A stretch of 64,000 bases of DNA from Harriotta raleighana (taxonomy: Eukaryota), in contig JBNZDD010013678.1 in NCBI GenBank assembly GCA_050575255.1, positions 3,901,405 to 3,965,404 of the forward strand, given 5' to 3'. Numbering within the stretch: position 1 is the stretch's first letter; each line of letters starts with the position of its first letter. The position numbers and the translations under genes were made by a program. The notes beneath the pieces were generated by a model. The model did not search any database and was not told the origin of the DNA. It worked only from the letters and a program-made list of their open reading frames with translations. Shown here piece by piece: positions 1 through 64,000 of the stretch.

Positions 1-542
1 TCATTCTTCTGTGTGGACAAGGCTTGCGCTGATTGTCACAGCTCCGAGGATTAATTGAGTTGTGGTTTATTACACTGAGCTGCGTGTTATTTCTGGGCAG
101 CAATCATCTAACCTCCTGATTGTTGTTTGATTCTCAATAATAAGAGCCGCCAACGCAGGATGCTCTTTTGTGTTTTGTAATCTTACATGTATCTTACTCC
201 ACAAAGCCTTAACTTATTTGCTGGTCCCCAGCTGGTATTCTGGACATGATCTGCAAGGAAAGATGGAAACACTGCATGCTCCTTTCTACATTTTATTTCA
301 GAATCATTCAGAAAGCCAGCCTTATTCCCACTCTTGTCATTGGTTAGGGTGATCATGTGACGATAAAATCAGCCTCATCTCAACATCGAGTCTGTGTATT
401 CAATAGACATAGTTTAATAATAGCGCTGTCCCTAAGCGTTTGCAATCAGTACATTTTTTATATATATATATAAATATACATTTTTTTTTGCAAAGAAACT
501 TGTCAAATAAGCCAATTTTCTCCCGCTTCTGCCCGGGCAGAA

Positions 543-888
543 ATGAACAACGAGTTTGAGCGAGAGGTTGGCTTCATCAATAGTGAGCCATCGCTTGCCG
601 AGTGCCTGACATCCTTTCCTCCTGTTGGCGAGACATTTCAAAGTTCATCAATCAAGAACTCGACGCTTTCACATTCGACACTGATTCCTCCTCCTTTTGA
701 GCAAAGCTACTGCAGCCTGGACCATGGGAACACGCAGCAAAATGGGAGAACCCACACTTCAAAAGGCACTGGCCGGGCCACATTGGGGGAAAAACCCCTG
801 GAATATCCGTGGATGAGAGACAAGAAAAACCATAAGAGAAAAACAACACCAGCAACAGGACCATTATCGTCTTGCTCTTCCAATGAAG
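543..888 (+). CDS. HOXD2: Homeobox protein Hox-D2, exon 1
   Basis: N-terminus MNNEFEREVGFINSEPSLAECLTSFPPV..FQSSSIKNSTLSHSTLIPPPFEQ is the PG2 (Hoxa2/b2) signature; hexapeptide EYPWMR; donor GAAG|GTCAGG, phase 1. D-cluster assignment rests on synteny with Mtx2. Confidence 0.93.
645..654 (-). promoter_or_regulatory. Exonic Pbx-Hox site TGATTGATGA in HoxD2 exon 1
   Basis: TCATCAATCA lies in the SSSIK codons, the position of the known coding-sequence Hox-Pbx responsive element of Hoxa2. Confidence 0.6.
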
Positions 889-1320
889 GTCAGGTTAAAC
901 TCATTTTTCCTATAGTATTTCGTATAGTCACCGGCGGTGGTACAGGGTGTTGGGGGACATTAAAAACAATCTTAGAAATCGTGCAACGAACTCGAATTAA
1001 CAGAAAGGTGAGCTACCTGTAAAACCAACACAGGCTCAGCGTTGCATTTAATCATAAATAATGAACCAGTTAAGAGATGCTCGGAATCTGAAGCACACCT
1101 TGTGCTGTGTTTTTGAAGAATCTAAACTCCTTTTAAATGCAAGATTATTGCGAATAATTTATCCCGCAGCATCTTTTCCGTTGCTTTGCTGGGGCCAGTG
1201 TTTTGCTTAAACAGTATCTTTTGTGTATGAGTGGCGGCCATTTTATACCACTAGCTTATTACGAAAATACGTTGTAACTTATCCAAACTTTACCCCCCAC
1301 CACCCTCCCCTTCGATACAG

Positions 1321-2072
1321 AAAACGAAGAGCTTAATGAAACAGACAATGGCGGTCCCTTTGACAGCTCTAGGAGGCTACGAACCACTTACACTAACACA
1401 CAGCTGCTGGAGCTGGAAAAAGAGTTCCATTACAATAGATACCTCTGTAGACCACGGAGAGTAGAAATCGCAGCCCTACTCGATTTAACAGAAAGACAAG
1501 TCAAGGTCTGGTTTCAGAACAGGCGCATGAAACACAAGAGACAGTCTCGATTCAAGCAGAGCCAAAACTGTGACTCCAAGCGTCACTTTAACACCCCCGC
1601 GTTGAATCAAAGTGGATTCCCCACAAAGAGCTCTGCCGAGACACCTGTAAATAAAACTTTGAATTCGTTAGAGACTGAAAACTTTCCTGGGCAAGATCTG
1701 GGTGACTCTCACCATAAAGACATATTGAATGAAATCAGCAGTGACCTGCTCAGTGTGATTGATACTTCTTTATTGTACATCGAAGGCAACCAGAGCCAAT
1801 ATCTCCCTCAAACCTCAGATGGTACAGACTACTCGCTCACCATGTTGAAGAACTGCTCTGGTGGAACTACCCCGAGCAGCCCGGAGAGTTTCAGCCTTCC
1901 ATCTCTGGAGGATTTAGAAATAATTACAATCGAACCCCGACTAGATTTGATAGAGGAATTGTCGCAAATATCTTTGCTGGGAAACGAGGAATCGCTGGTT
2001 ATACCATCCAATGCGTTTGACTTTTTAAGTGACAATTTTGGCTCCACAGATTTTCAGCAGCTACAGTTTTGA
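1321..2072 (+). CDS. HOXD2: Homeobox protein Hox-D2, exon 2 (homeobox about 1368-1547)
   Basis: Pyrimidine tract plus TACAG acceptor at 1320, phase-compatible with the 888 donor; encodes [59 protein letters not shown]; C-terminal [17 protein letters not shown] resembles the Hoxa2 tail. Spliced CDS is 1098 nt with no stops. Confidence 0.93.
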
Positions 2073-2321
2073 AGTCGGATTTTTTTTCTCTTTCTCTCTC
2101 TGTCTCTGTCGTCCCCCTCCCTGCCCTTCCCCCCCGCCCCCCATTTTACGACCCTGATATGTGTTACTTTCAACAATTGTACGAACAGTTTGGAAAAGTC
2201 GTATCACTGGTTACAATCCTCGCAGGCTTAGACATTGGCATCTGTGGGAATGCATTTGAAGGGACTGGGTTTGCTACAAATGAAACTGAAAGGTTGTTCA
2301 TCGAATTACTGTGATGCAAGA

Positions 2322-2327
2322 AATAAA
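2322..2327 (+). terminator. Candidate polyadenylation signal of HoxD2
   Basis: First AATAAA 250 nt after the stop, followed by T-rich sequence; an alternative lies near 2591. Confidence 0.4.
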
Positions 2328-4877
2328 AAGTATTTTCACTATTTTATTTTAAATAATGTCGAACAAGTACAGATTTTTTCAACGAGCTAAAAGACACGTC
2401 TGATAATAATACATTTTTATACAAAGTTGGTATAACAACTGTTAATATGGAAAAATATGCAATGCAAAAGTTAATATTTTTTAAACAAAAAAGGCATTTT
2501 AGTTGAGCGTGTCTATTCCGATTCGGTTGGGAATCTTCAGATATATAGATTGTTTTCGTCCAAACAATTTCGATTCATTTATTCCTGGAAAATAAAAATA
2601 GAATTTTAGCTAGTAGCCAACAGAACAGAACACACATATCCTCCGTGATACCAAAATTACGAATTGTTTATATTTCAAACCTATACAATAGTCAAGAACT
2701 ATTTTCTTGTGAAAGCGTAATTCTGACTATTTTCTAAATCTTCTTTTAATTTGTTTCTGGATCGCCTTTCATTGTTGAAGCTTTAATTGATCCAACGTTG
2801 CCTATTTTGTTTAAAAAAAGTAGTTTCTAAGACACTTAAACTGAAGTCTTCAAAGTAACATCGAACTCTTTTTTTTAATCTCTTATTAACCACCAAATGT
2901 ATTTCAAATATCGAATATGATACACATGAAAAAGCGAACAAAGAGATACCGATTATAGTTAGTTGATTTATCAAAGCGAGCTTGAACATCACTGAAATCT
3001 ATTCGAAATGTTGGTCAGAAAAACACCACTGTTGAAATGCACTCACAATAATCCGAATTATGGATTCCTCTCAATGATAACCTCAGATAAGAATCCACCA
3101 GGAACGCCATTTTGTAAGAAACCATCTGAATAGATTAATTTCACAGAGACCCTACTTGCAGGGAGAGAGTGAAGCAAGACATATAATTGACCATACATGC
3201 CAGAATTCACAACCAGCAAGCTTCCACAGACGTGCAGTGTTACAATGAACAACTCAAACGTTAGCTTAAAACACTTATTTATAAATTTGTTTCATTTTTA
3301 TAAGCTATCAGTAGCATGTCAATACATGTGGCATTTTCAGAAGAAAACGGCTTCACGATAATTGCTAGGATGCAGATTAAAGTGGGAAAGTGATCTGTAT
3401 ACAGATCTGTGTTGGTTGGAGAACAACAGGCCAGAAATACTGTAGTAATAATAGTAATAATGAAGATAATATGCTTGAAGTCAAGTTTTGACATCAGTGA
3501 AACATATCTGGTCGTTTAGCTACCTGTAAAAATGACGAGATATCACAACGTTGAAAATATTCGAACCATTCCAGAAAGTTAACTGCAATAAAATAATAGG
3601 CTCCTTTGTAAGACAGAAGTGAGCAAAGATATCCAAATTGGTCAAGCAATATTATTATTTCAAATCATTGAAAACATTCCTTTGGACTTTCTCACATGGA
3701 GCTCCCAATCAGTTTAACTCTTTGGAGTTTGGTATTAATACTCAGCATGTGGTATGGGGATGCAAGATAAAATATATCACAGTCCCAAGACAGAAATGCA
3801 CTCGCTAAACCAAACGTTACTTTATTGTGCGCTCTTTCTTGTGTTTTTAAACGTGTGCAGAAAGCTGCCAGCACCAGCAGTGAAGGCAGAATAGTGCTTT
3901 ACTAAAAACAGAAGTGGATTTTAAATCATTAACACACCCACGCGGTTTGCTGTCAGCATTTTTTTTGTTGGCGGCTAGACCTCGCATGGATATGCTTCCT
4001 CCACTATCTCCTACATTTGTAGTGGTTAATAAATATTTTAATTTTTTGAAATTCCTATTTTGGGTGTGTGATTTTTTTTCAAACATGCAGAGTTGTTTGA
4101 AGCAACAATATTTGCTGGTGACAAATCTGATACAATATGCTCCAAGGATCAAACAGTCTATGAATCGCTGTTATACCAAACATGTTGGTCAACTTGGGCG
4201 TTTCTTTTATATGAAACTCTTCCAATTCTCATAATAGACCACCTAATACCAATGGAGGCGACAAATCCGGAATAAATCACGAAATATCTGCAGGCAATTC
4301 ATTACCTGTGAATTTTTGTACTGAAAACCCCCCCAATACTTCAGATATGGACATAACACAATTTTTTTTAAAAATCGCTGCCATTTAATTATTTATGTTT
4401 CTGTTTTGAACTGTTTACGTTGTGCTCTGGTCTGTTTCCATTAGAATAGGAACATATGCACACAAGGGAATCATTCTAAACTGAAGAGTTTGATTCGAGG
4501 ATTTACTTACTGACTTACTGTTAATGCAAGATTAGGGTGCCTTTTTTTCCCCAAGCATAATGTATGCATTTCAAAACAAAAGGGCGGATTTTACGATTGC
4601 TTGTCCAGATAATAAACAGCAGTTGTCGAGGATTCCCTGTGTAGACTAAAACGATCACGTGGCAGAGAAAAATAACAGTCATCATATTTCAAGTTTATGT
4701 GGGGACCTGGCTACTATATTTACAACGAGCGTTTCCGTTTATTTTGCAAAACACGACGGCTGTAACAAAAAATGCAATTGGAAATGAAAAGAAAGGTTAA
4801 TTTCGGGATTTGTAGCAAACTCTCTAGCAAGTAAGCAGTTGTGCTGAAAGACCTGGGAGCCCTGGCTGGATGCAGGG

Positions 4878-4912
4878 CTGTCAGTGGGGCATTGTTAAGA
4901 GTTCATCAATCA
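4878..4912 (-). promoter_or_regulatory. Candidate Pbx-Hox/Sox/Meis enhancer core
   Basis: Minus strand reads TGATTGATGAACTCTTAACAATGCCCCACTGACAG: TGATNNAT, AACAATG and TGACAG within 35 bp. Confidence 0.5.
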
Positions 4913-7900
4913 TGAAATCTGCACTTTTCCCTCGACAGCGGTTCCTCCTTCTTTAAAGCAAGCCAAGGCCAGCTGGGATCCCTCCAGCAACCGCTGCCAA
5001 AGTGGACAAATGCGAAAACGAATAACACAACAGTCTAATCACAGCGCAGGCGAACCAGTCTGTAGGAACAAGCAACACGAAATCTGGGACTAAATGCTAT
5101 CCCTCGTTACCGCTCGTTAAAGAGAGTAAAACTTTTCAAGGGCAACAAAAAAAATCATCATGGCTCAGTCGAGAAAGTTAGTTGTGCGCAAATTAATGTT
5201 AAGTTTGACTTTTTTTTTCCCCTGTAGTGTTTGGGTTATTTACGTTAAGCTTTTTTTTATATAAAAAATAAGTGCCAATAATGTTTGCCCATTCATTGGA
5301 ATCTGTGGTGGATAAAATACATACATTTCAAACTTGAATGGCGTCTCTACCAAAATCCATCAGTCAGTAGCAATTGCAAGTGCATCCCCGCACTTTAGTT
5401 TGTACAGAGTTTGCACTCTGGTGTGCACAAACCAATTTATACTGGAGTGGCCCGATGCAAAATGTGACACAGCTCGTAAAACACGACACATTAATTGAGA
5501 ACATTAATCATATAAATCATGTTATCTTTCTATAAACACGGCGAGCGCTGGTAATTGTGGAGTTATTGGCAGTTAGTGAAATGCAAAGCAGCTATGACCA
5601 GTATTTGGCTGACTATATGGGTTTGGCAATTGGCTCCATTCCCCCCATTCAGTTGTTTTGGAATGGGTGGAATGCACTTAAAAGACATAACGCTCAGTCC
5701 CCTTCTTACAGGGTTTTGGACGAACATGAGCGGGAACGTGTGCAGAAAATTGTTTACAGATAAGGCTAACACAATACATATGGCCCAGGTACAAGCCCCC
5801 TAGCAAACGATGAGTGGAGTCCTCACTAGAAAGCTCTGCCGATTACTTGCCTCTAAGCTAGTTGGCGGAGTAACTGACAGAGCAACCCTACCGCGTCAAA
5901 TTAGACTCCTGGCAACCTGCCATCGCATAAATCTGTATGATTATACCGATTTAAACATGAGAAAGTGCGACGCTCTTTAAGACGTTGCACAACGCTCTGG
6001 AGTTGGGAACCTCTCCATATGAAACAGCAGTGACTCTACCCCATTTACAAAGGCAGGTCTGCAGTCTTCTCCTTAAATGTCCCGCAAAGTACACTGTTGT
6101 TTTGTTGTTGTATTGTGCAAAAGTGAAACGCTTCATATCTGTTAGTGTTTTATTGCACTCGAAGCCCACGCCACCCACGTTAGACCACTTAAATTTTCCA
6201 AACCTATTTGCAGTCACTTTCAAGAGGGGGGGAGGGAGGGGGTGGGGGGGGTTGGTGGGGGCTCTCAAACAAGAACAGCCGAACTGTCTATAGACATAAA
6301 TGGATTTGTGGGTCAGGTACTGTTTAACCTCCTCAGAAAAATCTACAGAAATGCGACTTTAATAAGGAAGAATTCGTAGAAGTATCCAGGCTTCTTCAAA
6401 TAACCCCCTTTGGTGCCCTTTTTGTCCCTTTTGACCTGGAGACTAACTTAGTATGCATGACAGGTCAAAAGAAGTCGATTTTCCAATATAATTTACTCTC
6501 TTGCATACAATATTGAGATGGAAGAAATGAGGTTTATGACATGGCGTGCACAACGGTTTCAGCCTTTTCCTTGTTCAAACTGCTAAAAATGATCAATTTT
6601 TTCTTATCTGTGAGTATAACTTTTTTTTTAAAAAAATTCAAATTTTGCCTGCAAATAACAACTACAAATTTCTGCAATCATTAACTTCTAAAGATCGATA
6701 CACAGGCGTAATATTTCTGCAATGATTCCAGCAAATTTGAGCACGCAATCAAATATTACATGTGTTGTATGTAGTCAACACTGGTCTACATGGTGGCGAA
6801 TTTAAATACAGGAAGCACTAACAACGCAATGTTGCCTATTGAAGATGCGAATGATAATAGTTTGAATGATTGCAACCAATGAGATATTAACTTTAGAAAA
6901 AAAACATACTGTGAACTGGGTGAACAATCCCATTGATTATCAGCAATTGTTGACTAAATAGTCCATGTACCATTTAAACGATGGTCTGGATAGTTATGAC
7001 AACATTGCCATTCATGCTTTGAAATGAGTTTAAAAAAAGAAGGAAAAATTACAATGGCCTTTTGGTAAAAGTTGTGGAAGTCAAGAGTGTGAAGTGATTG
7101 AGAGGGTGCGATGCATATGCTGAATTGTATATGCAGGAATTTAGTCATTTGCAAATCCCGTGGCAACTATACGCCTTCAAAGGCCTTCAACTCACTTCCC
7201 CTTGAATTATACATAGCGCAGTTTCTCCAAGCATCACATAAAACTTGCCGACAACTCTGTGGATGGGAAATGCTTTTATGAGATGTCCTTTACACAAACA
7301 AAGAAAGCGGAAAAAAAGCAAACGTTATTACATACCCGGTTCCTCCGAGGTAAATACAGTAGCTAGTCAGTTTAAAGTCACAGATGGGGTGGACAGATTG
7401 GCAATAAGACAGGCACATGGACAGACCTGTACACAGTCACGTCCTGGGCACTGGAAGCCAATTAAATATTCCCCCGCCCGTTTATATAATTTCAGAAATT
7501 CTTTTCAGACTACAGTAATTCTATTTGCTGTCCATGTTAACAAATGCCTGAGGTAATGTATTTAAAGAGCTCCTGATATGAATTAGACCGCACACCGCCC
7601 CTGGCGATCAAGAAGAGTCTGTTCCTCCAAGTGCTGTACATGCTACAAATCAACAGTCTATTATTGAGTTACAGTTTTGCTAATGAGTGCTTCGCCAGGT
7701 GAATGATTTCCACTCAACTAAGTACCATGAAAATGCATCAAGATACAATAATATTTTGAAACATCTTAAAGTAAATGAATCGGACAGTTCGCATATTCAT
7801 AAAAGTGTGCTTTGTTAGAATTCCGCCAAACCACTGTCACAGTTTTGCCGGCTCGGTTCTTAAATGCAACGTGTATAAAGTCGTCTTTCGACCTACAGGA

Positions 7901-8949
7901 ATTACAGTACTGTATTGTGTTTACATCTCTCTTAACAGCAATCAGATTACGGCTGCTAACATATCACTTTAGGAACACACGCATCACAGTAAGAGCAGCG
8001 AATGCAGAGCGGCGTGTGGTGGATTCCAGAATTAACACCGTACAGTATAGTCCGGAGAAATAATCTTTCATCAGTGTTTTGACATTTTCTGATTATAATT
8101 AAAGTACTGGCTGTCCACAATCCTCCAAAAAGGAACCACTGTTACAGACCAAACAGTGACTGCTTCTTCCACGATGATACTTGTCTGCTTGCATTAGTTG
8201 TTTGCACGATCAGACAACAGAAAACAATCCTCTAAGGCCTCAGTGACATACCAATGAAACACCCAGAAGATAGTTGCTTTTGTAAAAAAAAATCGAAACG
8301 CTTTTTTTAACAGTCATCTTAACGCAGAGATAACACTTCAGATTTTAGACAAATACCAGAAACCACACAATCAAACGTTAGAGTATACATATATATATTT
8401 TTAAAAGCCTATGTTATAGACAAAACTACTCAGTACAGTGCCAAACATTCACCTTTAGACATCAGTTCAATTAATGACCTTGCTTTCTGACATCCGCTCT
8501 TCATTCTGCACGTTTGGGGATTTGTTACTACTGTATTGTGGCTGTAATAATTCATTCATCTTATGCCATTGCCCAGACAGACCAATGAAACACTCATAGA
8601 GGTCACGCTTTTACCGGGGTGTAATGATCCTCAATATCAGAGAACCAGTACCGCGTACAGACATACATTCATTCTCCTGTAAACACCATCAGACAAGACA
8701 ACTCGAGTCGGTGTTACCCAGCCAGGGAAGCGAACGACATACATACCAGGCTGTGTGTGAGTGTGTGCATAAAAAAAGGAACTCCTACCTTTCAGTTTTG
8801 CTTCGTAGGTATCGCTCGCAGTTCGAGGAAGGTTTCTAAGGGGGGGGGGAGCTTCCGAGTGGGGTTCGTGTGATAATCGCAAAGGAAGGTGAGTAAAGTG
8901 AAGGTTTACTCCTCTCTGTTGCTTGGTATGGCTCTCCAGACGCCATGTA

Positions 8950-9015
8950 ACAGGACTGGATAGGACAGCTATAATTGGACAGGCGTCACCACGTGCCCTC
9001 CCTACACTATATTAG
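8950..9015 (+). promoter_or_regulatory. HoxD1 proximal promoter region
   Basis: ATTGG (reverse CCAAT), CACGTG E-box and TATATTA within about 170 bp upstream of the ATG. Confidence 0.4.
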
Positions 9016-9126
9016 GAATATTTACTTCCTCTTGAGTAAAAGGTCTGCTATGGTGATCAGGGAGGGGGCAGACAGCAATCAACCCAGAGACAGACACCTC
9101 ACTCTACCCAGCCGCCCAGTGGAAGG

Positions 9127-9742
9127 ATGAACTCTTACCTGGAATACGTTTCCAGTGCAGATATTTTGACTTTCCCTCCCAAGTTCGGCCACAGCAGCCC
9201 CCCCCCGCCAGTGTCCCTTCAGCAGTGCTCCAGAGAAGGGCGCCGTTTCGCAGGTGGACTCACAAGTGATCATCCATCTCCCAGCCATCATCACCACCAC
9301 CTTCATCATCACCATCATCATCAACGCCATCACCTGCATCAGCCGGTGCCTTCCAGCCTCGAACTTCCCTACGATTCCGCTGCACCCGTCGATGTCAACC
9401 TCTTACCCCTGAGTAGTTTGGGCTACGATTTTCCTTTAGCTGCTAATCAGGAGTTGGATGACAGTGGAGGTTTGGTCCCATACGCGACCTCTGTTTACTC
9501 AGGAAACGCATCTTTTCCCCTGACTGAACGCCAGCAGGAATACAGCACCTCACTGGGTGACCAGGGAAAATATCCAACGTATGGCAAGGAGTACCCGAAC
9601 TTGTACACGGGACATTATCAGAGTCTCTCCCCGTCTGAGGGCAGCTATCACCAGGGGCCGGAATCGCCCACCACAGAGAGAGGCGCCGCCACTGCATATA
9701 CTTTCGAGTGGATGAAAGTGAAGCGGAATCATTCTAAAACAG
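9127..9742 (+). CDS. HOXD1: Homeobox protein Hox-D1, exon 1
   Basis: MNSYLEYV start and TFEWMKVKRN PG1 hexapeptide region; donor ACAG|GTCAGT, phase 1. Confidence 0.95.
9286..9339 (+). repeat. CAT/CAC poly-histidine coding repeat
   Basis: Encodes HHHHHLHHHHHHQRHHLH. Confidence 0.9.
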
Positions 9743-10211
9743 GTCAGTCTCGTCCCCATTTCCTAATCTGTGTCTATCAGAGCTCGTTCCACGCCTTTTC
9801 TCCGGTAAGTTAGTGAAGCTGCCAGGTGTTATGTGCGTATTTAAAACACCGGAACTGTGAACTTGTGTTTGCAGAGAACGCCTGTTTCTGGCTTGTAAAT
9901 TCAGTGAGGGTGAGTGGGGTGTGAGGGGGTTGCATTAACTCTTTCATCAGCAGAATGCCATGATGTTGAAATAATGTGGGGGTGAATGGAGGTAGTTAGT
10001 GGAACCTGTATCTTGCCTGTGGTTTGATACACTACCTCATCGGTCGTGTTCTCATCGTTTGGAAGTAAAGATGAGGATTCAATCGTGTGTTGTTGAGTGT
10101 AGATCCCAATTTCAGATCGTAAGTAAACAGCCTAGTCATGGTAAAGAGTGAAACTTGCTGGGTTCCCACTCAATAACACTTTATAACTTATGCTTTTTTT
10201 TGATTTTGTAG

Positions 10212-10570
10212 CGAAAACAGCCGAATATGGGATTGCCAGCACACCCAGCACAGTCCGCACTAATTTCTCCACCAAACAGCTGACCGAATTGGAGAAGGAA
10301 TTCCACTTTAATAAGTATTTGACTCGAGCCCGCCGCGTGGAGATAGCAAACGCTCTTCTACTCAACGAGACACAGGTGAAGATTTGGTTCCAGAACCGCA
10401 GAATGAAACAGAAGAAGAGGGAGAGAGAAGGTCTGCTGGCCAGTCTGGCTTCTCTGGGCTGCACCCAGGACTCGCCATCCGGAGAGAGTTCGGACAAGTC
10501 GGACACTACCTCGCCTTTGCCTTCCCCTACTCCATACAGCTCAACACCAACTCCAAGCTCAGTGTTGTGA
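10212..10570 (+). CDS. HOXD1: Homeobox protein Hox-D1, exon 2 (homeobox about 10244-10423)
   Basis: Acceptor TTTTGTAG|CG; encodes [60 protein letters not shown] (NFST and KKREREG are Hoxd1-like). Spliced CDS is 975 nt. Confidence 0.95.
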
Positions 10571-11411
10571 CCTTATCAAACTGTAACAAAAGCTTCGGAG
10601 AATCAAGCTTTCAATTCCAAATTCAAAAGAAACAAAAGCCACGAAATGCGTTAATGCAATCTCCAGGCCCTAAAGTACTGCAATCACTTTAGCACACTTG
10701 ACTATTTGGGGTACAGATTCTACCTAGGTATATATATATATATGTGCAGGCTGCTATTTGTTTATATTTTGTGAGTTTTTTTAAATTTCTGTGACTACTG
10801 AATTGGGTCATGATCAATGTATTTACCTTCACCTGGAATGTTATATGAAAAAACGATGTTAAAAAGCAAAAGACAAACGTTATCTATCACCCAACTGATG
10901 TTACAAGACTTTTTTTTCTTGACACGAATTTGCACAGACAACAAGTCAGTCTTTGCAAGTAGAAGAGCCACACAAAAAAGAACAGATTAAAGGCTGCAAC
11001 ATCTTCTATTTACTGCATTGCTAGAATTGCTGCTTTGTATTTAGTAGATTGTTTTCTATTGATTTGTGTGGTGATGACAACGATGAATGTAACTTAGCTT
11101 GTTCGACTCGACTCCCAAGAATTAATGGACTTTGCACAATTTATGCCTCAGGTTGAAAGATTCTGGTTGCTGCTATGTAACACTGTGCCTATCTAACGCT
11201 GCAATCTTTCACTTGTAAACTATGCTAAGTAGTTATCCCACCTCTGTTTACACTGTCTGTTAGGGCTGAGGAGGTTATTGTTTATCTGCTCTATTGTGAA
11301 ATTGAGTTGGAAGTAAAACTCTGTATTTTCCATCTAGGAAAAAAGTTTGTCAGCTTTAATTATGAATGTTTACGATTATATGCAACAGTGGGAACAAAAG
11401 AACAAATTTTG

Positions 11412-11417
11412 AATAAA
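11412..11417 (+). terminator. Candidate polyadenylation signal of HoxD1
   Basis: AATAAA about 840 nt after the stop; a second AATAAA lies near 11480. Confidence 0.4.
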
Positions 11418-13566
11418 AAAACAGAACACATTTTGTCATTTTGATCAGTAGCGCAATTCCATGCAGCTTTAGTGTAGGCAATAAAACAGTGCTGTTCCTT
11501 TCCAATCGAAACCGTTATTTTCACTCCACTTTAAATCAATTAGCGAGTGATTTTCTGACCAATAGTCTTAAAGATTCAACCCAACTATGTGATGGGATGT
11601 CTGAACTAAACCCATGCAATTGAAGGATTCTGCAGCTCTGAGGCTCATTGATATGATTGTTATTATTATCACTTCATATTCCTCAAAGGGTCCTTGAAGA
11701 TTATGCTTAAGTGATGCACTGAAGTCTTTACACTTGACACTTTAATCCACAACTATATTCTCAAACTATCAATAGGAAGTGAAGCCAAGGAAACGGATCG
11801 GATCTTTGCATTATTAACTAATTCTAATGAGTCTATTTTGATTGAACATCTTTGCTCAGCAGCTTTCTACTTAGCAATCAATACTGGAAAAAAACATGTA
11901 TCTGCCTACTAAGCAGTTCGAGGTGGACATTTCAATTTAAGTGTGTGTTTCTGCTCTGGTTTGATTTTAAACAAGTTTCAGATATGGCTTTAGGCATAAG
12001 ACTCACTTTCACAAGGAAGGGAAGTAACTCAAAGGACACCCATCACTCTTAAAAAAAATGAACCAACTACTAAAAAAAACCTTTAATTGTATTAGATAGA
12101 ACTCTTAATAACTCATTGCATCGAGAATTCCTTTAATAATGTCCACTAATGGATAATCACTGCATTATTCTGTCCTCAAGACAAAGTTACCTTATCTAAA
12201 AATGAGTGTACATGGCTTTTAATTTGATTCAAGGCTCTCATAGCCTTTCGACCAGATTACTTGTAATGGCTTCATAATCCATTTGAACTCTTGTTACAAG
12301 TTATTCTGACTCCATTTTTACAAATAATATAGACTACCACTACAAGTAATAATAAATTGTTGGACTGGCCTCACCAGTTTCTTATTCAGGCCGAGTCCTC
12401 ATTAAAACATACATGCTTAAATGTGTTTGTTGAACTGACATACAGTATAATGTTGGAAAATATACACTATGGTAGTGTAACATGTCACTGTGAAATGAAA
12501 TACGCGTTTAGCTCGTTTCATCAGCTTTAGTCTTTGGTTCATTGGAAAAGTTGGGGTTTCAGGGTCATCTTAATCGCAATTAATGCGATTTTCGGCAAAG
12601 ACGTTTTACACTTCAATGTGTGTGTGAGTAATAGAAGCAGATCAATGTTAAAAGACTTCGGCATTAACGGTGGTATATGCAAAGATCAAACGTATAAAGC
12701 AAATAGATTTGTGCCGGAAGTGACTTTTTAAAGCAATACCGGGGAGGGAGGTGGGGAGGGAGAGAGAGTGGGGGAGGGGAGGGTTTGGTTGCACAACAGA
12801 AAGAGTCAGTATTTTCTCTCAGATGTTTCCAACATTTGGTCCTAACAGCTCCGTGATAATGACAGTTCCACTAAAAATAACACACAGCAGTCTTGGGAGT
12901 TAGCGGTGTTTCAAAGAAATGCTGAGGTCGTAAAATTCATAATGACCTCCTTGGGAATCGGCTCTGAGATCTTTTGATATGGAATTTACGATTCTTTGAT
13001 GGTGATTCTCAACCGATACCCAGTGCATATTCTAGACCTCGAGAAACTGCACCCTACATATATTTATAAAAAATACTGTTTGCATTTACTTTGCTTTAAG
13101 ACTCGCACAACCTACAGGCCAGAAGATTGGTTTAAAAGCTTTATACATATTAGATATATCAAGAAACATCGTAAGTAACTGATGCTAGCTTACACCCCCC
13201 AGGAAATGACATCTCCTGGTGCGATTGCATGTTATAAACTTGCAGGTCTATTGTCGTTTCGCTTTCTGTGAGGCGCCTATTGTTTCCCTTTTATGTTATC
13301 ATACCTCTGATCCTAGTTGTGATTACTCCCTAAAGTCTCTGAAGACGTGGGGGGAGGCCAGGGAGTTTTATTAGCACAATACGAAAACTGTTCGTAACTG
13401 TGGCTGTATTGTGAGGGTTCACAACAGTAGCTTTGCGCTTGTTTGATATTCAGTTTTACTTCTGCCTGGAGCGGAAGGACTATTCAATATTTACTCTGCC
13501 TGCAAAAAGGGGTTGTGGAAGGGTTAGCCAGAGAAGACAACCCCACCGCCCCTCCCTCAGGAATTA

Positions 13567-13583
13567 GGTTCACTGAAAGTTCA
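13567..13583 (+). promoter_or_regulatory. DR5 retinoic acid response element 3' of HoxD1
   Basis: GGTTCA ctgaa AGTTCA; differs by one spacer base from the RARb2/Hoxa1 3' RARE (GGTTCAccgaaAGTTCA). Confidence 0.85.
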
Positions 13584-13783
13584 TGGAAATTGATCCAGGT
13601 TGATCTTCTGAAACCCTTCTTGCACGATTTAATGTACGGATCATTGTATTTTTTGAAATATATATTTTTTTTTAAAAAAAAGGAAATGTATGCTTATCTC
13701 CCCCTTTCCCCCAAACCAGATTTCCATTTCACCATCAGCACATGAAGTCGGTATATTCAAGTCTTATCCTTATATAGAGTTAA

Positions 13784-13796
13784 AGGTCAAAGTTCA
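13784..13796 (+). promoter_or_regulatory. DR1 nuclear receptor element
   Basis: AGGTCA a AGTTCA, 200 bp downstream of the DR5. Confidence 0.6.
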
Positions 13797-16082
13797 CCTT
13801 AGTACTGCATAAATGAATATTTAATGTTATTTTATGGCTGACGCACAATTGATATGCGGCTGCATAATGTCACGTATCACCTATGGGGCTTTCTCATCGT
13901 GTCGCTAATCTTACTGCCTGTTCTTAAATGTAAAACATCAGATTTCCCTCTTAAATTGTTGAACGGTGGACAGATAATTGAGTTATTTCGATATCTACAG
14001 TATATGTTAGCTAGATAAATAGAGGGAACAGTGAGTTGCGACTGTAAAGAAATGTAATATTGTACTGCAGTAGTAGAAACGTGGGTGAAAATAATCCCCT
14101 TTGAGGCATGGTTTCAGCAACATTAATATTATTCCTTAACAGTCGCTCTGTTTTGTGTACATTTATTATTTTGACCTCGAAACGGGTAATGATTGTAAGT
14201 TAGCAAGAGAGTTCCTTAAAATATGAATAACTGACAGTTTATGGCAGCGTTTCAAATTCCAGGAAAGTTATCCTATTAGAATTGTATGATTCCTGCAAAT
14301 AACGCATGGCCCTTGATAGCAATACAAAACCGTTGCCTCCCTATATTCCATGCTAGCGATTAATGTCAGTCCTGATATTTCTTCAGTGTCGCAAATCGAA
14401 TCACATTCTTCGTAGCCTTTTTTTAAATTTCTGGGGTCTGTTGCTCAGAGCATCAAGTGACACTTGACTCAATCAAACTACAGTATTTATAATAGTTTCA
14501 GTTAAAGCTTCAGTGCAACCCCTGTGTTTGATACTCACACTTCAAGCATTTGTAGGAGAGAAAAAAAATTCAACACATTACTGTACATGTTTTAGCTGGA
14601 TCCGCCATATCCATTGTGGCTTTGGTGGCATTCACTGGACTTCCAAGTTTGTCTTCGGTTACTCGAGACATGTTTGCCCTTTAAAGTTCATTATCTCACA
14701 AAGTGTTCAGCTCCAGGGGACAACGCTTACTTTCTACCGTGAACATTTATCACAAACACATAAGTACAAATTCAGTCATCTCTGCTGATCCCGTTGTAGG
14801 TATATTAATATCATTTAAGAGGAGCGAAGCGGAAGGCAACGCATCTGGCTGTTTGAACAATAAAGAGCTTAACTGTGATACAATGGTCAATCCAAAAACT
14901 TCTCTGTATTAAGAAAAAAAATTGAATGCACTTTTAAAATCGCCTATTGGAGGTACAGTAGTTAAAGAAGATAAGTTTGTCTTGGAATTCATAAGTTTCA
15001 AACCCGATTTACAATGGAACTCTATTGTAAATTTGACATGAAAACAACAGTGTCAGTCAAACTTGCAAAATAAATCGAATGTACAAAAAAAATTGCTGCT
15101 GATAGGCAAAGGCCTTCTCAGCATACAAAAGAGGGTTTTCGACAAGACACGGTCGTATAGCTTGGGTTCCAGCTTCAAATCTATGTGGCATTGTAAGCGA
15201 TATAAAATTCCTCCTGCCACACTCTAGTATTGATTCAGCACTGAAATTGTAATATAAGAGCAGTTTCAAACCAATGGTCCGATACTGAATCGTTTTTTTA
15301 AATGTAATAGAGATGACTTCGGACACAGGGCAATGCTGCAGGGTGTAAATTGAAGCAATGCAATAGCGAGTTTGAATTTTCCAGCTTCCAATTGATTTCT
15401 GGTATTGTATAAAAACAGCTTCAAACCGTTAATATTTGGAGTAACACCGAGTTCTCCGCAGGCAACATGATCTGATATTGTATCGAATAAAATCCCTTAA
15501 GATGTGAGCAGACATAATAGAAGACGTTCCCCCCCAAAAAGAAGATTGTTAGAAGGCAAGGGTTATTCCACTTGCAATGCCTTATTGCAGCTAAAAGGTT
15601 CACTGAGAGCAAAACAGTTGAAATGTAACTGTTCCAATTCTATTTTGAAACCAATCACTTAAGTCATCACATTGAAGACAATTGCAAGAGATGTGTGGAT
15701 TAGTTTGAAAGACTGTATAGCGACTCGCTGGTATGAATCTGTTATATTATCAAATTAGCTGAAACTTGGAAGCCATGTGCAAACGGTACTGAATAAACGC
15801 AACTTTTGTCATTCAGAACATGAAAGCTGATTGATATACGCATCAATTGTGTTTACTCTTGGACGGGACATACACTTTCTCACATCAATGAATGGGAATG
15901 AAGGAAATAATCTCCATTGATCTTATTTGTAACAGGTTCTCTCCTGTGCTGCCTCGATTTAAATGAATTAACTTAATCCAAGTGTTAAACCATGGGTACA
16001 TTTGCTTTGCACGACTCACCTGACCAGACCTCTTGGTGTATTTAGTTAAATAGTATTTGACCGAGCCCAGACCACTATCTTA

Positions 16083-16388
16083 TAATAAATAATAATCCTT
16101 GAATTTGATATCCATGTCTTCCATGTCATCGAGATGCCTCAAAACGCCTCACATTATAATGTGAATTGACTGTATATTTGCAGCAAAACGTGGCAGCCAA
16201 TTGCGTGCAAAAGAGTCCCTCGAGCAGTCGTGGATTGAAGTGATCAATTTGTTACTTATTGTTTTATTGAGGCATTATTGTCAGGCGTGTGGAGTAAGGG
16301 AATTTGCCCCAGGTTTCGCCCTGACTGGAATCGAACCCAGGTCTCTCGCTTGAGAGGCGAGTGCTCTAACCACTGAGCTCCGGAACTC
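16083..16388 (-). mobile_element. tRNA-headed SINE (partial Deu-like body, L2-type tail)
   Basis: Minus strand has an A box (AGCTCAGTGGTTAGAGC) and B box (GGTTCGATTCC); body and (TTA)n-type tail are shared with many copies in the window. Confidence 0.85.
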
Positions 16389-16509
16389 TACGCACCTGAC
16401 CTGTGAACGTCAGGTACATAGAATGCTCGGTAGATATTTTTATGTACATTGCTGCCCCTTTAGTTTTTTGTATGACACATCAGCGTTCAATTACCTCGCA
16501 TTTTTGCTT

Positions 16510-16780
16510 AACAGGGAAGAGAGGTTATACCCCAAACCACACAAGATGTAGCAAGGGAGTGGATGAGGCTGATTTTTGACAAGGACAATATTCGGAGAGG
16601 CTCCAGGGGATATTTGTTTGCATAGATGAAAATCAACCTTCCTCATCCCTGGAACCAGTTACCAGGAAGAGTGTTAAAGGCAAAGTCATTTAAGATGACA
16701 GCTATATGTTTTAATAGGGTGAAGTCAAGACAATTGTATTGTGGAAGGATGAGATAGAATGGGCAAAGAGTTTCCATCTA
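16510..16780 (+). mobile_element. Possible degraded CR1-type LINE 3' fragment
   Basis: TGGAACCAGTTACCAGGAAGAGTGTTAAAGGCAAAGTCA reads WNQLPGRVLKAKS, resembling the CR1 ORF2 end WNxLPxxVVEAxS; heavily decayed. Confidence 0.35.
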
Positions 16781-19700
16781 ACCCTGACCTGTTAATTCAA
16801 GAAAGTTCTGCGTCAAGTTGTTTCTAGCAGAGTTCTACCGAAGTGTATTTAAACGTGTGTGCATTGCTTCACGAATCACCCACAAATTCCAGCTGTTGTA
16901 TAATGAGACCGACAAGCTTTTGTGATTGTACTTGTTTAGCACTTCTTCAAAATATAACAGGAGCAAACATTCCAATTGATGTCTCTAAACATTGGCTATC
17001 ACAGGCACAATGTGTTTCAATTTTTTAAAATTGTACATTATCAGAGAGAACTAATGTTCGGATGCTTCAGTCTGAAATCCCTGAGTCATCACAAGCGAAG
17101 GAGCTGTCGTATTAATTCCAGCTAATTTACTCCCAATTGGCCAGTATTAATCTGGTCTGTTTGCTTGTATGGATCACAAATGTAGCAACAATATCATACA
17201 ATTTGTAGCACCAGCAACGGGCCATTTTTTTAAACAAAAAGTTTGATGATTTTGGAATCATTTAGTACTGTACAACCTAATTGTATTGCAAATTGATCCC
17301 GGAGCAGGGCTCAAAAAACAGGATTGACGTTTTATTTTAAGCGTGGGTTCGATCTGATCCTACTTGGACAAGCAGTCTGTCATTGAATTTCACGCTTGAG
17401 TGGTATATAACAGAAGGATTGTTACGTTAAAATGTGATTGTGGATGTCGCATAAACTAATCGTTTTCAATTGGGTTGGCGAATCTATTACTTTAGAATCC
17501 ATTTTTACCATCTATTTCGTATACACAGGGTATAGTCGACTTGTTTAAATCAACGAGATACTATTTATTTTCGTATTACACAAATGTTTAAAGCATTTCA
17601 TTTCTCTTAAGAAATCAAATGAATCACTGAATCCATCTCACCTATTTCTCCTTCACACCATTCCCTGTGTACATGTAGTTAGTGTTTCCATATAATGCTG
17701 AGAAATATATACATATGGGATTTATCAGTACCATTAGTAAGAAGTATATATTTGGGTTGGAGGTAAAAATAATTCAAATTGTTTTGGGAATAGTTCCACT
17801 TGTACAATTTCATTCCCCCACGCTCCTTTAAAGTCTTTGTTTGTTCTTAGTATATTAACGCAATGGGCCAATAAATTACATTTTGGATCCGCTTTGCAAA
17901 GCTTTCCATTTCAGGATATTACTGGTTAATGTTCCATGGATGTCACGTAACTCAGTACTTTATCTGGATGGTTTCATGTCAGTAGTAATACAAGAGAAAG
18001 GCCTCACTCAATACTTGTGGACGATTGGGAGTGGATAATACAATGCTAAAGATTTCGTTTGAGTTCAATCCAGACAGAAAGTAAATTCTGATAAATACAA
18101 ACCTAGTTTGTTGCAATGTATTAGCTATGACTTGAATGAAGCTATGACTTGAATTAAAAATTAAGACATTTTTGTAGGATTTGGCATGCAATCATTCATT
18201 TTGTGTCTGGACTCTTAACACAATAGCAGAGAACTTAACGTAGATTTCACGAAGGCCACTGTTAGCTCAGTATATTTATAGGGGCAGAGATATTCCCAAT
18301 GTGACAATCGTTATCGTCGTTAGGATCATATAATGCTTGGAGAACCTTTTGATATTAAGCGTTGGTTTATGTAGGACGGGCTGGGCTGGTGGTTTAACCT
18401 AAGTACTACATGGGAAACCAAACTATACTGGGATCTTGTAGGGTCTGACCTAGAATTGGTTGTGTATATGAATTTGCTGCCACCAAATATTATGGAATAA
18501 TCTACTTACTGTTAACTTATACTCATGTGTATATAAATCTGCACATTAACGTTCTTAAATCAGTCGAGGCACATTGTGCGAAGACGGAAATGGCATGACA
18601 TAGTTTCAAGTGAACAAAATATTGAGGTTCACATTTCCATCCCCACTATCACGAATACTAATGCTTTTATTGATTTCCCATGCGCTTAAAGTTCACCGAT
18701 GTAAATCTCACATTCCTCACCAAGGAGCCAGCCACCAATTGCCTCACGCAGGATAAGATATATATAATCCTCTACAAAGTTTAAACAGTTGGACATCAGT
18801 GATGTGGTGAACAGACCTGCACGATCACAGGTTTATGAAGTCCAAATTTATCCAATACACTTGGTACAAAGAGAACACTACCGATTAGTAATGCTTTCTT
18901 CTGAGCCGACATATTGAGGACAGAGCAACGTGATGTCTTTCACAGCACTTCCCTTCACAGACATCAATAAATAAAGGAATAAAAGAAACCTACACTGTAA
19001 AGAAAATGAAACAGCTATCCGGCGGACGACAAGACTGTCCCAAGCTGCGGTTCAGGAAAATGTGGAGAAATAACTTCTGCGTTATCTCTGCAAATATCTT
19101 CTTTATATTCTGTTTTTAAAATAATCTAGTTTCTCCCACAACATTTACAGTCGATTCACTGTACAGTGCATTAAGTGAAACGTTTCGAGACGTTTCGCAG
19201 ACGAGTTATTATTTAATATTAATCATTCTATAATTCTCTTGTTTGAACATACCAAGAATTGCATTTTCATTCGATGTTTAGTTTTGGATAATGATGAGAT
19301 AACATGATTACGGGTATGCTGTAGTCTGCTGTAGGATTCAGAGCCACTCAAAAGTCACAGGAATTTAATTCATTTTCTCCCATGTTCTGTAATTAAATTT
19401 GAATTACAAACAGTTAGAGTTTTTTTTCGAACTGGACTATAACTAAATGAACGAAAGCTCAAACCTTCAAAGGAAAGTCAATTATTGTGCATCATAATGT
19501 CACCCACATACGAAACTGAAGGATATTACAACCCCCCAAGATAAAATATTCAAACTACACATCCAATTACACTATTATACTCCATTAAATATCTAACGAT
19601 TGGTTTCTAATTTCTAAACTGTACCCATGAGTTACTCTTAAACCGCGTTACAGTAAATGGAGCACACAATTATATGCCTCTTCACTGAACATCTATTTCC

Positions 19701-22700
19701 TTCAGTAATTTGTTCAATGAATTCAAATGTTTGTAACCAATGTCTATGAAAACATGCAATAATATTAACAATAACTTTTTTTTTGGTGGTTTTCAAGACA
19801 GTTCATGACTCTGCATTTTCTTCCCGAATATAATGTGTTCTCTTTTCCCAGGAAGTCACAACTCACACATGTTTCACTTTCCTTCCCAAGATAATTCCTT
19901 TGGGTCATAAAGGGATCGAGGTTGGTCGAACAGGAGCCTGCAGGGATTCAAATAAACATACTGCAAGCTTTAGTTCTCCACAAGCATCACACACCAGAAA
20001 AGATGCCTAACTACAGCCAGGATAGCTGCCCAATCAGTTATTGATGTGCCTGCCTTCTGTGAATTTTGAATACTTCATAGGAAAGCCACCAGCTCCTGTT
20101 GACTGGAGTATTAATTCATATAGCACCCCTATCACAATCCATCACTAATTTGTTTGATTTCTTAACGACTTCAAAAATCAGATGGTAAATACGACACAGC
20201 GACATACAGGGCATCAGGAAAATAAAATAACACTTGCTATACAGATTATGTGCACTTGTTTTCAAAGATACATTGCAGTGATATCGAGCTTCTTCTGTAG
20301 GGATACACATTCCAGCTTCGGAAGCTGTTGTTAGTTGTTATTAATATAATTATTAATCATTGATACAACAGCTTACTGCACTGACCACCTGTTTATTAGC
20401 ATTAAATAGTTGGATAAACTCAATAAATATGTCAAATTATCAATAACATGAATATATCCATACACCAATTGAAGCATGTAATAATATTCTCTTAGTAAAT
20501 TTATGCATTAATAGTGTATACCATAAATTGTTTCAGGAAGTTAGTTAACGATGGGATGAGACCATAAACCGCTTAGTTATATATATGGTGCTATATTTGA
20601 CACGTCTCCCAAACAAGTTATTTATAATGAAATATTTCCATATTCAATCTGCCGAGTTCCTTTGTTGTGTGTGTTTTAAATTCCACAAAGCAATCTTTGA
20701 AAGCACAGTATAAATTTATGCAACATAATATTTTACAATGTCATTTCCAGTAACATGTAGAACAATGGCAGTAATTGAATAAACAGACATTTCCCCGAGT
20801 GCTTGTTAGTTATGGGACACTTGGTCTGTTGGGGAAACATTTTAACACATTTATCATATTTGCTATTGAGTTATCTATGTTACATTCTCTGTACCTACCA
20901 CAACAAACCATACCATATGCAATTATTTTTCTTCAATTCAAGTAGCTATATCATTATAATTGAGACATCTATGCAATATTGTTTGAATTATTGCAATGAT
21001 TTCTTTATTTAATGATTTTACATTCCAGATATTGATTAAGAATTGTAAAAAAGCATTAAAGCTGCAGTGAGCTGAGTATTGGTGCTAGTATTATAGTAAA
21101 CATAGGATATGGCATCAGGATTTTTAAAGCTAGTTCTCGTGAATTCAAATAGCAAATCTGAATTTTTAGAATCTGGGTCTATTTTACTGCACTTCCATTC
21201 TGGATGATTATGTTGTATATCTTCTATTAAATATGCAGTTACAGTTGCAGATGCAATGATTTTCTCAGAAAATATTCTGTTTAAAAAGTGATATAAAGTA
21301 AGACCACATTACAGCATTAAAAAAGTCACAGCAAATGTTATTCTCCTGAAAATATCCAACAATGTGCAATATTTGGTGGATAACATTACCGTTGGTTATT
21401 TCTTTGAGCATAGAAGGGACACTGCAGAAATTATTTTCTTCAGAGGGGAAGATCAATGGAGTGATTTGGTGTGAATTGTACTGTTTAGATTGTTTGGATT
21501 TCCCATGGAAACATCAATTAAAAGGCTAATTTTCCTTGCAAAATTCTGAAATACATAAATAATGACTTATTATAAAATATTAGAAGCAATAGGATACTTT
21601 ATTTTCAATTAATACAAATTTCTTGGTAATGCTTGGAGTATGGTGTACATGGGATTTAACACCAGGATCTTAACATAAAAAATTAGTTAAGTTCAATTAG
21701 TAACTTAATATACACACATATGATTCTGTCTTAATGCACAATTAAGATGGGTTGTTTATATTTCTTTTCGGTCAGAAGTATCTCTTAAGATAACTAAACT
21801 TACATGTTGTCTAGAATATTTTCTCGATCATGGTAACGTTTCTACTCTGGAGAGAATATATGAAATATTTCCTATGAATATACATATATATTCTGTACAT
21901 TTTCTGTGTTAGAGTACTGCATGTATATTCAGTGACTTTGGTTAGGCGGTTGAATGCCCTTTACAGCTTTTGATCATGTAATTTCGAAAGGAATAACGCC
22001 TATTATCAGGTGCCCGGGGAAGGTCCATTAAAGTCAGTACACAAGAGATTTCAAGCCATTGTGCTTATTGTGCCTTCCAGTACTGTTGAGGAACATAAGT
22101 GGCTGAGATGAATGCTCCATAAAAAGATTTATTTAGTTTTATGGGAGTTATTACAAGAAAAGAGAACATGTCATGTGAGCTGCCACTCACACCAGATGTA
22201 ATTGGTAATGATACAGAAATCCTCCAAATGGGGATTAAGAGGGGACTTGGTTCCAAACACTACTTCTTTCATCAATGAATCAAATCTAGTATGAATAATG
22301 TGCTCTGTGAATTAATACCAAGAAAGACATTTTAATATCTTTTCAAATTCAACATAAGTCACTGCATGTAAAAACCTGCCTGACATTTCAATTCTATACA
22401 GGAGACATTAAGTGTTATAAATACTGTTGTGAAGCACCTAAATATGAGTTACAACAATGACAGTAACAGCAGTACTTCAGGTTATCAAGTTATAAGATCC
22501 ATCTGATAAATTAAACATCACATTGATAGATTTAGATTACTTTATTTCATAGACAATATGAATTCATCTGTTGTGTAAATATATATAAACAGATAGCTCA
22601 TGTACATTGATGATAATAAATATTTCTCCCTAACAAGAGATTTCACATGTATCCAATAGTATATTCCTTCGCAAATTAGAGGAGGAAAATATAAGACGTA

Positions 22701-23559
22701 AAGGTGCTGCTCCAGAATGGTGTTCATTGACCAATGGAGCAAAACTGCAGATGCAAGGGTGAAAAGTAAGGACAGGAACATGCTTGGCTGTGATGCTCTC
22801 CAATGTGTAGGTCAAAAAGTACTCAGAAACTGGTTACATTGGTCTCTTAAACAGAAGGGACCTGCTCAGATAATGACCCATGAGATGAGATATTCTTTGA
22901 TGTCTAAATTATTTTGTTTAATTTGAGAATTTCAGGACTGTTTACTTGCGTGTGAATCAAATGGTGTCACTTTCCAATGTGACTCAGGTTATCCTCACTG
23001 TGATTCTGTAAGCCATTCTGTCTTAAATTAAGTACATTTCCTGCTTTTGTGCTTCCAGTTTCCCTTCTGCCTCCTCTGATTGCATATGTAGAAGCAACAA
23101 ATGCTCATCCGTTTTCATTCGCTTTTGCCTGTGGCTCATTATTTAATGTCTCAATATTGGCAAATTTGGCACTTTGGCACTAGAGTCACCCTTTATCCCT
23201 TGCGGTATCTCTTTATTTCCCAAGGGGCTTGAAGTATTCATACTGAGATTCAGCTTGATTTTATTGAATTCACAATCTTGGCTCCTCAATTCTCCAACTG
23301 AAGAATAACAATTGTATTTGTAATGCTAGAATGCTTCGATTTGATGAGTAAACTTGCCATCGGGAATTTTCTCCAATTGTGACGACCATTTACCATTCAA
23401 AATGATGAAAATCTATGGCCATTCATGCCAGAAGATTTATAACTGACTTCCACTCTCAACTAAGCACTTTGAACATGTAAAACATCTTTGAATTATGGAA
23501 CACCTTTAAAAGACAGTGATATGCTGCAGTTTTGAAAGGTTTATAAAAGGTAGAATCTC

Positions 23560-23800
23560 AGAATCCTTGCATTTGATATAGTAGTGCCTTATCACATCAT
23601 CAAGATGCCTCAAAGAGCTTCACATCATATACTGTAAAGTTTTGTAACCCTGTGTGTTTTGTGTGTGGACATGGCAGTCAATTTTTCACACAGAAATCTC
23701 CCACAAACAGTTTTGTTGGCCAACACATTGGGATAAATACTCTTCTCTTGTTGAAAAATGACATGGGATCTTAAATGATCACTTGGGCAGGCAGTACCTA
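23560..23800 (-). mobile_element. Old DeuSINE-like copy
   Basis: Same tail (ATCCTTGCATTTGATATAG) plus Deu-like segments CCCACAAACAG and CATGGGATCTT. Confidence 0.65.
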
Positions 23801-25126
23801 AATTTTAATAACAATGACAAGAAAATTACAGTTATAGAGTGCCTTTAACATCACATTTGAAAGAATACATCTCTTACAATGCTGCACCCCAGAACTATAT
23901 TTGACGTATGTAGAAAATCTGATGCACTAATTCCTTTATCAATGGGATATTGATTTTGTTTAAATTTCATGTTGTATTATTCTTTTCCTGAGATCAAAGA
24001 TTAAAACTTCTACTTTCCCTTCTTTCCCAGATGTCCAAGGCACAACAAGTTGATTGTTATTTTAAATAAAAGGCGTTTTAAGCATTTTATAACTTTTCTA
24101 AAGTTAATAGCAATCATGGTCACTCGATGATTCTAGGTGGGGTTTGGACAATGACATTTCTCTAAGAACTGAAACCCATCCCAAACTTTTACCAAGTATT
24201 ATTCTATTTTTCTAATACAGTAGTATTAATTAATTGATGAAATTCCCCCAAGATAACATAAATTATTTTGCTCAATGATTCTGAAAAAAGTGAACATCTT
24301 TAACTTTACATTTGCAAATTACAAATTTCCCTAAAATAATTGAGTTGTTTAATCCAATACCCCTTTTTATCAAGAGACCAAAACTGAAACATTCCTGGCT
24401 ATTGATATCTTATTCCCTTAATACTGTATTTTATATCTGCAATGTTAATTGTAAGGCCTAAAATGATCCTAGAATTTTATTCTTTGGTTTCATCATATCT
24501 TTCTCTATCTCTTACAACACAAGTTATCTATGTCATGAGTTATTGTTAATTAAAATCAAGTTTTAAGCAATGGCAACATATCCAGATTAATTGCATGATG
24601 AAAGTATTGATTTTAGAATTAAATCTGCTTGTCTCACTAAATTATACTGTCTATCTTCCAGCACTTGTGATGCAATTTACTTAAAAATAATAATTGACTG
24701 CAGTACTCTCTTGCCAATAGGGTAAGATAACAAGGCTACTATAAAGATATTGAAGATGATATTTTAGCTTGTGATTAGTTTGCAGCATATTCAAAGAGAT
24801 ATCCATTAATAGCTAACCTCAAAATACATAGTGTACATCTGACTGTCTCCAGCCTGACTACTGCCCTAAATCAGGGTTAAGATTTGTGAATGACTGACTA
24901 AATCGGGATTTTGAAATTCAACTGCCAAGTAATATTTCATTTTCTTAAGAATAAAATAATTAAAGAGAATGTAAAGCTAACTCCTAAATTGTACTCATTT
25001 AGATTCCTTTTCTTACTTAGCAGCAACATGCTTAAATCAGAATGTACATTATTTTAAAAACATGAACCAGCTCAGATTTACATTGTCTGTGAAACTGTTT
25101 ACATTTTCTTTTATTTAATAGTTATA

Positions 25127-25432
25127 TTATTATTATTTAATAATAATAGTCCTTGCATTTGATATAGCACTTTTCACTTCTTCTGGATGTCTCAAAGAGC
25201 TTCACAGAATATACCGTTTTTATACTGTATATATGTGGGCGGAACACGGCAGCCAAATGTGCACAGCAGTGTCCCACAAACAGTCGTGGATTGAAATGAC
25301 CAATTTTTTTTTTAGGTTTTATTATCAGGCATGTGGAGTTTGGAAACTTGCCCAGGTTTTGCCCTGCCGGGAATTGAACCCAGATCTCTCACTTGCAAGA
25401 TAAGTGCTCTAACCTCTGAGCTACAGGATTCC
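25127..25432 (-). mobile_element. tRNA-headed SINE
   Basis: Full tail, body and head, homologous to 16083-16388. Confidence 0.85.
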
Positions 25433-26674
25433 ATGATTACATAAAGGGTGGCAAATTCAGCAAGTGTTTGATAATCCACTTGAGATATAAACATGATTTT
25501 AATCTTACTGATTTCTAGTAAAGTAACGGCAATTGAATGCCATCAAGAACCCATTGGATTTCCTTCCTTATGTTGTTCCTGGATGTATCAAACTATGCTG
25601 TTTTNTATTTTAAATAAAAGGCGTTTTAAGCATTTTATAACTTTTCTAAAGTTAATAGCAATCATGGTCACTCGATGATTCTAGGTGGGGTTTGGACAAT
25701 GACATTTCTCTAAGAACTGAAACCCATCCCAAACTTTTACCAAGTATTATTCTATTTTTCTAATACAGTAGTATTAATTAATTGATGAAATTCCCCCAAG
25801 ATAACATAAATTATTTTGCTCAATGATTCTGAAAAAAGTGAACATCTTTAACTTTACATTTGCAAATTACAAATTTCCCTAAAATAATTGAGTTGTTTAA
25901 TCCAATACCCCTTTTTATCAAGAGACCAAAACTGAAACATTCCTGGCTATTGATATCTTATTCCCTTAATACTGTATTTTATATCTGCAATGTTAATTGT
26001 AAGGCCTAAAATGATCCTAGAATTTTATTCTTTGGTTTCATCATATCTTTCTCTATCTCTTACAACACAAGTTATCTATGTCATGAGTTATTGTTAATTA
26101 AAATCAAGTTTTAAGCAATGGCAACATATCCAGATTAATTGCATGATGAAAGTATTGATTTTAGAATTAAATCTGCTTGTCTCACTAAATTATACTGTCT
26201 ATCTTCCAGCACTTGTGATGCAATTTACTTAAAAATAATAATTGACTGCAGTACTCTCTTGCCAATAGGGTAAGATAACAAGGCTACTATAAAGATATTG
26301 AAGATGATATTTTAGCTTGTGATTAGTTTGCAGCATATTCAAAGAGATATCCATTAATAGCTAACCTCAAAATACATAGTGTACATCTGACTGTCTCCAG
26401 CCTGACTACTGCCCTAAATCAGGGTTAAGATTTGTGAATGACTGACTAAATCGGGATTTTGAAATTCAACTGCCAAGTAATATTTCATTTTCTTAAGAAT
26501 AAAATAATTAAAGAGAATGTAAAGCTAACTCCTAAATTGTACTCATTTAGATTCCTTTTCTTACTTAGCAGCAACATGCTTAAATCAGAATGTACATTAT
26601 TTTAAAAACATGAACCAGCTCAGATTTACATTGTCTGTGAAACTGTTTACATTTTCTTTTATTTAATAGTTATA

Positions 26675-26980
26675 TTATTATTATTTAATAATAATAGTCC
26701 TTGCATTTGATATAGCACTTTTCACTTCTTCTGGATGTCTCAAAGAGCTTCACAGAATATACCGTTTTTATACTGTATATATGTGGGCGGAACACGGCAG
26801 CCAAATGTGCACAGCAGTGTCCCACAAACAGTCGTGGATTGAAATGACCAATTTTTTTTTTAGGTTTTATTATCAGGCATGTGGAGTTTGGAAACTTGCC
26901 CAGGTTTTGCCCTGCCGGGAATTGAACCCAGATCTCTCACTTGCAAGATAAGTGCTCTAACCTCTGAGCTACAGGATTCC
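26675..26980 (-). mobile_element. tRNA-headed SINE (duplicate of 25127-25432)
   Basis: Lies inside the second copy of the duplication. Confidence 0.8.
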
Positions 26981-27214
26981 ATGATTACATAAAGGGTGGC
27001 AAATTCAGCAAGTGTTTGATAATCCACTTGAGATATAAACATGATTTTAATCTTACTGATTTCTAGTAAAGTAACGGCAATTGAATGCCATCAAGAACCC
27101 ATTGGATTTCCTTCCTTATGTTGTTCCTGGATGTATCAAACTATGCTGTTTTCCCTAAGTACAATGTAAGGTTAGATGCTTCTAACAGTTTCAATTTCTA
27201 CCTGCAACAAGCTC

Positions 27215-27702
27215 CACGATCACATCATTCCCACCCTCACCCAGCTCCATTGACTCCCCATCCCTCAGAGGATCAAATTCTAAATCATCGTCTTCACTTT
27301 CAAGGCCATTCACAGCCTTACCCTCTCCTATCTCTCTGACTTGCTGTTCCCCTATGAACGTGCCTCTACCCTCCATTGAGCAGGCTCTGGTCTGCTTCAT
27401 ATTCTCCACACAAATTGCCCTACCATTGGTGCATGGGCTTTCAGCCACTCTGCCCCACATTCTGGAACTCCACGCACAATCCCTTCGCCTTGCTTCCTCC
27501 CTTAACTCCTTTAAAGCCAATCTTAAGATGCTTCTCTTCGATTGTGCCTTCTGCTGCCCTTCCAAATCGCTCCCTCCCCTCCACCCTTCCCTGCCCTTTC
27601 CCCTCTGCTCAGGTCCCAATCTGACTGTTCAGTGCCCTGGGATGTTGCCCTGATGTGAAAGGCGCTCTAGAAATGTAATATTGTTTTTTGTTGTTGTTGT
27701 TT
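27215..27702 (+). mobile_element. L2-clade LINE, 5'-truncated 3' end
   Basis: Decayed ORF2 end (HIIPTLTQLH*LPIPQRIKF*IIVFTFKAIHSL..PYLSDLL), then GATGTGAAAGGCGCT and a (TTG)n tail. Confidence 0.85.
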
Positions 27703-28629
27703 CTTACCAGCACAGATCAGGTGCATTCTTGAGAAGGCATCATATATCTTGGCGCTATAGAGGAATGTCATGGAAGTTTTCCAATTGGCAACAGCCATAG
27801 TACAGCCAACTAAGGATATATTGTATATTGTGCTCCTTTTGTTAATTTTAGTGCAGGTCTGCCAGGATGTTTTCTGCATTTTCATATACTTTGACATAAC
27901 GCATTGCTTTGTTTAAGGCTGACATGACAAATGCCTTTTATACTTATACCAACACTACCATGGGGTTTGGAAGGAAGCTATGGTCTTAGACTGCTCAGCA
28001 AAAATCATGTCCTCTTAGATAGAGATATTTTTGTGACCTGCAAGCATGTTATACTTTTTTGTGTATGTGCGTTTCATGCTGAGCTATGCTGCTCACCAAC
28101 AAGTCTGTGGGGAGATCCTGTTCCCTCCTTTCCACAAAGTGAAGGCTCAAATTTGCACGTTGGGATTTCAAACAACCATCTGGGGACTATCCTCCTGTGA
28201 GGGTGAGGTAAGTGGGAGCTGAGCTAGCTCCAAGGTAATGTGCTTGGAAATGGAATGTTGGAATCAAGTTAACCCTCTGTAGTGGTCTGTGGAAGCACTC
28301 ATATTAACCCTGGCTCCTATTTTACCCTGTAAATTGAAGCCCTAATGGGTTCAGTAGTCCTCATTGGATAAGTCGCTCAACAGTGCTTTGCTGCTTACTG
28401 TTTAGCCTTCTTTCTATCCTGTGGAGTCTCCAAGCCTTGGCTCTTGCCAGCCTGTTACTGATACTCTCATGAATTAAATAAGCGGGATCTGTCCTTCCAA
28501 GCAGACTGTGCATTCCATTCCAATACATGGGAAGGTGTACATGTTCGTAGGGCTCACGGAACTCTGGTCAGGATACTATTAAACACAGTGTTGGGTTTCC
28601 ACATGTTTCAGACACTCAACTAACCAAGG

Positions 28630-28850
28630 AAATAATAAATAATAATCCTAGCATTTGATATAGCGCTTTTCACATCTTATCAATGTCCCAAAGCGCTTCA
28701 CAGAGTATACTGTAAAGTGAATTGACTGTATATTTGTGGGCGAAACGCGGCAGCCAATTGCGCACAGCAGTGTCCGACAAACAGTCATGGATTGAAATGA
28801 CCAATTTTATTATTGTAGTTTTTTTTGGAGGGATTATTATTCAGGCCACA
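28630..28850 (-). mobile_element. SINE, head truncated
   Basis: Tail and body of the same family. Confidence 0.85.
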
Positions 28851-29227
28851 AAAACCGGAAGGAAGCAGTTTAGGAAAAGTATTTTCAATGTACGTATATA
28901 TATTATATGTTGAAGAATAGAAGAAAATGAAATTCGATTAACTTTTTAAATCTTTTTTTTAAAAGCCCCTCCAAAAATCACACGAGTGAGCAGGAGTCAC
29001 ATAAACTGATAGTTGCAAAGTGCAGTGCTTCAACTTCACCAATGTAGACCGAAATACCCAGATGGTTGCGTTGCTGAAACAGAATTACGATTTGGCAAAG
29101 CTTCATTGTTTTTTGAGAAAAAAGCCTTGTTGTTTCCAATAAAGGAAACAACTGTTTGCAATCGCCTTGCAGGTCATTCGATCCTTGAAAAGAAACATTA
29201 AAAAAAGTTTATAAGGCAGACATAAAA

Positions 29228-29500
29228 TTAATCCATGCATTTGATATTGCGCTTTTCACAACTTCTAGATGTCTCAAAGCGCATCATAGAAAATAATGTA
29301 AAGTGAATTGACTGTATATCCCCTTTCCCTCCACGTCTCCAACTCCAGCTTGGGTCTGAAATAATGACCTTGGGATGACCTTCTGATGTGAAAGGCTCTA
29401 TAGAAGTGTAAGTTTGTTGTTGTTGTAATTTGTGGGCACGCCAATTGCGCACAGCAGTGTCCCAATGAGCATTTGTGGATTGAAATTACCAATTTATTAT
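29228..29500 (-). mobile_element. SINE interrupted by an oppositely oriented L2 tail (about 29319-29426)
   Basis: SINE body breaks after GACTGTATA and resumes at TTTGTGGGC; the insert ends GATGTGAAAGGCTCTATAGAAGTGTAAGT(TTG)n. Confidence 0.75.
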
Positions 29501-29517
29501 TGTTTTACTTGAAGATA

Positions 29518-29680
29518 ACAATAAGAATAATCCTTGCATTTATACAGCATTGACACATCTCAAAGCACTTCACAGGATATACTGTAAAGTGGGTTGACTG
29601 TATATTCTGTGTGTGAAACGCGGCAGCCAATTGTGCACGGCCGTATCCCGCAAACTGTCGGGTTGACCAAATTCTTTTAT
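29518..29680 (-). mobile_element. SINE, head truncated
   Basis: AATAATCCTTGCATT...GGCAGCCAATTGTGCAC family sequence. Confidence 0.75.
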
Positions 29681-29897
29681 TTTAGGGAGAGATTACGCCT
29701 TTGTTGTTATAATTTATTATCCTCATTATTATCATCGTCATTCTTATCACCACCCAAAAGAAGCTCCCATCTTTTGCATTGTTATCAGACTCAGATCCAT
29801 TCTCCCACCCACATACATATACACACATTCACACACACACAGATATATGTTTTTCACAGACGATGGACTCCCATTGAGAGGTCATTGCTTAGCCATG

Positions 29898-30025
29898 CAC
29901 TGCGCATGCGCGCTGGTCAACCAAATGCCCGCCCGAAGCAGGAAGTGACGCTACCGACCCCGCCGGAAGTGACGTCCGCCTGCTACCCGCTAACTACACG
30001 AGCGAGCAAACCTTGAGCGGCGGCT
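29898..30025 (+). promoter_or_regulatory. Mtx2 promoter: NRF1 site and two ETS(GABP)-CRE motifs in a small CpG island
   Basis: TGCGCATGCGCG (29901-29912), CAGGAAGTGACG (29939-29950) and CCGGAAGTGACGTC (29963-29976), 130-200 bp upstream of the ATG; typical of nuclear genes for mitochondrial proteins. Confidence 0.85.
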
Positions 30026-30103
30026 CAGAGGACACTGAGTGACACACAGATACACACACACACAGAGACAGACAGAGAAAGACACAGACAGAGAGCAGCG
30101 GCT

Positions 30104-30143
30104 ATGTCCATAGCGCATGATGTGCTCTTCTCCCAAATGGCAG
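30104..30143 (+). CDS. MTX2: Metaxin-2 exon 1
   Basis: MSIAHDVLFSQMA aligns with human MSLVAEAFVSQIA; donor CAG|GTAAAT, phase 1. Confidence 0.85.
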
Positions 30144-30263
30144 GTAAATGAAATGCTCATGAACTCGGCATCGCTCTGTGTGCAGCCCGCACAGGCCTGG
30201 AGTCAGCTCAGGCCACCAGAGAGGAGAGGTTTGCATTGGAATCAACACTTGCAGCTTTATACA

Positions 30264-30294
<31 letters not shown>

Positions 30295-32699
30295 ATATAT
30301 ATACATGAAGGTCTAATAAAATACCGTAAATGAGAATTGTAAGGGCTCTGATCAGTAGGGACTGCAGAAATGTATTCATCACGTTGAGCACAGGTGCACT
30401 AATAAACCGGTACAGAAATGTAATACAAGCTGTACATTATTTAATTATGTTATGGGTAGAAGTGAAATCAGTTCGTTAAATTTTTCAAAATGGAAATTTG
30501 TGCCTTGGTAAATAGTGTATATGCAATTAAAGTACAGTTTTTGTTTGGTCAGCCAAAAGAATGACACATGCAGAGTATTTAAGAGTATCCAAACCAGAGA
30601 GCTCCATTGATACAACTTACACAATTGAGAAATTCTTGTGTTTGGAGTGGACTCAACACTACGGGATACACCAAGCTGAGCTAATTCTGGAGCATTTTAG
30701 GCACAGGTTGGCAAATGTCAAGGTTTGGGTAGCTCAGCATGTGCATTTGGGGTACTGCTAGAACAGCTTGCGATCGAACGCATTGTCTGGCAAGCTTTGT
30801 GTACAGATAGGATCGTCTTCCTTATTAGCGCTTTGGCTTGGAAGGTGTTGAGTCTCTGCCCCCAGTGACTGACCAGTCTGCCCCTCCCAAGTCCTACTGA
30901 CAAGCCAGCTGGCTGCTCCATCATCAACATTGCCCTGGAGGTCCGTGGACCTGCATGGCTCAGAAAGTTGTCTACTAAGCTAACCACAGAAAATTCACTT
31001 GATTCCTACATTCTGCTATGAAGTATGTCTCCTTGAGCCAGTTTATCACCAAGGAAACACTGTTTTACTCCTCTCTCTCTCACCCCCCCCACCACACATA
31101 TACACAGAGGATAGTCCTGCTTGTTGTCATTATCAGATGTATATTTTCACAGCATTAAAATAGTGAAATTGTCTATTGTGATTTAAAGTATGCAGTGATA
31201 GACTGGTCTCACAAATTAAATGGAAACTTACTAAATCTCAGACATTCAGACATTCCTGTCAACAACTTATGTAGATGCTGGGCAAATGTGAAATTTTTAA
31301 TAGTGTCACATGTTCTTAATTAATATTCTGCATCAATTATCCTTCTTTAAAAATACAAACATTCCATTAAATATCTCCCTGATTTCTAAAGGTAATTGAG
31401 CAAAATTAATATGCCATCAGTATAATGTGTGTCAAAAAAACTTGTAGAGTTAGAAGCAACAACAACTTGGATTTATAAAGTGCCCTCCATGCCAGACGGC
31501 ATCTCAGAGCGCCTCACAGTAGCAGGAAGCAAACATTTATAAATCCTGTTTGCTTTGCACACTAGCACATGTATATGTACAGAATACTGTTTGCCATTCG
31601 CTTGTAATGCGGGTGTCTCGTAATAATCAAAAATAATTGACAGTGCCATTAGTTATTTTAAATCAATGTAAATGTCAATGTTGTATTTAATTTTGTTAAT
31701 ATGAAGTGTGTAATGGCTTTGCCAGTGAGCTGTCGTTACATTGACTGCAGTGGTATTTGTAGGCTCTTTTGATTTTGATTTCATAAGATTTATTCTGGAA
31801 TACATTAGAACCTAGCATTTTTACGTCTGAGGAGTGAAAAATGAAGCTGTGCAACCTACTGCTTCATTCATTTCCTGGTGTTTTGAATACATTTAAGCTT
31901 GCATCACTTGTGTGACTTACAAAAGGGATTTTTTTTAACTGTTTGAGATTATTGATGGGACTACTTGGGGCAATAACACTACCTGTAATTGTTATTAAAT
32001 GTGATGTCATACTCCATTAATGATAGCAAGCTGTGTGCATGAAGTACCATGTTGATAAAGAGCAATACCGTGGGTTAGTAGTTTTTGTTGGAAGTTTTTT
32101 TTTCTCATTTCATTAACATGAGCAACACAGAAAGTGGGGAAAAAAGTTGAAACATTAGGAATGAGCTGTGAATAGATTTTCTTTTCCTTTTGGTGCATGT
32201 AACACAGCACAGACTTGCAGTCTTCCACATTTATAAATAGCTCAGTGACATATAGCCACATGCTTACTACCCAACCTAATAAAGTGCACGTGGAGTCTGC
32301 CAACAATGAGGGCTGCCTGGAAGCTACCTACCAGTGAGATTCAAAGGCCTTTCCTGGCTGTTCTTGGACCAGTGTGTGGCTGAAAGCTTGCCCACTGTTG
32401 TTGTGGTGGATTGGACGGGGGCTGTGAAGCAGCCATTTGGCCCAACTAGTCTGTAGAACCCTTTACTTATGTGGAGAGAAATCCTTCAGTCATCGCCCTC
32501 CTTCCTTCTCTGCTGGTTACTTTTGCTAATCTTACTGATGTAGAAAATCTATTAATGACTGCATAGGAAATGATAAAAGGAGTGGATGAATTTGCAGACT
32601 AATCTAAGAGCCAATCCAGAACCCAAGGATCTGCAGTTGTGGATTCAGAATATAGTGAACATTAACAACTTATATTTATACAGCTCCCTTCACTTCGGA

Positions 32700-32832
32700 T
32701 AGTGTCTTGAGCACTCTACAAATGTGGTTGGATCCTGAGCATGGGAGAAGGTGGAGTTGATCACAGAGTTAGTATTTAAGGTGAGACATAAAGACAGACT
32801 GAGAGGGGTAGAAGGAGTTCCAGAGGCTAGGA
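32700..32832 (-). mobile_element. Degraded L2-like fragment
   Basis: GACTGAGAGGGGTAGAAGGAGTTCCAGAGGCTAGG resembles the reverse complement of the L2 3' region at 51180 and 59380. Confidence 0.4.
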
Positions 32833-34702
32833 GTGTAGAATCTAAAAGTTTCATATGTACTGTACTTTGCAATATTTTCATATGCAAGGTTATTTTAAAT
32901 ATGTGGTTTTATAAACTTTCATTTAAGAAAGTGATAAAAGGGCACCCTATTTTACAGCAAAGCAACCCCAGGTAAATTTAAAGTGAAGCATTGCTTATAC
33001 AGTTAAACCTTAGTTTTTCTGTGTATCTTTCTTGAACATACCTTAGAGTTCCATAAAATGCATTGAATTGTTAAGTAGTCATTTTTAGAATAAAACTTGA
33101 TATTGTACAAAGGAAGGAAGACTGCAGGTGTAATTACTTGCTGAATTCATGGGAAAGAATGAGTTGAGTGGTATGGCAGGCATATGGAAATTTTACTATT
33201 GTAGCGATTGGTGACAGTATTCACTTCTGTGATTTGATTATATATGAGGCATTCGCAGAATTAGTCACAAAATACTGAGTGATTTGCAATATGCTAACGG
33301 GCAAGGCTGAACATGCCTTCTAATTTGCAGTGTCCCAAAGCAAAACTCAATAGGAATCATATCCTAAACAAAATGCAGCTGTGAAATCACAGATTTGCAC
33401 AATCAAAATTATGTAACTGCATCTTCCATCAAATTCTCAGCTGAGACAGTAAATCTTGAAACAATTTTAAGATACTTTGATTATAACTTATTGGTTTAAA
33501 CAGTTTCGATCTCCTCTGTCTCTGTCCTAGTGTGGTGTATGTGTTATAACTTAGATTTTTAAAATTGTGAATATAGTTTTAAGAAATAAAACTTCACCAC
33601 ACAATACTGTAACTAAAAATAGACTAAATTGTACATTTCAAAATAAAATCTTGAATGTTACAGAGACCTCTGTTGGTGAACAGAAGACCTAGGGGAGATC
33701 TTTTCATGCTCTCATGGTAGATGTGGTGAGCTAAACAACTGTAAATCCACATGCCACAGAATTTCGTAACCCAAGGATACACTAGGCTTGATTTTAGTAG
33801 AACACAATGTGCACGTTTAAAGAGAATTTTGTATCGTAAATCATGGACAGAAGCAATGGGCTGCAGTGGTTAAAGCAGCATGAAATTTTAGTGTTTTGGT
33901 GATGCGAGAGACTTTATAGCATGTGCATTTTTTTATATGCAAGTTTTCTTTGTACGTTTGTTATTCTATTCTGAAATCTGCAGCTGTAAATGTCAGCTGA
34001 GCTGTTTTACTGTTCTATTAATTATTGGCCATCAACAGTCTTGACAGGCAGGTTTAAATATAGCTAAACATTGGTCGCTATTAAGTGTGGCTTGAAATTG
34101 TTTAAACATTTTTATGTTTTCCTGTAATTGGAGTGCTCGTGTAAAAACATTTGTAGGTATTACTGTAATTAAACAAGTGTGGCTTTATTTATTACTGGAA
34201 CTGAAATGGAATGCAAATAGTATCATTCAATATTAAAATGTTATAATATTTTGTTATGTAAATGTAGCAAATCTGTAGTTTGAGTCGTGAATAAATTAAA
34301 AGAGCTAATCCTCGGATAATAAAGTGATTTTTTTTCATTGTGTATGAGTTTTTAATTGTTGCTTTTGCCAGTGCCATTGAAAGAAGATTTAATGGAAGAT
34401 TTATTATCTTGAAATAACGACGTTGTTTGTGTGATGTTGGGGTTTACTGGTGAATTGCAGATTGTATATTGATTATTGCAAAATTGCAGAATATCTTTTA
34501 TTTTAATAACTTCTCCTGGAAACGTTGTCTCCATTAGCTACACATTGTCTCCTTTATTGTGGTTTACCATTCTCATAAAGGGGAAACCACAGACAGATCA
34601 TCAGCTATTATCATGATAATATCAGTAGAGTTATGTGACAGTTGTGTCTGTTAGCTCAATGCTGCATTGTTTTGAATATTTTTATCAAAAGTTTTACATT
34701 GA

Positions 34703-34900
34703 CAACAACAACAAAATTACATTTGTATTACGTCTTGTACATTGTTCTAGCTCCTTTCACATCGGGAAAACAGTCAGTGTTTGGACCCGAGGTGGGATGG
34801 GTGGAGGGAAGGGGGTGACCGATGGCATGATCGAAGAGGAAGGTCTTGAGGTGGGACTTAAGAGGGGGTGAAGCAGTGGGATTGCTGGATGGAATTCCAA
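34703..34900 (-). mobile_element. L2 LINE 3' fragment
   Basis: (CAA)n tail, CCTTTCACATCGGGA and GAAGAGGAAGGTCTTGAGGTGGGACTT match the reverse complement of 59430-59607. Confidence 0.75.
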
Positions 34901-34999
34901 AGGTTGACCAGAAAATGCGGTTGTATTTCTCAAACTCAAGAAACCATTTTCTAAATAATGATGAGATCAAGCTATTTCCAACATTTTGTATTATATGCG

Positions 35000-35459
35000 T
35001 CAGACTGGCTCAAGAGTAGCATTTTCTCCTCTGAATTAGAAGTGTGAGTTTAAGCCTCACATTGGTGTTTGGACTCACATCATCTTCATGCACACTCCAA
35101 TGCAGTGCTGCGGATATGTTGCATTGTTGAAACTGCCATCCTTTGGATAAGACTTGAAATCAAGATACCATCTGCCTGTTCAGGTGGATGTTAAAGATCC
35201 AATGGCACTATATGAAAGAGAACAGAGTTTCTCCTAGTGTCCTGGCCAACAATACCCAAATGTTAAAAAGTTGGTAATTCCCTCCATGGCTGTTTGTAGG
35301 ACATTGCTATCTGCAATTGGCTGGTGCATTTCTCCCATGAAATACACAGTTAATCCACTTGATCCACTTAATAGTATATCCTTTGAAGCGTTTTGAATCA
35401 TTTTGAGCACTTGTTAAGGCGCAATATCAAAATGGAGTGATTATTATTATTATTATTAT
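35000..35459 (+). mobile_element. Full-length old DeuSINE-like element
   Basis: Decayed tRNA-like head; central GGTGGATGTTAAAGATCCAATGGCACTA..GTGTCCTGGCCAA..GCTGTTTGTAGGA (Deu domain as I recall it from SacSINE1/AmnSINE1); L2-type tail with (TTA)n. Confidence 0.75.
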
Positions 35460-35879
35460 CTGTGGATAAACCACAGTGCTAGGCTGAGTATTGCTTTGCT
35501 ACATTTAGGGAGGAAATTGCAGTATTATAATTGAAATATAGCAAAGTGCTTTGGAAGCAGTCTTGGTTGGGTAGACTTAAAATTCAGCTGTAAAACAATA
35601 ATCTCGAGATTGCAGGAAGTAATTCACTCACGTAATTTGTCATTGTCAAATTGATTGACTGCATCATTTTATTTATACTTTTGTTTCATATTAAAGAATT
35701 TCATCCTTGTTTTTATTAAAATAATTTTGATGTAAATCATGGCCGTTCCAAACATGCACCTGCAAACTTATGATCCATTTGTTTCATCCATACGGATTTT
35801 GAACTGAGTAATTTTTGTCTTATCAATTTATGCAATATCATTGCTGATTATATATTTTTCAATACAGTGAATAGGTAGA

Positions 35880-36215
35880 AGATAGCCAGCCATGCAAGTG
35901 CAGTACTGAAAGAGTGGTGTCTGCTGGATTAAAGATCCTATAGGACACTGATGAATGCCCTATACAATCTTTAGGGCATTCAATGAACAGGGAGTTCTCA
36001 AAGTGTCCCCTGGCCAAAAATGCCCCTCTTCCCAAATGTAACAAAATAGATTAATTGGTCATTCATCTAATTTTTGTTTGTGCAATATTGCTGGCACAGG
36101 ATATCTTTAGCCTGCATAATAGCAGTCACTAAAGGTCAAAGTAACTCATTGTGTAAAACGCTTTGAGACTTTTCAATATAATAATGTGTTCTATCAAATA
36201 CAGGTATTATTAATA
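35880..36215 (+). mobile_element. Old DeuSINE-like fragment
   Basis: GAACAGGGAGTTCTC..CCTGGCCAA..TTGGTCATTCATC..AAACGCTTTGAGAC. Confidence 0.6.
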
Positions 36216-37475
36216 TTACACTGTAAGTGCAGTACTCTTCAGGAAAAAAAACAGTTGGTGGATAACCTTTTGGAAATGAGTTTTGTTTTATTTTCATATC
36301 CTACATCTGAATGTTAATACCTTATGAATAATTTGTTTTTATGGAATCTGAAAAATTGCTTTTCTGAAATTGCATCTTACAATTGTGGCAAAGCAGGAGA
36401 CGGCTATTCGGTTTATTAGATCTTGGCAGATCTTTTAATCTCAATGCCTGCCCTTTCACCATGCCCTTTAATGCCTCTATTGTCCAAGTCGCTGTTTGCT
36501 TCTAGTTTAAGTATCCCTATTGATTCTGCCTCGACAACCTTCTTGGGTAGACCGTCACTAAATTAGTATTCAAATAGATTATTAGTTTGAAAACCATCAA
36601 CTCCAAAATAGTTACAGGATATGAAGGTCTTGGGTTGAGAAGATGGCAGAGTAGACACTGGAAAATGTGTGACAGTGTGTCTAGGGTGGTCTAAAAATTT
36701 CACCCAGGCCAATTAGGGCTCTATCTACCATAAAGAAACTTAGTACTGTACCAACATAGTGCAAATCTAGAAAATATTCAGCAGCATATAATCTATCATA
36801 GAACACTTGGATCAGATTTTCATTACATTTAGCAATTAAAATGTACTTTTATGTTATGCTGAGTCGATTGACCTCAGTCGACAAATGACTGCATCTGAAT
36901 GTTTCTTTAGAAAATGTTATTTACCAGTGATACATATTCCTTTCTGTACATGAGTAAATCTTATGATTGAAAAAGGACTTAACTAAATTTGTGTATACTG
37001 TTTAAAGCACCAATAAAGAAACTCAAATTTGCTCTTTCTTAAAAATATGACTTGACTAATTTGCTTTTAATACTTACATGATACAGTATCACTTTTTGGG
37101 TGTTAAGGCATGTTGGCATTTAAAGTAATTCTGAGAGAACATCAGCTAAGATTAGGAGATACTATTAAAAAAAAATGATGCATTACCAATATTATTACTT
37201 AGCCTCACTTTATATTTAGGAGATCATTTTTGCTTTCATTTCTGTTATGTCAGATGACCTTTTCGGTAACTGTAGACAGCCAATATGATGGTAATCCTTC
37301 AGTGCAAAATTAGGGTTCCTGATGTTTGGAGGGAAGTACACGCAGCTAGTGGCTTTCTACTGCATGAAACAGATAGAAACTGTTGTTTTTATATCACGTT
37401 TAATTCACAATTGAGTCTCTGTGCTGTTACATTTCCTTTACAGTATTTATTTAGTGTGTGCCTTTGTTTTCACAG

Positions 37476-37523
37476 CTGCAGAACCTTGGCCAGAAAATGC
37501 AAAGCTGTATCAACCATTGAAGG
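37476..37523 (+). CDS. MTX2: Metaxin-2 exon 2
   Basis: AAEPWPENAKLYQPLK; CACAG acceptor, GTAGGC donor. Confidence 0.95.
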
Positions 37524-38302
37524 GTAGGCATTCATTTTTAGATTAAATACCGTAATTGTTCACCAGTACAGTTAAATAATTACCATGGTTTTTCCAAATG
37601 AAGAAAACTGACTCTTTATGCAGTGAGCTGCATTGTTCAGCAAGAGGAGATTCAGGGCATGTAACAGAATTTTTCAGTATTTGGTGCTATTATGCCTGTC
37701 TATTAAGAGGTTTTACCCAACATCTGTCTGTCAACATAAACCAGCCATTCATGAAGTCTAACCTTCATGGTTTATTATTGAGCCATTATATCTATCGGCT
37801 CCTGTAAGTAGTTATCTAGCTGCAGATCCTATTGACAGATTTACCAACAATTAGGATATGATTTGTAGATGCAGCAGATTTTTAAATATTATGGTGAACT
37901 TCAGTCTCATTAAAAAAGACCTGTTAAAATCCTGCACACTGGCAGAGACAGTTCAGGTTTCCTTTAGCAGCTCTTCATATATCATCAGCTCATGTTAAGG
38001 CCCCCATTTGGGGCACAGCAGCCTGCTCCAGTTGTCAGAAGACTGCAAAGTAATGAAGACTAATGGGTTGCTGCCCCAGTCCTCCAAACCAAGGAATTTT
38101 TATTGCAGTGAACTTGTCATCTTTCTTTCCTCTGACAGACTGAAATGTTTTATAATATTAACTTCAAACAGCTTTTTTAAGAACAATATTTGAGACATTT
38201 CTCACTTTTAAGTAAACAATGCAAAATGATTGTGGTGTACTAATGGTCCGATTCAGGTGATAAAATTGCCTTCTAAATGACTTTTGTCCTCTCATTATGC
38301 AG

Positions 38303-38349
38303 GGGAACAGATCTTGCTGTCAGACAATGCTTCATGTCTTGCTGTTCAG
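38303..38349 (+). CDS. MTX2: Metaxin-2 exon 3
   Basis: GEQILLSDNASCLAVQ; AG/GT boundaries in phase. Confidence 0.95.
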
Positions 38350-41300
38350 GTAGGAATACCAACATAGTCTTGTATTCTCAGTGTTAAAGGTCAACTAACA
38401 AGATTTGACACAAAATGTTTTATCAGCTTGAAAGGAATCAAAGTTGTTGGAATAGTACCTACTTTGATAATTTATATGAAACTCATTGAAACTTGTTTAG
38501 GTTGGAAATCTAGTTTATTTGGCAGAAATAAATGCCTGTCAGGAAACTAATAGAAGCCAGTTAATGGTGACCCAAAGATTATTTATACAGAAATATGAGC
38601 TCAAAGGTGAATGCTGTACTCCATGCAAGACTCAATTTCAGAACTTTTATTTTACTATTGTATGTAAATTGATTTATAATGTATCATTTTATAACTTCTA
38701 GGATATAGTTTTGCGGAAAGTGTGGTTCAGCTTTTTAAAAAAATATGCTGCGTTAATGGACTACGAGATTTCACTGGTGAACTTATTTATAAATTTATTT
38801 AACAATAAGATTGTTATCTTCTTTGAGGTGCATTTATATGTTCAGGAATTCAAATGCTTAAAATGATTGGATTTTTCTGGGCAACTTTCACGTTGAAAAA
38901 GCTTAGTTACATGTAACTGTAGCTCAGTGGTAAGTTTCTTAGGGTGTCTTATTGATATAGTGCAGTTTTTCTTGATGATGTTTAATTTAAAGTAGTTTAG
39001 TTTCCTTCATATCAAATTTTATTGTTTCATCCTATAAATTTAAGATTTCAAAAAAAAAATTTGCATTCATTTGACCTGAACCGTTTTCTCAGTATTCAAT
39101 ACCTACCAGTATGTAGTCTTATTCAGTATTATTTGCATGAATTAAGAATTATTTAAAGCCAGTATTCACCCAATTTCAAGGTCTTTGGAGGATCTACTAA
39201 TTTTAGCCTAGTTTTCTGCTCTTCGCTTCTTCTGAAGTGTTTTGACATTTTTCCTTCTGTTGGTGCACTGATTCTTAGGAGTCCAATTAGTCATTATTTG
39301 TTTGCATCTTGACACTAGGTCTTGGCTGCGTATTGAAGAGAGTGCAATGGTATCCTTTAATTCTTCCAGCAGGTGTTTATATGATGATCAGTTGGAAAAC
39401 ATTGCTGCTTTTATTGTCCCTAAATCAGGTGTGTTGAGGCCAGTGGGATCAAAAAACCTGGCAAACATGCTTCTGAAAGCAATTGTTTAAAAAAAGATGA
39501 ATTCTGAACAAAGTGAAGAGGGTAAATGAGCAGACAGACAATTGGCCTTCATCCCTAAGTTTTTGGCACATCTGGTTGTTACCCGAAAGGAAGAAGAGTA
39601 GTTTGTTAAAGTGAATGAGACAAATGGAATACAATTGGGGTACACGGAAGCTATGATGTAGATGGATCTTTACGGCCTTAATATGCTGGAAAATACACTA
39701 AAAAGTAATTGAATTCTGGTTCATGGTGGTTTTTCTCAAGGGATCTTTTCATACCAATAAATGCCACATTTGGCTTTTGACTCTGGTAGCTGGAAGAGTC
39801 TGCCAAACATAACCATGCGTAGTGCCTACTATTAATTCAGCATGTGCCAAATCCATGCATGATTTGCATTCCTTATGTGTGTAAAGTAATGCACAGAACT
39901 GACATGTGCAAAATGGTGGCAATTGTGCATGCACACATATACACACAATAGTGAAATCATTGCATGTGTAACTCCACCAAACTCATGGGCCAGTCCCTTT
40001 TGTTTTTGATCAGCAAGTGTCTGACGCATTTGGAAACCTGTCACCATGCTTAAGAGTATCCAAACCAAGCTGAGATTTCCATGCATCCTATCTACACATG
40101 GAAATTCCAGAGCAATTAGCTAATGGGCAAAACCTTTGGTTAGTTTACAATTGTGCCAACAACAACACTTTGCCATTGGCAAACTAGTAAGCTAAACATG
40201 GTATGAAACCCTATTTTGGAACTTATGTGGCTTTCAGAAAGAATGCTCTCTTTAAGAGAATAATTTTCTATTCATGTGCATGTAAGAGGATTTACATTTA
40301 AATGTAATATAATTAGATATTTAGAAACAGCATTGCAAACTACTTATTAGATATTCTAACCACAGATTACTTATTAAATATTCTAAATTGTACCTAATAC
40401 CTTTCGGATGGCTATTTTCTGTACATCAACAACAAAATTACATTTAATATCATCTTTCATGTCGGGAAGGCTTCCCAAGCTGCTGTGACGCCTCCCCAAT
40501 GTGAAAGGCGCTATACAAATGCAGCATTTACAGCATTTAGTGTACATGGGTACTGTGAGCTCTAAATAATTGTTGCTTTATTTCCTTCTTAAAGTCAATA
40601 CAATTGCAATGTTTTTGCTGCAAGATACATACAGTCATATTCAGACAAGTTACAGTTTCAATTTTGATAGTTTTTTATGGTCATACAATCTTCTATAAAG
40701 ATTGCTTTTAATATATATATGGTCTGGGTTTTTCACACTTCTAGAAATAATGTGTTTTTATGCAGGTTCTTCTGAAAGCTTCACTGCTGCTTTGTGTAAT
40801 GTTTGATATACTTTTCACTCAAGTGATGATGTGTTCTATTGTAAATGTTTTTCCAACAAATAACAGAATTAAATATTTTAATATTCAATAGAAAACCCTT
40901 CCAAAACAAATTATATCAGAAACTACATCACCATACAAGAAAAACAATTTAAAACTTTAGTATTATGTACACTGCAGTTATCATATTGAGAGCTCAGAAG
41001 TGAAAATGCATACATAGTCCATTGCATCATTTTCTCTAATATTAAGTTACAGGTGGAAATTAAATTGTGTTGTTGAAAATTCTGTATTGACTGATGTGAG
41101 GAATGGTTTAGTTTAACAGATCTGGTCAGTAGGCATATGCAATCGCCAGTGGTATAAAACAAATAGTGAGTTGCTGGTAAAATTACAGGTGATTGTACAA
41201 TGCGTTCATCTATCATTTCTGGACCTCACTTGTACTAATGCTGAATGAACAACAATAACATTGCTTAATGCCATTTGTCCATAGCTGCTTGTAAAATGGA

Positions 41301-44300
41301 TTGATTTTGAAAATGATTACGGCTGGATGGTAAATTACATTCGCACGATTAAGGAAATTTGTTCAATGTTTAAACTAGTACTTAATATAATTAGGGTCTT
41401 AATTTGTGTTAAACTACAAGTAGAGCCATTAGCCTAACTGGATTAGGAATTTGTTCTGACTCAGAGATGAGGAATGATGCAGTGCAGTTTTCATTTGTAA
41501 CCACGGACACATACGTTGAATTACAGACTCTGTAAGTATAAAATGTGAAAGCAGCTTCAGGGTCCAACTGTATGTATTCATAGTTATAATAATTTACAAC
41601 TGCAAAATAAATGCAGTATTTTAGAAAATATTTAAAATACAATTTAAATTAATCCTTGCATTTGTGCCTAAATTAGTTTTAGCAGAAATAAACTCATTGT
41701 GAAACACCAATATTTGTACTGGAAATGAAGTTGCATTGCACGATACTATGGACACAGTTTAGGGAATAATCCATTAGAGTGCAGTATTTCTAATGCACTC
41801 AGATTTCTTTGAGAACATAAATATTCTTGTTTTACAGCCAGGACATTATTGAATTCTGTACTCTGCTAAACCCTAAATTGCAGGCTTCAGCAATGAATTT
41901 CTACCTTTATATGCTTTGGAATGTTTATGTTTATGATCAAAATAATTTTAAAATAATAATCATGTACATATAGAAAATTAGAACTAGAAAATTCCCACTG
42001 TGATAGGCAATATGAGTTTTAAAAAACATTGTGCTTCTCATTGAGCATATTAATGAGATAAACTTGATGATAATTGTAGATAAACAATAATTCTCTAGTG
42101 TTTAGATAGATGAAAAGTTAAACAACTCACAACAAATATATAAGAACTGTTAATTTTGCAGTAAACATTCAATTTGTAGCACTTTAAATATTGCAGTTAC
42201 GTTTTGCTAAAGTAAAATCTTTGATAAGATTATTTTCTGTCAGCAACAATTCCATTATTTGCTGATGCTGCTTTACTCTTGTGTTGTTTAACTTTAGTTG
42301 TAGAGAATGGTGACAGTATCATTGGGTTATAGTTGAAAAGAATATGTGCCCTCAGAGTTCTCGAAATTCAGTGTCTTTCTCGTATTTGACCTTGACACTG
42401 TACCAAGAGGGCTCTAAATGGTACCAGCAATAACATCGCAGGACCATGATACTAAATTATGACTTAGGGTTCTTGCAGAAAAAATGTTTTGTGACTTTCC
42501 TAAGTCAACTACTGTATATAGAAAAAAGCATTAATGCCATTAATTCATACAAGAATAGTTGTTTTCTAAAATGTAAAGTTCTTTTAGCATTTTAATCATG
42601 TACATTAAATTGGAGATAAGTTAAGATGGAAATGTGCAACATTGTAATGACTTGTTACAGAGTCACAAGATGCAGTTTTCACATTTATAGTTCCCTATCT
42701 CAGTTTTCAATCTTTGTTATGCCATCAAAAGCAAGCAAGTGCAGCTAAATGTTTCCCTATAGGGAGGAATGGAAAGTTTTTTTGGATTGGCATCAGAGGC
42801 TGCCAAAAGATTGCATTACCTGAGAACAGGCAGAAAGGATGTTGCCCTTCCTCTCAGCCAGGAAACAGATGCTGATATCTCAAGATCTATAAAAAAGAGA
42901 GCCAAGAAGCCAAGAAAAAAAATCGGAAGAGGGAAATTATTTTCTAATTAAAATATTTGGTGTTCAAAGTGCCCATGCTGCGGAATGGAATGTGTCCCAC
43001 CTAGTGCCAACATCAAATACTCCCCGCAGAATGGATGGAAATAAAGGTGAAGGACAAAGATTTGCAAGTCTACATTCGGATTTTTAAACGACAAAGTGTG
43101 CCACTCAGTGCTTTCTTTTAGCAGTCAAGCTGCGTAAAACATAAATACACTCTTGTATAGATGAGAAAATTTCAGACCAGGTGAAACATAAACTGTATTT
43201 CTATTGCTAAATCAAGAGGTAGCATTGTGTAGATTTTATTATTGCTAATTAAATTTTGCCTCACAATCCTGAACTCAAGCACATCATTTAACACCTAACT
43301 ACATTGCATGATTACTGCAAAAGCGGTGTTGACCGCAGCAATATTATAGATTAATTTTCTTGGAGTCCCTTTTATTAACACTTTTAAGCATGTGGTGTAA
43401 TAGGAATAAGCACAGGAATCCTTCAGCTTACTCCTCACTGATTTCTATGCATCAGTAAGTGTCTTGCTGTTTTATATAGAGCTTGGGACTCATTTTAATG
43501 CCTCATAAACTTCGTGATTTTTTTCCTCTCAGACATAGTTGTTGGGTATTTCAAATAAATAGAAAATAGACAAGAGCCCTGCAATATCTATACTAAAACA
43601 TGAGGTATTCTACATTAACATGTGCCCTTTTCATTTTTTTTTAAACTTATTGGAATTCGAACAAATGCCCAACTGAAGAGATGGAAAAGGAGTGTTTCTA
43701 GCACGGTAGAAATAGAAGCAAAAGCTGACTTCCTTGGTCTTTAGAGACACTGAAATGACAATACATTTATCTTAATATTACAAATATCCTGAGAATTCCA
43801 TGGCAGCTGTTTAGAAGAGGACCGTGTCCTCGGTGTAGCACTGTGGCCGATTCAGTCAGCTGGCTGGCTGGCAGCACAAACACACCACTGCGCAGCCACT
43901 GCTCCTCATAGCAGCAGCAAGCAACCCGGTGACACAATTTTACAATTCACCTCAGGCTAGTTTACAGTACCTTGAATTCAATTTACTTTCCTATAGTACA
44001 TAGAATTGTTGGTGGAAAAACTGAGACCTGGCTGGAGGTTGGCAGCGTTGCACACTGAGGCAAAGTGCCAGCAAATTGTTTGTCTCCAACATTGTGCTCG
44101 CATGAGCCTTTGGGGAGCCACACACAGTGTGCTTGCCAAACAAAATAATGATAAATTTGCTGCACGCTAAATCTGAAGGTTTCTATTCTTTTCTATTACT
44201 TCACAGTCAGATTTTTCCCTTCTAGCTTGAAGTAGTTTGTAATTGGTATAGTACGAATTAGGACCTACAAAGATTGCTCCTTGTATTGATCAAAATATTC

Positions 44301-44784
44301 TTTACTAGCCGTCATGAAAAACCAAAGAAACAAACGCCTTATTGTTCAGCAGGAATAAATTCAAGAGAATAACGGATTAATTGTATCATCCATTACATCT
44401 CTCAACCTTACCCCCTCCCCCCAATATTTGAAGGAATCGCCTTTATGGCAAATCCATTATATTCAGCAAATTCAAACAGTTTATTTCACAAAAAGTTATT
44501 ATACAGTATTTATTTATTGATGATTTGCATATTTTAAATCTACGTCATGAAATCAGTACATGAAGAAACAACCCTTCGAGCCTAAATATTTTCCTGATCT
44601 TTTGTAATTAGGCATTGGATAGGGGTGATGGGATCCGCCGATTGCTTTTGATGTGGATCAGCCCCACCTAACAGCCAAAGGCGGATTAACTATTTTCTTT
44701 TTCTTTCTAATGATGCGATCTATCTTGAATTATGATTGCATGTTTCTAAAATGTTACTTTCATTGCAATGTTGTTGTATTGCAG

Positions 44785-44857
44785 GCATTTCTGCGGATAT
44801 GCAATCTGTCAGTCCAGGTGGTTTACCGGGCAAATGCAGAGTATATGTCCCCATCTG
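44785..44857 (+). CDS. MTX2: Metaxin-2 exon 4
   Basis: [24 protein letters not shown]; GTAAGT donor. Confidence 0.95.
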
Positions 44858-47541
44858 GTAAGTCTGCCGCTGAATCAAATTCCTGGAGGGGCTGTTTTGT
44901 GCGGTGCCATGGCAACATATCTTAGCCTGTAGCCAATAAACAGCACCATAATGTGACCTACCTCTGGTCACAAGCTATTCTTGTCACATGCTTTTGTGAT
45001 GCTATGTTCATTCTCCTTTTTCAATCTTGTTTATTTGTATTGTAAATGACTGTAAACTTGCAGTTATTTGAGAATTTCCATGGCAAAAACACGCGAGTTA
45101 GCAATATGCCACAGAGGATATTATGACCTTAAATCTGAAAGAGCTATTACCTACTGATTATTCCAGCTGTGTACAGTTAGTCAAGCAAATAAGAATGAGC
45201 AGCTGTGCACTTACCTAGCACTTAGTTTTCATGACATGAGAAATTTAATAGAAGGATGCCTTGCTTCAGACATTGCTGGGATGGTTATTTACACTATTTC
45301 TACTTTGAGTGTGAATTGGAAGATGGGTAAGAGGCATGCTCTCAGAATTGATTTTTGGATTTTAGCAGTATGCATGTGATTCTCTTGGTCTTAAAGGATT
45401 CCCTTTGTGCCTGAACACATGTGAATAAAAGCTCAGAGACCTCTATGTTCAAAGAGACCTGCAATTCTTTTGTGATACATTTTATCATATGGATGCAGAT
45501 GAGGCTTTTGTTCATACGTTTCACCTCATCTATTACCCTAAGGCTGCCTGTGAAGGCAATGAAGACTGAATCCATTCAAAGGAACCATGACGGAGCCTGC
45601 TGTTACTCTGAACTGTATGTGAACTGGCCTTAACAGCAGGTTTTATGCATATTGGCCAAACATTTTTTCTCTGGTCCTTTCTTACCAAAATATGAAACAA
45701 AATACTATTTATGTATGTTTCCATAAAAAATTGTAGTCCTTTAAGTTTTATTATTGCTTCCCCCACCCTCCTCCATATACGTACACAATCCTTATCGTTT
45801 TTTTTAAATTTTACTACTTGTATCACTCCAGAGAGAAAATAAAATGCTAAGCAAGCTATAGCTGAATGGTAGCTACTTGAGTATGAATGAATATTCTGAG
45901 TTATTCTTTATTTGTCTTTAGGGAAATAGAGTATTTATCTCTTAACTTTCCTTCATGAGAGAATTGGTGGGTGAAATTGATGAGAGTATACGTTCTGTGT
46001 TTGTTGGAACAATTGAGCTTTTCTCACACTGTTCTTTACGATCTTACTGCTGGTCTGCACTCATGATTCCATGGTGGGAGACTTTTAGTACTGTATTGAG
46101 AATATGAAGGGAAAGGAAAATCTGAAGTGCAGGCCACCCTAAACTCTCTCCAGCTGCTCTCAACAGCAGATTTCGGAATAGCATTGGTAGAGATAAGAGT
46201 TCAGATCACAATTATTTGAATGTAATATGAGGTATTGAGTATAGAAGAACCAGTTGGAGGTATCATTTGCTTTGGATGAAAATGTTCAAATTGATTCAAT
46301 GATTAACATAACTGTAGCTTTTGTAAATGTCCTCAGATTGGGATAGCCTATTGGTGCTTTGCACTTTGACTTCTGAAATCAAGGCAATTTTTGGAGATGC
46401 TGTTCAAGATTGCTTATTGCCCCCCCCCCCCCGCCCACCCCTGGTAAATATAGGGCAAACCATCTGTGGTTGGTGTTGCATAACTTAGTAAAGGCCGACA
46501 TCCTAGCATCTAGTGGCAGAATTGTGAAATATTGGCAGGAAAACTGAAATGCACTAAATAGAGAATAACGTAAGTTTAATAACCAGATTGAGGAACAGAA
46601 ACCAAACAAGATAATAGGCAGGGTTACACCAAGCAACATTGAAATAAAACATCTTAAATCATACTGAAGGAAACAGGATAACACAATGCTTACAAAAGTA
46701 CTTGTGAATGAAATATTGAGGAGAAATAGAGTCAAAAAGATTTTGGCAGAAACTTAGAATGATCCAGAGTGGAAACTTGCGATTAAAAGCAATCGATAGA
46801 CTAGCCTACGTTTTTTCTTGGTGAAGTGCCCTCATTGAAGTGGATTTTAAATGAGAGAAAATAAAAGAGTGGAAAAAATGACCAGAATAGTGAATTACCC
46901 TAATTACCAAGGTATTCACAAGGTTGTGTTTAACTGTAGTTGCTGAGTGCTAACATAAGGGACATGAACCAATAGAAAATGGGGAGAGGAGATTTGGAGG
47001 AAGAGGTCAGAGTCCCACTCAGATTCAAATATTTTTCTTTCCTAACTGGAATTATTAACCATCAATCTGTCAGCTAAACGCCAGCTCAGTATTAAACATC
47101 ACACCAGATGTTTTTCCTTTCCTGAAGACATTGTCTTGTATTGAGATGCATGTAGATATAGCACAGAGAGAAAGACAAAAACAATTTGGAGTGCAGCTTT
47201 TAAGAAAAGTACAACAACTTTTTTTTAAAAAATGTTAAGCAAGAACAGTTCACGTGCAACTAGATAGAGTCATATGCACACTTAACAATGTTATAAGGGC
47301 TAGGCAGGAAGAGTTTTTGTCTGTTCAGTTACATACAAAAGGCGTTTAGTTAATTATCTAATATATTCACTACTTAGTGGAGATAGAGCAGATCCATTTT
47401 TGAACTGTTATTATTAAATAACAGCCCTTATTTATTTTGTGATTATAATTATACATATTTAACATGATTCTTTTGTGAGAGGTGCTCCTATTTTAGAGTA
47501 AAAATATTATAATAACCTAAATGATCTTCTTTTACACTTAG

Positions 47542-47618
47542 GCAAGGCTCCCTTTATACATGTGGGAAATCACGTTGTATCAGAACTCGGTCCCATAGTC
47601 CAGTTTGCAAAAGCTAAG
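47542..47618 (+). CDS. MTX2: Metaxin-2 exon 5
   Basis: [26 protein letters not shown]. Confidence 0.95.
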
Positions 47619-48147
47619 GTGAGAAAAATGATAGCTGTTAGCATACTTTGGCATTGCAAATGCCACTTCATCTGTCACTTTGTGTTGTGTTCTGTTGAAT
47701 CAGCCATCTAAAAAAGCATTTACTGAAATTTTTCATCTTTTAAATTAATAGGGCATTAGGTTTATGATTACAGTGTAGCAGATATATGCTACTCTAGGCT
47801 GATAAAATGCTTTCTACCTTTTTGTCCTAAAACTGTTTCATTTAAATGATAATTGTGTTTGATTAAGCAATGTGATGTGCTTCCTCCCCCTCTAAAACCT
47901 ACACTGCATTTAAAAACTGTTGAATTAGAGCTGTTTGACAGCTCCCCCAATGGTCCAGTGATTAAATGCACTGCCTGATACAAGATTAAACCTAAAGACC
48001 AAGTTCAAATTACTGGTTCATACTAATGACTTTTATTTGGATGGTAAATAATCAACTGAATGTTCATTGTACAGTAATCTTGATGATCCTTTAACTGCAT
48101 TAAGAATGTAGATCTGAAAGTGTACATCTACAAACCTTTCTCTCCAG

Positions 48148-48240
48148 GGCCATTCACTTAGTGAGGGACTGGATGAAGTTCAAAAAGCTGAGATGAAAGC
48201 CTACATGGAACTGGTGAATAATATGCTTTTGACAGCTGAG
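48148..48240 (+). CDS. MTX2: Metaxin-2 exon 6
   Basis: [31 protein letters not shown]. Confidence 0.95.
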
Positions 48241-48636
48241 GTATGTCTGCCTAAGGACCATTACTGTTTCTGTTTTCTCAATACTATACATTAGAATCAA
48301 TCTGGTTGTCATTCCTCTTCAATGTAGCCAGTAAATGTGGTAGTGGCATTACGAGTGAGGAGATGATTTGCTTTATAAAACAAAGTGGTTTGGGTAGGAA
48401 ATTGCATGGGACTAGGGTGCATGTATGACTTGGGTGATAGGGTAGGTGGTGTTTTCAAGCAAGCCAGCTTTCTGCATGACTGATCAGTGATTGTGCACCA
48501 TTATAAGATGGGTTGGGATTCTGAGCACCACACCCAACTACGGATCTTTATCACCGGGATATTGTGTGGACCCACACAGATATACATGTATAATGTTTAT
48601 ATACTTCTGGACTAACTTTTGTCTTTTGTCGTACAG

Positions 48637-48675
48637 CTTTACATACAGTGGTGTGATGACAGCACTTCAGCCAAG
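48637..48675 (+). CDS. MTX2: Metaxin-2 exon 7
   Basis: LYIQWCDDSTSAK (human LYLQWCDEATVGE). Confidence 0.92.
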
Positions 48676-50024
48676 GTGTGTAATGTGTGTATAATGCCTT
48701 AGCACATTATAAAGTTTTACAAAATGGGTCTTTTAATTTGTAAATATATTGATGAACCTAGAATAATAGCGTTAAATTTGAAAACCTCAATGTTTTGCAT
48801 ATTTTCTTTGAGTCAAATTGAAGCTCAGCCTCTGAGCAACTCAGTAATGAGAGCAACTCACTATTCAGGGCAATTTTCCACAGCCTTTGTTTTTAATAGG
48901 AACAGATGGTATCCAAAATATCAAACTTCTTAATGAGCAAACCAGGTCATTCTTGACTGCCCTTAATAGAAAATTTCCACAAAACTATTTTTTTTACAAA
49001 ATATTCCAATACAGGGGAACTTTATACAGTTTTCTAATATTTCTAAATATATTTGTCATGCCCAGACAACATTATTGTAGAACCTATTAAACAATTTTGA
49101 TGACAATAAAACGATTTCTGCCTAAACTATTATGGTAATTGCTATGATCCTACTTTTGTTAAACACTTCACTATAAGGAGGAAAGTGACATAACTTGACT
49201 ATTGAGACATTTTCTCCTTGTAATAGCAGTCAATAGACTAGTCTATTTTGCTCTTGTTGGTGAGATGCCATCATTGTATTTGGGATTTTGATCTCCATCC
49301 ATTCAAATGCAGGAAAAAAAACAGACTGTGAAGAGACCTGAAGAGTGAGTTACCCTCACTATAGAGGTGCCCACAGATAAGATTGAATTATAGTTACTGT
49401 GTGTTGACACAATGGATACAGGCCAGTAAAAAAAACTGGAAGGGGTGGGGGAAGAGGAGATCCACGGAGCATCAGATTATCATATCCAGAGCCTTCTTAA
49501 CTCATGGTATTGACTATCAATTGCTGCTAGAGGATAATTCAGCATAGAAATTAAACACCTTACCACATTGTTTTTTCTTCTCTCCTCTTCTCCTGAAGCC
49601 ACTGACTATGTTGAGCTACAGGTAGAATTTAGCTGAAAGAAATTTTCAGAATTGAAAAGACAAACAAGGCAGAATTAGTCAATCATTGACCTTTGTAAGC
49701 CTTGCCTCTTAAATAACAGGGTACTGTGACTGTGCTTTATCAATTTTTTTGTAGTGTTATTTCCATTTGACATATACAATATTGTATATATTTATATATT
49801 ATATAATTAAAACATTACCAATCATTTGCAAATAGATTGGAATATAGAAAAAAGTGACAAGGAATGGGGATAAGCGCTCTGAGACGCCGTCCTGTGTGGA
49901 GGGCACTATATAAATCAAAGTTGTTGTTATTTATGTGGTATATTACTCTAATTAAAGGATTTATCCAGCCTAATAGTTCATGGACTGTGCAAGCTAAAAT
50001 GTTCAACCTTTTTGGAATTAAAAG

Positions 50025-50150
50025 ATAACTCGATGTAGATATGGCTCTCCCTATCCTTGGCCTCTTAACCATATCCTGGCCTATCAAAAACAATGGGAAG
50101 TAAGACGCAAGATGAAAGCCATTGGATGGGCTGGGAAGAGCCTTGCACAG
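50025..50150 (+). CDS. MTX2: Metaxin-2 exon 8
   Basis: [42 protein letters not shown]; weak AAAG acceptor inferred from the protein alignment. Confidence 0.92.
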
Positions 50151-51009
50151 GTCAGTTATTGTCATTTTTCAGTATCATTTGAAGCAATTTGCTGTTTTAA
50201 AATGTTGAATTATAAGCAAAATAAAATTTCTATATATTTTAAGACGTGTTTTTTTTTAAGCTCGCGAAAGTAGACTCACATTTGCAAAATCTGAATTTGC
50301 AATACTGATAGAAACTGAATCTCAAAAATTACTTTTTTGTATCTAGGAATTGAGTGGTAAAGATTGCTTGTGTAATTCTATTCAAAACTAAATCAGTTGT
50401 CTGACCAATTCACTGACATCCCTGTGACAATGCTTTTCATCAGTACATTCAAGAATTAAAAGGCAGAATTTGTTGCCGGCCAACAAAATGATGCGTTTAC
50501 CCAAACCTAACGCAGGAATTCTTATTGAACATTGACTGTTGCAACCAACAAAAATGTTTTAGCAAATTACCAATTTTAATTCCCCTCAAGCTTGAAAATA
50601 CAGTATCATGAAGTGTACAGTAATAAACTGCCCCTACACATTGATTGATTCAATACAATAGCCTGCGGCTTTGGCATCTGATCAACTCTGATGTCGTATG
50701 AAAACACACATTTCCTGACAAGTTTATTGCTTCAATCAGGAACATAATCTATGTAACGCAAGTGATCTTCAAAGTAAATTTTAGTGTGTGCTGGAGAATG
50801 AGTGATTAAATAATGGGTCCAGGTGTCTTCAAAAGCAAACAGAAATCCAGGGATTTAGTTGTTTATGGATATCACCTGGCCTCTGAAATTACAAGAGAGA
50901 ATAGTCCCTCTGAGCTATTTTTAAAAAATATCCTGTAATTGGTTGTTAATTCCTAGTCTTTTCGTTGGGGAAACAATTTCTGGAATTCTATTGAATGCTC
51001 ACCTCATAA

Positions 51010-64000: not shown

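Follow-up and report, generated by a model that had tools for sequence, protein, structure and literature searches.

A three-block module with a DR5 RARE behind HoxD1 of the chimaera Harriotta raleighana has counterparts behind its HoxA1-like and HoxB1-like genes

Retinoic acid (RA) enhancers built on a DR5 RARE are known from the 3' side of Hoxa1 and Hoxb1, and the DNA behind HoxD1 of the chimaera Harriotta raleighana raises the question whether the D cluster carries a member of the same family, how old it would be and what it would do. Here we analyse a window of 64,000 nucleotides (assembly GCA_050575255.1, contig JBNZDD010013678.1, positions 3,901,405 to 3,965,404), in which a DR5 and a DR1 had been predicted at 13560..13800, 3 kb downstream of HoxD1. 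Both elements lie there on the + strand (Table 1), the DR5 being 2997 bp after the HoxD1 stop codon. The stretch 13484-13826 is, judging by its sequence, the HoxD copy of a three-block module and the D-cluster member of the known Hoxa1/Hoxb1 3' RARE enhancer family. To the further reading, that this module would serve HoxD1 as an RA-responsive enhancer on its 3' side and would come down from the vertebrate Hox cluster as it was before duplication, we give a probability of about 0.75, with HoxD1 as target gene assumed from proximity.

Table 1. Features of the HoxD1 locus and of the module behind it (positions within the window; D, A and B are the copies behind HoxD1, HoxA1-like and HoxB1-like)
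Feature	Position	Strand	Sequence	Remarks
HoxD1 coding exon 1	9127..9742	+		His tract, FEWMK hexapeptide; GT donor at 9743; likely target gene
HoxD1 coding exon 2	10212..10570	+		homeobox; stop TGA 10568-10570
Block 1	13484..13496	+	TCAATATTTACTC	83 bp before DR5; 13/13 identical in D, A, B
Block 2, DR5 RARE	13567..13583	+	GGTTCActgaaAGTTCA (GGTTCA-CTGAA-AGTTCA)	motif scan
Block 2 tail	13586..13603	+	GAAATTGATCCAG, then half-site-like hexamer GGTTGA	alignment; less conserved
Putative third half-site	13777..13782	+	GAGTTA	present; outside shared module
Block 3a, DR1	13784..13796	+	AGGTCAaAGTTCA (AGGTCA-A-AGTTCA)	13/13 with A, 11/13 with B
Block 3b, AT-rich motif	13809..13826	+	ATAAATGAATATTTAATG	18/18 with A, 17/18 with B

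The gene in front of the module was placed by database search. Exon 1 found 17 relatives among 321 candidates, with a holocephalan Hox-D1 as the top match (77%); the named shark and ray proteins, three of which their source calls Hox-A1-like, stood at 53-69%, and amphibian and marsupial Hox-D1 ranked after them. A homologue search at longer length gave no matches. HoxD1 is preceded by a Hox2 gene, and none of three Tom37 matches, sought as the metaxin neighbour that would confirm cluster D, fell on the HoxD1 contig. Four contigs of the 1.1 Gb genome carry Hox genes, and three Hox1 homeoboxes were found in a search covering 150 of 180 candidates. A match of its homeodomain to the solved HOX-B1 chain 1b72 leads us to call the Hox1 gene on contig C13542 HoxB1-like. 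The one on C13656 is taken as HoxA1-like on two grounds, elimination and a Hox3/4 RARE identical to the mouse HoxA one printed in PMC7259794 (excerpt). Hox3 is present on the cluster that is without Hox2 in the stretch examined. The 150 kb after HoxC3 showed neither a HoxC1 gene nor a C-cluster module (3886 N in 160 kb); HoxC is reported as absent in elasmobranchs and kept in chimaeras (PMC3707753, excerpt). Two further hexapeptide-like matches had no homeobox close by.

The DR5 is a direct repeat of two RGKTCA half-sites with a 5-bp spacer, as the definition of a DR5 RARE demands. The original prediction described it as nearly identical to the Hoxa1/Rarb type including the spacer; 16 of its 17 bases indeed agree with the RARE GGTTCA CCGAA AGTTCA shared by mouse Hoxa1 (mm10 chr6:52153426-52153442) and Rarb (PMC7259794 Table 2, excerpt), the exception being one spacer base, at which D differs from A, B and mouse alike. 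The element has the Hoxa1 type of sequence and lies a few kb 3' of a paralogy-group-1 gene, two of the marks of a Hox1 3' RA enhancer. The window holds three perfect RGKTCA DR5s against 0.14 expected, a number that none of 100 shuffles reached. A perfect DR5 by itself proves little, since the other two, at 29365 and 45609, are without paralogous support; the former sits between interspersed repeat copies, neither has a paralogue in the stretches compared, and both were rejected as related elements. The DR1 occurs once (0.22 expected), and since 20 of 100 shuffles reach this count it is not significant alone and needs support from elsewhere.

Such support comes from the paralogous flanks of the same genome. 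The three blocks recur in the same order and on the same strand behind all three Hox1 genes found, with the DR5 at 2979 bp (A) and 5050 bp (B) from the Hox1 stop. Fourteen of 17 DR5 bases are common to D, A and B, and all half-sites stay RGKTCA; three-way identity reaches 11/13 in the DR1 and 17/18 in the AT-rich 18-mer, so that conservation is higher in blocks 1 and 3b than in the DR5 itself. Block 1 lies at -83 (D), -90 (A) and -77 (B) relative to the DR5, and the DR1 starts at +217, +209 and +248, respectively. Differences between paralogues either keep the half-site consensus or sit in spacers. In the A and B copies the block 2 tail reads GAAATTAATTCAG and GGGTCA. An enhancer of RAIDR5 type has further conserved blocks beside the DR5 in common with the A and B enhancers, and the D copy shares such blocks with the A and B copies of this genome. 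Blocks 1 and 3b, both strongly conserved, had not been part of the original prediction. The degenerate third half-site that it had placed before the DR1 is present as GAGTTA, yet 0 of the 7 bases preceding the DR1 are common to D, A and B, and it was dropped as part of the old element.

Several controls bear on this paralogy. The module aligned locally with A at a score of 65 and with B at 54; shuffled flanks (200 and 100) never exceeded 31, nor did 50 real control windows exceed 37. Block 3 gave BLAST E-values of 5e-11 (D-A) and 6e-8 (D-B), in surroundings that no longer align between D and A or B. Genome-wide, the DR5 family pattern had five matches, four of them at Hox1 flanks; the fifth, on C13652, was set aside, as it comes without the other blocks and the 19 kb examined there contain no Hox1. 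Behind HoxA1 a 707-bp, 100% identical duplicate lies across a gap of 1690 N; we read the two module copies there as one locus and an assembly overlap. The combined DR1 and AT-rich pattern was matched four times in 1.1 Gb (D, B and the two at A), in all cases at Hox1 flanks, with none for the reversed control, which shows specificity only, since the pattern was drawn from these very copies. As a positive control the scan recovered, on three clusters (A, C and D), the DR5 that lies upstream of Hox3; the B-cluster stretch began too near Hox3 to include the site. AT-rich intergenic DNA might have produced the DR5 and the DR1 by chance; this view could appeal to the frequency of the DR1 in shuffles and to the two incidental-looking DR5s of the window, and it is refuted by the three-way paralogy and its E-values, by the fixed 25-bp offset within block 3 and by the genome-wide uniqueness, which leave it a practically negligible probability.

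Other readings of the stretch were considered as well. A repeat origin was rejected, as BLAST of 13200-14100 against 464 kb of the four clusters matched only itself and the A and B copies. A stop-to-stop frame of 104 aa overlaps the module; a coding function was discarded, because relatives carry 1- and 2-bp deletions inside it. That the module is part of a 3' UTR is disfavoured by AATAAA sites at 11412 and 11480, 2 kb upstream, from which the end of the transcript can only be inferred. Rfam gave no match on the module over 10500-16500. The sole match in that range is tRNA-like, at 16322-16380.

Sequence from other organisms covers the module too. Part of 13400-13900 is held by 16 of the 19 runs listed, from seven studies and at least five organisms, with no RNA run among those listed. 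Four runs were compared (X2, X5, X10 and X13). X2 shows no difference over 13200-13629, with block 3 outside its coverage, and may be the same species; the other three come from three other organisms and three studies, and their contigs cover the module, with 57 differing letters in X5 (one contig over 13200-14097), 47 in X10 (13361-14043) and 47 in X13 (13274-13867). Among the 40 of 95 differences listed, which end at 13961 so that the remaining X5 ones may mostly lie beyond, none falls in the 89 block bases (4.7 expected, P=0.006, for one organism). Indels were listed for 12 of 39, and the block 2 tail has small deletions in two other organisms. X5, X10 and X13 each have a second short piece over block 3, and the loose ends of the X13 piece match the HoxA1 flank of Harriotta itself.

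How old would the module be? The original prediction of an element older than the cluster duplications agrees with the same-genome comparison, in which the DR5 and the DR1 block were present behind the other two Hox1 genes as well. We infer that the module predates the first duplication and is older than the vertebrate genome duplications, because its presence on three of four clusters places the origin before the first split, whichever tree of two-round duplication is assumed. Exchange of sequence between the clusters at a later time may offer another route to the same pattern, and it too would have been ancient.

Block 3 has a structure of its own. In each paralogue the start of block 3b follows that of the DR1 by 25 bp, and the linker is exactly 12 bp in D, A and B, with only 2 of 12 bases in common; because the spacing is fixed while the linker sequence drifts, the DR1 and the AT-rich motif would form one composite site, which may be undescribed so far. 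The factor on block 3b is presumably of homeodomain, POU or forkhead type. For the DR1 the original prediction named RXR, COUP-TF and HNF4 as possible input, and this predicted input fits published arrays with human proteins, where the exact 13-mer AGGTCAAAGTTCA scored 7.9 for HNF4a, 35.0 for RXRa and 8.2 for COUP-TF2 and stands on the sheet of 'common' binders of all three (PMC3384313 and supplement, excerpt). The B-type DR1 gave 9.4 (HNF4), 38.5 (RXR) and 13.2 (COUP-TF) on one probe, and 1.9, 7.0 and 5.5 on a second one of low signal (PMC3384313, excerpt). The form RGKTCA-N-RGKTCA, together with the in vitro binding of the exact 13-mer, makes block 3a a DR1 nuclear-receptor element. It is distinct from the HNF4-specific motif xxxxCAAAGTCCA, having TT (D, A) or GT (B) instead of TC at positions 10-11 (definition in PMC3384313, excerpt), and from a PPAR response element, as the 5' flanks GAGTTAA, TTGTTTC and TTTGGGA lack an AAACT-type extension (definition in PMC2801013, excerpt).

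What the module would do can be outlined from these parts. Ligand-bound RXR-RAR on a DR5 activates, as established for other genes. The core of block 1 looks, to our eye, forkhead-like by consensus, and we presume that the block might correspond to a conserved element of the RAIDR5 enhancers in mouse. RA would switch on HoxD1 through the DR5 in the early neural tube, mesoderm or gut, with block 1 lending tissue competence through a forkhead-type factor. The DR1 may be occupied by an RXR-containing or orphan receptor (COUP-TF, HNF4) acting with its neighbour on the AT-rich motif at the fixed spacing. According to a review, RXR-RAR activates on DR5 and not on DR1 (PMC2801013, excerpt), and the most likely role of the DR1 composite would be to damp the response or gate it by tissue, and not to serve as a second activating RARE; among the enhancers classed as RA-activated there are DR1s near Nr2f1/Nr2f2 that end in A-AGTTCA (PMC7259794, excerpt), an argument against a purely damping DR1, and we put the sign of its effect close to even. 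As a tentative and rather doubtful extension, the ancestral Hox1 RA enhancer, before the first duplication, may have joined an activating DR5 to a DR1/AT-rich composite ~210-250 bp downstream with a 12-bp linker as nuclear-receptor brake or tissue gate, a design now seen on three chimaera clusters.

The target gene deserves separate consideration. A homologous and functional module working mainly for other targets (HoxD2-D4, or the 3' end of the cluster, which it would open) is in our judgement unlikely. Local as well as long-range action has been described for Hox RAREs (PMC8788451; PMC4510006; excerpts), and the HoxD2 open reading frame has been kept 11.5 kb upstream of the DR5, which would suit such targets; the distance to the Hox1 stop has been kept as well (2997, 2979 and 5050 bp), the C cluster, where no module was found, is also the one where no Hox1 was found, and the mouse paralogue, a 3' DR5, is required for Hoxa1 in vivo, as knockout demonstrated (PMC7259794, excerpt), all of which point back to HoxD1.

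A further reading, likewise improbable in our estimate, takes the D copy as a relic in slow decay, or as retained for nuclear-receptor input that is independent of RA and enters through the DR1 and AT-rich motif; its DR5 would no longer drive an RA response. Such decay would suit the odd spacer base of D, the stronger conservation of blocks 1 and 3b than of the DR5, and the lists of functional or conserved Hox RAREs, which name Hoxa1, Hoxb1, Hoxa4, Hoxb4, Hoxb5 and Hoxd4 and no Hoxd1 (PMC4510006; PMC4009813 Table 1; excerpts); from the latter, mammals may have lost the D copy or keep it in weak form. No Hoxd1 row was found in a search of the PMC7259794 supplement, and no HoxD1 RARE in the open-access literature searched, a scope outside which the key older papers fall. 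Against decay stand the two D half-sites, both perfect after a separation from A and B long enough to leave the flanks unalignable, and Xenopus hoxd1, which behaves as a direct RA target, with log2FC of 2.42 with RA and 2.22 with RA and cycloheximide (PMC6031401 Table S3, excerpt). An RA-responsive enhancer of HoxD1 stays our preferred reading.

On this reading the module offers a concrete candidate for the direct RA response of Xenopus hoxd1, for which the literature searched showed no mapped element, and it adds two blocks as targets for mutation in the Hoxa1 and Hoxb1 enhancers, which are well studied. The presence of RAREs behind Hox1 in mouse and amphioxus had been an argument from position; it now becomes a sequence-level three-way paralogy within one slowly evolving genome, by which the whole enhancer layout, and not the DR5 alone, would date from before the duplications that made the four clusters. 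A search of lamprey, hagfish and amphioxus can also start from the 35-bp signature which the module provides.

Among known systems, the mouse Hoxa1 3' DR5 RARE, credited to Langston and Gudas (1992) and Dupe (1997) in PMC4510006 and PMC7259794, resembles the chimaera element in its 3' non-coding position behind Hox1, which the HoxA1 copy of Harriotta shares at 2979 bp from the stop, and differs from it in its cluster, which for ours is D. At mouse Hoxa1 no DR1 appears in part 1 of 2 of the S3 table of PMC7259794. The Rarb promoter agrees equally well in its DR5, but there the element is located in the 5' untranslated region of Rarb (PMC7259794, excerpt), and since the sequence is that of a generic strong RARE, this identity speaks for binding quality and not for descent. 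The amphioxus Hox1 3' DR5 RARE, which drives RA-dependent neural expression (Manzanares 2000 and Wada 2006, as given in PMC3227721, excerpt), has the same position and motif class, a likeness known at that level only. The 3' RAIDR5 enhancer of mouse Hoxb1 is matched in its plan, a DR5 with further conserved elements behind a Hox1 gene, and the HoxB1-like gene of Harriotta has all three blocks 5.05 kb after its stop. That mouse enhancer is said to have been described by Langston (1997) and Thompson (1998), and papers from Gudas reportedly compared A and B and noted two or three conserved elements beside their RAREs.

Two stretches are likely to be assembly overlaps. The HoxA1 module occurs twice on the HoxA1-like contig C13656 (region 1979047-1982150), where 707 bp at 100% identity flank a 1690-N gap; the window itself carries an exact tandem duplicate of 1547 bp (24058-27152), lying on either side of a single N at 25605.

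HoxD2 reading frames are open in the window (543-2072), and the loss of this gene is reported for most bony vertebrates (PMC3707753). Exon 1 of HoxD1 encodes a long histidine tract (9288-9340), and a Hox5 gene is located on the same contig, C13678, farther upstream than HoxD2. A tRNA-derived SINE probably accounts for the tRNA-like match downstream of HoxD1, with the match as its head.

In the C cluster, neither a HoxC1 homeobox nor a copy of the module was found in the 150 kb after HoxC3 (C13581:359472-510000; 3886 N in 160 kb), and HoxC1 may be lost or unassembled in this genome assembly.

DR5 sites were also noticed away from the Hox1 modules. For the two perfect ones in the window no paralogue was found in the Hox-cluster stretches compared. 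A lone AGTTCACTGAAAGTTCA, belonging to the same family as the DR5s of the Hox1 modules, occurs without the other module blocks.

DR5 sites outside the Hox1 modules and the tRNA-like match
Feature	Location	Strand	Remark
tRNA-like Rfam match	window 16322-16380	(-)	40.8 bits
Perfect DR5	window 29365-29381	(-)	flanked by interspersed repeat copies
Perfect DR5	window 45609-45625	(-)	
DR5 upstream of Hox3, A cluster	C13656:2004829		
DR5 upstream of Hox3, C cluster	C13581:353209		
DR5 upstream of Hox3, D cluster	C13678:3893375		
Further DR5, D cluster	C13678:3870928		between Hox5 and Hox4
Lone DR5	C13652:2344637-2344653		

The A-cluster DR5 upstream of Hox3 is identical to the mouse site as printed in PMC7259794. 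Perfect DR5 and DR2 sites are situated ~50 and ~65 kb downstream of HoxA1 (C13656), and a DR2 ~56 kb downstream of HoxB1 (C13542). In mouse, PMC4510006 describes the RAR-bound Heater region ~50 kb from Hoxa1, a place which the distal HoxA1 sites roughly match in position.
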